A DNA stretch of 64,000 nucleotides, from positions 2,837 through 66,836 of the IMG/VR virus record IMGVR_UViG_3300021426_000092; one strand, written 5' to 3'. Source of the DNA: a virus. Taxonomy: Duplodnaviria > Caudoviricetes. Of this stretch, positions 1-64,000 are shown one piece after another. The stretch's first letter is position 1, and each line of letters begins with the position of its first letter. A program made the translations under genes and the position numbers. The notes below the pieces were generated by a model, which was given only the letters and a program-made list of their open reading frames with translations, was not told where the DNA came from and ran no database searches.

Positions 1-756
1 GAGCTTGTACTTCCCGTATGTCGTGTGCCAGTTGTAGCACCACTCCGGGAAGTTGCCCTCGATCTTCATGCATTCCTCGACCGGTTTGATAATCGGGATC
101 GCGCCATACGGCATCGGCGCCGAGCACGTCATCCCGTCATACCCAAGATACTCCCAGTCGTGATCTCTCTTCGTCCAGAACAGACAGATCGCTTTCGCCA
201 CGAAGATGGTTTCCTCCGCCGGTTTCGTCATCGCCTGATTCGCTTCGTACAGAGCCATGACTTCCTGATCCAGATGCGGGTAATACGCCTTCGCCATCGT
301 CTTCAGGATCTCCCACAGTTTCTTTCGATCCCTCTGGAACATGAGCGAAGTCAGCCGTCCTGTTTCATACACATCCATATTCCGGATCGCCTGAAACAGT
401 TTCTGGCTGACGGACGTTTTATCTTCGTCCTCCCGATAATCTCCGAACATCAGATTGCAGACAAAATAATCTGCATCCCTGTTCTTCTTGCAGAGGCAGA
501 GCAGAGACAGCGCCTTCGATAACGCTTCCTCCCCTCCTCGACTGCACAGAACCAGAATCTCCTTAGTGATAATCCCATAGCAGTCCTCGGCGGAAATGAC
601 GAGGAGCCTCTTTCGCAAATACGATTCGTACTGCGGAAGAAGCTCCCATAAGCAGTGTCCTGCTATTTCATAATCGCCCTTTCGGATCGAGTTCTGCATG
701 GCGCTCGTGACCTCAAAAAATGATCGGCCGGTTCGCGTCAACAGTTCGTACGCCAA
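1..756 (-). CDS. Stand-alone RarA/MgsA C-terminal-like helical domain protein (3' end runs off the window; absent from ORF track)
   Basis: Manual translation from TTG at 756: MAYELLTRTGRSFFEVTSAMQNSIRKGDYEIAGHCLWELLPQYESYLRKRLLVISAEDCYG..., open to position 1. SAMQNSIRKGD and RLLVISAED resemble the RarA C-terminal SALHKSIRGSD and RRLxxxASEDIG motifs. Confidence 0.65.
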   Translation of the reverse strand, partial: MAYELLTRTGRSFFEVTSAMQNSIRKGDYEIAGHCLWELLPQYESYLRKRLLVISAEDCYGIITKEILVLCSRGGEEALSKALSLLCLCKKNRDADYFVCNLMFGDYREDEDKTSVSQKLFQAIRNMDVYETGRLTSLMFQRDRKKLWEILKTMAKAYYPHLDQEVMALYEANQAMTKPAEETIFVAKAICLFWTKRDHDWEYLGYDGMTCSAPMPYGAIPIIKPVEECMKIEGNFPEWCYNWHTTYGKYKL

Positions 757-814
757 TTTTCTTCTTTCCTTTCTTCTTCATTCAGCCAGTTACATTTTTA
801 TTGGCTTAATCTTA

Positions 815-842
815 TTCTATAATAAACCGGCTAAAAGTCAAG
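815..842 (-). promoter_or_regulatory. Sigma70-type promoter upstream of the RarA-C-like gene
   Basis: Minus strand reads TTGACT-N16-TAGAAT. Confidence 0.55.
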
Positions 843-889
843 AAAAAGGCGGATTCATGGCATATTTATTTTCGAACAGTGCCTGAAAG

Positions 890-1615
890 TTACCGCTTCA
901 CGTTCACGTGCGGGACGTTCGTCTTCAGGTTGTAGGTGAAGTATTTCCCCCACTTCTGCTTCATCAGGTTGATGCTGTTGATCTGGTCTCCACGCATCTT
1001 CCCGGAAGCGCCGCCTTCATTCGTATCTGTCAGGCCCTTGGAGCAGAAATACTTCGGCTTCAGGATTACCCGGTTGAAAAGCAGCTCCTGCAAAACCAGG
1101 TCGATGTCGTAGTTGTACTCCAGCTCCTTGTGGCATTTGGATTTGAACGTCAGCCGATTCACCCAGCGAACAGCTCCGGCGCAGCCCTTGAAGCCGAACT
1201 CCGCGTCATAGTTCCACGGACGAATCGTGGCGTCTGTAGCTCCAAAGCCAATACCGAGATCCAGCATCAGCTGTCCGATCCGTTCCAGCTCAGAAGTGAT
1301 AATCTCCGGGTCCTCGATGCTGTCCGTATCGTACATGCGGTAGAAGAAGTGATGGATGTCGTCGTCCAGTATCGCTATACAGTCTTCGGGGGCGTTGTCG
1401 ATCAGCCACTGGTTTACTTCGGTAAGACCACAGATCTGGCTGTCTTCGACCGCCTGCACCTTGATGTGATCGGCGTAGTCCTTCAGCGCCTCGACGTATT
1501 CTTCATATTCGCTCTCTCGAACGATATATGTTCCGTATTCAAGGAACTGATGCGCCGTGCAGGTCTTCGCTCTCTTGTAGCTGGGGATGTAGATATTGAA
1601 CGTGTATTCAGCCAT
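890..1615 (-). CDS. TAGT/GREB1-like glycosyltransferase (GT-A fold; TET-associated glycosyltransferase family)
   Basis: N-terminal IYIPSYKRA, ILDDDI (DxD-type motif), YNYDIDLVLQEL, TNEGG and C-terminal LMKQKWGKY match the family pattern. Confidence 0.8.
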   Translation of the reverse strand: MAEYTFNIYIPSYKRAKTCTAHQFLEYGTYIVRESEYEEYVEALKDYADHIKVQAVEDSQICGLTEVNQWLIDNAPEDCIAILDDDIHHFFYRMYDTDSIEDPEIITSELERIGQLMLDLGIGFGATDATIRPWNYDAEFGFKGCAGAVRWVNRLTFKSKCHKELEYNYDIDLVLQELLFNRVILKPKYFCSKGLTDTNEGGASGKMRGDQINSINLMKQKWGKYFTYNLKTNVPHVNVKR

Positions 1616-1910
1616 TCGGCGACACCCCGTTCTTTTTCCGATCCTCCTCGATTTCCAGGACTGTCATCAGAGCGTAATTGGCGAGGTCGATCAGCGTGTC
1701 GATCATACTCTCGTCTTTCACGTTCTGCTTTCCGGTTCTGGTGAGCGCTTTGAACCTGTTCAGCTTATCTGTCAGCCGAATCCGCGGCATCGCCATTCCT
1801 TCCTCTTCATATGAGAGGTGGAAGCTGTCGCCGTAGTCGGCGTTCTTCTTTTTATAGATCTCATTCAGGAGATCACACAGTTCTTTGTGCCGAATATACT
1901 TCGTACTCAT
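1608..1910 (-). CDS. DUF1599 / nucleotide-modification-associated domain 1 (Nmad1) protein
   Basis: KKKNADYGDSF...RIRLTDKLNRF...DESMIDTLIDLANYALM motif series. Confidence 0.85.
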   Translation of the reverse strand: MSTKYIRHKELCDLLNEIYKKKNADYGDSFHLSYEEEGMAMPRIRLTDKLNRFKALTRTGKQNVKDESMIDTLIDLANYALMTVLEIEEDRKKNGVSPNG

Positions 1911-2611
1911 CTATGATTCCACTCCTTCGGGAGATTGAACCCGCAGTTCATAACATAGTCGATCACCGACATGTTCGGAACGAAGTCCCCGTTCACCTGT
2001 TCGTATTTAATCGGCTGGTAGTTCGCATACACCAGATACAGGCCGTTTCTGCGATAGTCTGCCTCGATATGATAATCCTTGGCTCCCTCACCGCTCAGGT
2101 ACGTGTTCGCGCCAAGGAGCTTACACATCTCAATGCATCTCGCATCTCGTCTTTCTTTCAGATCAAGCTCCGATGACAGGAAGAACTCACGGCTGGCTGT
2201 CAGTCCAAACTTATCCGCAATACGCATGATGCAGCAGCGGTTGAAGTCTGCAAGATTACCGGCATTCAGTGAGTAGGACAGAAGCTCCTCGAAAAATGGG
2301 AACGCCTTGCTGAATTGGTCTGCCTTCTTGTATTCCTGCCACAGGGTCTTTATCATCTTGTCGATAGTTTTCTCATCTACCGCCAGATGGATCTCATTCA
2401 GATTCCTGACATGGTAATGGATCGGGATCGTAAAACGGTGCGGGCCATTTGCTGTCTTGATATCATTGTAGTTGTGTCGGCCGGTCTTGCTGTATAAGAC
2501 GTTATCCGAGAACACGAACAGATCGCTCCGGAACATCTTATAGAAATAACCCATCCATGGGAAGAAGTCCGGCTGATGCGAAGCCAGAACAATTGAATTG
2601 GCGTGATTCAA
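1907..2611 (-). CDS. WbqC-family protein (putative aminoacyl/glycyl transferase for amino sugars)
   Basis: HQPDFFPWMGYFYKM...DLFVFSDNVLY, YLSGEGAKDY and NMSVIDYVMNCG motifs. Start placed at a TTG overlapping the upstream stop (TTGA). Confidence 0.85.
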   Translation of the reverse strand: MNHANSIVLASHQPDFFPWMGYFYKMFRSDLFVFSDNVLYSKTGRHNYNDIKTANGPHRFTIPIHYHVRNLNEIHLAVDEKTIDKMIKTLWQEYKKADQFSKAFPFFEELLSYSLNAGNLADFNRCCIMRIADKFGLTASREFFLSSELDLKERRDARCIEMCKLLGANTYLSGEGAKDYHIEADYRRNGLYLVYANYQPIKYEQVNGDFVPNMSVIDYVMNCGFNLPKEWNHR

Positions 2612-3306
2612 AGATCGCCCATCTCCCCTCTGCGGAACACACATTGAAAAGCTTCAGCATTGTTCAGCCCGGACTGCGCTCCTCTCAGGATGGGAAGAAC
2701 GGTCAGCGCTTCGTAAGACCGTGGGTGCGGTCGTTCCCGAATCACGTTTTCGTAGACTTCAAGTGCGCGGACTTTTGCGTAAACAGCTTCCGGTGAGATC
2801 GGTACGAAGGTGTTCGGTTCAAACCGGCTTTCGCTCGGGTTCAAGGCCCAATCAGTTGACGACTGGACCTCCATAAGATACAGACCGGTGATCGGCTTGA
2901 TGTCCTCTCTTCCACGCTGCCAGAGGCGAAATGCCTCCATGCAGGATGCCGCGGTCCAGTAGTGGTCTGTATTCACATCTCCCGGGTGCTGAGTGAAAAT
3001 AACGTCTGGCTGGAAGTCTCGAATACAGTTCTCAATGTCCTGCACCATCTTTCGATGATTCGCGCTATTGAATGTGCTGTCGTCATAGTCGAACTTGTAG
3101 CACTTGCTCACGCCAAGGATCTCATGGCTTAATTCCAGATCGTCCTTTATTGCCCCAAGATCATTCTGGTAACGAGTAGTATCGCAAGTATTAAGAACAG
3201 CCACGCCGATGGTGTTCCCTCGTTTCGCAGCCTCATAGATGAATCCTCCAGCTCCTAATACCTCATCATCCGGATGTGCCACAACGAACAAGTATCTCTT
3301 ACTCAT
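2608..3306 (-). CDS. PIG-L/LmbE-family N-deacetylase
   Basis: AHPDDEVLGAGG and HPGDVNTDH metal-binding motifs, C-terminal AEAF. RBS GGAGG precedes ATG at 3306. Confidence 0.9.
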   Translation of the reverse strand: MSKRYLFVVAHPDDEVLGAGGFIYEAAKRGNTIGVAVLNTCDTTRYQNDLGAIKDDLELSHEILGVSKCYKFDYDDSTFNSANHRKMVQDIENCIRDFQPDVIFTQHPGDVNTDHYWTAASCMEAFRLWQRGREDIKPITGLYLMEVQSSTDWALNPSESRFEPNTFVPISPEAVYAKVRALEVYENVIRERPHPRSYEALTVLPILRGAQSGLNNAEAFQCVFRRGEMGDL

Positions 3307-4291
3307 GGCGGCCTCCATCGAAAACGCTCTCGATCAGATGGAGCACATCGTTTTCCGCCAAGCGCTCCGCTCTGTCTGACCTATACTCCGGGATGTTCTT
3401 GCCGAGTCCAATGATATTGCTTCCATGCGGGACAATGATGTATTCTCCGCTGTCAGCAACATATGCCTCTTCGGCCTCTTCCTCAGAGAGAAGTGCTTCG
3501 TGCATTTTCTCCCCGGGGCGCCGGCCTATGATCTCTTTCGGGTAATCGGCCGAGAGATTCAGGTATCTGCACACTGCATGCGCCAGATCTCCGGTTGTAC
3601 AGGCCATCGCCTTTTTCACCAGCAGATCACCATTCTTTCCGATCGCAAACGCCTTGCTCACCAGATCCGCAGCTTCTTCAACAGTCATCATGAATCTGGT
3701 CATGTTCGGGTCGGTAATGGTAATCGGGAGTCCAGTCTGCGCTTGCTCCACGAAGACTGGGACCGCACTTCCGCGAGAAGCAACAAGGTTTCCGAAGCGG
3801 GTTATGCAGATCTGCGTCTTGTGCTGTTCCATCGACTTCTGGATCGCAAGCTTCTCCATATACGCCTTGGTCATCCCCATAGCGGAAGTCGGGTATACCG
3901 CTTTGTCTGTGGACAGGCATACAACCTTCTTGGTCTTGTGCTGAATCGCAGATACCAGAACATTGTCGCTGCCAATGATGTTCGTCTTGACAGCCTCCAT
4001 CGGGAAGTATTCACAAGACGGAACCTGTTTCATTGCGGCGGCATGAAAAACAAAATCGACGCCGCGCATGGCAGCATCGACCGTCTTCTTGTCACGCACA
4101 TCTCCGAGGAAGAACCTGACATGCTCATTCCCCCGGTACTGCTGGGACATATCATATTGCTTCTTCTCATCACGGCTCAGGATGTTCACTGTATCCGCGC
4201 CGAGCTTCAGGCACTTTTCGAGGAACGCACGTCCAAACGTGCCCGTTCCTCCGGTAATAAGGACGTTGGAACCGGCGATGTTGTCAGTCAC
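3299..4291 (-). CDS. UDP-GlcNAc 4,6-dehydratase, FnlA/CapE/PseB-like extended SDR
   Basis: ITGGTGTFG, SRDEKKQ, GDVRD, HAAAMKQVPSCE, LSTDKAVYP and GRRPGEKMHEAL motifs. Confidence 0.9.
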   Translation of the reverse strand: MTDNIAGSNVLITGGTGTFGRAFLEKCLKLGADTVNILSRDEKKQYDMSQQYRGNEHVRFFLGDVRDKKTVDAAMRGVDFVFHAAAMKQVPSCEYFPMEAVKTNIIGSDNVLVSAIQHKTKKVVCLSTDKAVYPTSAMGMTKAYMEKLAIQKSMEQHKTQICITRFGNLVASRGSAVPVFVEQAQTGLPITITDPNMTRFMMTVEEAADLVSKAFAIGKNGDLLVKKAMACTTGDLAHAVCRYLNLSADYPKEIIGRRPGEKMHEALLSEEEAEEAYVADSGEYIIVPHGSNIIGLGKNIPEYRSDRAERLAENDVLHLIESVFDGGRHE

Positions 4292-5495
4292 AGTCCTTCA
4301 CCGCCTGTTCGAGTGTATTGATAATCCGCTCCTGATCTTTCTCAGTCAGCAACGTGTGATATGGGAGCGTTATGAGCTGGGCGTACTGTGCATATGCATT
4401 CGGATAGTCAGTAATCGTGTATCCGAGTTTCTTATATCCAGTCATCATTGGAAGCGGCTTGTAATGGACGTTGCACGGAATGCCGTAGTCTTTCATCCGC
4501 ACAATCACACGGTTTCGGAATTCCTCCTGATCTCCGTTTATCGCCTTGACGCCAACCGGATACAGGTGGAAGGATGTCGTGTAATCGTCGCCCAGATGCG
4601 TTATAAGCGGGTGGATTCTTTCGGAGCGTTCCAGCATGGAATCATACTTCATCGTCAATTCCACGCGCTTCTCGTAAATATCCGGGTATCTCTCAAGCTG
4701 AATCAAACCTATAGCGGCATTGATGTCCGTCATTGGCCGGTTAAATCCCATGCCACGAATATCATATTCCCATCCGTTTATAGGATCTTTCCCGGTCTGG
4801 CAGTGATGCCTGATCGCCTTCAGAGCAGCGCCCACTGCTTCGTCCCAGTCATTGAAGTTCTTCCATACAAGTGCACCGCCTTCGCCTCCGGTCGTGATGC
4901 ATTTCAGAACATGGAAGCTGAAGCAGGTGATATCTGCGAAAGATCCTGACGGCTCAAAGCCCTTCATTGCTCCGAAACTGTGAGCTGCGTCTGCGATCAC
5001 CGCAACACGCCCGAGCACATCCTGCAACGGGCTGCTTGATTTGAAAATATCCTTCTTGTTGTTGACAGCTTCAAAGATCCGTTCGTAGTTGCAGATCTTT
5101 CCACCATAGTCCACAGCAATGATCGCCTTCGTTCTCGGCGTGATCGCTTTCTCCATGGCATCGTAGTCCATTTCGAAGGATTCACCGTCTGTATCAACGA
5201 AAACGATCTTCGCCCCAACGGTATATATGACATCCGCGGTCGCGGTATAGGTAAGCGGCGTGGTAATCACTTCATCGCCGGGGCCAATTCCGAGAACGCG
5301 AAGGGCGAACTCAAGGGCTGTCGTGCAGCTGTCAACAGCAACTGCGTGTTTGCATCCGCTCATTTCAGCGACTCTCTGCTCAAACGCAGCAACGTGTGGC
5401 CCTGTCGTGAGCCATCCGCTGTCAAGCACTTTCTTGACTGCTTTGAGCTCCTGCCGGCTGAGGTCCGGGTGGGCGAATTTGATAATCTTACCCAT
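4284..5495 (-). CDS. DegT/DnrJ/EryC1/StrS PLP-dependent sugar aminotransferase
   Basis: SGWLTTGP, SCTTALE, DAAHSFGA, SFHVLKCITTGGEGG (PLP Lys) and LPYHTLL motifs. Confidence 0.92.
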   Translation of the reverse strand: MGKIIKFAHPDLSRQELKAVKKVLDSGWLTTGPHVAAFEQRVAEMSGCKHAVAVDSCTTALEFALRVLGIGPGDEVITTPLTYTATADVIYTVGAKIVFVDTDGESFEMDYDAMEKAITPRTKAIIAVDYGGKICNYERIFEAVNNKKDIFKSSSPLQDVLGRVAVIADAAHSFGAMKGFEPSGSFADITCFSFHVLKCITTGGEGGALVWKNFNDWDEAVGAALKAIRHHCQTGKDPINGWEYDIRGMGFNRPMTDINAAIGLIQLERYPDIYEKRVELTMKYDSMLERSERIHPLITHLGDDYTTSFHLYPVGVKAINGDQEEFRNRVIVRMKDYGIPCNVHYKPLPMMTGYKKLGYTITDYPNAYAQYAQLITLPYHTLLTEKDQERIINTLEQAVKDCD

Positions 5496-6108
5496 TTGCC
5501 TCGGCCTCCTTCGCGGCAATCTCATCTGCGCCGATCAGTTGACCTTTCATCTGATCGTACCAGATTGCCCTCGCCTTGATACGGCGTTTGGAGATAGGGA
5601 TTGTGCATCCCTCAATGCCGAGCTTGCGGATCAGGTCATTGTAGTCGAGCTCATTCCGGCAAGCGATCAGCACATAATCGTACTGCTCGTAGTGGATCGG
5701 CTCCATGTCCTTTATCATCCGCTCTTCCAACGGCTTTTCTTTCTCAACTACGTCATCGATCTTGAAGTTCATCAGATCGGCCGTCCAGTCTGCCAAATCT
5801 TCCATGACCCATTCGCCGGCGTGGGTGTTCAGCTTGATGTTGACGTATTTCTGCTCAGGCAGCGTGTATCCGATCAGCATCTTGCAGTCGAGCATGGCAT
5901 CCGGATCTACGCGCTGGAAATACTTGACTCGCTGGTTGCCGCCAAGGACCTGATTCTGCTCATTGATAACGATGATGTCGAAGTCGCCATACGTTTCAAG
6001 CGACTTCTCAAGGTCTTCGCGTCTCTGCTTCTTGACTTTTCTGGGGTTGCCAAAGTCAAGGCGGAGATCACGCGCTCGGCGCTTGACAATCTCTTGCCGT
6101 TTATCCAT
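5488..6108 (-). CDS. ParB N-terminal-like domain protein (phage modification-associated type)
   Basis: NPRK...SLETYG...IVINEQNQVLGGNQR...NIKLN...GEW resembles ParB/Srx domains. First gene of a tightly overlapping operon. Confidence 0.75.
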   Translation of the reverse strand: MDKRQEIVKRRARDLRLDFGNPRKVKKQRREDLEKSLETYGDFDIIVINEQNQVLGGNQRVKYFQRVDPDAMLDCKMLIGYTLPEQKYVNIKLNTHAGEWVMEDLADWTADLMNFKIDDVVEKEKPLEERMIKDMEPIHYEQYDYVLIACRNELDYNDLIRKLGIEGCTIPISKRRIKARAIWYDQMKGQLIGADEIAAKEAEANG

Positions 6109-6121
6109 TTTTCATACCTCC

Positions 6122-6159
6122 AAAAAGAAGAAGGACCGCTTCCCCAAGCGATCCTTCTT
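6122..6159 (-). terminator. Intrinsic terminator-like hairpin directly upstream of the ParB-like gene RBS
   Basis: Minus strand AAGAAGGATCGCTT-GGGG-AAGCGGTCCTTCTT followed by CTTTTT. Confidence 0.6.
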
Positions 6160-6489
6160 ATGTGTTTTGCTGTATCCTTTTATCGACGGTGCCATATTAC
6201 TACGTATAGACCTTGATCTTCAACGACACATACCGATAAAGAATGTTGTTACATGATTCTTAATGATAAACGACGACTATCAATGTCATCAACTGACAAA
6301 GGCTTCGGTTTACTCCGTATCCCATGCGCTCTCGTCAATCCCGTTTCTCAGGATGCTCCAGGCCGGTACGCAGCAGGTGCAGGAATTACCGCGGAGCCAG
6401 TACCGGTTTCGGAGTACGAGACGCAGTGGAATACGAACTTTAATCCTTTTGCCGCAGTAGCAGCACTTTGTTCTCCACCACATATCCTT

Positions 6490-6951
6490 TCACCGATCAA
6501 CCAGCATCCCAAATTTTGAGTTGGCCGTGCACATGTACTTCACCGGTTTTCCTGTGGAGACGGCATATTCGATCTCAGATCTCGTGCTGTCGCCTATGTA
6601 CCCGTCGCGATTGATGACGTATATGAAATCCGCCATATCGATCTTCCGCTTGTGCATGTCATCAAGCATCAGCTTCACTTCGGGCGTGATTTCAGAAGCA
6701 TACTTCGCGTCGGCATGCCCAAACAGGCCAACAGAAAGCACGATGTAGCCTTGCAGGGTCAACTCTTCCTGCTTTTTGATAAAGTCTTCCTTGAACCGAG
6801 TGCTTCCGCAGAGCGTTACTACCTTGTACTTCTCCCGTTCTTTGCGGAGCAAGTAGTCTTTTTTGCTCGCTGGACATTCAGAACATGACAGCATCTCATA
6901 CGGTCCGCATCCACCATTTCTAAAGCAAGCCATAACCAAACTCCATTTCAT
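6490..6951 (-). CDS. DUF4406 / nucleoside 2-deoxyribosyltransferase-like fold protein with Cys-rich N-terminus
   Basis: VVTLCGSTRF...MHKRKIDMADFIYVINRDGYIGDSTRSEIEYA motif. Confidence 0.7.
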   Translation of the reverse strand: MKWSLVMACFRNGGCGPYEMLSCSECPASKKDYLLRKEREKYKVVTLCGSTRFKEDFIKKQEELTLQGYIVLSVGLFGHADAKYASEITPEVKLMLDDMHKRKIDMADFIYVINRDGYIGDSTRSEIEYAVSTGKPVKYMCTANSKFGMLVDR

Positions 6952-8390
6952 TCTTTCACAACATATTTATCGCATTCAGACGAGATCAGAGCCGCAGCAA
7001 TTGAAAGTCCGGCCATAAACCCGGCGTTCTTGCTGTCGTCTACACAAGCGAGGATCTGCTTATAATGGTCCGAGCCGATAAAATGCAGGATCATTTTCTG
7101 GTATTCTTCAACATCAACAAACAGCCGCGTCTTCTTCTGTTCTTCACTCATGATGAAAACTCCATTTCATTTGTCGTCTCTGACCGGGCAATATCCTTCG
7201 TACTCGCTACAGTGCTTCATTCCGCACTTGCAAACGGGGTAAATCGTTGTCCGCCAGTGATCTTCCTCAGAACCCTGCCAAGGACATTTCTCTCGAATAG
7301 GTGGTTTACAACCAATATAAGTGGGCATTGTTCCTGTTCTCCCTTACACGAGTAGCGGGCCAAGCTTAATAATCATGGCAACAACGATGCCCATGATGTA
7401 TCCAAATCCGATATTTCTCAGATATAAGCCTGTGTCGCTCTTTAATACAGCACCAGTCAGGTACAGAATTGTACCCATCAGAGCATTCGCCAACATAAAA
7501 ACATTCATATCAAAACCTCATTTCATATGCCATCGTCTCATACGTGCCGCATCCACCTTTCCTATAACGGGTCATATTCAAACCTCCCAACCCATTTCAG
7601 CATCGCTGCGCACCCACTCCAAGAACAGATCACGGTTTCCGAAAAGTGTGTAGATCACGTAATCCGCGCAAATCCGAACGGCTTCCTGTTCAGTCTTGGT
7701 AAGACTCTTTTTGTTTGGCTCTCCTTTACAGTCCTGACCTTCGAACAAAAGGTTCTCAAAATAGTGTTCAAGGTTGCTCATTTTTGCTCTCCTTCTCGAT
7801 GCGGAACATATCTTTGATCTGGAGCAGATTGTCGAGAACAACATCCACCGACTCCTCACAATAAAACCATATTCCGAAGATCGGCTGCATCTTCTCGTTT
7901 GGATCGACATCCCTTCCAAATTCGTTGCTCTTGCTTGTATCTTCGAGCTGAAACACAGACAGGCCAAATCCGCTCTCCGGCCCGTTCTCCAACAACTTCC
8001 TGTCCGTTATGCCAACGGCTTTGTCTGGCTTCCCTTCTTGCCCGAAATTATAAAACTCTAATACCATCTTCGTTGCTCCTGTCTCCAGTCTATTTTCTGC
8101 CCGCAGGTGCACCACGGGGAGTGATAATAGATGTACGGTTTACTGCTCTCTTCATCGGTGATCCGTTTTACGAAGAGCTTGCCGCAGCAAGGGCAGCGGT
8201 CTTCCCAATTGCCGCTATCGGCTCCGTTGAAGAATGTTCGCGCCGGCTTCTTCATCTCCTGCTTTGCGAGTACAGATATGGCAATCTTCAGCGCATCGTC
8301 AAGTGCTTTATCGGCAGGTGGCTCAACTTCTGAATCTTTCCGGCTTTCAAGCAGTTTTCGCAGGATACCTGCGGCTTGTATTTCTTTCAT

Positions 8391-9827
8391 TTATGCTTCC
8401 TCCTTCAGCCAGTCGAGCCAGCACAGTTTACACCTGCGTAATGATGGCGAATCGATGCTTTCTAATGCGCACTGACTAAAGATTTTCCCGGGAGGGCAGC
8501 CTTGTTCTATAGTCACAGCAAAGGCGGCCATCTCCTCAGCACTCATTTCACGAAGCTGATCGTAGTGTGTGATGGGCATCGCTTCTACAAGTACAAACCT
8601 TTGTTTTGGGTCATAGTTTTTCGCTCCTTTGGTATCAACAACCATCATTACTCATCCCCATTTCCACTTGCGTCGAGAAGAGCCGAGATGTACGCTCTTG
8701 TCATTTCGGATGCCTCATTCGTGCTTGCTCCAAGGTCAAGGCAATGTTTGAAAAAAACGTATGTCATTTCAGCGAGACCCTTTACTGCTTCAACAGCATC
8801 ATTTTCCTTTTTCATAACTCTCCCCCCTGTTTTAACCAGTCGATCCAGCACATTCTGCAAGACATCACCACATTTTCGTTTCTGCAAAATCCCGTCTCTC
8901 CGAAATAGTGCGGCGGCGGGCAAGAATATTCTGTCCCTGTTTGCGTCATAAACTCAGCCATCTCCTCCACGCTCTTTTCACGAATCTGGTCAAAATGAGT
9001 CTTCACTTCTACTGTGTTGTAATAACAGAACTTCCCGCATTCCTTATCTCGGAATTCTGAGCAAGCCCCTATCGGCATCCTGCATCTTCCGGTCTTTACT
9101 CTCATTCTTCCTCCTTCATCAACCAATCGAGCCACGCGGCCGCACAAGTATCATCATTTTCGGAACAGCCGTTCATTGGGTTCGGGCAGTTGAAGCAATC
9201 AATATGCTCTGCGATCCAGATGGAGAACTCCTCTGCGCTCATCTCTCGGAGTTTGTCAAAGCGGGTGTTGCTTCTTGGTTTTCCTCTTATTTCCGAGCAA
9301 ACGATTACGTGGTTTCCGCCTTCGTTTGCCTTTCTTTCTATCTCGCAATTTTTGTGCATCAAGCAAAGTTTACAAAGGTTCATCGCTCGCTTTCCTCATA
9401 AAGCGCCTGTATCCGGATCGTAGGTTGGTTCAGACATCTCGCAGTATTGAGTGGCTTCAACTTGTGCTTCATACTCGCGCTCTTCGTCGTATGGTTCCGC
9501 TTCTTCTTCCAGCCATTCTTGAATGCTGTCTCCTTTCTGATCGTAACAGCATCTATACATCGGGCACGAGTCCGGACAATTGCCGTTCGCGCCGAATATC
9601 ACGCAGTTATCCAGAACCTGCGCCAGAAACAGCGCGATATCGTAATCGCTCGCCATACGAAAATACTTGTCCGCATTGGAAATGCGCCTCGGCGTGTGGT
9701 ATGTACACCCGGAAGTAGCCCGAATCTCGACGCCGGTCTTTTTGCAGACGCCCTTTGCGTATTCGCAGGAAGGGCATGTTGGAAGGCTCATTCTGTCTCC
9801 TCCAGTGCAAGCATCTTCTTGAAGCAT
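8391..9827 (-). other. Four tandem small Cys-rich paralogues (8391-8648, 8812-9105, 9102-9383, 9396-9827), interrupted by one unrelated ORF
   Basis: Shared T(H/R)(F/Y)DxxRxxSxEE(M/F)...C...WxxWL motif in the translations. Confidence 0.6.
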
Positions 9828-11197
9828 TCTATATGGAAATGGATGAAGAACTGATACACGACATTCTGATTCACACCATGTTTCCTCGCTATCATATCTA
9901 TCGCTTTAGCGTCAGCCAAAGCGAGTTCCCTTATATAGTGCTCAACTAATATCTTTTGTTTTTTGTTCATCAATTTCATCTCTTTTCTTTGGTTTCAGCT
10001 CACAGCAGTCATCCTTCCTCTTGCATGTGTCACAAGGCGGGATGGAATCCGGCAAAGCCTGCTCATAGTACGCCTTTGTTAAGCAAATCATTCAGTCGCA
10101 TCCTCATCGCCCAGGGCAGTTCTGAATATTTCTTCAGCTGTAACCTTTCTTCCATTCACATATACTCCGCCTTCTCCCTCTGTCACAGTCGCCCCGACCT
10201 CTTCACACAAGCGCAGGAATAAGTCCAGGTCAAATTCACGATCGGTCATTTAACCGCCCTCTCTTTTGATAAACGTATTGAGATCGCGAACGATGTCAAA
10301 GAGCATATCCCTGACTTCCACGATCTCACCATTCTCGTACATAAGTGCTGCTGTCTGGAGTGCTCCCACAATCAGAGCATCTTTCAGCTCGCCGTTCTGC
10401 TTGATGTATTTCATATCTTTCTACCTTTCTGGCACAATTGTTCTGACAGACTCTAAGACTCTTGCAACCTCATTGCTTGTTGCCCTCACGCTGCCGGTCA
10501 GTTTCGCTTCCTCAAGGATTGCGTCATCAAAAGCCCATTTCAGTTCTCTATCTGAAATGAGTCTTCCGCCAAACGGTGGAACTTCTTCAAGCTCATATCT
10601 GCTCCACTTGTCTCCATTCCGTACGAAAAGAACTACGCCATCGTCCGATGAATAGATCTCGGCTTTGTACACCATACAGCCTGCGCCTATCTTCGGTATG
10701 TCCAAGCCTTCAATATAGGCGTTCATGGTCAGTCATCCTCCAGTGCTTCCAGGATTCTATATAGAAATGCCATCCCAAGAATGATCCAATACAGCGGAGG
10801 CATTGAAAGTTTGACTCCGATCCAAATCAGGCAAACAATCAAGTCGTCTTCTCCTCCTTTTTGATAATGTGATGCCCGGACTGTGTTCCGGTCCAATGGT
10901 AATTACCTGCCGTGTCATAGCCGGTTGCATAGACTTCTTCGCTTGCCGGGATGATGGCGGGAGCATTCTCTAACAGTGTTCTGATATTTTCATAGATTTC
11001 ATAGCTTACAACAGGAATTTTCTTGATAAGCTCGTCTAAATCACCCAACCGACCATGCGGCGGGACGGGGACGGCTATGCCAACCTCAAATGCTTTTTGC
11101 TCTGCGACGGGACATCTTCTTGCTTCGCCGTTATTGTAAATACGGATAACTTCTCCTGGCTTCGGCATTTCCATATTAGGCAGATAAACTCCCATGC

Positions 11198-11401
11198 TCA
11201 TTCCTCCTTCGGTGCTTTACTGTTCCACTCCTTGCAGGCTTGCTCAAGCGTGTCACACAGCCCCGAATTATGAATATGCCCATTTATTCGGCACTCTATG
11301 GCGAAACATCCAAGGCCGCTGAATTGATGCACAATCGGCGTTTCTCCGCAACACACCCTAAGATGTAGCGGATGTGGGTCTATCAGTTTGTCGCTTTTCA
11401 T
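11198..11401 (-). CDS. Possible Lar-like restriction-alleviation Zn-binding protein
   Basis: CCGETP...C...EQACKEWN resembles the Lar family CPFCG...C...EAxxxWN pattern; similarity is weak. Confidence 0.4.
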   Translation of the reverse strand: MKSDKLIDPHPLHLRVCCGETPIVHQFSGLGCFAIECRINGHIHNSGLCDTLEQACKEWNSKAPKEE

Positions 11402-13778
11402 TTTTCCTCCTCTGGCGGCTGTGGCAGCGGCCTTGTCATGATAGCTTGACCGTAGGTCATCATTTTAGTTTTTTGCAGATAGTAGCCGTCTTTACGCAGT
11501 TCCTCAATCTGTCGAACATAAGCGGTCAGTTCTTCAATGGCATCGGATGCTTGTTGGAGAAGCCCAGCTCGCAAAACGCAAGTGTCGGACAATTCACACG
11601 TTCCGCATCCACTGCGCTCTTCGGAGCAATACCGTAGCCGCTTGATTAAATTGTCATACATCGCTTGCCCTCCTGTCATGCCTATTCACGGCAAGTTCTA
11701 AGTCGATGTTGTGTAAATGGTCAGCTATTTCTGTAAGCCGATCACAAATGCCGCCAAGCGCTCTCGTCAAAACGATCGCAAGAAAATACACGGCTATCAT
11801 CGTTGCCATCAGCTTTCCTCCTGGATTCTTCGCATAATTTCTTCCAACGGTTCATCCGTCTCAAAATATCCTTCGCCGCAGACAGTGCAGATGCGCGTTT
11901 TCCCGTCTATGAAGATGACTGATTCAATATACTGCACATTGATGTACGTTGGATTTCCAAGACTAACGATACGAATAAACTTCGGCTTGCTATCCATCAG
12001 CTTTCCTCCATCTTCGCGCCGCAGGAGTGACAATAGTTCGTCTCCATGTCTTGTGGCATCAGGCATTCAGAGCAATACGGGATATTGTCTTCCGGGCTGT
12101 TGTACACCCATTTTCCGCGCATCGTCATTTCCGAATCGTAAGTTGTCAGCGATCTCAGATTCTCTTCGTAGGCTGTGATCGCTTTGTTCCACCAATGCGC
12201 TGCCAGGGCGAGTGTCGGATCATCTCTTTTTTCGTCGATTCGGTCAGGCCGAGCTTGCAAAGCATCGGCAAGGTCAATGTACTTCGGCATCTGGATCAAT
12301 CTCCCGCATGTCTGCACCGCAGTTGTAGCAAAAATGTGCAACTTTGGGATTCTTTTCTTCTGCGGAACACTCGGAACACATATACTGTCGCTTCCCTCTT
12401 CCTGTATACACAATCCACTTACCACGCCTGGCAGGCCGAGGGTATGCCTTGCTTACTTCTCGTACTGCTTGCATGATTGATAATACATCCGGGTCATTCT
12501 CTCGACCTATCTGGTGGATTCTTTCGTTGATCGCGAGAATTGCATCGCCACGGTAGATCAGGTCTTGGTAACTCAGCATTCTTTCTGCTCCTTTTGCGGC
12601 TTCTCTTTGCACTTCGGGCAGTACCATCCTTTTTTCCCGACCTTCCAGCCTTCCGCTCTTGCAAGCCTCACAGCTCTTCCGTACGAAATGGTATAGTTTG
12701 TCCATGAGTGCCCGGCCCCGCACTTGTCGCATAAATAGTAAACTCTATAGGCCATCACCATCCGCTCCTTTATCGCCCATAAGCGATCCTCTCGACAATT
12801 TCAACCATTGAGGGAGCTTCGGCCAAGGCCGTAACTCCCTTCAGTTTCCCGTATGCTCGATTCAGATTCTGGGCGATCGCGTTGGCAACGGTGCCGTTGG
12901 AGCAGGAACTGACGATGTACTCCTTTTCGTTCACTTCATCCCAAAACACGATCAGCTGGGCATCGCTTTGAAAATACGCCACTCGGAACTGAGACCCGAT
13001 TTTCATCCTGCTTTCTCCTCCAATTCATCAATATCTGCTCTGTTGATAACACTACCGCGGAAGCACTTACCGTCGTATGTCCAACTGCCATATTCATGGG
13101 AATAGTGGAACGTCAAATACAAAGGAAGCTTAAATCCGAATGTATCGTCCACAGCATGTCCGCACGGGATTCCGCACTGCACGTAATCGTTCTGATGCGA
13201 GGCGGGTTCGGCGATATTCAGAAAATCCTGTACCGTTTCTCGATCGACAAGGCAACCAACCGCAGCGCTCTTTTTGAAGCCGATCATCCAGCTGTCGAGC
13301 TCTTCGTTCATTCGTGTTCCTCCTCGTTCGGCTCATCAAATGATAATCCGCGCATATTCGCGTACCAGACAAGGGTATCGAACATGTCGCGTTCCAGAAG
13401 CTCTCTCCAGTTGTCGGCGGCCCAGTCAACGTCCACCTTGCAGTTGTCGCTCAGGAAATGATCGAGAAGATATCCGTCTTCCCACCACTCTTCTCCATCA
13501 AAAGCACAGCAGAAGTAATCGATGCACGGGGAATCATCGCCTTCCTTGTCGGCATCCTCTTGTTCGGGAGTCGAGATGTTGATTTCGATGTCGATGTTGC
13601 CGATTTCAAGGACCGCCTCCCCGATCAGTACGCCGTAATCTGTTACCCTGTCCATGTGTCCCGCAATGATCTCATCTCTGATGTCCTCACGCATGCAGAA
13701 GAATCGGTAATCTTCTCTGCACTTTGCACTTTGAAAATCCAGTTCCTGAATGTTCATTTGTCTTCTCCTTTCTATGAT

Positions 13779-13869
13779 TGGCGGCCGGAGTGGGATTCGA
13801 ACCCACGCACACCTCTCAGTGCCTATCGGTTTTCAGGACCGACCCCTTCATCCGCTTGGGTATCCGGCC
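13779..13869 (-). tRNA. tRNA-Ser(TGA)
   Basis: GGCCGGA/TCCGGCC acceptor stem, G discriminator, encoded CCA, anticodon arm TCGGT-CCTGAAA-ACCGA, long variable arm, GGTTCGAATCC T arm. Confidence 0.95.
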
Positions 13870-13872
13870 AAA

Positions 13873-13948
13873 TGGTCTGAGTGGGGAGGCTCGAACTCCC
13901 GGCCTCTTGCTCCCAAGGCAAGCGCTCTCCCGTCTGAGCTACACCCAG
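13873..13948 (-). tRNA. tRNA-Pro(TGG)
   Basis: CTGGGTG/CACTCAG acceptor stem, ACCA end, anticodon arm CTTGC-CTTGGGA-GCAAG. Confidence 0.95.
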
Positions 13949-13961
13949 ATACTTCATTTAT

Positions 13962-14033
13962 TGGTCGGTCATGGAGGCGGGGCTGCGCTTAACCCCAACA
14001 CACCGTCGTGTGCTTCACGCACCTCCATGACCA
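13962..14033 (-). ncRNA. 72-nt CCA-ended non-canonical structured RNA between tRNA-Leu and tRNA-Pro
   Basis: 12-bp closing helix TGGTCATGGAGG/CCTCCATGACCG plus ACCA tail; internal hairpins GCACAC-GACG-GTGTGT and GGGGTT-AAGCGC-AGCCCC. Confidence 0.6.
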
Positions 14034-14034
14034 G

Positions 14035-14119
14035 TGGTGCCCCCGGAGGGAGTTGAACCCTCAATCCTTACGGCAGCGGAACTTAAATCCGATGTGTATT
14101 CCAATTCCACCACGAGGGC
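14035..14119 (-). tRNA. tRNA-Leu(TAA)
   Basis: GCCCTCG/CGGGGGC acceptor stem, ACCA end, anticodon loop TTTAAGT, long variable arm. Confidence 0.93.
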
Positions 14120-14204
14120 TGGTGCTTCCGGCGAGATTTGAACTCGCATGCTTTTCAGCGACGGTACTTGAGGCCGTTGCGTCTACCAATTCCGCCACGG
14201 AAGC
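14120..14204 (-). tRNA. tRNA-Leu(CAA)
   Basis: GCTTCCG/CGGAAGC acceptor stem, ACCA end, D arm GGCGGAATTGGTAGACGC, anticodon loop CTCAAGT. Confidence 0.93.
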
Positions 14205-14205
14205 G

Positions 14206-14305
14206 TGGTCGAGGATGCTTTTCTTTAACCCGCTCCCCGCAGCAGGCTGTACTCAGGGTCAAGCTCCCCACCGAAAGAAGGATGAAAAACGAGCTTCCGG
14301 CCTCG
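14206..14305 (-). ncRNA. 100-nt ACCA-ended putative structured RNA within the tRNA cluster
   Basis: CGAGG/CCTCG closing stem plus ACCA; internal AAGCTC/GAGCTT and GACCC/GGGTT stems. Confidence 0.4.
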
Positions 14306-14368
14306 TGGTTTATCGCGTTGCGCACCGCCACATAAACCAAGTGTTTCCCCTATGACTACTCATAGGGC

Positions 14369-14444
14369 TGGTGGTCCGCCGGGGTCTCGAACCCCGAACC
14401 TTCCGGTTATGAGCCGGCGGCTCTACCAATTGAGCTAACGGACC
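14369..14444 (-). tRNA. tRNA(CAT), most likely Ile2 (lysidine type) rather than Met
   Basis: GGTCCGT/GCGGACC acceptor stem, ACCA end, anticodon arm CCGG-CTCATAA-CCGG. G1-C72 and CTCATAACCG resemble Firmicute Ile2 tRNAs. Confidence 0.85.
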
Positions 14445-16170
14445 AAGTGTCTTCATCGGTTCTTATAGAATCCCGGCAACGGGCCTGTAACTTCGATGAT
14501 GCAGAACTCCGTGTAATCTCCGTCTGCCCACTGGATTCTGGCGTAATCGTCCTCGAAATAGCAGCCATCTTCGTTCATCTCGCTCCCGTTGGCGATCTCT
14601 TCGTTGTAATAGTCCTCCCAGATCCAGCGGAGATATTCCTTGGCGGTTTCGAAACAGTAGAACGAACATGCGCTTTTCTCAGGATCGAAGCTGTGCGTTT
14701 TCACCACTACAAACATTTGATAATCCTCCATATTTGCGGCTCCTGCAATTCTGTCTGCTCTACTCGTGAGGTGATTAGAACCGAGCATAGTTTTTCGGTA
14801 GTACCAGTACCTAACAGAATCTACCCAACCGCTTCACCAAGCAGGATTTGATGGGCACTTTATTTATGGGACGCAGGTTCTAAACTGCGTTTCCCTGTCC
14901 GACCAGACCCCCAGAACTGGCCGGCCCTTGCAAGGGATGGTGTATCCGAGCGTACCGTATCCTTATCAAGCCCTGTTCAGCGTCTTCGCCTTTGGGAGGA
15001 CTACGGTATCCTTTTTATGCTTATAATCGGTCTGTTTCTCTTCGTTTCCACGTCCTTCTTGCGGTTTACGGAGCGTTATGGTATGCCAGACTTCTAATAT
15101 TTCCCGCCGACTGTCGCGATCAGCCGGTGCTCCGACAGGTTTTTCTTGAATTCTTGTTGATTGGTACAGCCCCCGCCGCTGCTTTATGTACCTCCCGCGG
15201 CCAACGCCGCAAACCTTTCAGGCAGGACAGCGCCATGTGAGGAGACGACTATGCAGGACGTACGCACATGAGCTTTCTATACGGCTGCCCTTTTACCTGA
15301 ATATCAGAACGGAAGTGTGTCGAATGGAGCAATACGATGTACCAGATCGTACGTCTTCGGGTGCGTTGCCCATAACCACGCGAAGAACTTCCATCTCGCC
15401 GTCTCAACCTTTTGGGAGACAATGCGCGGCATCCACTTCGGTCGTTTCATATTTCAATGTGCTCCTCAATCTCATCGTATGTCACATCCGGATGGTGACG
15501 GAAAAAGTTGCCGAGCGCTTCGTCCATGCTCACGGCATCAATGAAGCAGTATCGCCTCTGGCCGTCGTGTTTGAAAATAACTTCGTATCTCCCTCCGTGG
15601 CAGATATCAAATCCCGCTTCAGTGTCAAGGTCTCGATACAGAGCTTCATCGTTTCTCCAGTATTCATTCTCCCACCGGTCAACTGACTTAGTGCGCAGCA
15701 TCGTATACCTCCTTCGGTACGTGGTAGATCCAGGCTCCGCTGCGGACAAGGAGCGCATCCATCCCATAGTAGAGCTTCTTCATCCCGTAGATGCTGCCGG
15801 TTGCACTGAAATTCGGGTACTGGCTCAGGTTGTACCGAGCTTTCTGCTCTTTTGTCATATACTTCACCCGCGGCATCCTCTCACCTCGAATCGGTAGAAG
15901 TTCTCGTCGCAGTTCATGCAGACGAAATCATAATCAACGAGGTCGCTTTTCAGCAGAGGCCATCCGCAGCGAGGGCATTTCGCAGGCTCAACGTCCTTGA
16001 ATTCAAGCCACTCGATATCTTCATCGGTGCAGCGGTGCTTTTTCAGAAACTTGATCGCCTGTTCTTTGTCATCGAAGATTTTCGGCGTTTCCCCGTCGAG
16101 CAGGTATTCGAGCGGATTGATCGTGATGCCTTCGTACGGTCGGCCGACGATTACGCTCATTTTTTCCTCC

Positions 16171-17094
16171 TTACTTGTTCACCGCAGCCATGGCCCTGTC
16201 AAGCAGGTCGTGGCCGCCGATGATGTTGCCCCAGCGGTTTTCTCTCCAGTTCTTGGTCTTCCTGGCCGGGTCGGAATGCCCGATGTAATCAGACACGGCG
16301 TTGACAAAGCCCCACTTCGTATTCAGGAACTTCGCCACATCCGGCCGCAGAGTGCAAATGATAATCTGGTCCTTTGCTTCCTGAACCGTCTTCTTCTGGC
16401 GATCAGTCGCGTCATCGTCCAGCGGGAACATCAGGTTCAGCGCCTCGTGCATCTCGCCCTCAGTCATCTTCTGGTTCGCCAGCTTGTCTGCCTCCTCATC
16501 GAGGCGTTTCAGATACAGGTCAGCCAGCTCCAGCGTCTGCCGCGCTTCATCGAGTTTCATCGTGATGTCGCCGCGGTGGATCATCGACCAGGATCGCTTC
16601 GCGGTCCGGAGTGCCATGTTCAGCGTGTTCTGGCAGACCACCCTCACCGGGGTCATGCAGCACCGGACAGCGCCTGTTCCGTCGTGGGTATTGGTGAAGC
16701 AGATGTACGGCTCGAACTCATCGTCGAGGATGTACCGCTCCGGCATCTTTCCGAGCAGCCAGATCGTTTTCCCACCGCGCAGGGAGCCGGCGGTTTCGTA
16801 TTTGAGTCCTTCACCAATCAGGCTGTCGGTGAAGTCGAATGCCTCATAGTTCTGCACCACCTTGTACTTGTCGCTTACGATGCCGAGTACCTTGCCGTCG
16901 GTCGATCTGGTGTTCGCCTTGAATCCGTGGATCTCATTGAAATGCCCGTCATACACCGGCTTCCCGTCGATTGTCCAGTCAAGACCGGCCCGCTGGATCG
17001 CCTCCTGAGAGTTCGGCGCCTCCGAGACCATCGTTCCCAGACCGTGCCACGGTTTCTCCCTCACATAGATCATCTGTTCCACTTCTGCGCTCAT
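16171..17094 (-). CDS. DUF932/DUF945 (TIGR03299-like) phage/plasmid protein
   Basis: REKPWHGLG...AGLDW...YKVVQN...ETAGSLRGGK...NTHDGTG...PVRVVCQNTL motifs. Confidence 0.9.
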   Translation of the reverse strand: MSAEVEQMIYVREKPWHGLGTMVSEAPNSQEAIQRAGLDWTIDGKPVYDGHFNEIHGFKANTRSTDGKVLGIVSDKYKVVQNYEAFDFTDSLIGEGLKYETAGSLRGGKTIWLLGKMPERYILDDEFEPYICFTNTHDGTGAVRCCMTPVRVVCQNTLNMALRTAKRSWSMIHRGDITMKLDEARQTLELADLYLKRLDEEADKLANQKMTEGEMHEALNLMFPLDDDATDRQKKTVQEAKDQIIICTLRPDVAKFLNTKWGFVNAVSDYIGHSDPARKTKNWRENRWGNIIGGHDLLDRAMAAVNK

Positions 17095-18761
17095 GTTTCT
17101 TTCTCCTTTCAGTGTTCGTTACTTATCTTCAATTGGTGTTCTTCCAATCGTAAGCTGGGTAAAAGTGATAATGTCCGGAGATCATTTCTCCGTGTTCGAT
17201 ATCCGGCTCCGCTGTATCCCAATATGCGAGAACCCAGATCTCAAGCCGGTCTTTCTCGTCGATCCCACAGTCTGACCAGTCATCCATGCCCATACCGTAG
17301 ATGAAGCAGTCGCATGCGTTCTCATAGGCGTTCTGTCTCGTGGAGTCCGGATATCTGTTCTTATACATTTCCTGTGCTCCTTTCAGTAGCAGGCATCACC
17401 GTGAGGTCCTACGGTCATCACGGTCTTCCGGATTCCGTCCTTGTCCTCCCAGATCTCCTCTTCGGAGTTGTCTGCCCAGTAGATCTTATCTACCATCTTC
17501 CACTCTCTGGCATTCTCTCTCGCCTTGTGCTCGGCGATCGCTTTCGCCTGGAGTTCTTTCAGCCGTGCAAATTCTTTCTTTGTCAGGCTGTGGTACGGCT
17601 CGGACAATGCGTAATCGCTCAGGTAAAAACCGATAAACGACTGATGCCAGCCAGCATTGTACCAGTTATGCGTCACCTTCTCCGCGAAAGCCATCAGCTG
17701 CTCATCATCCGTGATCGGGCCGAATTTCCTGCGCTTATACACATATTCGTCAGCACTGTAAACAGGCTGCCCATTCACATAGCCATACACGTTCGGATCG
17801 TAATTCATCATCTTCTCCTCCTTTCAGACTTTCCAGATCCCGCCGTATTTGTCGATGATATTGATGTCATATCTGACATCGCGTGGTTCGTAATACTTAC
17901 CAAGCGCCTCCTGGAGCGCCTTTTCCTCAACTTCGATCAGATACTCATTGTCTTGAGAATCCTCCCGCTCGATCTTGCTGAGTTCCCCGTAAACGCTTTC
18001 GAAGCGGTCGTGGAACCTTTTCTGGCGTTCAGGGCCAAACCCGAATTCCTCTTTCAGTGCAATCGCCACCCGGTCGAGCATCCTTTGCTCTGTCAATGCC
18101 ACGACCTTCAAGAGGCCGACCGCATCCTTGTTCTGCTTCGCCGCCGCGTAATCCAACGCCTGACGCGAATTCTTCTTTACGCCTGACTTCTTTCCCATTC
18201 TTACTCCTCTGCCGGTACGAGCTTGACTGTCTTCCCCGCAATCAGGTCTTCGATGTCTTTATTGCTCAACCAATACTTTCTGCCGCTGAACGTGGAGTGA
18301 AAACCGATCACCCACCCGCTATTTCCATAGCAGGACATTGACCTGGGCGTTCGGTAACAATCAAACTTCCACAGCTTGTCAGTTGCTATGCAAACTGCCT
18401 TATATTCGTCTCCCTGAGCGATCTTGATTTCTTCAGGTGAGAATCTGATGTTCAGATTTCCGTTGGCGAATCTAACGCCGTCGTATCGGAAGTTTCTCAT
18501 GTTTCCTCCTATCAGAAGCCGCTGCTGATCGAATAGATCTCGTAGCAGCCGTTCTTGTACTCGTTCTCGACGTAGCGAACATACTCTTCTTCATCGGTGA
18601 ACGGGATCGGGCCGCCTTTCGGTACGTAGGTTCCCCAGCGATCCCACTTCGGTGAGAATCCATAGATCGCTCGAACTACGCCGTTCTTACCTACCATCTT
18701 CCCAGCCAGCTTGCTGGATTCTATGAGGTTTCCCAAAGTCCCTTCCATGTCTTCTCCTCCT

Positions 18762-18777
18762 ATTACCAATCGGTAAT
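18762..18777. promoter_or_regulatory. Palindromic operator ATTACC-N4-GGTAAT
   Basis: ATTACCAATCGGTAAT, between a TTGCTT-N17-TATAGT promoter and the RBS of the next minus-strand gene. Confidence 0.8.
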
Positions 18778-19456
18778 GTCGGTTCAAAAAAGAAACGCCC
18801 GTTTATGGGATCTCCTTATCTTTACTATACAATAAGGCAAGCCAAAAAGCAAATGGAAAAACTGATTTTTCAGAATATTTTTTTCTTTCCTCCCCGTATG
18901 CCGTTACCAGTCAATCAAAGTTGCTGTAATACTGATCCCACGTTTCCTGTCGATCATGGACAGCTACAGCTCCATACATCCCGCCGATCAATTCGTCGAA
19001 GCGGCTGTCACTTGTTGCAGCGTAGTTTCCGCCGAACATCCATCCCGCCCCTTCCGGCTCAACCACCGGCTCCAGATGATAGATCTCCCGGCCAGCAAAG
19101 AAGCGTTTGACCACGCGCATCAGGTTCTCGGGAGGATTCTTTTCGTCTACTTCGATGTATCCGTCCGGGTGCTCAACGAGGACGGTATCGTGAGTGGAAG
19201 TGACTCCGCCGTTAGTGCAGTCGCTGAGTCTTCTGGTGCGATATACTTCCAAAGCAAGTGCTTTCATTTTCGTTTCTCCTTTCAGTTAAGCAGATAATCG
19301 AATTTCATCGGGTTCCAAGAAACATCAAGTGCATGTTTCCCTGTGATCTTATCTTATAATACCTATCTAAAAAGTCAATGATTTTTGCTATTTTTATTCA
19401 TTCCGGCTTCTTTTGCGTTAAAATTGTTCAAGGCCGGGATTTCTCCCGGCCTTGCC

Positions 19457-19966
19457 TCACATGATCCACGCGAGTATCTTCTTGTCCTTCGTTTGCGCTA
19501 TGTACTCCGCCATATTGGTAAACGCCTCATCGCGGAGTCGGAACGCTCTTCTCATATACGTATCCTCTTTATCGAGGAAATCCGCCTTTCCACCAAACAT
19601 GATATCTACGACTTCCCCCCAGCTACCGGCGTCGAGATATCGAATGCGTATCACAGCACGTTGGCTTGGCTGACGGATACCGTGAGATACGATCGACTCG
19701 ACGATATCTCTCTCATTTGAATGTCTCTTGAGCAAATCGCTTATGCTCTGTTCCAGCTGATCCTTCTTCACGATGTAGTCAGTAAACCGATCAGCCTCCA
19801 TGCTCGGCTTCCTTGGCATATCCGTGATGACCTGTGCTCCTACCTCCAGCATCTTCGCATTCAGTCGTTCAAGGCGTTCCTGCTGATAATTCAGTTCTTC
19901 CTCGTCGAGCCGGTAATTCTCAAGCCGCCATTTCACTTCTTCTATCAATTCGCTTTGCTCTGGCAA
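19457..19966 (-). CDS. ArpU/RinA-like (DUF1492-type) phage late transcriptional activator
   Basis: Coiled-coil N-terminus plus C-terminal RAVIRIRYL...SWGEV...RRAFRL sigma-region-4-like HTH; located at the end of the replication module. Confidence 0.7.
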   Translation of the reverse strand: MPEQSELIEEVKWRLENYRLDEEELNYQQERLERLNAKMLEVGAQVITDMPRKPSMEADRFTDYIVKKDQLEQSISDLLKRHSNERDIVESIVSHGIRQPSQRAVIRIRYLDAGSWGEVVDIMFGGKADFLDKEDTYMRRAFRLRDEAFTNMAEYIAQTKDKKILAWIM

Positions 19967-20239
19967 GTATCAAGTCACCATCCTTCCGACTCCAAATTGG
20001 TCGCCTATTGGATTGGGCGTTCACCTATTGGATTATGTGTGGCGCCAGCCGAAAGGAAACGCTTGAAAGCTGGATTCCGCTTCAGCGTTTCCCTGTCGGC
20101 CGTTGGTCTTTACTTGTGACTCTCGTTTTACCGAGAAATCCGCGTATAGCCCCTGAGACGGTGGATAGTGACGAATTGATGTAATTTGTTTCAGGTTGAA
20201 AAAGCGTCCTGGAGGCTGTTTTGGCGCGTTTGGCGGTAC

Positions 20240-20926
20240 TTAGAACGGAAGCTCCCCGTCGTCGTTCGGCTGCTCAGTGAACTGGCTTTCCTCGCCGTTC
20301 TCAGCGCTGACTTCCTCTTTCCGCTTACCGTCGCCGAAGAAAATTCGCTCTGCTTCTACGATATCACGGTAGATCGTCTGACCGTCCTTCTCGTACTTAT
20401 CGTTCTTGATATATCCGCTGACTTCGATCCACGAGCCTTTCCCGAAGTATTTACAGACAAATTCTGCGTTATGCCTCCATGCGTTGCAGGTGAAGAAATC
20501 GGATTCTTCCTTGCTGCCCGGTCTCTTTACGGCAACACGGAATGAGGTAACTGGCGTACCTGTTGCGGTATGGCGTAATTCGGGATCGGCTGTAAGTCTC
20601 CCGCTGATAGCGAAAATGTTCATAGGATATTTCCTTTCGTCTTCGATTCTTGTCAGGTCCAGATAGTTCTTGTACCACACAGATCGGAATTCTTCCACGG
20701 ATGCATGGTGATCTATCATGTAGATCGTCTGGAAATGCGCCTTCAGCTTATCCGCAGTTTCCTGACACCCGTGGGCAGATTTCCGACCGAGGCGGTGGCA
20801 CGTATCTCCGCAAAGCGGGACCAAGTATCCGTATTCTCCGGATTTATCCCGCAGAGCCGCCGGGAAAACATGATGTTCCTCCATCATCCCCTGTTTGCCG
20901 CAGAGGAAACATGTCCCATAGCGCAT
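20240..20926 (-). CDS. ssb: In-frame fusion of an HNH-like Zn domain (N-terminal ~100 aa) with single-stranded DNA-binding protein (from Met at 20623)
   Basis: CFLCG...EEHHVF...LC...CH...H followed without a stop by MNIFAISGRLTADPELR...DFFTCNAW...C-terminal DDGELPF. Confidence 0.85.
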   Translation of the reverse strand: MRYGTCFLCGKQGMMEEHHVFPAALRDKSGEYGYLVPLCGDTCHRLGRKSAHGCQETADKLKAHFQTIYMIDHHASVEEFRSVWYKNYLDLTRIEDERKYPMNIFAISGRLTADPELRHTATGTPVTSFRVAVKRPGSKEESDFFTCNAWRHNAEFVCKYFGKGSWIEVSGYIKNDKYEKDGQTIYRDIVEAERIFFGDGKRKEEVSAENGEESQFTEQPNDDGELPF

Positions 20927-21768
20927 CAGGCGCCGACTTCATCTTCCGGGTCGTCGTAGTGATAATCGTTGTCGCTGCCGGTGTTCGGGTTGTCGATTCC
21001 GAACAGGAAGTCGCCGGTATCGTCACACCAGATCTCGATCGCCTCGATATCCTCGCCCTCAGCATTTTCGGGGCTCGTGACGCACATCAGTTCCTTGCCT
21101 TCAAATTTGGAAATCTTCTCGGCATCGATGAAGAACGGGCTGTTCTTCATGTATCCGGAGGACAGGATCACCTTATTCCCTTCTACGGTTCTCACCGTGT
21201 ACGTGCCAGCGCTTTCAGTGACCCGCATCTTCTGATTCCGGAACTGCATCAGCCAGTCGAACGGAGACGGATTCTCTTCGCCGGTGCTTTCCACGTCTTC
21301 GCACTCAGCATCAATCACACTGCCATCAGTGATCCCAAGCAGGCCACCCGGGAGGGCTCTCAGTTCAGCGTCCCCATCGTCCTCATCGATGGATACGCGG
21401 CCTTCTTCGTCCCAGATCTTCATCTGCCCATCATCGATATCCCGAACGATCGGCTTGCCGTCCTGGTCAAAGATCAGCTCGACATTGCCCTTGAACGTAC
21501 CGGACATCTTGTCCTTGACCTGCATCACAGAACTCAGATCATGCTTGAAGCTGGGCTGCACGACCTCACGGAATCCGCCGCCGTCCGCAGGAACATTCTT
21601 TCTGTCGAGGGCAATGCCGATCTTCAGGGTGACAGTGCTCTCGTCGGCGTTGCGCATCACCATGCTGCCGATGGTGCGCTCCAGCATCAGGTCGAAGTTC
21701 TTCCACATCGTTTCAAACACTTCGTTCTCATGGGTGAATTTCTGTTCGTTCATTTCTTTGACCTCCAA
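20926..21768 (-). CDS. Acidic hypothetical phage protein
   Basis: 280-aa ORF with RBS, coupled to neighbouring genes; no motif recognised. Confidence 0.6.
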   Translation of the reverse strand: MEVKEMNEQKFTHENEVFETMWKNFDLMLERTIGSMVMRNADESTVTLKIGIALDRKNVPADGGGFREVVQPSFKHDLSSVMQVKDKMSGTFKGNVELIFDQDGKPIVRDIDDGQMKIWDEEGRVSIDEDDGDAELRALPGGLLGITDGSVIDAECEDVESTGEENPSPFDWLMQFRNQKMRVTESAGTYTVRTVEGNKVILSSGYMKNSPFFIDAEKISKFEGKELMCVTSPENAEGEDIEAIEIWCDDTGDFLFGIDNPNTGSDNDYHYDDPEDEVGA

Positions 21769-22005
21769 ATCAAATTGTATTATTTCTTATAAACTTGTCG
21801 CGGCAATCGAATCCGCAGAACTCAAAATAGTGGCCGTTTACCTTCGTTGTGACCCAGCCTTCCTTTTTCTTGGCGGCTTTCTCGCGGGCGTAGTTCTTGA
21901 AATCATCCTCGCAGGTGCATTGGAATCGAATGTGCTTCTTCCCGCAGCAGTCGCAGGTGATTTCGACCTCTCCTTCCCACCATCCGGTGAAGTTCGTCTC
22001 TCTGC

Positions 22006-22422
22006 TCATCCGCAGGCAGCCTCCTGAATCGTTACGACCACCCGGGGATTATCGCTATAAAACTTTCGAAGCTGGAAATCTACAACCTGAGCATCGTCAT
22101 AGTAGGCTTCCTTGTTGAGCGCATCGAGGATGATTTTAGCCACATTGTCCACGTCAGGCTTCTTCTTTGGCCGGATGATGTGCTTGAGCATCGCTTCCTG
22201 TTTCTTCTTGCTCACACTTTTCGGGATTTGGTAATAAGCAGTTACTCGCACATCGAGCTGCGCATCATCGTCGAATTTTCGACCGTTGCTCTGTCGGAAG
22301 AAGCAGGTCTTGACAAGGTTTTCATACAGAACCGTTTTTTCTTCGTTTCGAGTCCCGAATTTCTGTACCCTCGGCCTTGCTTTCCCCGTAGGCTCCCCGG
22401 GAATGGTAAAGGAAATCTTCAT
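22006..22422 (-). CDS. rusA: RusA-family Holliday junction resolvase
   Basis: FTIPGEPTGKARPR...KKPDVDNVAKIILDALN...YYDDAQVV motifs. Confidence 0.92.
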   Translation of the reverse strand: MKISFTIPGEPTGKARPRVQKFGTRNEEKTVLYENLVKTCFFRQSNGRKFDDDAQLDVRVTAYYQIPKSVSKKKQEAMLKHIIRPKKKPDVDNVAKIILDALNKEAYYDDAQVVDFQLRKFYSDNPRVVVTIQEAACG

Positions 22423-22802
22423 TCTTCCGGCCCTTCCTCTCCAAGATCCTGATTCATTGTTCTATATCCGACCAGATAGAAGTTCGCTTTTCCGTTCTTC
22501 TTTGACCGCGCCGGGAACACCGTGTATCCGTTCTTGAAAAGGATCTCGGCGACCGTCCATCGGTCCTCCTTGCTGTCGATCTTCAGATATCCTTCGTCGA
22601 ATACTGCCATCAGTAAACGCCTCCGTTATCCCACGGCCCCGGAGGGCCAATGTAGCTGACAGCATCTTTCGGTATCATTGCGGAAATCTCGTCCTGGAAT
22701 TCGATCTTGAAGCAGTCTGTCAGGTTCCCAAGGATGGTGACATTGTGGAAAATCCGCTTTCTCCAATCACGATACAGGACGAGCACATCATGGGTCTCTT
22801 TC

Positions 22803-23666
22803 TCAGCCATTCAGAAAATCCTCCATTTCATCGAATCTTTTTGCGGCTTCTTTTCTCCGCCAGCTCTTCCCTCCAAACTGCATCGGATAGCAGTCGCCAA
22901 GAATGCGATCATATATTCTTTTGTACTTCACCGAGGACTCGCGCTCCATTTCCTGAAACGTCAGATTCGTTGTGACGATCATAGGGAGCCTCTGACCACA
23001 CCGAGCATCAATGATGCTGTATGCCCGCTCCATCACATATTCGGTGTCCCGCTCTGCGCCGAAGTCATCAAACACGACGAGCTTGGCTCGATTCAGGCGG
23101 TTGATAATCGTACTTTCCTGTTCCTCCTTGTTCATAATCATTTCTGTGAGCCTCATGATCGATGTCATCACAGCCGGGATCTTATGATCGAGCAGATAGT
23201 TCACGATGCAGGCCGCGGCAAAACTTTTCCCGGTCCCGGTGTCCCCCCAGAACAGAAGTCCCTGATTCTTTTCGATCATCTCATTGAAGCCGGTGGCGTA
23301 TCGCCTGCACAGCTTCAGATTCCTTTCGTTGTACTTGGTGACTTCGAACCGATCAAAGGTCGAGTTCTTGAAACGCTCATCCAGCAGACTGGCACTGCGA
23401 AGCTTTTTGATAATCTCTTCGTCTTCGCGCTTCCTTTCAGCTTCTTCAGCGATTCGACTTGCCTCTTGCTCACAGGCGCAGGAGCAGCGAACCTTTATTT
23501 CCCGTTCTGCTCCCATATACTTCTGCGTCAGAAGAATCTGCTTCGGCTGTCCACACTTCCCACAGATCAGAAGCCCATTTTCGTCATATGTGTCCCCGGG
23601 TTTTACTTCAAGTGACGCATTGGCTCGATCTATGATCGGCTTGAGCCAGTCTGTTGGTTCCATCAT
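22803..23666 (-). CDS. DnaC/IstB-like AAA+ helicase loader
   Basis: Zn-binding CGKCG/CSC, Walker A GDTGTGKS, Walker B LVVFDDFG, IVTTNL...RIYDRI. Confidence 0.9.
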   Translation of the reverse strand: MMEPTDWLKPIIDRANASLEVKPGDTYDENGLLICGKCGQPKQILLTQKYMGAEREIKVRCSCACEQEASRIAEEAERKREDEEIIKKLRSASLLDERFKNSTFDRFEVTKYNERNLKLCRRYATGFNEMIEKNQGLLFWGDTGTGKSFAAACIVNYLLDHKIPAVMTSIMRLTEMIMNKEEQESTIINRLNRAKLVVFDDFGAERDTEYVMERAYSIIDARCGQRLPMIVTTNLTFQEMERESSVKYKRIYDRILGDCYPMQFGGKSWRRKEAAKRFDEMEDFLNG

Positions 23667-24385
23667 GATTCCTCCTTATATTCGGAGTACGGATTTTTCC
23701 TGACATCTCCGGAATCCAACGGTGGCTGTTCCGGCTTCTGCCTGAGATAATCCTTGAACGGTCTCGCTGGCCCGAAGAAGGTTTCTCCGTGCTTGATGTA
23801 ATCCTGCTGCGTTCCTTTCCGCTTTACCTGTGTGCTATAAGCGATCGTGGCCTCCAGAAGCTGTTCATGCGTCCAGCCTTCTTTACGGCGGGCCAAATAC
23901 TTTTTGTACGTTGCATCCTTCGTGACTTTTCGAGGATAGTATTTCCAGAGCTCTTCAAACTCTGGCGAATACTTCGTTTCCGGCGGAGTAGACGGAGCTT
24001 CATCATCGTTGTCAGGATCTCCGTGGTTCTTTCTGCTCTTATTGATTCGGTCTCGCTCTCTCTTTTTCAGGGCCTTATACCATTGCTCCTGCCAAGTGCT
24101 CCAATCGTGGAAGAAAAGTTTTCCGTCTTCCCGATCGATCCACCCCTCGGCTATCATTCCGTCAACGAATGCGCGAGGATCGTACGCTGTCTTTCCATGG
24201 AGAACTTCGGCAATATCGTCTTCGTCGGCATTTCCGATTTCGCCATCCTCGTCGGCGTTATCCAGTCCCCAAAGCCACAGCAGCACCAAAGCGCCTATGC
24301 ATTCAGCCGAGGACTGCCCGGTTCTTTTTGATAATCCGCGAAGTTTCTTTCCGACTATCGTTCCATGAACACTAATCCACGCCAC
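23663..24385 (-). CDS. Phage replication initiator (replisome organiser)
   Basis: N-terminal wHTH-like LVLLWLW...GWID...HDW..Q, C-terminal FEELWKYYPRK...YIKHGETF; sits directly upstream of the DnaC-like gene. Confidence 0.75.
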   Translation of the reverse strand: MAWISVHGTIVGKKLRGLSKRTGQSSAECIGALVLLWLWGLDNADEDGEIGNADEDDIAEVLHGKTAYDPRAFVDGMIAEGWIDREDGKLFFHDWSTWQEQWYKALKKRERDRINKSRKNHGDPDNDDEAPSTPPETKYSPEFEELWKYYPRKVTKDATYKKYLARRKEGWTHEQLLEATIAYSTQVKRKGTQQDYIKHGETFFGPARPFKDYLRQKPEQPPLDSGDVRKNPYSEYKEES

Positions 24386-25082
24386 CAGCTTTCACCTTTC
24401 CTTCATCGTCGCCCGATGGCGGCGGACTTTGTTTCTTCTCTTTTTCTACGTGCTGATGGAGAAATACATATTCCCCTCTCGGCCCGATGTTCTTATAGAT
24501 CCAGTTCTCACAGTCTTCCCGGGACAAGTGCCATTTCAAGACTCTATGCTCATACACGAACTCTCCGTTCGCCTTTTTCTCGTCTATTCGGTCAAGGATC
24601 TCTTTCTCCTCATAATTCGCTTCGACGAGGTACAGGTCATAGTCCTTGGCGCGGATTCCATTCATGTTGCAGGTATCAGTCGCATAGATCGCCTTTGTCC
24701 CATCTTTGAAGTGAATCTTGTACCCGCAATTCGGAACATCGTGAGACAATGGAACCGGGATGACATTACATGCTCCGTAGCCGTACATTGTCCCGATCTC
24801 AAGCTTGTCTATGCTCCTCGCTGGTACTCCAGCTTTCAGGAGCTTTCCTACCAGCCACTCGCAGCATCCGAACCGAAGCTTCGGCCGCATCTCAGCCATT
24901 TTCCTCAACGTAGTTCCCCGAAAATGATCTGAGTGTTCATGTGTCAGCAATACAAGCTTGAGATCCGGCAGATACGGTTCTACCGCCTTGAACGGTACTC
25001 CGCAGTCGATCAGTATGTAGCGATTCAAGATCACCGCATTCCCGGAAGACCCCGTGGCGATTACTTCGAACGGGATGCTCAT
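24372..25082 (-). CDS. Metallo-beta-lactamase-fold hydrolase (phage exonuclease-like)
   Basis: TGSSGNA...LIDCG...THEHSDH...HDV...YATDT...EANY...HLS motifs; adjacent to RecT. Confidence 0.88.
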   Translation of the reverse strand: MSIPFEVIATGSSGNAVILNRYILIDCGVPFKAVEPYLPDLKLVLLTHEHSDHFRGTTLRKMAEMRPKLRFGCCEWLVGKLLKAGVPARSIDKLEIGTMYGYGACNVIPVPLSHDVPNCGYKIHFKDGTKAIYATDTCNMNGIRAKDYDLYLVEANYEEKEILDRIDEKKANGEFVYEHRVLKWHLSREDCENWIYKNIGPRGEYVFLHQHVEKEKKQSPPPSGDDEGKVKAGGVD

Positions 25083-26020
25083 GCGATAGAATCAAGGTCG
25101 ATCTGCTCTGTCACATCGTTCAGATCAGGCTGCGTGAAATCGATCGGTTCCTCCTGAGAAGTGATAATCTCACCGTTTTCCCCGATCTCTGCAACCTTGG
25201 TGTCCTTCATAACGACCTGCTGCATCTCCGTAGACATGATGCCCCATTTCGAGAGAAGCTGACGAAGCATCGTTTTCTTCGCCATATCGTCGAAGTTCTT
25301 GTACCAGAACGAGGAATACTTCCACATATCCTTGTCGGAAATCTCTCCGTTCTGGATCTTCTTATACGCCGAAGCGGAGAACGCCGGAGAGTATTCATCC
25401 GCATGCTTGAGCATCTTTTCCTTGGTCCAGTAGACCGTCTTTCGGAATCCGTTCAGATATTCGAAATACGCCATATAGCCGATTACCGGAAGCGTATCGC
25501 GGAGATCATCGTCATCCACGAACTTGAACTTCGGCTTCCCGGTGAACGAGTCTCGCCCAAGGTATTCACCTGCGCGTATTTCAACGGAATCAATATCCGC
25601 ATACTGTCCGCTTCTGAGCGCGAGCTGGATCATCCCCTTGTACCCGCACACGAATACCGCCTTGGTCATTTCCGGCGTAATCAGGTTCCCTTCCCGGTCA
25701 TACTTGGCTTTCTGCTTGAACGGTACAAGGTAATACTGACCGAACTGTGGAGAATGCGCGAGTTTGAGTGATTCCCCAAGCAGGGCGCCGGCGAGGATCG
25801 TGCTCGCCTCGCACTCCTGCAATGCTGGATTCACAGCAACCGCGGAAGTGATCGCCGCGATGAACGCCTCTGCTCTCTTCGGATCACCGAGAGTATTGTT
25901 AATCAACTTCCGGTATCCCTCAGACGAAATCGCCACTGAGAACTTCGGTTTCTGCGAAACCGGTTTGTTTCCGTTCGCTGTCTGGAGACTGTTGTTACTT
26001 GTATTCGTCGACGCTGCCAT
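25079..26020 (-). CDS. recT: RecT-family single-strand annealing protein
   Basis: NPALQEC...GQYYLVPF...GYKGMIQLALRSGQY...MAKKTMLRQLL motifs. Confidence 0.92.
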   Translation of the reverse strand: MAASTNTSNNSLQTANGNKPVSQKPKFSVAISSEGYRKLINNTLGDPKRAEAFIAAITSAVAVNPALQECEASTILAGALLGESLKLAHSPQFGQYYLVPFKQKAKYDREGNLITPEMTKAVFVCGYKGMIQLALRSGQYADIDSVEIRAGEYLGRDSFTGKPKFKFVDDDDLRDTLPVIGYMAYFEYLNGFRKTVYWTKEKMLKHADEYSPAFSASAYKKIQNGEISDKDMWKYSSFWYKNFDDMAKKTMLRQLLSKWGIMSTEMQQVVMKDTKVAEIGENGEIITSQEEPIDFTQPDLNDVTEQIDLDSIA

Positions 26021-26873
26021 ATTCGTAACCTCCGTTTATCAGAAATTCTTTGAGTGCTTTCAGCTGCTTGAGCGTTCCCTTTACCGCGAACCTCGCTTCA
26101 TAAACACGCTCTTCTTCCTCCGGATCTGGAGCCGCGACGGGAGCGGAGATCTCATCGTCCTCTGTGCTTTCAATCGTTTCCTCGATCTCGGCAATTTCCT
26201 CCTGCTTCTGTTCAATCGCTTCCAGACGTTTTCTCTCCGCCTCAATCGCCTCATGCCGCTTTTTGACAGTCATCAGAGCAGAAGCGAGATCGTGGCTCAT
26301 GCGGTATTCTGCCATGATCTCTTCCTTGTCATCCTGCGTCGAGATCGCAAGCAGATCAGAGCGGACTCTTTCGATGTACGCGGCCGCCTTTTCCCGAAGA
26401 GACTTCATCGAGTCTGACAGGCCGATCTTGATCCCGGCCATTTCGAGAGACGCCAGCGAGTCATCCTTGATTCCTACGCTCTCGGAATACTCTTTGAAGA
26501 ACGCTCGCAATTCATCTTCTTTCTCCTGCCGCAGCTCGTCTTCAACCGCCTTGATTTTCTCCCTCAGCTTTTCGTCGGCGTTCTTATAAATGTTCGCTAC
26601 GCATTCTTTGTAGACCGCCTCGAAGTCCTCGTACGGCTGGAGAATCATGGACTTCACACGCTTGCGAAGGTTTTCGAGCTCCTGAAACTCTTTGTTCAGG
26701 TTGCTTCTCTCCGCCTTAACCGTTTTGTAGGTATCAGCGGTGCAGACCAGAGAAAGCGCATCCTCAACTCGCTTCTCCACCTGTTCCTTGACGCTCCTCA
26801 GCTGATTCTCAATCACCGGGAGCTGCCTCACTACGATCAACTGGGTTCCATTTTCTTCTGGCAAGTTACTCAC
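25995..26873 (-). CDS. DUF1351-family coiled-coil protein
   Basis: QLPVIENQL...RSNLNKEF..LE..RK.VK..IL.PY..FE pattern; upstream of RecT. Confidence 0.75.
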   Translation of the reverse strand: MSNLPEENGTQLIVVRQLPVIENQLRSVKEQVEKRVEDALSLVCTADTYKTVKAERSNLNKEFQELENLRKRVKSMILQPYEDFEAVYKECVANIYKNADEKLREKIKAVEDELRQEKEDELRAFFKEYSESVGIKDDSLASLEMAGIKIGLSDSMKSLREKAAAYIERVRSDLLAISTQDDKEEIMAEYRMSHDLASALMTVKKRHEAIEAERKRLEAIEQKQEEIAEIEETIESTEDDEISAPVAAPDPEEEERVYEARFAVKGTLKQLKALKEFLINGGYEYGSVDEYK

Positions 26874-27099
26874 TCCTTATCTTTAATTGGAAATCCCCCC
26901 ACATGTCAGTTCTGTCAGACGGGTCCGGAAAACGTAACTCCTAAGCTCGTCTTCGAGAAGCCTGTAGTATGGCGGGCTTCCAATTTCATACCGATTCTTT
27001 GCTTTTCGGTCTGTGTACCGGCGAATATCCTCGACCTCCTGCTCGGTCAGTATCCGATCATAATCTTTGAAGATGCCGATCAGTATGCCGGCTATCTTT

Positions 27100-27795
27100 T
27101 CATTTATTCCCGGCATCCCATTCATCCCAGTCATCCTCATACCAAAAATGATTCCCGTAGCCACCTTCAAATCTCGTCCGCAGCGTAATCGATTTGCTGT
27201 TCCACTCAAGGAATACATATTCTGTGCTCATTGGCCTTCTGGTCTCTTTGTGCCAAACTTCCAGCTCCTTCTTCGCAATCCGATACAGTCGATCAATAAC
27301 GGGATTGTCTTCCGACCATCCCATCCACTGATCTTTCTGCGTACAGACGCTTTCCACGCTGCCCGGATATCCATCGTTATCTGCGCGGTTGAAAACGCAC
27401 CAGCAGGCAGATCGGAGTCCTTTGTCCGTGTTGTACTGCATCGGGTAAAGGAGTTTCGCAATGGTCTCAGCTTCCAGCTCAATCGTGTCTTTCTGCTGAT
27501 CTACCAGATCAAATCCATATTGTGCTTTCAGCTCTTCTTCGATCCTCGCTCTTTCCTGGTCCAGCCTCGCAGAGAACTCCGTCTCCATCTCCTCGATGGT
27601 TCGTTCTCTCGCAGAATTGCTTACCACGTTCAAGCTTACGATAAACGTAATCGCAATTGCGGCCACGAGGGCCGCCTTGTTCACGGCTTTCGTGTTCCTC
27701 CGATAGAACCTCACTGCCGCCGCGGCAGAACGTCGGATCAGGTCAGATGCGATTTCTGCGATCGTTCCGAACGCGAGTTTTGTTTCTTGTTTCAT
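27100..27795 (-). CDS. Membrane-anchored SleB-like cell wall hydrolase domain protein
   Basis: Hydrophobic segment AALVAAIAITFIVSL, coiled coil, then WCVFNRAD...YPGSVESVCTQKDQW. Confidence 0.6.
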   Translation of the reverse strand: MKQETKLAFGTIAEIASDLIRRSAAAAVRFYRRNTKAVNKAALVAAIAITFIVSLNVVSNSARERTIEEMETEFSARLDQERARIEEELKAQYGFDLVDQQKDTIELEAETIAKLLYPMQYNTDKGLRSACWCVFNRADNDGYPGSVESVCTQKDQWMGWSEDNPVIDRLYRIAKKELEVWHKETRRPMSTEYVFLEWNSKSITLRTRFEGGYGNHFWYEDDWDEWDAGNK

Positions 27796-27854
27796 CTCTG
27801 TTACCTCCTGTTTTCGTCGGAACAAGTAATTCAGCGTCAAGCGGAAGAATCCTT

Positions 27855-28379
27855 TTATAGCTCAGGCGCTTCACCCTTCTCCCTTTTGTTTGTTACTTTC
27901 TCGCATATAATCTCCAGCTCGCTGGATGTGCACTGCAATGATTTGAAAAACTCGACGACTTCTTTGAGATCTTCTATCTCATCTTCGTCAACATGCCCGT
28001 CCTCCGCTATGTCGAGCAGCTTATCCTTGACCTTCTGTAGATCGGAAATCCTCAGCCCTCGCAGAAGCTTTACCGTTACTCGGTCGATACCATGATTCTC
28101 CGTAGACAGCGATCGTCTGCATCCAATCGGACATTCGTTCAGACAATAATGATTCAGGAGCTCCGGAGCATTGTACAAATCTGCAAGCAGAACCGCACTG
28201 TCAACCGGGATGATCTTGTTGACGCCATTTTCGATTCTCCGCAGCGCGTCTACAGAAATTCCGAGTTCCGATTCGACGCCTTCACGGCTGCCGAGTCTTT
28301 CGTTCCACTTTGAAGCCTTCATTCTGGCTTCAAACCATATATTCCCTGCTGCTTTCTGTGCGTCTCGTCCCATTTTCAT
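27855..28379 (-). CDS. XRE-family HTH transcriptional regulator (CII-like position)
   Basis: SREGVESELGISVDALRRIENG...LLADLYNAPEL..HYC..ECPIG. Confidence 0.75.
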   Translation of the reverse strand: MKMGRDAQKAAGNIWFEARMKASKWNERLGSREGVESELGISVDALRRIENGVNKIIPVDSAVLLADLYNAPELLNHYCLNECPIGCRRSLSTENHGIDRVTVKLLRGLRISDLQKVKDKLLDIAEDGHVDEDEIEDLKEVVEFFKSLQCTSSELEIICEKVTNKREKGEAPEL

Positions 28380-28427
28380 TCGCTCCTGAATCGCCTATAA
28401 TATAGCCACGATGAGTCATCGGTCATT

Positions 28428-28443
28428 ATTACCGGTCGGTAAT
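28428..28443. promoter_or_regulatory. Palindromic operator ATTACC-N4-GGTAAT
   Basis: ATTACCGGTCGGTAAT just downstream of cro, next to a TTGAAA -35-like hexamer. Confidence 0.8.
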
Positions 28444-28461
28444 TTTCAAGCAAAAAAAGAA

Positions 28462-28686
28462 TCAGACATTCCCAATTGGAAGAATGCCGTCATACAAAAA
28501 TTCATTGAACTGCGAGGGGGTGAGATCCAAGATCTTCATGATTGCGACTTTCTGATCGTCTGAGAAAGCAATCTTCCCATTCTCCTTCGATGCGTATGTC
28601 GAGGCGGGGATTCCAAGCTTCTTCCCCATATCCTCTTGACTGTAACCGAGTCTTGTCCTGGCAGCTTTAATCTCCAGCGATTTCAC
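28462..28686 (-). CDS. Cro-like XRE HTH protein
   Basis: IKAARTRLGYSQEDMGKKLGIPASTYASKENG; GTG start with RBS; divergent from the repressor. Confidence 0.85.
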   Translation of the reverse strand: MKSLEIKAARTRLGYSQEDMGKKLGIPASTYASKENGKIAFSDDQKVAIMKILDLTPSQFNEFLYDGILPIGNV

Positions 28687-28724
28687 CTGCTCACCCTCTT
28701 TCCATTGTGTTTTTCTTTGTCTAC

Positions 28725-28753
28725 ATTCTATATTACCAGTCGGTAATTGTCAA
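28725..28753 (-). promoter_or_regulatory. Lytic (cro) promoter with operator between -35 and -10
   Basis: Minus strand TTGACA-attaccgactggtaata(17)-TAGAAT; operator ATTACCAGTCGGTAAT at 28732-28747. Confidence 0.85.
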
Positions 28754-28842
28754 TAGGATTATTGCAGTTTTTCAAAATTTGTTGCTATTATTTCTTAAAT
28801 GCTGTAAAATTTATAAAGATAATCGAGAACGGAGGAATTCAA

Positions 28843-29235
28843 ATGCCTATCATCGATAATGCTGAACTTTTCGGTACTCTGAGGGATCGCCTCATTTTCT
28901 TAATGAAAGACCGTGGCCTCTGGGACGGCAAGCGCCCAAATCTGATTCCGTTGGCAGAGGGCCTGAACGTATCTACTGCCGCACTCAGCCGCTATCTTAG
29001 CGGGCACCGGAACCCCGATCCTGCTTACATTGCCTCACTCGCAAGCTACTTCAATGTTTCGACTGACTGGCTACTTGGGCTTACCGACGATTCAAAGCGG
29101 CACACTTTGGATGACTCCCCCAAGATGCCGGAGCTTCCGGAAGATGAGACCGAACGTATTACCGCTCTCTATGCCAAGGCATCAGAAAAAGATCGGCAAA
29201 TAATCAACGTCATTCTTTCCAAGTACAAAGGCTGA
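28843..29235 (+). CDS. CI-like XRE repressor
   Basis: LAEGLNVSTAALSRYLSGHRNP...LASYFNVSTDWLLG; divergent from cro. Confidence 0.85.
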   Translation: MPIIDNAELFGTLRDRLIFLMKDRGLWDGKRPNLIPLAEGLNVSTAALSRYLSGHRNPDPAYIASLASYFNVSTDWLLGLTDDSKRHTLDDSPKMPELPEDETERITALYAKASEKDRQIINVILSKYKG

Positions 29236-29251
29236 CAGGAAGGATGATTTC

Positions 29252-30475
29252 ATGATTTATCAGGAGCGAGACAAGCGTATTGCTGTTCTGCGTCATGCAG
29301 ATAAATCCACAGAAGAACTAAAGCGTCTCCCTTATATGTCCAAGACCTACAACGAAGCATGGCTTCAGGAGTTGATAGACGATTATCCAAGCGTTCTCCC
29401 GATGCATCAGTTCGGAGACGACTATTCGAACCTGATTTCTTTGGGCCGTGAGATCGAAGTCTATGACGGACAGCATTACGGATATATTGATAATCTCCTT
29501 ATCTCCCCTTCCGGTCATGTTGTTATCGTAGAGACTAAACTTTTTCGGAATCAGGAGTCCCGTCGCACCGTTGTCGCGCAGATCCTCGACTATGCCAAAG
29601 AGGTCCGAAAATGGGACGCAGAAAAGCTTGACGAGGCAATTGCGGACTACACCCATGCCAAGTACGGCCAATCCTATCGGATGATCGACCTGATGTGCGC
29701 AGCAGGTTATCTGACCTTCAGCGACGAGGCAACATTCACGGACAACGTAAACCGCAATCTGTCCAACGCATCGTTCCTTCTTGCTATCGTAGGCGATGGC
29801 ATAAGCAGCGGTGTAGCGAGCATCGCAGATTTCCTGAACCAGAATGCTCCGTCGCGGGTAAATCTGGCTCTGATCCAATTGGATCTCTACGAGCTGAACG
29901 GCGATGTGATAGTCATACCAAATACGCTGACGAGAACATCAGTCATTGAGCGCTTTGTCACTACAGTGTCCAATGCTCCCGTCAGAATACCGTCGGATCT
30001 GTCTGTGAAAGCAGATGTAGACAAGCCGATTCTGAGCCGTACTGAATTTATCCGCCGGTTTGCAGAACTTGGAGGCTATTCGGCAGATGCCATAACTGAA
30101 TTCATAGGTGACGCCGAAATGATCGACGGGATCTTCGTGAACATTGCGCCTACCGAGCTTCATCTGCGTTGTGCGATTGATAATTCAACAGTCGCCTTAA
30201 TCATCTTCGCCATTCCAGAGTACAAGCATGCCGATCTGTACATACGTCCAGATCGTTTCAGAAAGAAGCTCGAAGTCAGCGGCAGGCTGCCGGCAGACAT
30301 GAATGATTTCCTTGATTTCTTCAAGCCCTACTGCGATCTTCAGCGATGCAAAGCAGCTCCATACGAATTCGGTGAGAACCGTTTCTACTACGCTAACGTC
30401 TCCAAAGTCATAGAGGACAAGCAAAAATTCATTAAGGCGTTCGAAGATCTTGTTGCCAAAATCAGAGAGACATGA
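29252..30475 (+). CDS. PD-(D/E)XK nuclease-domain protein (NucS/restriction-endonuclease-like), co-oriented with the repressor
   Basis: EAWLQELI...GREI...IDNLL...VIVETKL..NQESRRTVVAQILDYA motif series. Confidence 0.75.
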   Translation: MIYQERDKRIAVLRHADKSTEELKRLPYMSKTYNEAWLQELIDDYPSVLPMHQFGDDYSNLISLGREIEVYDGQHYGYIDNLLISPSGHVVIVETKLFRNQESRRTVVAQILDYAKEVRKWDAEKLDEAIADYTHAKYGQSYRMIDLMCAAGYLTFSDEATFTDNVNRNLSNASFLLAIVGDGISSGVASIADFLNQNAPSRVNLALIQLDLYELNGDVIVIPNTLTRTSVIERFVTTVSNAPVRIPSDLSVKADVDKPILSRTEFIRRFAELGGYSADAITEFIGDAEMIDGIFVNIAPTELHLRCAIDNSTVALIIFAIPEYKHADLYIRPDRFRKKLEVSGRLPADMNDFLDFFKPYCDLQRCKAAPYEFGENRFYYANVSKVIEDKQKFIKAFEDLVAKIRET

Positions 30476-30476
30476 C

Positions 30477-30510
30477 GAAGAAGCCGGGTTGCAACCCGGC
30501 TTCTTCTTTT
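30477..30510 (+). terminator. Intrinsic terminator ending the cI-nuclease unit
   Basis: GAAGAAGCCGGGTT-GC-AACCCGGCTTCTTC followed by TTTT. Confidence 0.85.
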
Positions 30511-30876
30511 ACTTACTTTCTGGATTCTGATGCTGCTCGAATCACATCCACGATTTGGCTGTCGATTACGATTCGGTCAATGTCCTCTTTTAGCCGCCCG
30601 ATCCACCACTCCAAGGAGATCGCCGCTTCAGACTCTCCGCATTTGATTCTTTCCAATTCACTTTCGACCTGCATGATGTCATGGATCATCGCCTGAATCT
30701 TCTTGTTCATGATTACGTCCTCCAGAATAATGGACACCCGTTCACAGGTAACAAGCACCTATTCTATTATTTGCATGCTGTAACGGACCCTGTGCGAGTG
30801 TCGGGTCTTTCCCCTTGTTTTTTCCCGTAACTCCATTCTGGATTTTTCTGGAGAATTATTCAATACTGAGAAGCGA

Positions 30877-31122
30877 TCATGATGGTTTTCGATGTCTCTT
30901 TTCCCGGTTGCTAGCCAAAGTCTCTTTCTGTAGGCATCCGCACGAACGAACAGTCTGTCTACGAAGTTGATCCCCTCTCACATATTTGATGTTCCCGCAC
31001 TTACACTGGCACTTCCATACGGCCACTACTTTCCCGCCCTCGTTTGAGACGTAAGAGCCGCTGCGTTCCAGAACCGTAAGTCTGCCAATCTTCTGACCTT
31101 TCATGTCAATCAGCTGTCCCAC
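30877..31122 (-). CDS. Stand-alone Zn-binding module of the type found N-terminally in AP2/HNH endonucleases
   Basis: DMKGQKIGRLTVL...WKCQCKCG...SCGCL. Confidence 0.65.
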   Translation of the reverse strand: MGQLIDMKGQKIGRLTVLERSGSYVSNEGGKVVAVWKCQCKCGNIKYVRGDQLRRQTVRSCGCLQKETLASNREKRHRKPS

Positions 31123-31306
31123 GGCATTTCACCCTCCTGATCGTAGACCCACTCCTTTTCTTTTCGGTCATAGTGGGTATTTGCTTTACATCGGAAGTCC
31201 CATCGTTCAAAGTTTCCCTTGTGAAGCGGGCACTCCCAACAGTGTACATGTCCAGTATCATCGTACGAGCTGTACTTGGCGCAGATTCTTTTTTCTCGAT
31301 CAGTTG

Positions 31307-32023
31307 TCAGCATCTGTTCATAATCTCCCGAAGGCTATCCTTGATGTAGTAGTCAAGGCCGAGCTTCTGGCAAAGCGCCTCTGCGTCGTGCCCAAACTTC
31401 TTCCAATCGATATCGGACGGGTGGTAATTCAGCTTCCCGATCTTGATTTTGTCGAAAGACTGGTAATACTGGCCGATCATGCTCAGGACGCTATCCGGGT
31501 CAATTACAGGTTCAAAGGACACCCATGTTTTGATTTCCTTTTTCTTTGCGAGAAGCAGCCCCATCAGGCGGGCTGCTGGATCAATCGCACCCGGTTCAGC
31601 AACTGCTGCAAGGTTGTTGTCTGCCGTAGAGATCGTAATGCCGTACCAGTCGTTTTCATCGAGCAGATCGAAGTCCCGGCTCCCGTCGCCTTTGGTAAGG
31701 ATCTGAACATGGTTTCCAGCATCTTTCAGGAGCTTGATGATCTCTCTGGTGGCAGACGTATCATAGCCGGTCGGGAATGGATCGCACGTGAAGCAAAGAT
31801 GAATCAGCTTGCCGGTGATATGCTCCTTTTCAAGCTGCTTTCTAACCTCCTCCACAATTCCCGGCCGCGGTGCGACGTTGGAATGAAACGCCTCGCGTTC
31901 CTTGTGAAGTACACCGGGGGCAAAGCAATAATAGCAGCGATGGCAGCATCCCGTATAGATGTTCAGGGCGAGATCTCCGTATTCCTTGGCTTTTCCTTTT
32001 GGTTCATAAATTGGCGGTTTCAT
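31307..32023 (-). CDS. Radical SAM protein (phage SPL-like type)
   Basis: NIYTGCCHRCYYCFA (CxxxCxxC), TCDPFP, ILTK, WVSFEPV. Confidence 0.85.
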   Translation of the reverse strand: MKPPIYEPKGKAKEYGDLALNIYTGCCHRCYYCFAPGVLHKEREAFHSNVAPRPGIVEEVRKQLEKEHITGKLIHLCFTCDPFPTGYDTSATREIIKLLKDAGNHVQILTKGDGSRDFDLLDENDWYGITISTADNNLAAVAEPGAIDPAARLMGLLLAKKKEIKTWVSFEPVIDPDSVLSMIGQYYQSFDKIKIGKLNYHPSDIDWKKFGHDAEALCQKLGLDYYIKDSLREIMNRC

Positions 32024-32036
32024 GGCATTGTCTCCT

Positions 32037-33089
32037 TTATCTGTTGACCAACACTTCCATATTGACGTGTTCTACAAGCTCCTCGACGCGTTTCATATTG
32101 GGATGGGCCGGAAGCGCCGTGTTTTCTTTGGCGTACTGGAGCCTCTTTTCAAGATCATTGACCATATCGAAGAACTCCTGCTGGTACGTTCCGTCTTCAT
32201 TCATGTACTTCCCGTTGCGGATCTCCATGAGCATATCATGATCCGCCTCTCGGTAAGTAACGATTTCCTCTTTCTCCAGAATATCGAGACACATCAGGTA
32301 CAGCCGGATAAGATGCATGGCATGCTTCGCCAGATGGGCGTCATCCTTCTTCTTGTTGCGGCCGTTCAGCTTGTCATAGTTCCCGATGATGTTGGTCATC
32401 TCATTTATCAGGCCGCGGAGATCTCGCACGGGGAACCGTTTCAGATCGATGTCAGCAAACACTTCCCGCTCCAGCTCCTCTCGATCACTCTTGTCAGTGT
32501 AGAGCCTGATCGCATCAACTGGCAGGATCTTCGACTTGCTGCCGAAATCCTCGATCGCCTTTTCGACTGCTTTCCGCATATATTCTTCCTGCTTCGGCTG
32601 CGGGAGTCTGTCGTGCGTGATCGCGTTTTCGAGGCGGCGAAGCTGCTGGTTGGCATAGCCCCCGAAGGCATTGATGGCTTTCCTCGATAGGAACAGTCTC
32701 CGGTTGTCGATCAGTTCCTGCCCGAGCTTCGTGATATGGAAGTAATGCTCCGGCTTGCAGCCGAGCATTTCGATCACATTCGGATTGCAGTTCAAGAGAA
32801 GGCCGACGAGCTTATTGAACGCATATACGGTCGTGTCTGTTTCGTTGTTGATAACCTGCTCGAAGTTCGTCAGTCCTACGAGATCGGACATGCTGTTTGC
32901 CGCGCAGCCCCTCACATCAACGTCGGAGCCCGCGACGTTCGTCCCATAGGCATAACTCCCTCCGAGTGTCAGAAACATGATCTTTCCGGCCAGATGTTCG
33001 TTCTTCCTGAGAAAGTCATACTGCGGTCCGGCCACCATCTCTCTGATCTCTTCAATTGTCATTACTTTTTCATAGCTCTTATCGCTCAT
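32037..33089 (-). CDS. Pol-beta superfamily nucleotidyltransferase (RlaP/YcgL-like)
   Basis: GGSYAYGTN...SDVDVRG...NCNPNVIEML...KHAMHLIRL motifs. Confidence 0.85.
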   Translation of the reverse strand: MSDKSYEKVMTIEEIREMVAGPQYDFLRKNEHLAGKIMFLTLGGSYAYGTNVAGSDVDVRGCAANSMSDLVGLTNFEQVINNETDTTVYAFNKLVGLLLNCNPNVIEMLGCKPEHYFHITKLGQELIDNRRLFLSRKAINAFGGYANQQLRRLENAITHDRLPQPKQEEYMRKAVEKAIEDFGSKSKILPVDAIRLYTDKSDREELEREVFADIDLKRFPVRDLRGLINEMTNIIGNYDKLNGRNKKKDDAHLAKHAMHLIRLYLMCLDILEKEEIVTYREADHDMLMEIRNGKYMNEDGTYQQEFFDMVNDLEKRLQYAKENTALPAHPNMKRVEELVEHVNMEVLVNR

Positions 33090-33271
33090 TCATTTCCTCC
33101 CGCTTTCTATACTCTAAAAAGTCTATGGCGCACTGCTGACCGGCAACAAAGTCCGGGCATTTTTTGCACACACTGATAGGTTCATCATTCATCGGGTCGA
33201 TCCATCCCATACAATAGATCTGAGGACGGCCGAATAAGTAGAACTCCGTTGTCGGTCTGCCGCGTCCCTTC

Positions 33272-33865
33272 TCATAACTGCACTTTGTATGTACCATTAT
33301 CGTCCTCCTCGCCACCACTCAACTGGATCGTGCAGATCCCCTTTTCGATCATCTGGCCGATGTAGTCCATGATGATTTCTTTTTGCTTGTGCGGAGCATA
33401 GAATTGATAAGTCATTCCCTTCTCGTCAAGCCTCCAGCCGATCGGTTCACCCTTTTCAAGGAAAATATCTATGAGCTTTTCGGTCGTGCTGTTGCGGATC
33501 TTATCTGACATCGTAAACTCGCGCTGTGTCCAGGGAACAAACTTGTCCACCTGCTCAACAAGCAATTCGGCATTCCCATCGAACCGGATCGCTCTGTCGT
33601 CTATATAGCATCTGGCTGGAGGCTTTTCAGGGAGAATGTCTTCGACGCCCTGAATATCGTACTTATCGAGCCATTCCCGGATTGCTTTAGCTCCTCCGGG
33701 GAAAATGCATCTTGAGGACACGATGACAACGAAGTATCTTGTGCTCAATTCCAGGATCGTTTCGCGGATACCGGGGACGGGCGGATCAGGAATTACTGTT
33801 GCCCCTTTCCAACCGCTGCTGTAGGAATGAATGACCCCATCGAAATCAAAAACGACGTTCTCCAT
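33272..33865 (-). CDS. HAD-family phosphatase with C-terminal extension
   Basis: VFDFDGVIH (DxD), VSSR, KPPARCYIDDRA. Confidence 0.8.
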   Translation of the reverse strand: MENVVFDFDGVIHSYSSGWKGATVIPDPPVPGIRETILELSTRYFVVIVSSRCIFPGGAKAIREWLDKYDIQGVEDILPEKPPARCYIDDRAIRFDGNAELLVEQVDKFVPWTQREFTMSDKIRNSTTEKLIDIFLEKGEPIGWRLDEKGMTYQFYAPHKQKEIIMDYIGQMIEKGICTIQLSGGEEDDNGTYKVQL

Positions 33866-34076
33866 GTTTATGGCTCCTTCACTCAACCTTCATGTTGCAA
33901 GCTGTATTCGTAATCGGCACATCCTTTATGCTTCCGGACACCACTCTCCACGGGGTTCCGCCGTATGTTTCTACATTTATTTCCGGTGGGAGATCGAAGA
34001 AAACTTTCTGATATTCAGTATGCCAACCGATGTTCCCCATGACATTGCGTTCAAGAATGACTTCCAGTCGTTTCAT

Positions 34077-34595
34077 CTATTCTCTCCTCTTTCTCGCGTC
34101 CCGCGCACAGGATCGAAACATCATGAGTAGCATTTCACACATCGGTCGTTCTCGATCATGTCGGTGAGCCTTCTTCACCGAAGTGAGAAAGTTCCAGTCG
34201 TCCTGTGGCCTCATAATTTCGCTGGGATATCTTATCTGTCGAGGGTGTGCATCCGGAACATATACACCAATGTCATATGGAATCTCTTCCTTCACGGCGC
34301 TGTATACTTCCATCGGCATTACATAATAGTTATAGTCGCCTATGAAATTGTGCCCGTTTCTCGACCGATAGTCTGCGAGTGACGACTTAATCTCGTAGCA
34401 GTAGAAATCTCCCTTCTCAATCCCAGACACGCTGTTGTTGATCGGCTCAAATCTCATAAAATCTACGCGGACAGAATGGCCGGACAAATAATCGAACGTC
34501 ACTTCTTTTGCCCAATAAATCCTCGGGTCTCCTCTCGGATTGATATGCTCCTCAAGAAGATCCGCCAACCGCTCGGTTATTTCCGGTCTTGTCAT
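34077..34595 (-). CDS. PD-(D/E)XK protein, MmcB-like
   Basis: AKEVTF...RVDFM...CYEIKSSLADY...NYYVMP. Confidence 0.6.
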   Translation of the reverse strand: MTRPEITERLADLLEEHINPRGDPRIYWAKEVTFDYLSGHSVRVDFMRFEPINNSVSGIEKGDFYCYEIKSSLADYRSRNGHNFIGDYNYYVMPMEVYSAVKEEIPYDIGVYVPDAHPRQIRYPSEIMRPQDDWNFLTSVKKAHRHDRERPMCEMLLMMFRSCARDARKRRE

Positions 34596-34864
34596 GCTTG
34601 TACACCATCCACTCTTTTTATCGCTCTCTCCGCGTTCAGTCTTCTCATGTTCTCTTTTCTGAGGCAACCACAGGATCTCGTCTTGCCCGAAAGCAGATTT
34701 CTGGATACTACGATGCATTCCGTACCACACCCGCCAAGCGTAGGATCGCAGTAGCATACCCACTCAGGCGACCTAATTCCGCACGGCGGTTCATAATAAC
34801 TGCCAGATTTCCTAAGCACGGTCAACCTGCCAAAGTGCATACCAGTCAAATCGTATTTACTCAC
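34592..34864 (-). CDS. Second stand-alone AP2/HNH-associated Zn-binding module (paralogue of 30877-31122)
   Basis: DLTGMHFGRLTVL...WVCYCD...CG...LLSGKTRSCGCL. Confidence 0.65.
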   Translation of the reverse strand: MSKYDLTGMHFGRLTVLRKSGSYYEPPCGIRSPEWVCYCDPTLGGCGTECIVVSRNLLSGKTRSCGCLRKENMRRLNAERAIKRVDGVQA

Positions 34865-36320
34865 TTTTCTCCTTTCTCAGATCCATCCGCCAGATACCCG
34901 GCAGAAACGTTTACCGCCCATTGAAGCATTCTAAGCGCAGCGTCCGGGAGATCACATATATCATTGGCATACCAATAGATGCTCCCGTCATCGTCTACAT
35001 ATGAAAAACTGAGGCAAGTCCTTACATTCATCAGGGCCGTTCTGAGGCGGTCTGTTTTGCTCTGTTCCATTATTCCTCCATCAATCGATCGGCATTGCGA
35101 ACTCTCCGCGAGGGCAATCATCACCGATATCTACCAGATAGCTTTCACCGAGTTTACAGTGTTCACATGGTTCACAATCCTTGAAGTCCACATTATCGTT
35201 ATGAGCGTCATTATGTTCATTTCTGGCGCATACTCTGCACAGGCAGTCAGCACAGTCTTCATCGCTCAATACAAATCGCTTATTGTCCAGCGCTGTTCAC
35301 CTTCATATGCGCTCCACACGTAGGGCAATACTGCATGTTCGAAATATTCTCCGAGGCCCAGATCGTCAAACATCCGGAACAGATATATCTGATTTCGCCT
35401 CTTATCCTCAGCCATTCTTGATCGATGTTCCAAAATTCAAACGGCTCCGGTTCGACTTCGCCTTTTTTCGGCAAGATCCGGCATGATACATCCTCATTTG
35501 CTTTCTGAACATCATCATAGTCAAATATGATCTCCGGATCATCGTTTTCAAATTTCCGCTTTTCAGCCGAACAAATGCCACATGCGCACCAGTCCGGTTC
35601 AATTCTGTCGCCTTGACGTACCAGCTGTTTGACCGTCATGTCTTCTGGTGCTTCCGCGATAAACGAGATATCGCATCCGTTCAAGATGAACTTAATTCTT
35701 TTCATCATTTATCTCGCCAGCAATTCGCATTTCGTATTTCCCACCATATCCAAACAGCGCATTTTGTTCTTCCGTAAGTCCGCACCAATCGTAGGCATCC
35801 TGCTCGTCTGCCGAATGGAGAAAGATCCAGGTGTGCATTTTCGAGGCGGCTCCTACAAGCTCTTTGTTGTACTTATCTTGTCTTTCGAGCTCATCCGCCG
35901 CCTCCAGCACAAGCGGGACATCTTCGAAATAGTGACGCAGTTCTTCAATTAAACCTTCTCTCATGATTTCTCAGAAGTCCTCCTCAAGATCCACTCCGAG
36001 CAGTCGGCATATCCAGAAGAACACGCATGCATACAGCACAATTAAGAACGCGATGATATCATCGAGCAAGCCTCTCAGCATAAGCCAAGCTCCTTTTTGA
36101 CCACATCGTCCGGGAACAAGTCCCATGGTATGATAACTGAGAACTGTTCCAGCGCCTCTTGCCGCATCTCAGAGACCGTCATGATCTTGCCATCGAGCAG
36201 CAGCTTGATTCCGGATTTTATATACGATGGAGTCGCCGGAATCATAGGGTCTCCATCCAGATTTTGGACGTACTGCTGCAAGTAAGCAGCGATTCTTCTA
36301 AGCTGTTCCATATATCCTCC

Positions 36321-36908
36321 TTATGCTTCGCACAGAGTTGGCGTATCCGCATAGTCAGCGCCAGATTCGTTTGCCTTCTCAAAATGTTTGATCGGAAGCT
36401 CCGGTATTTCTGTCCAGTAAATCACCTTCGCGTAGTCACCCTGTGTCGCATCTCCGCACCATCTTCCATCCATGATGTACCCGGTTCCGTACGTCTGATA
36501 GAATCTGTTGTAATCTCCATACCGGAAAAACTCATACCAGCACAGCACCATGACGCCCTCCGTCTTTGGAGGATCTTCCGCCGCGTCGTGCCACGCATTC
36601 TTCGTCAGGGCTTTAATTACCGCCTGGGCTCGCAGCAAAGCGTTGCGTGTCGCTCTGCTCTGCGAGTCCTCATTCATGAACATCCCCGCCACAGCATTCA
36701 AACTATTCAGAAATGCGCCAAGATCGGCCAGGTCTTTTTCCGTTGTCTTTGCAGAGGGCGATTTCTTCAGGATTCTCTGCGTCAAGCTTGGGACATCATA
36801 AATGGCGGACGCCGCCTTGGCCCAGGTTCTGCTCGCAGAATCACGACCCTGCGCTCCTCGGACAGACAACATATTCACAGCATCTTTTCTTAAAATGACA
36901 TCATCCAC
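36321..36908 (-). CDS. DUF551-like domain protein
   Basis: C-terminal WHDAAEDPP...W...VIYWTEIPELP. Confidence 0.6.
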   Translation of the reverse strand: MDDVILRKDAVNMLSVRGAQGRDSASRTWAKAASAIYDVPSLTQRILKKSPSAKTTEKDLADLGAFLNSLNAVAGMFMNEDSQSRATRNALLRAQAVIKALTKNAWHDAAEDPPKTEGVMVLCWYEFFRYGDYNRFYQTYGTGYIMDGRWCGDATQGDYAKVIYWTEIPELPIKHFEKANESGADYADTPTLCEA

Positions 36909-37422
36909 TTCGTTTCCTCCTTCTTTTCTGATTTTTCTCTTCGTACCTGAATGTATATCCTGTCAAATCGTAAGGGTTCTGCACCTTCCCGCGGCATCTG
37001 GCAGATACAGAGTTCTTGCTGATATAATTCTTCATTGCGGCTTCCGCCTGTGAACGATACAGCTCTATTACATTTCCTTCCTTGTCAACTTTTTCAATGG
37101 AACGCCGCTTGTTATCTGCCGATCTAAGGCCAGCTTCACTCCGGCTTTCTTTTTTCAGATTGCATATCCGATTATCCAGCTTCGACCCGTTGATATGTAC
37201 GATACAATCTCCCTGCGCTCTTCCTCCCATAAACGCATCCGCCATGAGCCATACAATCGGGACGAGAACCCGGGCACCATCTTTTTGCCTCATTGAGACC
37301 CGAGCACGAGTAGAGTTGAGCAGCGGATGCAGTTCGCTCCATCTCCCTTCGTAGAATCTCTCTACCGTCCCGTCTTCATTTATCCGATACGGGTACTTGT
37401 ACCCTTCAATTCTCTTCCACAT
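36901..37422 (-). CDS. NUMOD4-HNH-NUMOD1 homing endonuclease-like protein
   Basis: WKRIEGY..YRINEDG...AFMG...HINGSKLDNRICNL...YRSQAEAA..N.IS. Confidence 0.75.
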   Translation of the reverse strand: MWKRIEGYKYPYRINEDGTVERFYEGRWSELHPLLNSTRARVSMRQKDGARVLVPIVWLMADAFMGGRAQGDCIVHINGSKLDNRICNLKKESRSEAGLRSADNKRRSIEKVDKEGNVIELYRSQAEAAMKNYISKNSVSARCRGKVQNPYDLTGYTFRYEEKNQKRRRKRSG

Positions 37423-37729
37423 CTTCTCCAGTATGAGTCACCTATTTGATTTGCCGTGATTCGTATGAATAAATGGTTTAGTCGATCCGCTGGAAGCCTT
37501 GGAAACGGGTTTTAGCAGTCTACCGGGAAATTTCGAATTTCTTTATGGTACACAAACCACAGGTCGTCTCTCGATGTGCTGCCTGCCGGCCATTGCACGA
37601 GTGGATCTCCGTCAGCCGCATCATATACAACGCCGATCGTCCCTACTGGAGGATAATACTGTGGGTCGGTAGCATTACTCACTCCAACATAGACGACCCG
37701 TTCTCCTCGCCTGAACACATTCATTGCTT

Positions 37730-38146
37730 TTACTCCAGAAGATCATGATTGTCATGGAGATTTCCGACAATCTTGTGATTCTTCATAAACCAGCCGCTGT
37801 TCTGTAGGCTCCCGAGCTCATTCATGAGCATCAGTCGGCTGTCTAAGCTCGTATATTCGCCTGCACGGCATGTACCAAAGCCGCCCGGCGTCCAGTAGAT
37901 CACCCACTTGCGCCCATTGCTGTCTTCTGTGATATCTCCCTCGTATGCCGGCCTTCCGTTCATATCTCTCAGGCCGATATACTGCCCTACAGTGTCAGGT
38001 TCAATCTTGCTGGTTCTCCCGTATTTCCCGACTTCGATGATGAAATGCTCAAAGCCTTCTCCATTGAGCAATTCGGCTTTGCAGTAGTTCCCGAACACCC
38101 ATTCACCAGTGTAAATGTCTCGCCCGCGAAATCTGATTTCTCTCAT
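37730..38146 (-). CDS. YopX-family protein
   Basis: MREIRFRG...TVGQYIGLRDMNG...YEGDI...IVGNLHDN. Confidence 0.88.
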   Translation of the reverse strand: MREIRFRGRDIYTGEWVFGNYCKAELLNGEGFEHFIIEVGKYGRTSKIEPDTVGQYIGLRDMNGRPAYEGDITEDSNGRKWVIYWTPGGFGTCRAGEYTSLDSRLMLMNELGSLQNSGWFMKNHKIVGNLHDNHDLLE

Positions 38147-38205
38147 GTGCCCTCCAACAATGCAGTTTTGGGGAGAAGCGAATCTCGCCCCTCCCCTGTC
38201 ACCGA

Positions 38206-38583
38206 TTACTCAGCCAGAAGCTTCTCCAGATCCTCGATGGACATGCTCTCCAGAGCGGCGTCCTTCTTGTCTGCGATGATCTCGCGGATACGCTTCTTCT
38301 TGGCGTCGGCTTCTGCCTTAGCCGCTGCCGCAGCCTTTTCACCCTGCTTGGTCTCGAAGATGAACTTGACAAGTTCGATCTTGATGTCCAGATCCGAGTC
38401 TTCTGCGCTGCGGGTGGTCATCAGGGACTCTTCGTTGCTCACCTTCTGATCCTTCTTCAGCGCCTTGAACACCCGGTCGAGCTGAGCAGGCGCCAGATCC
38501 CACAGATCCTCGACCGAAATCTGGCCGTTGTAGGGGAAACGGTACTTCTTTCTGGTAGCAACTGCGAACATATCATTGGTCAT
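38206..38583 (-). CDS. Conserved phage hypothetical protein, partner of the 678-aa gene
   Basis: RKKYRFP..GQISVEDLWDL...LD..., coiled-coil C-terminus. Confidence 0.6.
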   Translation of the reverse strand: MTNDMFAVATRKKYRFPYNGQISVEDLWDLAPAQLDRVFKALKKDQKVSNEESLMTTRSAEDSDLDIKIELVKFIFETKQGEKAAAAAKAEADAKKKRIREIIADKKDAALESMSIEDLEKLLAE

Positions 38584-38598
38584 TTTTTCATATCCTCC

Positions 38599-40635
38599 TT
38601 AAAATTTGATCTTCATAACTCTTTCGGTGGCGCCCTTGACCTTGACGATCAGGTCGTTGCGCTTCGTGGAGCTGAATCCGATGCCGGAAAGCTGGTCCTC
38701 CACGAATTCGACCTTCATCTTGCCGCCAAGCGCCTCCAGCACCCGCTTGTGATCCATGAGCTCCTGTTTCAGGAATTCGTTGTAGAAACCGTTCGGCTCT
38801 TCGGGGTTTGCGCAGCCTTTCAGGATGAAAAAGTAGTGCTTGTGGCCGATGCCGGTCTGCTCATCCCAGTAGTTCGGGGAATTCATCACGACACTCACGG
38901 GAACAAACTCCATTGTCTTGACGCCCCAAATCTCGCGGCTGGTGCTCTCGGATGGCAGCTTGGTCTGGATGCTGAACGTTCCGTCCGCGGCGAGCATCAC
39001 ATCCGCGACGAGCACGTTTTCTCCCTGCCGCAGTTCCTTCCGGTAATCGAACAGATAGATCTGACCATCGAATTCGATCTCGGCCCGGAAACCATCGCGC
39101 CCGCCCCGGTTGGTAAACTGATGGACGAAGAACCGGTAAACACCAGGCTTCATCCTGCGCTTCTCGGGCCAGGTGATATTTTCAACCGCCGGCTTGTCTC
39201 TGAGCGGATCGATGATGTCCACATCCAGATTGCCGAGGTCAGGCAAAACCTTGTTTCCGAAGTAGATCTCACGGCCGTTCGGTTCGATGCAATGTGCGTC
39301 GAGGTCGTTCCGGCTCCAGACGCCGCCCAGATCGTTCCACTGGATACTGAACCGAAGCACTCCATCCACGCGGCCTCCCGCGTTCTTGACGTTTTCTTTC
39401 ACGTCGCTGTCGGTGATGTTCCCGGCGTATGCCCACGAGAACGGGTTGTTCCACTTGAACATTGTGGGCGCATCCGCATTGACCGGAGCAATCACGGACA
39501 TGAAGTTCGGCGCGTGGCGATTCTCGACGTACGCTTCGATGTCTCTCGCTGTCGGGAGCACATCGCTGATGAACTTCTCAACCGGGATCTCCTCAACCCG
39601 GTCGAACTTCTTGGGAGTGCTCTTGGCGTCCGCCATCATCTCGTCGAAGACGGAGCCGCCGATGCGCTTCGCTGCGTCCTTGTTGGAAAACAGGATGTTG
39701 TTCACCCGGATATCGTCGAGGGTCGCGTACCGGCGAGGCAGCGACTCCATGTACCCGAGCTCTTCGATCTTCTTCTTGGCGTCTTCCAGCATCTTCTTGG
39801 TGAAAATCGCCTTTGGCCTCTTATAATTCGCCGGGGCGACGATCAGCTCATATGAGCGGACCGCGGCATCCAGATCCTTCCCTTCCGAAATGTCCACCAG
39901 AAGCGTACCGATGGAATGATTGCGGATACGGCCGATCACCGGTCCTACACGGCCGGCGTTCAGCCAGACGTACAGGTTCTTCTTCTCTTCGGGCAGATTG
40001 TCGAAATCCTTCTTTCGCTCCTTGAAGCCGAGAAGGTTCGTCCTCCACTCAGCGCCTTTGTACAGGGTGTTGGAGCCGATCAGCTCCAGCACCGTATCCA
40101 CGGCGTCCATGGTGATCTCTTCCATTGAACGGCGGAACACGTTCGCCGTATCGCGGTACTGGCCTTTCTTCTCTGCCATCGACTGGCCGTAATGGACCAC
40201 GAACTGCTCAGGCACATCCACGACGAAGTGATCCCATTTGATGTCCAGCAGGTTGTCCATGTTGGACAGAGTGCCGACTCGCCGCGTCTGGCTCAGGTAG
40301 ATGCCGCGGATCGGGAGACTCCGAACATAGGCGTCCAGCGCGATAGCCACCGGGCCGTACTTGGGATCGCTCTTCTCGAACTCCCACATGGTATGTACGG
40401 TCAGATCATCGTCGATGAATACTGCGCCGCCGATGTCCTTGATAAAGTGGCGGCAGGTGGAGCAATCATGCTCCGTGCGCTCCCGGAAGATCGGGTTCGC
40501 TCCGTCGGGGAAACTGGCGAGGTACTTGGCGTACAGCTCGTCCTTGTCATAGTCAACCTCGAAGATGCGATCGTGGGTCTGCATCATCTGGTTGAAGTGC
40601 TGGGTCATCTTGTCTCGGAACAGGTCAAATTTCAT
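38599..40635 (-). CDS. 678-aa phage protein with N-terminal Cys/His motif and C-terminal YfaP/TerD-like beta domain
   Basis: RTEHDCSTCRHFI near the N-terminus; DLDAHCIEP...LDVDII.P...AVENITW...GVYRFFVHQF in the C-terminal part. Confidence 0.6.
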   Translation of the reverse strand: MKFDLFRDKMTQHFNQMMQTHDRIFEVDYDKDELYAKYLASFPDGANPIFRERTEHDCSTCRHFIKDIGGAVFIDDDLTVHTMWEFEKSDPKYGPVAIALDAYVRSLPIRGIYLSQTRRVGTLSNMDNLLDIKWDHFVVDVPEQFVVHYGQSMAEKKGQYRDTANVFRRSMEEITMDAVDTVLELIGSNTLYKGAEWRTNLLGFKERKKDFDNLPEEKKNLYVWLNAGRVGPVIGRIRNHSIGTLLVDISEGKDLDAAVRSYELIVAPANYKRPKAIFTKKMLEDAKKKIEELGYMESLPRRYATLDDIRVNNILFSNKDAAKRIGGSVFDEMMADAKSTPKKFDRVEEIPVEKFISDVLPTARDIEAYVENRHAPNFMSVIAPVNADAPTMFKWNNPFSWAYAGNITDSDVKENVKNAGGRVDGVLRFSIQWNDLGGVWSRNDLDAHCIEPNGREIYFGNKVLPDLGNLDVDIIDPLRDKPAVENITWPEKRRMKPGVYRFFVHQFTNRGGRDGFRAEIEFDGQIYLFDYRKELRQGENVLVADVMLAADGTFSIQTKLPSESTSREIWGVKTMEFVPVSVVMNSPNYWDEQTGIGHKHYFFILKGCANPEEPNGFYNEFLKQELMDHKRVLEALGGKMKVEFVEDQLSGIGFSSTKRNDLIVKVKGATERVMKIKF

Positions 40636-41030
40636 TTTCGGTTACTCCTCCCTTTCGTACGTCCAGTTGACGGTTCCGTAGTATTCATTTTCGACCGTGA
40701 TGGTCGCCTGCCTGATCCATAGGTCTTTGAGCTTTTCTTTGAACCAGTCCACGATCTCCTGCGGGCTGTCGTGGTCTCGAAGATCCCCAAAGATCGATAC
40801 CGTGTACCGCGCCATGTTGCACGGGTCAGGATCGGTCCAGACCATCATTTTCAGTGATCCCTCAGATCCCATCGGAAGATACCGCTCTGGGTGCTCCTCC
40901 TGCTCCCACCATTTCCTTTGGCTGTCTCCGTATTCCAGAGTCTTTCCGAAGCGCTCCTCAAAGTCCAGCTCAGGCACGAGACCAACAATGCTGTCAATGC
41001 GGGCTACTGCTGCGACGTGTGTCCAGTTAC

Positions 41031-41525
41031 TCATGCGCTTCCCTCCTTTTGCATGATTCTTTTCGACTCCTCTGAGTACAATGCGATTTCCAGCGGATTC
41101 TTTCTGCGGTTACTCAGCATACTCAGCTCGACTCTGGCCCCAGCCACCGCCGCTTGAAGGATTGCCATCCGGTCAGCCGTTCTGTGATACTCCTGTGCTC
41201 CAAGCACGGTCATATCTTTTACCGGAGCATAGCGGAGCATTTTCGCGCCGCTGTCGATCTTTCTGGCTCCGCTCATCACGCATTTTACCGACTGGCCCGT
41301 ATATTCATCGGGATAGATGATCCGATAGCCAACGCCTCTCACGTTTTCAATCATCTTCCCGCTCTCGATCAGTTTCTTCTGCACACTCGAAACAAGGCTT
41401 CGGTACTGTGTGCTTCCTTCTCTTTCGCCGAGGATAAAGGCGATTTCCTCATGGGAAAGCGTTTTCCCGTATCCACGCCCCATGATTTCGTCATAGAGCT
41501 TCTTGATTTTATCTTGTCTGTTCAT
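41031..41525 (-). CDS. Array-coupled accessory protein with N-terminal winged-HTH-like segment
   Basis: ATG at 41525 preceded by GGAGG; ends a predicted HTH with IENVRGVGYRI (wing hairpin), followed by a helical C-terminus. Confidence 0.65.
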   Translation of the reverse strand: MNRQDKIKKLYDEIMGRGYGKTLSHEEIAFILGEREGSTQYRSLVSSVQKKLIESGKMIENVRGVGYRIIYPDEYTGQSVKCVMSGARKIDSGAKMLRYAPVKDMTVLGAQEYHRTADRMAILQAAVAGARVELSMLSNRRKNPLEIALYSEESKRIMQKEGSA

Positions 41526-41535
41526 ATTTACCTCC

Positions 41536-41844
41536 TTGCCGTACCCTGCCGTACCTAACACAGCCCCAACTAACCATGCCACATAATCCTTGCCCTGCCT
41601 GACCTTACCCTACCGTACCGTGCCGGGCCCAATAATCCTTGCCTTGCCAGACCAAACCTTGCCATACCTAACCCGGCCTTATAATCCTTACCTTTCCCGA
41701 CCTAACCATGCCAGGTCGAACCGAACCCTGCCGTATAATCCCGACCGCACCATGCCTAACCGTGCCCCACCATACCATGCCGCATAATCCTTACCAAACC
41801 TTGCCTCGCCGGGCCTTGCCATGCCATGCCTTTCCGTATAATCC
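41536..41844 (-). repeat. GGY-NN pentamer array: six units headed by GGATTAT (54, 49, 54, 49, 49, 54 nt); candidate guide-RNA array
   Basis: Direct reading: GGATTAT starts at 41844, 41790, 41741, 41687, 41638 and 41589, each followed by NN and 8-9 (GGC/GGT)-NN repeats. Confidence 0.92.
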
Positions 41845-41847
41845 GCG

Positions 41848-42429
41848 TCAGGCAACTTCCTCGATTTTCACGTTGAACCGGCCATAGCCCATCGTCCTCA
41901 TTTCGCAGAGTCCGACGTAAGCTCCCGCATTTTCAAAGGCAATAACGATCGCCCCGATGTCGATCTTGTCTTCCTCGTAAAGCATATCGAAATTGCAGCT
42001 CCAGGTATTGAAACGGGGGCGAGTCCTGATGACTCTCGCCATCTTAACCACGACGCTGCGTACATCGCGGAAGCGAGGATCTGTCTTCATCTTGTCATAG
42101 TCCTGCACCTCGCCGATGTCCAGAGGGGCCATAGGATCGACGATGTGGCAGTAGCGAGCCGCCGCTGCGCCGTTCTTGTTGAACTTGGCGCCTTCTTTCA
42201 GAGTCGCCGCCAAACATTCGTTCGGGATGTTGAGGCCGATAGAGTCGTCCCAGTACACGCCGGATTCCCATTCGAGATCTGAAATGGCGATCAGATCGTC
42301 CTCCGTCTTCTTTCGCTTGCTTGTGTAGCCTTTCAGCTTGATAGCGATGGGATGGAGCGGATTTACGCACTTGGGAGAGTGCATAACCAGCGGGGACGTA
42401 CCGTACAGGGTGATGTTGAGCTTCTTCAT
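41848..42429 (-). CDS. Stand-alone RAMP/Cas7-like RRM protein (Vipr-like) immediately upstream of the GGY-NN array
   Basis: ITLYGTSPLVMH (RAMP beta1-SPL), IPNECLAATLK (cf. IPGSSLKG) and terminal Gly-rich loop VGLCEMRTMGYGRF. Stop codon is 3 nt from the first array unit. Confidence 0.8.
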   Translation of the reverse strand: MKKLNITLYGTSPLVMHSPKCVNPLHPIAIKLKGYTSKRKKTEDDLIAISDLEWESGVYWDDSIGLNIPNECLAATLKEGAKFNKNGAAAARYCHIVDPMAPLDIGEVQDYDKMKTDPRFRDVRSVVVKMARVIRTRPRFNTWSCNFDMLYEEDKIDIGAIVIAFENAGAYVGLCEMRTMGYGRFNVKIEEVA

Positions 42430-42846
42430 TTTCTTTTTCTCCTTTCAATTTTCATAACCAGCCCTGCCAACCTTGGCGAGCCGGGTGATTTCATCGCGGT
42501 TTCTGTTGAACAGCTCCCACATATCGTCGAGCCTGTCGTTGACGATCGCGTACAGCTGCATCCATGCAGTCGTTCCGTCGATTTCCTTGCAGTTGCAATG
42601 CAGGGCGAGGATCAGATCGTCGAATGTGATCGGATCAAGGAGATTGTCCGTCGTGAACAGATCCTCTCCGATCTTCCATGATCTCTCCATCGTTTACACC
42701 TCCGGATCTCGCTTGTAGAAAACGATGAACGACTTTCCGAGGCGGTCATCTGTCGTGATCTCGACAAAGCCGCGGACCTTCTTGGCGAAGGTATCTGCTT
42801 CGATTCTGCTGTTGAAAACCTTCGACTTCATTTCGTTGTCTCCTTC

Positions 42847-42875
42847 TTGATTTTCTCCTGCCTCTGTGCTATCAT
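42847..42875 (+). promoter_or_regulatory. Antisense sigma70 promoter facing the small leader ORF
   Basis: TTGATT-N17-TATCAT with extended -10 TG. Confidence 0.55.
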
Positions 42876-42932
42876 GGGTTCACTCGCTGGAGGAGCGAGG
42901 CAGGTCGCCCCTCCTTTGAGCTTTTTGTGGGG

Positions 42933-43100
42933 TCAGGCCCTGGTGCTTGCAGGGCCTGATTTTTTCATGCCCCCACGAGATTTGCCGGAATAAACTGCTG
43001 GATCATGTGCGAGATATGCTATACATTCAAGGATCTCATCGGCCGTATGTCCTTTGGCTTTCAGCCAATCGGACAAGTCGGCCATTTCTTTTACGGTCAT
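42933..43100 (-). CDS. Small leader protein (paralogue of 51700-51864)
   Basis: MTVKEMADLSDWLKAKGHTADEILECIAYL; RBS present. Confidence 0.6.
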   Translation of the reverse strand: MTVKEMADLSDWLKAKGHTADEILECIAYLAHDPAVYSGKSRGGMKKSGPASTRA

Positions 43101-43170
43101 AGGATTTTCACCCATTTCTTCTGCTACACCTCCTGCCCGATGCGATTTGTAGGTTTTTACCTACAATCTT

Positions 43171-43198
43171 ATCTTACATTACCGACTGGTAATGTCAA
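43171..43198 (-). promoter_or_regulatory. Operator-containing promoter upstream of the RAMP-array unit
   Basis: Minus strand TTGACA-N16-TAAGAT with CATTACC-AGTC-GGTAATG (43177-43194) between the hexamers. Confidence 0.8.
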
Positions 43199-46100
43199 GA
43201 GAAAAATAAAGATTTTTCTATATTTTTTTCTCCTACATCTCCTTGCCCGTTACCATCCGGACGCCTTTTGGATTTCAAGACAAGCTCTTTCGAGGCCGTG
43301 CTTGAGCCTTGCATCCGCTTTTACTTCTTCCCAATCGAATCCGAGAGCATCGAGTGTATCACCTACTGATCCCGTGTATCCGTATTCATGGTTCTTGAGT
43401 TCGTACAGGAACATCTGGTAGATGAATCCGTCGCCGGTGCTGTCAGATGCGAGGGCATCCTTCCACTCTTCTTCGATCTGCGCCAGCTGCTTTTTGATAA
43501 GCTCCACATCTGTTACGAGCATGAAGCTCCCGGCCGGACCACCGCACACCTTATCCCGATCTTTATCGGGATCGAGCCCCATCTTCTGCATCTCTTCCAC
43601 AAACTGCTGGCGGCCAAACGCCCAGTGCAGCGGCATGTTATCCACGATCTCCTTACGGCGGCGATTGTGCTCTTCGTATTCAGTCATGTCTTTTATCCTC
43701 CATAGCTTTCAGTTTCTTTTTCCATTTCCTTTGCTTTTCTAGTTTTTTTGCCTGCCGTAAGATCTGGTCCTGATGCTCGCAGTGTTCACCGCGGTCGATC
43801 AGAAAATTATATTCTTTGCAGTACCAGATAAACGGACATTCTATCGAGACGCAGGTATTCATCGCATTCTCCTTAATCTATATTCAGGAACACCAGTACC
43901 TCTTCTACAGTCCATCCGTAGAATTTTGAGTAGTTCGGCTTTTCTGCTATAAAATCCGGCAGTTCATACGGACTGATATTTTTCTTCCAGGCTGATCGCT
44001 CTTTCTCGGCCTCTTCAATGTCTGGGTACAGTTTCGATTTCCGCATATCAGTACCAAATCATGTTGATCCCGCCGAGCTTTTTCACCCTTTCGAAGATCT
44101 TATCGAGGAGCCCGGGCGTCTGCTGATCCACTTCCCCATTCCACTCACGAATAAGGAGCGCGAGGTCCAAGTCTTTTTCCGGCACGGCATAATCGCATGC
44201 GAAGTTGTAGATCTTCTCTCCGGTCCATTCCGTCAAAACCGGCTTGAGTCCATCTACCATTGCTTTTCTGTCTTCACCGTACCAGTTGATACTGCCGAGG
44301 AATACCCGGCCGTTCATATCGCGGAGCGCTTCGATCTGCTTACGGTTCAAATCGTTGTAGGTATCGTCACACTCCCGAAGCGCAAGGACTCCGCCAGAGG
44401 CCCGAATATAGCCTTCCTGCTGCTTCGAATAGAAGGCCAGCCGGATGGCTCCGGAAAGTCTTTTCTCATCATCCAGGCCCCGTAGATCAATTCTGCCGTT
44501 ATTGGCGAAGCACGGGCTGTATCTGCCGTTCACATCCGTATTCTGAATGCAGAGAAGATACGGCGCATAGTCTTCAGAGCGCGGGCATCCGGGCGGAATC
44601 CATTCGGCTTCGAGCTTTCTGTTGTACTCCTCGTTCTCCTTGGTATAGATCAGCACGGTATTCGGATCGCCATCCGCATGATAATCCGGGAGATAGGCAA
44701 CAAGCCCAAGTTCATCACAGGTCTTCCGAATCGCCTTCATATATCTCCGGTACTCTGCCCTGTGTTCGTCGTAAGTCGGTTTCCGTTTTGCTCCCATCTT
44801 TTCCTCCTTTCAGTACAGGACGATCTTGCTGAATACCGGGGCCTCTTTCTCCTCATCATAGACATGGATCATCAGTTCGCCCGTCCCTTCGTCAAAATCG
44901 AGCGCGGCGATGGTGTGACGGTAGCCGTCTGCTCTGGTCATATTGAGGTTCAAGGACTCCCAGGCAGCGTCGTCCTCGATCATTCGGCCTGCTGTCTGCT
45001 CCAGTTCGATCTGGCTGCCGTTCGGCATCTCCATAGCAATTGCTTTACAGAATTTCATTTCACAGTCTCCTTTACCATTTTTTCTTCCCGGGCATCGTCT
45101 TCACGATCACTTCCAGGCAGTTGTCTCCCGGAGTAATTCTCTCGACAATGGCATCTTTATACTTGTCAAGCCGCCACTCATGACCGCGGCTGAAGTCGAT
45201 TTCTTCAAAGTTTCCCGTCCCTGACTCGACCATCCACCACCAGTCGGTGTTCAGGAGCGGACGGATCTCACCGAATTTCATGTCACGCCTCCATGTATTC
45301 GTATTCTTCGCCGTCTACGAACACCCAGGCTCGAATCGCCTGCCCGTATACGACTTCCTGCTCCATCGCGACGCATACGTCGTCGATATCAACTCCTGCT
45401 CTGGCCTTCCGGTTACGAATGGTTCCACAGGCATCTTCCGTTCTGAGAATCACTTCCGGCATTTATTTCGCCTCCTTTACCATAAGATCGTAGAGCTTCG
45501 CTTTCAACTCCATGATGGTCAAATCGCGGTCATACACCTCCGACTCCAGACGCTCAACCTTGTTTTCAGCGTCGATCCTTCGGCTGACTTCTTCAAGCCT
45601 ATTTTTGTGCTCCGTCTTCATTTCATCGCACAGGTGCTTGTTCAGCCGGTCGAGCGTATCGCAGCTCTCTTTCGCCTCTTTCAGAAGCTTATACTGCGGG
45701 TTCGAATGCTCATTCCAGAACCGCACCGCATCCTCCCAGTTCCAGATCGAGAACGCGACCATGTAAAACTCGTCTCGAAATCCTTTTTTGCCTGTACTCC
45801 AACCGTTCTCGTCAAGCCCGATATCATTGGCAAGGCTTGCAAGATCCTCCACCGGAGCGTGACCGAAAATGTCCTGTGCTCGGCAGATATCCTCCTGCTT
45901 GGTGCTTAGTCCGTGATTCCGGACTTCGATCAGCAGATTCTTCGGGGTGCTGATCTTATCGTAGATAGATGCCATTTACTGCTCCTCCTTCAATTCAACT
46001 CCAGCGGCGATCAGCCACTTCGTCATGTCTACATCTTCGAATGTGAGCGGTGTCATGCAGTGCTTACTGACATGGCTCCCGGTTCTAACAATGATCGGCT

Positions 46101-46465
46101 TGAACGCCTTCTTCGTATTGCTGTCATAAAATGCGATAACCACTTCCTGATCCGGTCCGATCAATGGCGCGTTCGCCCAGTCGATCATCTTCTTGTAGTC
46201 CGAGTACCCGAAGTCTGCGCTGAGGAAAGTCCCGAAAGAGCTGGTCGTGATCCGCTTCCGATCCCGATACACCCTGAGCTCCGCTTCGATGTAATACGGT
46301 TCTCCATCGGAAAACTTTCCGGCGTCAATCCGGACGTTGCAGCCTTTCAATCCGTACTCGTCTGCTTTTGCCAGATCGAAATAGAGCACCGGGTACTTAC
46401 CGAAATTTACTGCCATTGCCATCTCGTGGCGATCATTCAAGATCTTCATCAACAAGTCCCCTTTC

Positions 46466-46481
46466 ATTGCCAGTTGGTAAT
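46466..46481. promoter_or_regulatory. Degenerate operator downstream of a TTGACA-N17-TATAGT promoter
   Basis: ATTGCCAGTTGGTAAT. Confidence 0.65.
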
Positions 46482-46643
46482 TATCTTGTTGACTTTACTA
46501 TAGCTTTTTGCAGCCATTTTGTCAATGAATTTTAAACTTTTTACAAATGTTTTTTTCTTACGTCTTCGTTTACGGTCAGCTTTCAGATTCGTCATGGCCG
46601 ATTTTGGCAAAAATAAACCGCCGGGTTTAACCCAGCGGTTTTC

Positions 46644-47129
46644 TCATTTGCTCTTTTCGAGCTCTGTTCCGTATTTCTCGATGAACGCCAGTGCAACCGA
46701 TCCGGTCGTTGCCTTGATCTTCGGGCGTTTCCCCTTTTCGTAGTAAACGATGAAGTATCTGCCTTCGTGATCGATATACAGCTCCTGCGCCTTTCCTTCG
46801 CTATCGTACTCATTCTCGCCGTCAGCGAAGAACGTGTTGGACAGCGCGTAGGATGTCGCCGTGTTGTATCGAATGTGATCGGACACCCCTATGGCGTCTT
46901 CGCCATGGCCTTGAATATACGGGAAAATCTGTTCCCCCGTCTTCTTGTTCACAAGAACAACCGACACGCCGTTTGCTTCAAGCAAGTTGATGAACTCAGT
47001 AGCCCGGATCGAATCCCGTGTGAGCTTTGCGTTGATCTTGCTTTTGGTCCAGCCGACGTTGCTTGCGGCTTCGTTGTATGTCAGATGCATTTCATCGAGA
47101 GCAGCATCCAAATATCCTCTGCTATTCAT
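46644..47129 (-). CDS. Putative HTH-domain protein
   Basis: LTYNEAASNVGWTKSKINAKL...EFINLLEANG, XRE-like N-terminus. Confidence 0.45.
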   Translation of the reverse strand: MNSRGYLDAALDEMHLTYNEAASNVGWTKSKINAKLTRDSIRATEFINLLEANGVSVVLVNKKTGEQIFPYIQGHGEDAIGVSDHIRYNTATSYALSNTFFADGENEYDSEGKAQELYIDHEGRYFIVYYEKGKRPKIKATTGSVALAFIEKYGTELEKSK

Positions 47130-48991
47130 TTGCTTCCCCCTTTCATCAGGATTTGACTATACACTACACCAAAACGGCGATTTTATCAAGGCCAAATCGT
47201 GATAATCATTACATTTTGCACTGCAATATTTCCATTTCAGCGGCAATCAGTACAGCGGATTGTACTTTTCCGGCTGCCAGTTGTTTTTTGCCAGCCGAAA
47301 CGCATTCAGGAGATCATGTACCGATCCATACTCTGGGTCGAGGTCCGTCTGTTCGAAATCCATGTCATCGTAGAAGTAGCACCAGCAATGATCGTCAGAG
47401 CAGATCTCGCCCGGGAATTCATGCGGCAGCCCGACCTGTTCAGGGATGAAGTAAATGCCTTCATCTGCGCATCCGCGGATCTCGGCAATCTCTTCTTCGG
47501 TCAGCGTTCCGCTCAGTACGACCGCATGGTGCGTCTTATAGTTCGACGCATCGCGATAGCCATAGAAAAAGATCGTGTTCATTTTTTCTCCTCCTCTTCT
47601 TCGTGGTGGAAGGTGTAGCTCAAAACCGTTTCGAGCTTCAAGCCAAATTGGATCAGCATCCGTCGCGCTTGCGAAAGCGAGAATGCTGGAACGATCGTAT
47701 GAGTTCCGTCGCTATGTTCAACTATGCAGTATCTTTTCATTTCTCCTCCTCCAAAAGATATGAGTGGGCAAGTCCAGCCCCGCATCGTGGACAATGTGTT
47801 GAGGCGATTCCGTTAAACATGCTGAGTGACCAAGGATGCACCCATCGATGGCATTCAACGCACCACCATTCGAACCCATCGTTCCATTCCGAGTACCGCG
47901 TCTTTGCATTTCCGTACTTGGAAATCGAAAACACGGCCTTTTTCGCATCTTCTATCTCTTTCTTTCTCTTATTCTCCGCTTCTTCGCGCTCTTTCCGCTC
48001 TTGGTCGATTCGCCACCAGCGAAGCTCTTGCTCGGAATAGTCGCGTCGTTGGCTATACATCCCTTGGTAGATTTCCTCGTCGCCATTCCACGACGCGCAA
48101 GGAGGCTCTATCGGAACGCCTCCACCTCCGGATGTCCATCCTCCCGGACAATCTTCTCCGAAAAGAGGGCAACCATCGCAGTCTTCAATGTCAGCCGCTT
48201 TCACGACCAACTCAGGATCGGTCATCTTTCTATTTCCCCTCCGCAGAACTTGCAATAGCATTTCCGAAGCCCTTCGTAATTGTGCAGCTTCATTCCGCAA
48301 TATGGACAGATCTCCTCTCCGCGAATCATTTTCATTCGGCGAGAATCTGATTTCCTATCTTTCTGTATTTCTTCCATGTCTTCTGGAAGCACATACCGTT
48401 TGGCGTTGTTTGCGAAGTACACAACGCCTACTTTCGGAACGTAGGTGTTCTGTTTGAAAATGTACCCTCCGGAAGTCCAGGAGTCGTCATAATAGTCTGT
48501 CCCGAGGTCTGCTTCGCAGGTAAGAATCTTCCAGCCGACGAAGAATCCGGTGAACTCGAATTCCATTCTCTTGAAATACGTCTTGTGGACAGTTTCTCCT
48601 TCGCAGGAGCTGAGATCAACGAGCTCAACTTCTTTCCCGTTTTCATCGCAGCCCATTCCACTGATGTGCTGAGTCCCGTCAAGCTTTCCGGTTGAGATTG
48701 GGTCTCCGTTTCCGTCGAAGACTTGAATCCGTACGCCGTCATGTACCGGCTTCATATATGCCCGGCATTTCACACTTGAAAACAGTTCCATCACATCCAC
48801 ACCGGTTCGCTCACAACCACTCGCCGGCCGTTATTCGTAGTACCAAGCCAGACGAATTCGCAATTCCTGTTCCGCAGGAATATGACCCGCACTTTCTCCC
48901 GAAGCGTCAGTCTGCCAAAGTGGCCGGTTTTCCCGAATCTTCTGCTCCAGACAAGAGCCCAATACATTCTCTCTTTCTCCATGCATGTCTC

Positions 48992-49540
48992 CTATTCTAA
49001 CGATTCAACGTAACACCAGCTTTGTGGCGGGTGTATGATTGTGCCACCACATCCATAGTTTTCAACGAGCCTTTTACACTGGAGGCAAAGCGGTATGCCG
49101 TCGAGCTCTTGATTGCATGGTTTCATGAACTCGCTCACGTTCATAGGCTGATCGTAGATCACCAGATCGGAAATGTGCCAGCCGTAGCCATTTCTGAAAT
49201 TGAGATATGACGACATTTCTTCATACCGTAGCCTGGTCTCTTTTTCTGATTCGTAGTCATATCCTTCCTCCGTGAGCTGAATTGGGAAAATGCGATCACA
49301 CACAAACTCGCCGATAACGTGCCCTTTTTTGTAGGACATTTTGCTGCGGTTCCACGAGGCCACGTCTCCGCGGCATGCTTCTTCAAAAAACTCTTTGCTT
49401 CCCGACAACGTGCAGTAGATATAGCACTTGAACGGCGTATCGAGATTCGGGCGCGTCTTTCGTATCTCAACCGTTTTCTTTTTTGCCGCGATTAGTTCAA
49501 CCCATTTCGGCTGTATGGATATCATGACCGCTTTTTTCAT
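48992..49540 (-). CDS. ASCH-domain protein
   Basis: VMISIQPKWVELI...KKTVEIRK...CYIYCT...VIGEFVC...PPQSWCYV. Confidence 0.85.
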   Translation of the reverse strand: MKKAVMISIQPKWVELIAAKKKTVEIRKTRPNLDTPFKCYIYCTLSGSKEFFEEACRGDVASWNRSKMSYKKGHVIGEFVCDRIFPIQLTEEGYDYESEKETRLRYEEMSSYLNFRNGYGWHISDLVIYDQPMNVSEFMKPCNQELDGIPLCLQCKRLVENYGCGGTIIHPPQSWCYVESLE

Positions 49541-51600
49541 TTCTTCCGCTCCCGTTTCTGCTTCAGCAGACACTCATCACAATCCTTGAAGTGGGCGAAA
49601 CTCATCGGAATGCCGAGAAGATCTCCCTTTGCCTTTCGCTCCATCAGGTCCTTCGTAAGCTGTGCGCGGAAGCAATCTTTCGGGCAGTAGCTTTTTCGGT
49701 AGTCCATACAGTGCGTAAAATCGTGGTTCATGCTGCCTCCTTATTCAAACTCCCTGACGTATACCGCAGCATCATTGATGTTCGCGAGCTGCCAGGCAAT
49801 CAGTTCCGCCTGTTCTTCCGTGTCGGCCTCAACTTCGATGACAAGGCCGAATTCAACCAGATATTTCATCTTTCTCCTCCGTTTTTCTTTTGAAGCACCC
49901 GCATCCTCTTTCAGGATACGGCGGGCAATCTGCGCAATACTCGCTGTCTCCGTTGAAGCAGACGCCGAACCAGTCATAGTACCATTTGCAGATGTAACAG
50001 TTCTTCTCTTCCATCTATTCCTCCGGTAATTCGATCAACGGTCTTTTGATAATTGCCGGATTCAGTTCATGGATCTGCCCCCATGCGTTCTCGCAAAAGA
50101 ACCTCTGATACTGTTCGTTCCATGTCCAGACGGTAACGTACAGGTCTCCGTGATCGCTCACCCATCTTCGTGTGTTCTGGATATACGCAGCAGCAGTATC
50201 GGAGCATCCAAAGTATCCGTATCTCCGGCCGTCTACAAGATCGCCGTCGAGCAGAGCCCGTGATTTCATTTCGGTCCAGCAGTTGATCGCGGCAGCGCTT
50301 GCATGAAGGTCCATCCTGCTTGTAGGGTAAGCAGCCCGAACAGCGGATATCTTCCTCGTCAAATCATCGTAGTATTCAGCTGGCAATATCCGCATTGTCA
50401 TCCCTCCATGAGCTTTCGAGCCATTCCGCGATCTTATTATTGATAGCTTCCCATCCGGCAGCTACGATGCTGTCCGTGAAATGATGGTCGATCTCGATCA
50501 TGGAGCGGAGATTGGAAACGATTTCTTTCGTTGCGCGGATGCCGCGCTCTTCAAGGGCTTCTTCCAGATCCCTGTCACTCCATTTGACTTCTCCGAAGTA
50601 TTTGTCAGGCATCTTTCTCCTCCAGTTCGTCAAGCAGCGCTTTGATGTCCGCCATGGTTACATCCATGTGATTGCGGAGCTCCTTCATCTTCTCGCTTTC
50701 CCGAGCGAGGATTTCCTTGTACGGATTCTCTTTCACGGATTCTTCCCATCCGTTGATAAACGCCCGGACATCCTGGACTCTATCGAATGCGATCTCGTCA
50801 TGGTATCCGGTTCTCGCCGAGAAAACCACGTACTTGTGCTTTCGGCGCTTGTCATCGATCGATATGCCGAAGTAGAGTTCGTCACGCTTGCTGTAGTCAA
50901 GCGGTTCGAATCGCACATCGTCGTATAACGGGCCTACGCACGGGCAGTTGTTCTTAAACCAGACGTAGTAGTTATCCAGCACATAGTCGCTCGTGATGCC
51001 TTTGAGGATCGTCCAGATCTTCTTCAGTCTCCCGGCCAGTGCGCTTTCATCGCAGAACCAATCATACCAGCCGGCCTCGCACTGCACCGAACAATCCTTC
51101 GCCAGAAAATCTCCGTTCCGATATCTCTCGCAGAAGCACCTGAGAGTCATGTTCTCTTCCATTTCTACACTCCCTTAAAATGCGCGAAGCAGGCCACCGG
51201 CCGGCGTCTGCTTTACTGCGATGCTGCCCATCTCAGAGCAGTCAGGCATATCCCAGTTGATCGTGTAGGTCATCACGATCCCGTCGTCGATGTCCTCTCT
51301 GTCCATCGACCATTCTTCTTCGTAGTCGCTGACGAACAGGAGCGAATCCATCTTCCCGAAGGTCGTGAAAGAACGAACGACCATATAGACCAGCGCATTG
51401 TGCGCCTCTTCGAACTTTCTGACCTCCGCTTCCAGCTCTGGCTCCATCGTATACACGGCCCCGATCGGAGGCTCCGTTACCAGAACCAGATCATGCTTCC
51501 GGAAGCTCTTGATCGCTTCGTTCCAAATGCGGAGTTTCTTCATCCGCATCATGGCTTCGATCTTCTTGACATCTCTTTCTACTTGCATAGTCGCCTCCTA

Positions 51601-51629
51601 TTGCTTTTCGCCTGCCATTATGCTACAAT
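51601..51629 (+). promoter_or_regulatory. Antisense sigma70 promoter facing the second small leader ORF
   Basis: TTGCTT-N17-TACAAT with extended -10 TG. Confidence 0.55.
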
Positions 51630-51699
51630 CAGGAGCGAGGCTGGCAGGAATTGCCCCGCTCCCTTTTCGGTTTGCGGAGGGTGATAGCCTCCGATCAGG

Positions 51700-51864
51700 T
51701 CACGGTGCTGTCGTGGCCTGATCTTTTTCTTTGCCCTCCACCGTTACGAGGTAAGTGCTGTCACCGGTATGTATGAATTGCGTACATTGCAGAATCTCTT
51801 CTGCCGGGATGCCTCTTGCAGCCAGCCATTTCTCCAGCCGCGGGAAGAAGTCCAAGTTGTTCAT
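51700..51864 (-). CDS. Small leader protein (paralogue of 42933-43100)
   Basis: MNNLDFFPRLEKWLAARGIPAEEILQCTQFI. Confidence 0.55.
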   Translation of the reverse strand: MNNLDFFPRLEKWLAARGIPAEEILQCTQFIHTGDSTYLVTVEGKEKDQATTAP

Positions 51865-54800
51865 TTCTTCACCCATTTCGATTACACCTCCTGCCACAGT
51901 GCTTGTTTGAGGATGATTTATCCTCATACTTATCGTACGACACCTACCTCCTAAGTCAATAGAAAAGCGAAGTTTTTTCGCATTTTTACGTCGTTTTTCC
52001 TTTTAAACGGTCGTCTTCCGTAACTTTCTCATTCAAATTTGTCGTCTATTGAATTTGCCGAGTCCTGAATGGATGGGAGGTTGTCAGCAGCCGCTGGAAT
52101 CCTTGGAAACGCTTGCTTCGATTGGCTTGAGGCCGATAATCGGCTCCCGTCCTTTTTTCAGTCCAACTTCGAACCACGAGCCGTCAGCGTACAGATCTTC
52201 AACGTATAATCTCCGCCTGTCGGTCGTTGTCAGCGCAAAGCAATCTCTTCCGAAAGCATGCCCGATCTTGTGCTCGGAAAGTGCTCTGAGCAACATTACG
52301 TCGGTTACTTCATACAGGTCATCGGCCGGGACCGTGATTCTCCCAAGGGGGAACCGATCATTTTCTGTCCACATTCCGATCCCATCGGGGATCATGTCAA
52401 GGTCGAACACTTCAAAAGTCATTTCGCAGTCCTCCTGATGCTTTCGTACAGCCGATCTACCTTATTGGCGATTCTTTTGCCGAGGTATTCGACTTTCACC
52501 TTGTTCCAGATCTTTTCTTCTGCGTCGATTCCATATCCATATACGACATGGTAGCTGTCTCCCTTGTACATCATCGAGAAGTGGTAAACATTGTGGCCGA
52601 GATACTTGACGTGCACCGGAACTCCTTTGTACGAGAGGCGGAAACTCATATTACTAAGGTCGTATCTCCCCCAGAATTCATCGATTACGCCGTCCTCTTC
52701 ACTGGCCGCAACGAACCTGCACTTATAGAATCCGAAGGTCAAATCCCGATCTCCGGCAAAGGCATAATAGTTGCCTTCCATGCCTCCCTGATAGATTGGT
52801 TTTCCCCTACAATCTCCGGTTGTATTGCGATAGTCTCCGAACGTATCGGTGTGTCTGATTTCAAACTGTGCCAACTCACATTTGTCGCAATCAGACCATC
52901 CCCACTTGTCAACGAGAACGCAGTCTTCATAGCGCTTTTTCGGGTGGTCTACCCAGCCGACCATTTCCTCCATGTCCGTGAACATTTCGTGGTTCATTTT
53001 CTTGCCGTTCTTAAATACAACGGCTCCATAGTCGATCATCGCCATGTTTTTTCCTCCTAATATCTCGGTAGTATTCTAACGACCAGAATGATTTCAGTAG
53101 CGCCAGCGGCTGTCAGTTGTCTTCTCTCTTCCATGACGGTTGTTTCAGCCCACATTTCTTCGTGTAGCCACCGGATCTTCTTTGTCCCAAGTCGCAGCAG
53201 GCAGTTCAAATCAAAGACATTTCTGTCAGCCCGTTGCATCTTTCCGTCTATCGTTCTGCCAGCGCTGATGAAATCTCTGCTGTCCTCTCTGCTTACCGGA
53301 ACCGGAGCTTTTTTCTCGCTTTCGTGGCCGCATGCGATGCATTTCCTCGCGAGAAACGGAATGTACGCTCCGCATTCCGGGCAATATCTTTCAGCCTTTT
53401 TCATGTCCATTGCCCCATGCAACGTAATGCTCACATTCAGCGCACACATCGAGCAGATCTACGTCGCCGAATCCTGCGATGCTTTTATGCAGGATGTGGC
53501 AGTATGTGGACACATACCGGTTGAAGCTGTCCGCCGTATCTGTGCAGTGAATGCAGCTCTTTGCCTTCCGGTATCTTTCGTCTCGCCTTAATTCTTCGAA
53601 CTGTTTGGCAATCGTTTCTTCGTAGCGCCCGGTTGGCATCTTGTATTCTTCGAAACGGTTCTTAACCATCAAGGCCCCTCCGTAGCGTAATATCCCGGGA
53701 GGCAATCATTGCACCCGTCTTCATCGTTCACGTCTGGTCTCCTGCCGTACACAAGTGGAAATCGGCAAATCCCTTCCGGATTGTAGATGCAGTCTGCATC
53801 GCAGTCTTCGCACATCAGGTTGCGATACCCCAAGGCATCCAGTTCCGGTGTCCTATTGACTCCATCTCTATACAACAGGTATGCTACGCCGCGGGAGTGA
53901 CGTTGATCGAACCAGTGCCAGATCTCCTCGCGATCAGTTCCGGGTGGAAATCCAAGGAAGCCTTCTTCCATGCGTTCTGTTTCGGGGTCCATGGGAACGT
54001 CCTCAAAGAATCCCCACAGCTCCTCAAGAAACTTGTCGCGCTCCTCAAGTGTCGTCATCGCTCGGATCGCAGCATCTCCCCATTCGATCATTTCTTTTGT
54101 CATTTTCGACCGTCCTCTCTAAAATAGGCTCTGCTGTCGAAGTAGATCGGATTGCCGTCAAGGTCAGGGATCACAGCCGTCTGATGGAACGCGCTGCGAT
54201 CCATCCCATCGAGTAAGCCTTCCCGACCAGCCAGTTCGATAACGCGCCTGACACCGATTCGCTCACCCTTGTATTCAAATCTGGTGAATCCGATAGCGGC
54301 CTCGATCTGGTCGATATGCTTATCGTCCTCCCAGAAGTTGCGGCGGATGTATTCGCGGTCAGCTTTTGTCAGCTTCATTGCGTCCCCCTTTCAGAAGCCC
54401 GTAATATACGCAGGGAACATTTCTGTCCTTGACGTTTTTGGACCTCCAGCATTCATTTCCGAGGCATTCTTGTTTCACTTCTGGCTTGCATTTATAGCAT
54501 CCGGGAGTCATGAGGCAAATCTGAGCAAGTTCAGCGTTTGTCACGTCGTCTCCTCCTATCTGCTGATCTGAATCTGATTGAGCGTCTTCATGCATTTCCA
54601 GCACCAGAGCTTTTTCTTATGGCCGACAGGCGTTCGCTTGTCGGCCCTTTTTGTGGCTGTATTCACCGTCCCGCATACGGGGCAGCGGAAATATCGGCGA
54701 TAATACACGCCCATATCAGCGCTCCGTGAAATTGACGGTGATCGAATATTCCTTCTTCCGATCGAGCATCCGCATCACCGCAATGAAAACATCTTCCGGC

Positions 54801-57623
54801 TCTCCGCAGAAGGTCATCGTTCCGGTCGCCGGAGTCAACTCCACGATTTTCTTTGCAGGAGTAGGGGCCGGTGTGGCAACTTCCTTTGCAGGCTCCTCTT
54901 CCGCTGCCTTTTCGCTTGGGTCCGTCACCCATTCAAGCCAGACATCGCTGATCTCGTGCCGTCCCTTGGCGAAGCTGAATTCACCGCGGTGATGATGGCT
55001 CATGTAGGTATCAAAAGCCGGGATCGAGCAGCCCATCATATCGGCGATGTCGATTTTCCTGCCTTGGTTATCAACGCAGTTCTGGATATACTGCTTCTGA
55101 AGATCATGGGGCATTGCGCGAAAACTCGCCCAAGTCATAGGCTTATTTAGCTGGTACACTTTAACATCTCCATTCATTTTTCTTTTCTGAGCCGGGGTCA
55201 GATAATCCGCCGGCATCTTGCAGGATTTGGATTTGCTCCCGCATTTGCGGTGGCGGGCTCCGTATCCTGTCCTTTTCAGTTCTCGCTCCGTCTGGCGGAA
55301 CAGATATTCAGCATCGTCCATATCGCACCTCTCAGAATGAAAAGGTCACAACCTTACGTTCTTTTGCCTCTCCGATCTCATACTCATTGCGTTCGATCGC
55401 TTCCTTCAGGCCATATCCGGCTGCCTCGTCGAGCATCCCGTTTTCCATGAGATCGTCGCCGAGAAATCCGCCGCAGCAGTCGATTTCATCCCAGTCATCA
55501 TCCGCCGCCTGATAGATCGTGCAGAAATACGATTCTCCGCGCAGGTACTGATCGTACTGTTCGACATCACTTTTCATGAGCGAAAAAGCACGGTTTTTCC
55601 ACGTTTCCTCAGTCAGCGGCCTTGTCATCCGGGATTCAACTGTCACACCATTGGAAAGCGTCTGCTTCTCAATCACGTCCTCGACGATCTCAACTGCCTC
55701 GCTCATGATCTTGTCCTTGAATGCCAAGATCCATCCGACCTGCCCGGAATCCCAGCGGTCTGCATATACGCCGTTTCGGTTTCCGCAGGAAATAGTGAGA
55801 CCGGAATGGTCATACAGCCAAAGCGGAAGCCAAACCGCATACGGTTCCATCAGATCCATACAGTGCGAAATCTCCAGATCGTCGATGATATAGTCCGCGA
55901 CGGCCCGCTCCCCGATCTCCGAGTATTCGAGGTATTCTTTCGCTTCCTTGCTTGTCTGAAACCCAGCCAGATAGCAGGTCTCATAGATGTCGTACGTCTC
56001 CGGATCGTCCTGGTTCTTTTCCAGCCGGATTCCTTCGAGTTTCCCGTCGCTGGCTGCTTCGAAGATCTCTTTGTCCGAGCAATGCTGGCGAACAAGGTTC
56101 TGCCAGAACTGTTCGGGCGTCTTCTCTTCCACCTTGTCTCCAAGACAATAGTTTCTGTGCCAGCAAGCCATCGTTGTCAGATTGTCCCATTCGCGTGGGC
56201 TGTCAGCCCATTCGTCCGTCTGGATATGCATGCAATAGGAAATCCCGTTGTGCATCCATTTGACCGTTGCATTGTCATGTACAAAAATCGGTCTGTGTTT
56301 CATGTATTCACCTCCTTAATAATCCTCTACTATTTCGTCAAGGGCGCTGGACGGATGCTGCCAGTCACAGTACCAGAAAAGCCGTTCAGCGCGTTCCACA
56401 TCACCGTCGCAATAATCGATGAAGTGATTGCCGGTGTAGCAGTACCCAAGAACATCGAAGATGCCCTCAATATCTGCGCTGAGGTCCTTGTCTATCGGTA
56501 TTTCGTTCAGAGCGATATCTGGGATATACAGAACATCATCGCCTGGAGCGAATTCTTCAGCCTTATAAATGAAGCAATCCTGTCCCGGGGTGAAACGCAG
56601 GAGACTGTCGAGCGTTTTTCCAAGCATGAGTTTATTTCTCAGTTCAGTTCTGGTCATCTTCTTCCTCCAAAAGGATGCCGGATACCTCAATGTCGATGTC
56701 TTCATCGAGTTCCAGAGATCCATCAACGTATACTCCGTCTGGCAGAGCAACATCTGGATCGTGCAGTGCTTTTTCGATCGCCTCTTTCTCGCTGTGAGCT
56801 TCCACCCACACCTGTCCGTACATCTGCCAAAGAAGCGGGATTCGATACTCCTTTAACCTGCCATCTTCCTTTTCTTCTTTTTGCGAAAGCTCAAGCGCGT
56901 TCGCGAGTTCGACGAACATTCCTCTTATTGCTTCCGCATCATCCACGAGCTCTCTGAACGTTGCCGGAATCCCTCTCTTGCCGCGGCTCTCCCCCAAAAG
57001 CTCAACATGCTCGTCCGGGTCAAACTCGTTCGACCACCGGCGTACAGCCTGTTCAAAGCTCTCTCCGTCAAACACCCAAATCGTCTCGGCCAGATCCTCA
57101 CCGGCGGGAGACCAGTTTTCGATCTCAACGTACGGGACGCCGTCCTGTACATTCGTTCCGAGAATCCTCCATCCGAGGCTTTCGATCACATCAACCTGTT
57201 TTTCAGTCAGTTCGAACATTTCTCCGCCTCCCAGAGTTTCCGGTTCTTCACGAGGAACATCGCCGTCGCCTGATCCATTCCGACCGTCCTCAATTCTCTC
57301 AAGATCTTGTTCACGATCTTCTTGTCTTGGGAATCGACCGCCGCGCACAGCTCCAAAAGCATCTCTCTCAGCATTTCTCCAGCACCTCCTTTACTCATCA
57401 AATGATCCATTCGGGATGTCGCATACGATCTTCTCGAAGTAGATGTCTTCGAGTCCCGCCGCCTCAGACTTGTCGTACTCCCGGCAGAACTGCTCGGAAT
57501 AAGTGCCGGAGCTGCACTCGACGACTTCCACATCGACGAGGCTGGTATCTGCGTAAACTGCTTCCACCCGACCCTTGAAAACGAATACGGTGATCTTCGG
57601 ATTTTTCATTGTCTTCTTCCTCC

Positions 57624-57639
57624 ATTTCCAATCGGTAAT
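57624..57639. promoter_or_regulatory. Operator copy abutting an RBS
   Basis: ATTTCCAATCGGTAAT. Confidence 0.7.
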
Positions 57640-57963
57640 TTCTTGGCCTTAAAACGCCCTGTGCCGCGTTTTGCGGTTCAGGGTATCCTTTTACCACTTT
57701 CGCGATAAACCGCGATGTGCGGCTTATATGCGAATCCTACGGCGAATATGAGGTTACGCTGCCAGCTCCACATCGAACTGGACACCTGCGTCTCCCAGAT
57801 AATCCGCGCCGTGCTTACGGATATAGGAATCGATCAGGCTTTCGATCTCTTCCTGGGTGCTGCGAAAACCGAGGAGTTCGAAGCGCCCATTTCTAAAACG
57901 AGCAACTACTGCGAACATCATCTACACCTCCATGTGTTGTTTTTATCTACGATCTTATCTTAT

Positions 57964-57979
57964 ATTACCGACTGGAAAT
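57964..57979. promoter_or_regulatory. Operator inside a TTGACA-N16-TAAGAT promoter
   Basis: ATTACCGACTGGAAAT; flanks are nearly identical to the 43.17-kb promoter. Confidence 0.8.
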
Positions 57980-60900
57980 GTCAAGAGATTTTTTCTGAAA
58001 ATCGCTGTTTACGAATCGCTTTTTTCGCGTCCCTTCCTGATCTCCCACTTCAGCGTCAGCGTCCCTACTCCCCGGTATTGTGCGGGGCTAAGACTCTCAT
58101 CTACGATCGTTCCTGTACCGTTCTCAAGGTCATCCCACAGGTTCCGATAGACGTGATATCCTTCCTTGTCGAGGACTTCATAAAACGCATTCGAAGCCCT
58201 GACAAGGGCACGGATCAGGCGTCTTCTTTCTTCAACGTGCATTTCCTGCTCCTTTCATACTTCTTCACTTTCGGCAGGAACCGGAAATAGCTCGGGTTTG
58301 CAAGGCTTTCGTCTTCCTGCCGCAATACTACGAACGTGTACTTGCTGCCGTGTCTATCGAACAGAAGAAGCTTCTCTTCTTCTCCTTTATCGAGATAGCC
58401 AAAACGAATGGCCCGATGCAGATACAAAGTCTTTCCTTTATACCGAATCATCGGCATTCCACGATACGGCTCTTCGTCCTGCCAGATAAACCCGTCGTGG
58501 TAGTTCGTGTAGTTCTCCGGAATAGCATAATCCCACCGACTTTCGGCTGGGACAACAATCATGTTCTCCGAATACAGTGCGAGATCCGTTTCACGGTTCT
58601 TCTTCATATGGGCCAGCGCACGTTCCAGCCTGCTCTGTCTCTCAGCACGATTCATGAGTTCCCCTTCCTGCTATCCAGCCATTCGGAGAGTGACGGATAC
58701 CCTGAAACCGGAGCGTATGATGCCTCACAGCAACAAGGTTCGTCCAGATACACATATGATCCATCCGCTCTGTACTGCACCCAGAATCGTTCGCCACAGG
58801 CGCTGCACTCCTGCTCTACGTTACACACATCTTCCGGGTCAATCAGCTCATCGGCAAAGGCATCGCTTTCTGCGCCATCATGGAACCTGATTCGGTACAT
58901 CTGGCCGACGTCTTCCTTGTCATACTCAGATTCTTCCAACGCGCCAAGAACGACGACCATCGTACCGTTGTATTTCAGCAGATCGCTCTGCGTAGTGTTG
59001 AAAATTCTTACCACGTTCTTTCCTCCAACTCAGTAAATCTTGTCGATGTTTCCAGCCTTCATCAGATCGTCAGGCGTCAGAAGTCCTTTATCATGCATTG
59101 CTTTCTCCATTGCGGCATACAGAGCCGCCTCACGCTCACGTTTGCTCATTTTCGGCGGCTTCGGCGGAATCTCTCCATTTTTCGCCGCAATCGCCGTAGG
59201 ATTGTATTTGTGCTGTCCCATTCAAATTCTCCAAATTATTCAGATTTACCAGGCGCAAAGGCGCCGGCAAGGATAGCTTCAAACATGGCTTTCTGGCCGG
59301 CTGCTGCATTCTTCGCGTTCCGGTCGAGAAGATCGTTATACTTCTTCTCATATTCCCTCGCTTCTTTCAGCTCACGCTTGAGCCGATAGTTTTCATTGAT
59401 GATATCAACCATGCCGAAGATGATCTCTTCTACGATTTCTCTATCCATATCGAATCCTCCAAATGAAAAGATGGTTTTAATTCTCAGTCTCTCTTTCAGA
59501 AACATCGATAATGTCAATCGAGCAATTGTAAGCGTTCATGATCTCGATTACGCTGTCAAGGACCTGTTCTTTGCTTTCGTTCGCGTAGTCCGGCTCTGCA
59601 TAGATAACGCATTTAATGACGACCTCTCGCATTCGAATCACCCCCTAACGTTGGAGCTCGTGAATTTCATTGTTTCCGTCCTCTTTAGATATCAAGTTCC
59701 AGACTAAACCAGCCGCTTACCCTCGAAAAGCCGACCACGGCGGTTTCATACGGGATCTCCACGCCGTCTTCGATCTCCATGCCTTCCTTGTCGAAAACTT
59801 CCAGCACGTCGATTGCCTCCTCATATGCGTCCATAAATTCGCCGTAGGTCTTCGGCGTTTCCTTGCTGCCGGTGAAGATTTCAAGCTCCATATTTTCCAA
59901 GCCTCCTTTACAGTTTTTCCGCAATGGCTGCGTCTCTGGCCGCTTGCCACGACATATCATATTTGTAGATGTTCCGGCGCATTTCATGGGCAAGCTCCGG
60001 GATTTTCTCCGCGAGCTGCGCTCTCGTCATACCATACATATCTTCCAGTTCATCATCATCGAAGCCGTTAAACACATCTTCGATATCCTCACAGTCAAAT
60101 TGATTCTGTTTTTCCAGATACGCTTCGTAAAGCTCGTCGCTCGTCAGTTCGATCTCGATCGTCTGGCCGTTAATCTCTCTCGTGATCGTCATATTTTCCA
60201 AATCCTCCAAATCAAAAGATTGTTTTATTCCACGCAGAAACTTTCCACGCACCAGCCGTACACATCGGACAGATAATCCTCGATCTCTTCCGGCTCAAGA
60301 TTTTCCTCGAAATAGACTTCCTCCGGCAGATCGTCAATCGAAATACCGTTCGTGTCCCACTTGATATTAGTAACTACCATGTTTCCCTCCTATCAAATAT
60401 TCGTTTTATCCAGCTTCGCCCACACATGCAGTTTTCCAATCGGCGTATCAACAAAAAGCTCGCGTTCCATGCTTAATCCTCCTGTCAAAGCTGCTCCATG
60501 CTTTCTGCGATAGCCACAAACAGCTCGAAGTCCTTTTCAAACTGTTCCATCACCGATCTGTAGTCGATCTTATTGTCCCCCAGAGGCAGCCGGAATTTAT
60601 AAGACACATTCCGCTTACTGGCTACGATTTCATCCGCTGTCACCGAGCGCCGCTTCACAACGACTTCATAGCCGCGGCCTTCCAGCCACTCGACTGCGTA
60701 TCGTTCTCCGTAAGAGAACTCCCATTCGTGTTTATCGAGATTCTTCAATTTGCCATCCCCTTCCCTTTGTTTCTATTTTTGAACCAATCAGGAGCAATCC
60801 AAGAAAGCGCCTCTCCCAGTTTCTTTACACTGGCGAGTGGATCGTCATTAAGCACCTCCCCGTATTCTTTTGCAAGGAAGTGAACCGCTTTATTCAGAAT

Positions 60901-63009
60901 CTCAATATCTGTGTCAGCCGGCATCTCGGTACAGTATGATGCATCATCAACCGGCTCCCAGCAGCTGCCATTTCCAAAGTAAACAGAGAACCGAAGCAGA
61001 TTAACGTCGTTCGGATCATCCGGATCGTAGTCACCGCAAATACCTTCGTCGAGGTTTTCCCACTCGACCATTACATTCCCGTTCACAGCATAAGGAAGGT
61101 TTTCTGGATTCATGAGCAATTCGATTTTTCTTTCCATGTTATTTCCTCAGTCCCACCCCATTGCTTCCGCCTCGTCATCCTGCCATGCGAAGTTCAGGCG
61201 CTCTTCTAGTTCGGCAACATCTTCGTAAAGGTCCGGATCGAACGGGTCTTCGGCAAGGCGAGCCCTCGCTTCATCCAGCATTTTCTGAACCTTATACGGG
61301 TCTTCATATCTTCTGTACAGTGACATTGCCCTACCTCCTTCTCGGATTACGGAAAGCCTCCTGCATTTTCTCGGCCATCTGCTTTTCTTCTTCGGTCAAC
61401 TCGTACTTGATGCCGTACGCCTTAACATACGGCTTTCCGGTTTTCATCCCGAAGATCTGGAACGACTGCTCATCTTCGGTTCCGGCCCAGAGCGTCATCT
61501 TGAGCCTTCCGCTTGGGAACCCGATTGCTACCGGCCTCATTCTTTACGCCTCCCCTGCTTTTGCCAGATGAATGGAGTATCCCAGCTTCTGGAGACGGAA
61601 CAGCTCCATCATGAACGTGTAGTTGATGAACTCACGTTCCTTGGCATCCGGATACTCGACGCACTTCCGGAGCGGCGTGATCGTATGTACGCACCAGGAC
61701 CGGTATTCATCGTCCCAGATTTCCAGAACAAACGATTCTGCGTCAAAGGCTCTCCCCTCGTCGGGGCCGCAGCCTTCGATCCCCTTGTTGTAACGGACTC
61801 TCGCTCTCAGGTTCTTCATGCTGTCTCCTCCTCGCTTTCAGCATATTCTTTGTCATCCATCCAGGCATCCATCTCTGCCTCGAATTCTTCTTCGGTCACG
61901 GCATCATCGTCAGCAGGAACCGCGACGTACACCGTATCCGGGTCGGTCTCCATCAGCTCTCGAATCCACTTTCCTACCCGCAGAAGTGGGGCCTTGATCC
62001 CGCCGCGATGGAGTTCACCGTCGGTGAAGTGAGCAACTTCGTACATCATTTTCTATTCCTCCTTTTTCAGTATGCCATGCACGGATCGTGCATCATCTTG
62101 TACAGGGTCATATCGTTTTCCCCGAGATCCTTCGAGAGCTTGTCAAACGTGTCCTCCGACACCTCGCGAATGATGATCCCATCCTGGAGCTGCCAGTGCT
62201 TCGACACGTACTGAATCAAGTCGCTCCAGCTATCGAACTTCATCGCATCCTGAAGATCGCCGAACTGATATCCTCCGGAAAAGGCGAAACCTTCGTAGTA
62301 CCGAATGGTCTTGTCCCGGCTATCTACATTGCCGAACACCCAGAAGCTTTTCCTATTATTCATTTTCATCCTCTCCTTCGATGTCGCCCCAGTTGCGATC
62401 GGAATCGAACCGGGTCTCAGCGGTGCATTCCTTGCATTTCCAGTACATGCCACAGCATTCGCAAAACATATTTCCTTCTCCTTTTCTCTCCAGGCGTCAG
62501 CTTGTTCAGACATTTGTCTGTTAGCGCTGCCTGTTTCGTTTTAGTTCTTCCGAAACTTATCCGGGTGGTATCGCTTGATCTCTTCAAGGATCGTCCGGAT
62601 CTGCTTGTTCGAATACTTTTCGATCAGCTGCTTCGGGGTGAAGATTTCGCTGGCCTTTACATATCTCGTTCCGCGGCTGAAAGCCTTCCGGACTTCTTCT
62701 TTGCTATTCAGATCGAAGCAGACGCTCCAGTGGCTGGATTCCCGGCCGAGCAGATCCAATTTGCTGTCTCTCTGGATGAACCAGTACGTCTTCGCCATCT
62801 TCGACGCCTCCTTTGATATATGTTTATCTGTAATCTTACTATACAATACCTACCACCTAAGTCAAGAAAAAGTTTTCTGAAATCTTCATTTCCGAAATAA
62901 TTTTCTTTCCAGTTGGCAATAGTCGAAAGGCAAATTTGTCACCTATTTGAATGGAGCGGATCGTGATGAATGGGAGTATGTCAGCATTCGCAGAAAACGC
63001 CTAAAAAGC

Positions 63010-63040
63010 AAAAAAGACCCGCAGGCGTCCCTGCGGGTCT
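63010..63040 (-). terminator. Intrinsic terminator
   Basis: AGACCCGCAG-GGACGC-CTGCGGGTCT followed by TTTTT. Confidence 0.85.
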
Positions 63041-63530
63041 GATACAGAATCAAGTGATCTGTACACTGGCGCTTCAATTTCTTGCTGAGTTTTCTAAGCG
63101 GTCCCAAACTTCTCAGCTCACATGGATCATTTCTTCACCGAGCCCTCGCCCATGTGATCTCTCGGTATAGTGTCTTTCCACTGTCAGGGTCATTCGGCCT
63201 TCAGTTTCCCTTGTGCGCTGGCGCTGCCTACATAAAAGGAAACGCGATCAACGTTTGCCTTCGGCAGCGTGAGCGCGAAACATGTAATCTCCGCCGGGGA
63301 TTTCCACCCCGGATGCCACCATCACCCAAGCTCTACGGTGGCGCCTTTGCAGACAGTGCTTGGTTCTCTCTGTCCGCTATGCTCATTCACTGGCTGCGTC
63401 TACTGCAACAATAGCACCGTCCTAAATATGCGGGCCGACCATACCCGACTGGTACGCCGACCAAGGGACCGCCATGTCTTGTTGCCTCCCGTCTGCGCAA
63501 ACGGTTCATCTATTCCGCCACGGAGATCAT
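63010..63530 (-). ncRNA. ~500-nt highly structured non-coding RNA candidate with a tRNA-like 5' domain
   Basis: Own promoter TTGAAT-N17-TACAGT (63563-63535), no minus-strand ORF of 60 aa or more, many 7-9 bp helices, terminator at the 3' end. Confidence 0.65.
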
Positions 63531-63559
63531 CTAAACTGTATCAAAATACGATTCAGGAT

Positions 63560-63721
63560 TCAATGCCCAAATCTATATGTATTTTCGGATTGAGAAGCGA
63601 CTTCCTGTTGCTTTTTTGCTGGTTCAGGTACGCCCACCTCCGCGGCCGCCTCCATCTTGAACTTATCCATGGCCTCACGGGCTGCGGGGTTCACAAGATG
63701 ATTGCTGGTGTTCGTAGACAT
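63560..63721 (-). pseudogene. Truncated alpha/beta-type small acid-soluble spore protein (SASP)-like ORF
   Basis: RBS AAGGAG, then MSTNTSNHLVNPAAREAMDKFKMEAAAEVGV (SASP N-terminal half with the E-x-A-x-E-x-G motif). Similarity is lost afterwards; no GxLTSxxxGxVGG half. Confidence 0.65.
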
Positions 63722-64000
63722 CGTTTTGCATCTCCTTTACAACAGATTGGGACAGACGCTGCTGTCCCAATCTGCGATCAGGCGCCGCATCCGTCCACGC
63801 ATATCTTCTGCCGAAGCGATCAAGATATGCAAAAAACTGTTGGAAAGTTTTGCAATGCCAGCGTAAAAACGGCGCGTTCCATTCATGAAGTGAACCCCAA
63901 AAGTTAGACATTTATAGAATTAGGCGACCTGAAGGGTCTGGTATCTGTGTTGAGCAGGTGTCAGGCCCTTTAGTTTTAGCTTGATCCTGCAGTTGTTATA

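Follow-up and report, generated by a model that had tools for sequence, protein, structure and literature searches.

What does a temperate phage of gut Clostridia build with a row of amino-sugar genes placed directly 5′ of its DNA-packaging genes, and to what is the product attached? The original prediction placed seven genes of this kind at positions 890-6108 of the window (the whole stretch of 64,000 nt analysed here) and proposed that their sugar is transferred to a DNA base or to a virion protein. All seven ORFs were verified at these positions. They lie on the minus strand in the order ParB-like protein, DegT aminotransferase, UDP-GlcNAc 4,6-dehydratase, PIG-L deacetylase, WbqC, DUF1599/Nmad1 and TAGT-class GT-A glycosyltransferase. 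Successive ORFs overlap by 4-38 nt when each frame is taken from its first start codon. Many independent contigs share this order, which is therefore not due to chance. We did not find a paper describing this cassette.

Extent and position of the unit

The predicted limits of the unit were too short. A conserved gene downstream of the glycosyltransferase (window 1-756, minus strand) belongs to it as an eighth member and lies immediately upstream of terS/terL. It spans bases 2645-3592 of the phage record and runs 191 nt past the left edge of the window, with its last 63 codons outside. The product, a 315-aa protein (phrog_16866), resembles the C-terminal part of MgsA/RarA. No Pfam match was found among 23 members of its family. 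The family profile matched solved domains of the MgsA_C type (2qw6 at 5.5e-4, then 2r9g, 8g28 and 3ctd), and the Atlas neighbours were MgsA_C clusters with a score of 0.93.

At the other end of the unit is the ParB-like gene (5488-6108, minus strand), which encodes 206 aa. Its assignment was supported by phrog_620 (8e-15, residues 1-139) and phrog_498 (4e-14), by Atlas neighbours labelled 'putative ParB', 18% of whose members carry PF02195, and by the motifs GNPR and GGNQR. However, the protein had no Pfam match at all, so the call is weaker than had been implied. The invariant residues N21, R23, S36 and R60 correspond to N14, R16, S29 and R56 of ParB176. Judging from the sequence, the protein would have a ParB/Srx nucleotide-binding domain at its N-terminus and a conserved domain at its C-terminus, and no DNA-binding domain was recognisable.

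The cassette forms the head of the late operon, away from the repressor and integrase genes, and the element also occurs as a prophage. A strong hairpin of 14 pairs followed by a T-run (6128-6159, minus strand) lies 20 nt ahead of the ParB-like start. By analogy with lambda PR'-tR', it may be a terminator-like element heading the late operon. Further upstream, the sequence TTGATG-18-TATCAT (6263-6292, minus strand) resembles a promoter, a pattern match only, with 9/12 consensus positions. The replication genes of the phage are a DnaC-like loader, an initiator, RecT and SSB, and no DNA polymerase was found among its genes. Because replication thus depends on the host, any modification of the DNA must be post-replicative.

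A fixed frame and variable sugar genes

The ParB-like, TAGT glycosyltransferase and MgsA_C-like genes co-occur in 55 related loci on viral contigs and prophages. The hosts are gut Clostridia (Oscillospiraceae and Lachnospiraceae), Treponema and Bacteroidales. The ParB-like gene is present in nearly all of these loci. In every locus that extends far enough beyond the glycosyltransferase, except L044, the MgsA_C-like gene adjoins it, and terS/terL adjoin the cassette wherever a locus extends far enough. The genes for tailoring the sugar differ from locus to locus; in Bacteroidales, the variants retain the frame genes while PIG-L and WbqC are both missing. The sugar-tailoring genes are thus swappable, and the ParB-like, TAGT and MgsA_C-like genes are the fixed frame. 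The DegT, dehydratase and Nmad1 genes are accessory, not core.

The distribution of DUF1599/Nmad1 (1608-1910, minus strand; 100 aa) was especially patchy. The protein itself was clearly assigned (PF07659, 2e-12 and 47.5 bits, cut-off 25; phrog_1485, 2e-27). Among the related loci compared, it was found only in the window and in four others (L003, L004, L005 and L008), and it was missing from the near relatives L006, L007, L009 and L032-L037. It is an accessory, sporadic insert.

Predicted synthesis and tailoring of the sugar

The original prediction held that the dehydratase and the DegT enzyme together make a 4-amino-4,6-dideoxy NDP-sugar. This enzymology was upheld and strengthened. The dehydratase (3299-4291, minus strand; 330 aa) probably belongs to the FnlA/CapE/PseB (5-inverting) class and matched PF02719 (Polysacc_synt_2) at 4e-95. 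Its best PDB matches were FnlA (4j2o, 6e-95) and CapE (3vvb, 9e-92). In dehydratases of the FnlA/CapE type, an MxxxK motif replaces the YxxxK of SDR enzymes, and the MGMTK of the phage protein aligns to the MGISK of FnlA. The aminotransferase (4284-5525, minus strand; 413 aa) is a PLP-dependent sugar enzyme of the DegT family (PF01041, 2e-88). Its top PDB sequence match was 6ewj (6e-98), with the SFHxxK lysine aligned. In NCBIfam the dehydratase scored 345 bits for FnlA (cut-off 730) and 281 for PseB (cut-off 408), and the top model of the aminotransferase, PseC, gave 279 (cut-off 423). The two proteins therefore do not qualify as PseB and PseC equivalogs. Host UDP-GlcNAc would be converted by the dehydratase to UDP-4-keto-6-deoxy-HexNAc, and DegT would then aminate this intermediate. 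On sequence grounds, the product should be UDP-4-amino-4,6-dideoxy-HexNAc.

The known pathways to UDP-2-acetamido-4-amino-2,4,6-trideoxyhexoses (PseB/PseC for pseudaminic acid, FnlA/CapE for L-FucNAc and the O-antigen clusters with WbqC) of bacterial glycans share with the phage an FnlA/CapE-like dehydratase, a PseC-like aminotransferase and the WbqC Pfam family. They differ in that the phage enzymes score under every equivalog cut-off, in that the phage lacks the downstream nonulosonate or L-FucNAc enzymes and the membrane assembly machinery, and in the late-operon context.

A de-N-acetylation step had also been claimed, and the PIG-L/LmbE-family protein (2608-3318, minus strand; 236 aa) bears this out. 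It exceeded the Pfam cut-off for PF02585 (3e-22; 80.1 against 28.2 bits), and AHPDDE at residues 14-19 is the AHPDD metal-binding motif of metal-dependent de-N-acetylases. Its top NCBIfam model was BshB1 (3e-14), with 53 bits (cut-off 182).

WbqC (1907-2644, minus strand; 245 aa), whose real start is probably near residue 19, scored 192 bits for PF08889 (1e-56; cut-off 21.3). Its AF2 model (pLDDT 94.6) had BshC (4wbd) as top fold match (Foldseek E 9.9e-4). VIA-align gave Z 14.5 and rmsd 3.2 over 224/245 residues for BshC, followed by class I LysRS (Z 12.4) and MshC (Z 7.1). WbqC and BshC share a Rossmann-type catalytic fold, although sequence identity is only 11-14%. In one relative (L010), an ATP-grasp ligase stands in the place of WbqC. 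The fold of BshC and class I aminoacyl-tRNA synthetases and this replacement lead us to predict that WbqC is probably an adenylate-forming amino-acid:amino-sugar ligase. The N-acylated amino sugar of the original prediction fits this picture, with N-aminoacylation as the role of WbqC. The family is large, with 8034 representative homologues or clusters, and is uncharacterised; in other proteins the domain is joined to a GNAT, a cytidylyltransferase or a methyltransferase domain. A BshC-like ligase activity would give it a function that can be tested.

As BshB1 is the top model of PIG-L and BshC the top fold of WbqC, the cassette seems to follow the transfer, deacetylate and ligate logic of bacillithiol synthesis. 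The glycosyltransferase would move the sugar onto a macromolecular acceptor, PIG-L would strip the 2-N-acetyl group, and WbqC with ATP would join an amino acid or similar carboxylate to the free sugar amine. These three steps could occur in any order. As in the making of bacillithiol and mycothiol, tailoring may follow transfer and not take place on the nucleotide sugar. With the bacillithiol (BshA-BshB-BshC) and mycothiol (MshA-MshB-MshC) pathways, the cassette has in common a GlcNAc-type transfer, de-N-acetylation by PIG-L/LmbE and ligation to the freed amine by a relative of class I aminoacyl-tRNA synthetases. In contrast, the phage glycosyltransferase is of the GT-A (TAGT) class, not GT-B/GT4 like BshA, the PIG-L score lies far under the BshB1 equivalog cut-off, and the phage acceptor is probably a macromolecule. 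Neither pathway has the 4-amino-6-deoxy chemistry of the cassette.

The acceptor of the sugar

The glycosyltransferase (890-1615, minus strand; 241 aa) had been assigned to the TAGT class, and the evidence for this was mixed at the sequence level. It scored 24.6 bits for PF20691, below the gathering threshold of 27.5, with the match confined to the N-terminal half; scores in five genomes ranged from 19.8 to 24.4 bits. However, precomputed annotation placed PF20691 in 35 of 120 homologues at 50-84% identity. The AF2 model (pLDDT 87) had a GT-A fold, with PDB matches including glucosyl-3-phosphoglycerate synthase. Its nearest structural neighbours were of the TAGT family: viral TAGT proteins, among them beta-glucosyl-HMC-alpha-glucosyltransferase, aligned with TM 0.70-0.81. 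The acidic DxD motif is present as DDD at residues 84-86; among homologues D85 and D86 are invariant and D84 nearly so.

The original prediction saw no TET/JBP or hydroxymethylase gene in the window, and this was correct for a much wider set. Neither Tet_JBP (PF12851) nor a ThyS-type hydroxymethylase (PF00303) was found in the phage record (74% complete), in 30 related viral records (six of which are complete to 97% or more and one of which carries terminal repeats) or in six host MAGs. Likewise, the phage genome and the six complete relatives had no C5 or N6/N4 DNA methyltransferase and no 2OG-FeII_Oxy_2 protein. A Pfam overview of the 104 other proteins of the window showed no enzyme of a kind known to make a glycosyl acceptor on DNA. 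To our knowledge, there is no case of glycosylation of an unmodified DNA base. Because many phage 5mYOX enzymes escape PF12851 (O'Toole et al. 2026, PMC13229309), a very divergent one may be present in the phage.

A DNA-base acceptor is suggested by association, namely by the TAGT family, the ParB-like, Nmad1 and MgsA_C-like proteins and the pre-terminase position. Counting against it are the lack of a base-priming enzyme, the acidity of the glycosyltransferase and the ParB-like protein (pI 5.1 and 5.5, in the order given), the glycosyltransferase score below the TAGT cut-off and the incompleteness of the record. Furthermore, glycosyltransferase contigs without 5mYOX or ThyS were judged less obviously DNA-related by Pyle et al. 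(bioRxiv 10.1101/2023.12.21.572611). On the other hand, phage GT-A enzymes do glycosylate 5hmC within DNA (same preprint), and short ParB homologues that lack a DNA-binding domain have been proven to activate an enzyme that modifies dsDNA post-replicatively (PMC13229309).

Two known systems are close to the cassette. The phage clusters of 5mYOX (TET/JBP), with or without a C5-methyltransferase, with ParB and a GT-A or GT-B enzyme (bioRxiv 10.1101/2023.12.21.572611; PMC13229309) likewise have a TAGT-class GT-A and, going by the domain layout suggested above, a short ParB without DNA-binding domain. They also share clustering near the terminase and host-dependent replication, and therefore action on polymer DNA. 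In contrast, no 5mYOX, ThyS or methyltransferase occurs in the complete genomes related to our phage, an MgsA_C-like protein is the invariant third partner, and the sugar-tailoring enzymes include a deacetylase and a ligase, neither of which is mentioned in the text of the Pyle preprint. The other system is the beta-glucosyl-HMC alpha-glucosyltransferase of the T2/T6 type (PMC13390438), whose fold class our enzyme shares (TM 0.73 with the homologue of Klebsiella phage PKO111; phrog_842, 3e-10). The T-even enzyme acts on a DNA-bound substrate and adds a second glucose to glucosyl-5hmC, the 5hmC having been incorporated pre-replicatively, whereas our phage has neither a hydroxymethylase nor a primary glycosyltransferase and its donor is probably an amino sugar. 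We regard the cassette as a variant of known phage DNA-glycosylation clusters; cassettes of its type are widespread in temperate phages of gut anaerobes.

Other acceptors have to be weighed. Phage-encoded glycosyltransferases are known to glycosylate virions among mycobacteriophages, and a phage protein such as the capsid, portal, terminase or a packaged protein might take the sugar here, the cassette being expressed with the late genes. Its place at the head of the late operon just before terS/terL, the complete relatives without a base-priming enzyme and the many kinds of acceptor used by GT-A enzymes all agree with this. We nevertheless consider a protein acceptor unlikely: the nearest structural kin of the glycosyltransferase are TAGT enzymes of DNA-modifying phages, not protein glycosyltransferases, the invariant ParB-like and MgsA_C-like partners come from DNA-handling families, and Nmad1 is a nucleotide-modification-associated domain.

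The likeness to bacillithiol and mycothiol raises another idea, that the cassette yields a soluble aminoacyl-amino-sugar aiding late infection. A glycosyltransferase, a BshB-like deacetylase and a ligase with the BshC fold reproduce the three-step logic, every enzyme is soluble, and glucosyl-3-phosphoglycerate synthase is a GT-A enzyme acting on a small molecule. Yet BshA and MshA are GT-B enzymes, unlike the TAGT-class GT-A of the phage, the ParB-like and MgsA_C-like proteins and the fixed pre-terminase position would have no role, and the Bacteroidales variants keep the frame without PIG-L and WbqC; we regard such a product as quite improbable. Lysogenic conversion, in which an altered capsule, teichoic acid or S-layer glycan of the host blocks superinfection, seemed the least credible, with only a very slim chance of being right. 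The cassette belongs to the late operon and follows the terminator-like hairpin, its frame genes are DNA-related, its proteins are soluble throughout with zero membrane segments, and a flippase, polymerase, lipid-carrier transferase or membrane protein of any sort is missing. These features outweigh the closeness of the dehydratase and aminotransferase to capsule and O-antigen enzymes (FnlA, CapE, 'capsular polysaccharide biosynthesis protein'), the O-antigen origin of the name WbqC and the occurrence as a prophage.

We lean slightly towards the whole reading with DNA as acceptor, in which the cassette builds an amino sugar, aminoacylates it and transfers it to the phage DNA; its enzymatic part alone is very likely correct. 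Most likely, the sugar would be placed on the DNA of the phage itself, after replication and just before it is packaged. There, the ParB-like and MgsA_C-like proteins would help the glycosyltransferase act on duplex DNA, and the likely gain would be shielding from host nucleases. If DNA is indeed the target, the cassette would be the first system to glycosylate DNA without the help of a hydroxymethylase or a TET/JBP dioxygenase, and the first to place an amino-acid-bearing amino sugar on DNA. It would be relevant to how abundant gut phages evade restriction and CRISPR, to artefacts in gut-virome sequencing and to new enzyme tools for DNA labelling. Phage MgsA_C-like proteins would also gain a role that can be tested. 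More tentatively, and as a reading that we consider less likely than not, the frame may put an aminoacylated diamino-trideoxyhexose directly on duplex DNA with no prior hydroxymethylation, the ParB-like and MgsA_C-like proteins being DNA-opening or loading factors. If direct attachment is true, the modification would belong to a chemical class new to DNA, and the glycosylation would follow a new post-replicative route.

The gene cassette and its probable late-operon position

The original prediction was of a seven-gene operon combining amino-sugar synthesis with a TAGT transferase, for hypermodification of DNA or the virion. All seven open reading frames were present at 890-6108 of the window. 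They lie on the minus strand and overlap their neighbours by 4-38 nt. In order, they encode a ParB-like protein (5488-6108; phrog_620, 8e-15, with no Pfam match), a DegT aminotransferase (4284-5525; PF01041, 2e-88), a Polysacc_synt_2 dehydratase (3299-4291; PF02719, 4e-95), a PIG-L deacetylase (2608-3318; PF02585, 3e-22), a WbqC protein (1907-2644; PF08889, 1e-56), a DUF1599 (Nmad1) protein (1608-1910; PF07659, 2e-12) and a TAGT-like glycosyltransferase (GT; 890-1615). The GT scored 24.6 bits against PF20691, below the cut-off of 27.5, and matched phrog_842, 'beta-glucosyl-HMC-alpha-glucosyltransferase', at 3e-10. The ParB-like and TAGT calls were the soft spots of the prediction and both were later strengthened. 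The cassette is solid at the gene level.

In the WbqC reading frame, residues 1-18 were modelled with low confidence, and homologue alignments began at residue 19. The true start codon probably lies some 54 nt further downstream, in which case the WbqC and PIG-L genes would lose their apparent overlap of 37 nt.

Four further genes follow the GT on the same strand. They encode a 315-aa protein (1-756 of the window plus 191 nt to its left; phrog_16866), a 78-aa protein, a 192-aa protein that is probably the small terminase subunit, and the large terminase subunit (phrog_979, 8e-158). At the other end, on the minus strand of 6128-6292, a promoter-like sequence precedes a hairpin of 14 bp and its T-run, which ends 20 nt before the ParB-like start codon. 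Judged by its layout, which resembles the antitermination-controlled lambda PR'-tR', this may be the head of the late operon.

In the ParB-like protein, the GNPR and GGNQR motifs are invariant. N21, R23, S36 and R60, also invariant, are spaced similarly to N14, R16, S29 and R56 of ParB176; that ParB is the activator of a phage thymine dioxygenase on dsDNA (PMC13229309). Single-sequence PDB searches found nothing for the ParB-like protein or the GT. PF20691 was carried by 35 of the 120 GT homologues listed, and the DDD motif is invariant. The AF2 model of the GT (pLDDT 87) has a GT-A fold. It matched viral TAGT-annotated proteins with TM scores of 0.70-0.81, including a T-even-type beta-glucosyl-HMC alpha-glucosyltransferase, while its PDB matches were generic GT-A enzymes.

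For the 315-aa protein, the family profile matched solved MgsA/RarA C-terminal domains (2qw6 at 5.5e-4, then 2r9g, 8g28 and 3ctd), and its Atlas neighbours were MgsA_C clusters. Its single-sequence PDB matches were weak (E > 0.06), and 23 family members had no match in Pfam. Weak Pfam matches (E 0.01) had suggested that it could be Rit1-like or an unrecognised dioxygenase, an idea abandoned in favour of the MgsA_C-like assignment from the profile and Atlas.

Proposed amino-sugar synthesis and tailoring

The dehydratase was closest to FnlA (4j2o, 6e-95) and CapE, with MGMTK replacing their MGISK. Its nearest NCBIfam models were FnlA and PseB, both below equivalog cut-offs. The aminotransferase was nearest to 6ewj (6e-98) and the PseC model, and its PLP lysine aligned. 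Acting together, the two enzymes should convert UDP-GlcNAc to a UDP-4-amino-4,6-dideoxy-HexNAc, with a stereochemistry that is not readable from sequence.

The PIG-L enzyme has the AHPDDE motif, and its top NCBIfam model was BshB1, the bacillithiol deacetylase. Characterised PIG-L enzymes mostly work on glycosides after transfer, as do MshB, BshB, PIG-L itself and enzymes of antibiotic pathways. Therefore, tailoring that follows transfer is no less likely than tailoring of the nucleotide sugar.

We found no functional study of the WbqC family in our literature search, and a single-sequence PDB search with the protein found nothing. Its structure model was confident (pLDDT 94.6). The top solved match of the model was BshC, the enzyme that adds cysteine in bacillithiol synthesis, with a Foldseek E of 9.9e-4 that was the only one at or below 1e-3. 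VIA-align gave a Z of 14.5 and an rmsd of 3.2 over 224 of 245 residues. The next matches were class I LysRS (Z 12.4), other class I aaRS (Z 7-9) and MshC (Z 7.1). In other proteins, WbqC domains were fused to a GNAT acetyltransferase (five of the ten examined), and also to a cytidylyltransferase or a methyltransferase. In the related locus L010, an ATP-grasp ligase with an ATPgrasp_Ter/PylC-like N domain (8908-9990, plus strand) has displaced WbqC non-orthologously, in exactly its slot between the PIG-L and GT genes. This displacement, together with the BshC fold of the model, points to WbqC as a putative amide-forming ligase.

In the pathway we propose, host UDP-GlcNAc would be converted to a 4-keto-6-deoxy sugar and then to a 4-amino sugar, which the GT would move onto the acceptor. 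PIG-L would then take off the 2-N-acetyl group, and WbqC would join an amino acid to a free amine.

Variation among related loci

We gathered 30 viral and 28 genomic loci with a GT homologue, which was full-length in 55. The ParB-like, GT and MgsA_C-like genes always occurred together, except in loci cut by contig ends and in L044, where the MgsA_C-like gene was not detected. These three genes precede terS/terL in every locus that reaches far enough. PIG-L and WbqC are usual, and the Bacteroidales versions are without both. DegT and the dehydratase are limited to the closest group and the Treponema and L010 variants. The L013 and L016 variants have a PglD-like acetyltransferase, and L027 (2407-5206, plus strand) encodes a GFO/IDH/MocA oxidoreductase and a DegT-hexapeptide acetyltransferase fusion. 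The L027 genes suggest 3-amino-sugar chemistry of the WbpB/WbpE/WbpD type supplying the same GT. Nmad1 occurs as a sporadic insert in the window and four close relatives but is missing from equally close ones; its PDB search returned only designed-protein noise. TAGT and Nmad1 were reportedly defined by Iyer et al. in 2013.

Acceptor of the sugar and phage background

No TET/JBP or hydroxymethylase gene had been seen in the window, and the wider search of the record and its relatives left this unchanged. Tet_JBP (PF12851) was absent from the record, from six host MAGs and from 30 related viral records, of which six have a completeness of at least 97% and one has terminal repeats. The thymidylate-synthase family was found neither in the record nor in its 12 largest relatives, and C5-MTase, N6/N4-MTase and 2OG-FeII_Oxy_2 were absent across five genomes. 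With the same search tool, the positive control TAGT gave a sub-threshold match in all five genomes. Therefore, the classical route, in which 5hmC or 5hmU is formed and then glycosylated, is not encoded. According to O'Toole et al., PF12851 misses many phage 5mYOX, the TET/JBP-type 5-methylpyrimidine dioxygenases (PMC13229309), so a very divergent 5mYOX is possible in this phage. The cassette has no unexplained conserved gene of a size suited to one.

We consider DNA a somewhat probable acceptor, because TAGT members work on DNA-bound substrates (PMC13390438; bioRxiv 10.1101/2023.12.21.572611), both invariant partners of the GT belong to DNA-handling families, the Nmad1 domain is associated with nucleotide modification, and cassette expression is probably coupled to packaging. 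Transfer to a virion or packaging protein is rather unlikely. A bacillithiol-like small molecule as the product is quite improbable, and conversion of a host surface glycan is the least probable reading. Among published systems, the T-even TAGT enzyme and post-replicative 5mYOX-ParB-GT clusters come closest to the cassette, and the chemistry closest to the tailoring steps is that of bacillithiol and mycothiol synthesis. Nowhere does the Pyle preprint (bioRxiv 10.1101/2023.12.21.572611) mention a deacetylase, PIG-L, aminotransferase or dehydratase in its text. Literature searches on the cassette, WbqC, DUF1599, or hypermodification with a deacetylase and an aminotransferase found nothing relevant.

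The virus record is linear and 66,836 bp long (the window being bases 2837-66836), with a CheckV completeness of 74%. Gene calling by codon usage placed nearly all genes of the window on the minus strand. ORFs did not become clearly longer when TGA, TAG or TAA was recoded, and an alternative genetic code was dropped. The numerous short minus-strand genes are genuine early genes. Among the other genes of the window are those for SSB, a DnaC-like loader, a replication initiator, RecT, RusA and repressor-type HTH proteins, along with many small unknowns; a DNA polymerase, methyltransferase, 2OG oxygenase and TGT are all missing from this remainder. Neither nucleotide nor protein BLAST matched the region or the GT to cultured phages, and the closest TerL among cultured or deposited phages had 55% identity. 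Prophage relatives were found in MAGs of Lawsonibacter, Oscillospiraceae and Acutalibacteraceae (GT identity 82-87%), and remoter ones in Lachnospiraceae, Ruminococcus, Treponema and Bacteroides/Parabacteroides. The phage is temperate, infects gut anaerobes and depends on host replication.

At 678 aa, the product of 38599-40635 (minus strand) is the largest protein in the window; it matched phrog_1735 over its full length (2e-264), a family whose function is not known. The sole sizeable plus-strand gene (29252-30475; 407 aa) had no PHROG or Pfam match. Three neighbouring minus-strand genes at 31307-33886, not related to the cassette, encode a 238-aa radical-SAM protein of the PA0069/Rv2578c type, a 350-aa RlaP 'RNA repair pathway DNA polymerase beta family' nucleotidyltransferase (phrog_388) and a protein weakly similar to phosphoheptose isomerase (phrog_1238). 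They are possibly an RNA- or nucleotide-directed module. The relative L013 encodes an RtcB ligase.

What the first reader, a model, noticed from the sequence alone, without database searches (positions are those of the whole stretch)
41536..42429. Stand-alone RAMP/Cas7-like gene plus GGY-NN repeat array: candidate non-CRISPR RNA-guided system in a phage
Seen: the 193-aa ORF 41848-42429 has RAMP-like hallmarks (SPLVMH after beta1, IPNECLAATLK, terminal Gly-rich loop GLCEMRTMGYGRF). Its stop codon sits 3 nt before a 309-nt array of six units, each GGATTAT + NN + 8-9 x (GGY + NN). No other cas genes or CRISPR repeats are recognisable in the window. Established: RAMP/Cas7 proteins polymerise along guide RNAs with a fixed nucleotide periodicity. 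Inference: one protomer binds each invariant GGY while the variable NN are displayed for base pairing, GGATTAT marks processing sites that release six ~50-nt guides, and without a nuclease the output would be binding or transcriptional silencing, e.g. of competing phages. From memory, this matches the recently reported VIPR (Viral Interference Programmable Repeat) architecture; I could not verify that here, so novelty needs a literature check.
Basis: partly seen in the sequence, partly recalled or inferred. Interest (0 to 1): 0.97.

Follow-up and report, generated by a model that had tools for sequence, protein, structure and literature searches.

The report
Phage VIPR guide-RNA system, compact array

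Summary
A 193-aa gene (41848-42429, minus strand) ends 3 nt before a 309-nt array (41844-41536). The array has six units of 54/49/54/49/49/54 nt, each GGATTAT + NN + 8-9 GGYNN pentamers. 46 of 51 pentamers are perfect GGY, and these are the only long runs in the 64-kb window.

The protein matches the solved SUSP1 Vipr protein over its full length (PDB 36pp, E 6e-28). Its predicted fold is Cas7/Csm3-like. The 164-aa gene after the array belongs to the same PHROG as the vap1 partner of SUSP1-type loci and has a winged-helix N-terminus. No cas genes or CRISPR repeats are present.

This is therefore a member of the published VIPR family (bioRxiv 10.64898/2026.04.26.720920 and .720927). This scan has found VIPR before on other DNA.

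Three things differ from the characterised type II loci:
- The array lies between vipr and vap.
- The guides have no structured 3' tail.
- Every unit boundary shifts the pentamer register by -1. This holds in most related loci and fits the "staggered arrays" the paper mentions but did not test.

I found no convincing natural target. Guide processing and the identity of the targets remain inferred.

The parts
41848..42429 (-). vipr: 193-aa stand-alone RAMP (Cas7-like) protein
   Evidence: PDB 36pp_D 'SUSP1 Vipr protein', E 6.2e-28, residues 1-189 of each. phrog_4652, E 3e-46, the same PHROG as the Alf5 Vipr. AF2 pLDDT 90.6. Foldseek top hits are Csm3/Cas7, E 2e-5. RNA- and DNA-contact residues H17, K33, E71, R137 and R178 are conserved.
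41536..41844 (-). vrRNA array: six head-to-tail guide units, no structured tails
   Evidence: RNA fold is no better than shuffles (z -1.28). No Rfam family or hammerhead. Gene callers call no gene here in the same phage from other samples.
41791..41844 (-). unit 1 (54 nt); NN string AC AA AT AT AA CC GA AA TT AA
41742..41790 (-). unit 2 (49 nt); NN string GC AT AT GG AC TA AT GC CG
41688..41741 (-). unit 3 (54 nt; one degenerate pentamer, GACCT); NN string AC AG TC TC CT AT TA CG AA AA
41639..41687 (-). unit 4 (49 nt); NN string AA CG TA AT AA TT CT AA AA
41590..41638 (-). unit 5 (49 nt); NN string TG CC AC AC AG AA CA AG AA
41536..41589 (-). unit 6 (54 nt; degenerate pentamers GTTGG and TGTTA); NN string GT AT TA GG TG TA AC AG AC AA
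41531..41535 (-). GGAGG ribosome-binding site of vap, directly after the last pentamer and in pentamer register
   Evidence: Sequence. The in-register RBS is not conserved in relatives.
41031..41525 (-). vap1-like accessory gene: 164 aa, N-terminal winged helix plus long helices
   Evidence: phrog_5926 (E 1.4e-6), the PHROG that holds the gene next to vipr in Alf5, LESphi2, MakoManhole, Medea1 and LittleE. Weak Pfam Trans_reg_C hit. AF2 pLDDT 85.8. Foldseek gives GntR and OmpR-type DNA-binding domains. Homologues (44-60% identity) follow the array in 9 related loci.
43171..43198 (-). candidate sigma70-type promoter of the minus-strand operon that contains the locus (weak evidence)
   Evidence: TTGACA-16-TAAGAT, 10 of 12 matches. 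No terminator-like site on the minus strand between 44000 and 40500. Consensus match only.

Best explanation
The locus is a complete VIPR (Viral Interference Programmable Repeat) system of a probably temperate phage (inferred from a cI-type HTH repressor gene) known only from metagenomes. It has three parts: vipr (41848-42429), a six-guide vrRNA array (41844-41536) and a vap1-like winged-helix gene (41031-41525). All lie on the minus strand and are probably co-transcribed.

By homology with the solved SUSP1 system, Vipr protomers polymerise along each run of GGYNN pentamers. Each GGY is held by two neighbouring protomers, and the NN dinucleotides are presented for pairing. The 8-10 NN pairs of a guide read double-stranded DNA in a gapped code (NN, skip one base, NN, and so on). 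The bound filament represses transcription of a competing mobile element. Vap probably enhances this through DNA binding.

What is particular here is the punctuation. Instead of a ~40-nt structured 3' tail, neighbouring guides are separated only by GGATTAT. This puts 7 nt rather than 3 nt between two GG pairs and shifts the pentamer register by -1.

I infer that this break ends one Vipr filament and starts the next. I also infer that the exposed AU-rich stretch is where a host RNase cuts, giving 49- and 54-nt guides.

Shown here: family membership, fold, array grammar, and clade-wide conservation of the architecture. Taken from print: filament formation, the gapped code and silencing. Inferred: co-transcription, the processing site, the role of Vap and the targets.
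For: Protein: full-length match to PDB 36pp 'SUSP1 Vipr protein', E 6.2e-28. Same PHROG (4652) as the Felixounavirus Vipr. 33-38% identity to five type II-like phage Viprs, which are 34-52% identical to one another.

SUSP1 residues that contact G1, G2, Y3 and the target backbone (paper 720927) are kept as H17, R137, R178, E71 and K33. D177 becomes E176 and W178 becomes M177.

Fold: pLDDT 90.6, best PDB matches Csm3 and type VII Cas7, probability 1.00.

Array: 46 of 51 pentamers are perfect GGY with variable NN. It is on the same strand as vipr and is unique in the window.

Relatives: the type II-like phages Alf5, LESphi2 and LittleE carry clear GGYNN arrays on the vipr strand. MakoManhole has one 7-pentamer run and Medea1 only short runs. 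About ten distinct metagenomic loci at 62-77% identity carry vipr-array-vap in the same order, apart from two truncated loci, one of which (L014) has no array after it.

Register: a phase-tracking model finds a -1 shift at all 5 boundaries in the window and at nearly all boundaries in 9 related loci. Unit lengths are 5n+4.

Accessory gene: phrog_5926 as in SUSP1-type vap, with a winged-helix fold.

Context: viral record, 74% complete, with RecT, a DnaC-like loader, YopX and an HTH_3 repressor. No cas genes or CRISPR repeats.

No self-target: the best NN match in the window is 75-78%, the same under all four skip rules. The paper reports the same for its systems.
Against: No natural target was identified for any of the six guides, so function in this phage is not shown.

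The aromatic residue that stacks on G2 in SUSP1 (W178) is Met throughout this clade. RNA recognition may therefore differ in detail.

There is no 3' tail or pseudoknot, which caps the filament in SUSP1. No ribozyme was found. The way single guides are made is therefore unknown, and the array could act unprocessed.

No promoter or terminator specific to the array was found.

The VIPR type cannot be assigned, because the paper's type figures and tables are not held.
Confidence: 0.92

Rival explanations
1. It is a VIPR system, but the array is not cut into six guides. It acts as one ~310-nt RNA carrying six Vipr filaments, or as one filament that tolerates the 9-nt steps. GGATTAT is then only a spacer.
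For: No ribozyme, hairpin or tail at the boundaries. No nuclease in the locus. The paper did not confirm staggered arrays by RNA sequencing.
Against: The separator is conserved in sequence (GG[A/T]TT.T) and in its -1 register effect across loci whose guides differ completely. This suggests a recognised signal. The paper's legend for staggered arrays speaks of individual processed vrRNAs.
Confidence: 0.15
2. The Cas7-like protein and its guides target RNA, as type III CRISPR Csm3 filaments do, rather than double-stranded DNA.
For: The closest solved folds outside VIPR are the Csm3 subunits of RNA-targeting type III-A complexes.
Against: The sequence relative with a solved structure binds dsDNA by a gapped code, in vitro and in vivo. 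The target-backbone contact K33 is conserved. No Cas10 or other type III gene is present.
Confidence: 0.04
3. The array is a decaying or inactive remnant, or a DNA-level element such as Vap binding sites or G-quadruplex-forming DNA, with no guide function.
For: Five of 51 pentamers are degenerate. No target was found.
Against: GG is almost invariant while NN is near maximal entropy. The array is identical in independent samples. Intact vipr and vap flank it. Relatives keep the grammar with entirely different NN strings. That is the pattern expected for a working, diversifying guide array.
Confidence: 0.03

Closest known systems
Type II VIPR of Escherichia phage SUSP1 (Felixounavirus) and the Pseudomonas fulva prophage (bioRxiv 10.64898/2026.04.26.720920, 10.64898/2026.04.26.720927, 10.64898/2026.10.15.759431; PDB 36pp)
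   Same: Homologous Vipr (E 6e-28, same length, same PHROG). Homologous vap (phrog_5926, winged helix). GGY/NN pentamer guides on the vipr strand. Phage-borne, with no cas genes. The GGY- and DNA-contact residues are mostly kept.
   Different: The order here is vipr-array-vap, whereas SUSP1-type loci have vipr and vap abutting or overlapping with guides upstream and downstream. Guides here are 49-54 nt with 8-10 NN and no tail. SUSP1 guides are ~100 nt with a ~40-nt tail and pseudoknot, and each has its own leader. W178 is Met and D177 is Glu. Vipr identity is only 33%.
'Staggered vrRNA arrays' described in the VIPR discovery preprint (fig. S18; legend read)
   Same: Head-to-tail guides in which the end of one marks the start of the next, with a 1-nt overlap. 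Here unit lengths are 5n+4, which equals 5(n+1)-1, so each boundary shifts the register by -1.
   Different: I could not see the figure or the loci it shows, so identity of the architecture is inferred from the legend. The preprint says only the ribozyme-interspersed and single-guide architectures were confirmed by RNA sequencing.
Class 1 CRISPR Cas7 backbone (Csm3 of type III-A, Cas7 of type VII)
   Same: RRM-based RAMP fold with a thumb and a glycine-rich loop. One protomer per fixed number of guide nucleotides.
   Different: No sequence-level match to any Cas family model. 5-nt rather than 6-nt periodicity. No Cas5, Cas6, Cas10 or large subunit. No CRISPR repeats and no adaptation genes.

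Membership tests
VIPR system | Vipr protein homologous to the reference Vipr proteins | tested here: met
   PDB 36pp_D SUSP1 Vipr, E 6.2e-28, 1-189 of 193. phrog_4652, E 3e-46.
VIPR system | Minimal RAMP fold (single RRM, thumb, glycine-rich loop) | tested here: met
   AF2 pLDDT 90.6. Foldseek best hits are Csm3/Cas7, E 2e-5, probability 1.00, TM 0.45-0.56. C-terminal loop GLCEMRTMGYGRF aligns to the SUSP1 G-loop.
VIPR system | Residues that hold GGY and the target backbone in SUSP1 Vipr | tested here: met
   H17, K33, E71, R138 (R137 here) and R179 (R178 here) are kept. D177 is E and W178 is M, clade-wide. M72 is C. Five of the eight residues I could verify are identical, one change is conservative, and one loses the aromatic ring.
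VIPR system | Adjacent tandem YNNGG/GGYNN repeats (4 or more) on the vipr strand, GGY conserved and NN hypervariable | tested here: met
   51 pentamers, 46 perfect. Entropy 0.14/0.28/1.2/1.63/1.94 bits. Unique in the window. NN strings differ between relatives while the grammar is kept.
VIPR system | Accessory vap gene in the locus | tested here: met
   164-aa ORF in phrog_5926, like the vap of five type II-like phages. Winged-helix N-terminus.
VIPR system | Not associated with CRISPR arrays or cas genes; mostly viral or proviral | tested here: met
   No Cas model, PADLOC model or CRISPR repeat family hit. Viral record with phage replication genes.
VIPR system | vrRNAs are expressed and co-purify with Vipr | not testable with these tools
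   Needs small-RNA sequencing and pull-down.
VIPR system | Guides match natural targets by the 1-nt skip rule (80% or more of NN) | tested here: inconclusive
   No convincing hit in the window, fetched loci, five related phage records, IMG/VR (all six guides, exact), JGI metagenomes (guide 2, exact) or 401 genomes of one order (guide 6). The collection scans were exact-match only, so imperfect targets would be missed.
VIPR type II (SUSP1 / P. fulva architecture) | Each vrRNA ends in a conserved structured 3' tail (~40 nt, pseudoknot in the SUSP1 clade) | tested here: not met
   Units abut with only GGATTAT between them. Array fold z-score is -1.28. No Rfam hit.
VIPR type II (SUSP1 / P. fulva architecture) | vipr and vap adjacent, guides in the flanking intergenic regions | tested here: not met
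   Here and in 9 relatives the array lies between vipr and vap. In Alf5, LESphi2, MakoManhole, Medea1 and LittleE the two genes abut or overlap.
CRISPR-Cas class 1 (Cas7/Csm3) | Cas7 family sequence signature, partner cas genes and a CRISPR repeat-spacer array | tested here: not met
   No NCBIfam, Pfam or PADLOC Cas hit. No CRISPR repeat. The similarity is in fold only.

The most novel reading that the evidence does not exclude
In this abundant gut/rumen phage clade (environment inferred, not checked), VIPR guides are delimited by a 4-nt register break alone, not by a structured tail or ribozyme. Two GG pairs sit 7 nt apart instead of 3 nt, at GG-AUUA-U-NN. Vipr filaments themselves would then measure and end each guide, and a host RNase would trim the exposed AU-rich gap.

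From memory, GG|AUU fits the RN|WUU preference reported for RNase E. I did not check this here.

That would be a protein-ruler mode of guide maturation with no dedicated processing element. In this phage the last repeat also abuts the vap ribosome-binding site, so array coating could tune vap translation as well.
Probability: 0.3. Interest if true: 0.5.

Novelty: new member of a known kind. Interest (0 to 1): 0.3.

Why it matters
VIPR was described only in 2026, and experiments so far cover two closely related type II systems from Proteobacteria phages. This locus belongs to a large metagenomic clade: the homology search returned more than 1000 protein clusters at E <= 1e-5, the top 120 being 62-77% identical.

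They would also show how guide boundaries can be set without a handle. For cataloguing the system itself, the finding adds an example rather than a new kind.

Tried and rejected
Target prediction with the published 1-nt skip rule gave nothing convincing.
1. Window with the array masked: best matches were 13-15 of 18-20 NN letters, no better than under 0-, 2- or 3-nt skip rules.
2. All fetched loci (173 kb): background only.
3. Exact full-length patterns in IMG/VR:
   - Guide 5: one hit, in a GC-rich sequence stretch and not clearly coding.
   - Guides 2, 3 and 6: none.
   - Guide 1: three hits in non-homologous proteins from contigs of 26-60% GC.
   - Guide 4 (AT-rich): 21 scattered hits.
4. 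Guide 2 in JGI metagenomes: 7 hits, which are 5 unrelated sequences.
5. Guides 2, 3, 5 and 6 with up to 3 mismatches in five complete related phage records: none.
6. Guide 6 with up to 2 mismatches in 401 genomes of the order of the Oscillibacter MAG: 0 hits against 7 for the reversed control.

All of this is at chance level.

Reading guide 1 as codons (T-K/N-I/M-I/M-K/N-P-D/E-...) gave no shared protein family.

Host assignment failed. The genome collection holds only two relatives, in a 'Prevotella' MAG contig and an 'Oscillibacter' MAG. Relatives cannot be drawn for a virus record. The GGAGG ribosome-binding sites and the YopX gene suggest a Firmicute, but this is inference.

I rejected a hammerhead-interspersed array, since there is no Rfam hit.

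The 183-aa GTG-start reading of vap (41031-41582) and the small ORFs inside the array (41590-41787 +, 41688-41855 -, 41708-41887 +) are by-products of the repeat. Gene callers do not call them.

I did not run a complex prediction, because the report makes no claim that Vipr and Vap bind each other.

Full report
**What is there**

All features lie on the minus strand of the window. A 193-aa ORF (41848-42429) ends with TGA. Three bases later a 309-nt stretch begins (41844 down to 41536), and it parses completely into six units. Each unit is GGATTAT, two variable bases, then eight or nine pentamers of the form GGYNN. Unit lengths are 54, 49, 54, 49, 49 and 54 nt.

Of the 51 pentamers, 46 are perfect GGY. 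Positional entropy rises from 0.14 and 0.28 bits at the two G positions to 1.63 and 1.94 bits at the NN positions.

Runs of three or more GGYNN occur nowhere else on either strand of the 64-kb window. A sliding count of GG at 5-nt spacing reaches 6-9 only here.

Directly after the last pentamer come GGAGG, five bases and the ATG (41525) of a 164-aa ORF (41031-41525).

The same protein with the identical array is present in two independent assemblies.

**What the protein is**

Pfam, NCBIfam and PADLOC give nothing. PHROGs places the protein in phrog_4652, of unknown function.

Against the sequences of solved structures, it matches 'SUSP1 Vipr protein' (PDB 36pp) at E 6.2e-28 over residues 1-189 of both proteins.

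An AlphaFold model built on 31 relatives has mean pLDDT 90.6. Its best Foldseek matches in the PDB are Csm3 subunits of type III-A complexes and Cas7 of type VII. These score E about 2e-5, probability 1.00 and TM 0.45-0.56.

The cryo-EM preprint names the SUSP1 residues that hold the guide and the target. In an alignment with the near-identical Alf5 protein these map as follows:

| SUSP1 residue | Role | Here |
|---|---|---|
| H17 | G1 | kept |
| R138 | G2 | kept (R137) |
| R179 | Y3 | kept (R178) |
| E71 | Y3 pocket | kept |
| K33 | target backbone | kept |
| D177 | G1 | Glu |
| W178 | stacks on G2 | Met, in 30 of 31 clade members |
| M72 | Y3 pocket | Cys |

**What the neighbour is**

The 164-aa ORF falls in phrog_5926 (E 1.4e-6). 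The gene that follows vipr in Alf5, LESphi2, MakoManhole, Medea1 and LittleE falls in the same PHROG, at E 7e-76 to 3e-12.

Its model (pLDDT 85.8) has an N-terminal helix-strand-helix-helix-hairpin domain followed by long helices. Foldseek's matches are all weak (E 6e-3 or worse) but consistent. They are GntR-type regulators and OmpR/PhoB-type DNA-binding domains. The OmpR-type matches superpose at rmsd 3-4 A over about 70 columns.

This agrees with the weak Pfam Trans_reg_C hit and with the preprint's description of type II vap as a winged-helix-like DNA binder.

**The literature**

VIPR is described in four preprints held in the library:
- The discovery paper (10.64898/2026.04.26.720920).
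- A structural paper (10.64898/2026.04.26.720927).
- A paper on phage-satellite competition (10.64898/2026.10.15.759431).
- A language-model survey that recovers 99 clusters of 5-nt-periodic arrays (10.64898/2026.10.21.760802).

They report the following:
- Vipr is a minimal RAMP found mostly in phages and prophages.
- vrRNAs consist of 9-16 YNNGG repeats followed by a tail.
- One Vipr protomer binds per repeat, and two neighbouring protomers hold each GGY.
- The NN bases pair with double-stranded DNA while every third target base is skipped.
- The outcome is transcriptional silencing of competing mobile elements.
- vap1 enhances protection.

Seven types are defined. Besides the type II architecture, the discovery paper mentions 'staggered arrays with overlapping vrRNAs', ribozyme-interspersed arrays and single-guide systems. 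Only the last two were confirmed by RNA sequencing.

**Relatives**

Type II-like phages carry GGYNN runs on the vipr strand, upstream and/or downstream of an abutting or overlapping vipr-vap pair. The arrays are clear in Alf5, LESphi2 and LittleE, shorter in MakoManhole, and only short runs in Medea1. In Alf5 and LESphi2, whose flanks I read, each guide has a leader and a hairpin-containing tail.

The window's protein is 33-38% identical to these proteins. They are 34-52% identical to one another.

Much closer relatives are abundant in metagenomes. The search returned 1076 clusters at E <= 1e-5. The top 120 are 62-77% identical and unnamed, except one labelled 'hypothetical protein' and one labelled as a Caudoviricetes MAG protein.

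I read about ten distinct loci at 62-77% identity. The order is vipr, array, vap in all of them except two truncated loci, one of which (L014) has no array after it. One locus (L036) also has a ~550-nt array upstream.

**The register shift**

A small hidden-state model that tracks the phase of the GGY pentamers shows the same feature in the window and in nine related loci. After 8-17 in-phase pentamers comes a pentamer such as GGATT, GGTTT, GGAAT or GGGTT. Four bases follow (xT + NN), and then the next run starts, one position out of the previous register.

All five boundaries in the window shift by -1, as do nearly all boundaries in the relatives. The exceptions lie in visibly degenerate stretches of L020 and L036.

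Unit lengths are therefore 5n+4. This equals whole pentamer runs overlapping by one base. That is how the legend of fig. S18 of the discovery paper describes staggered arrays. I could not see the figure, so this equivalence is an inference.

The separator is present on both sides of most arrays, so it cannot be assigned to the 5' or 3' end of a guide.

The array RNA has no predicted structure beyond shuffled controls (z -1.28). It contains no Rfam family.

**How it most likely works**

Shown here:
- The locus has the protein, the guide grammar and the accessory gene of a VIPR system.
- The architecture is conserved in a large clade.

Taken from the preprints for the homologous SUSP1 system:
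- Vipr filament formation on GGYNN.
- Gapped reading of dsDNA.
- Repression of transcription.

Inferred:
- The three parts are co-transcribed from an upstream minus-strand promoter. A consensus match lies at 43198-43171, and no minus-strand terminator-like site lies between 44000 and 40500.
- The 9-nt step GG-ATTA-T-NN-GG interrupts protomer-to-protomer contacts, so each unit carries its own filament of 9-11 protomers.
- A host RNase cuts the exposed AU-rich gap.
- From memory, GG|AUU fits the RN|WUU preference reported for RNase E. I did not check this, and the host is unknown.

**Targets**

I applied the published rule (replace each GGY by one wildcard). I found no self-target and no convincing target in the related phages, IMG/VR, one JGI metagenome scan or 401 genomes of one Clostridia-type order. 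The few exact hits are unrelated to each other and match chance expectation.

The large collections could be scanned only for exact matches. The authors accepted 80% NN identity, so imperfect targets would have been missed.

**Context**

The window is 64,000 of the 66,836 bases of an IMG/VR virus record judged 74% complete. It encodes RecT, a DnaC-like loader, nucleotide-sugar enzymes, YopX, a cI-type HTH_3 protein and five tRNAs. This fits a temperate phage. GGAGG ribosome-binding sites and YopX point to a Firmicute host, but this is inference. The genome collection gave only two MAG hits of different phyla.

**Verdict**

This is a new member of a known kind. It belongs to a clade whose compact, tail-less, register-shifted arrays and vipr-array-vap order differ from the characterised type II loci. 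These arrays probably correspond to the 'staggered' class, which is untested. This scan has already reported VIPR loci on other DNA.

Noticed in passing
L028:2480-2590 (IMGVR_UViG_3300022686_000079): A distant Vipr relative (27% identity over residues 53-187) is followed by about 17 in-phase pentamers of the form GGA-NN (GGATA GGATA GGAGT GGATG GGAAT ...). A purine sits where the published scaffold has a pyrimidine.
   Followed up: no
L005:2063-2452 (Mycobacterium phage LittleE, gene 35): The annotated hypothetical gene 35 lies on the strand opposite to vipr and overlaps two GGYNN guide runs of 12 and 10 pentamers (2175-2234, 2320-2369). It is probably a mis-called ORF over vrRNA genes.
   Followed up: no
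window 29252-30475 (+), next to 28747-29235 (+): The 407-aa gene just downstream of the HTH_3 repressor-like gene matches the PADLOC candidate defence family PDC-S11 (E 1e-11). It has no Pfam or PHROG hit.
   Followed up: partly
L007, L008 and L013 arrays (IMG/VR sample 3300031760): One whole guide unit (GGATTCT GA GTATT GGTAA GTCGC GTTTA GGTAG TGTTT ...) is shared almost letter for letter by three related phages whose other units differ. This suggests cassette-like exchange or retention of single guides.
   Followed up: no
L009:3590-3630, L010:3590-3650, L020:2590-2625, L036:2095-2125: In several relatives a strong GC-rich hairpin sits between the vipr stop codon and the first separator of the array. 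The window has none (TGA CGC GGATTAT). It may be an attenuator or a processing site.
   Followed up: no
L036:850-1400 and 2130-2190: This relative (73% identity) has a long, partly degenerate array (~550 nt) upstream of vipr, plus a single 11-pentamer guide between vipr and vap.
   Followed up: no
window 41526-41540: The vap ribosome-binding site GGAGG occupies the position and register of the next pentamer after the last guide. Relatives place the RBS further downstream, so this is particular to this phage.
   Followed up: partly
window 13782-14444 (-): A cluster of five tRNA genes, found by Rfam at gathering threshold.
   Followed up: no
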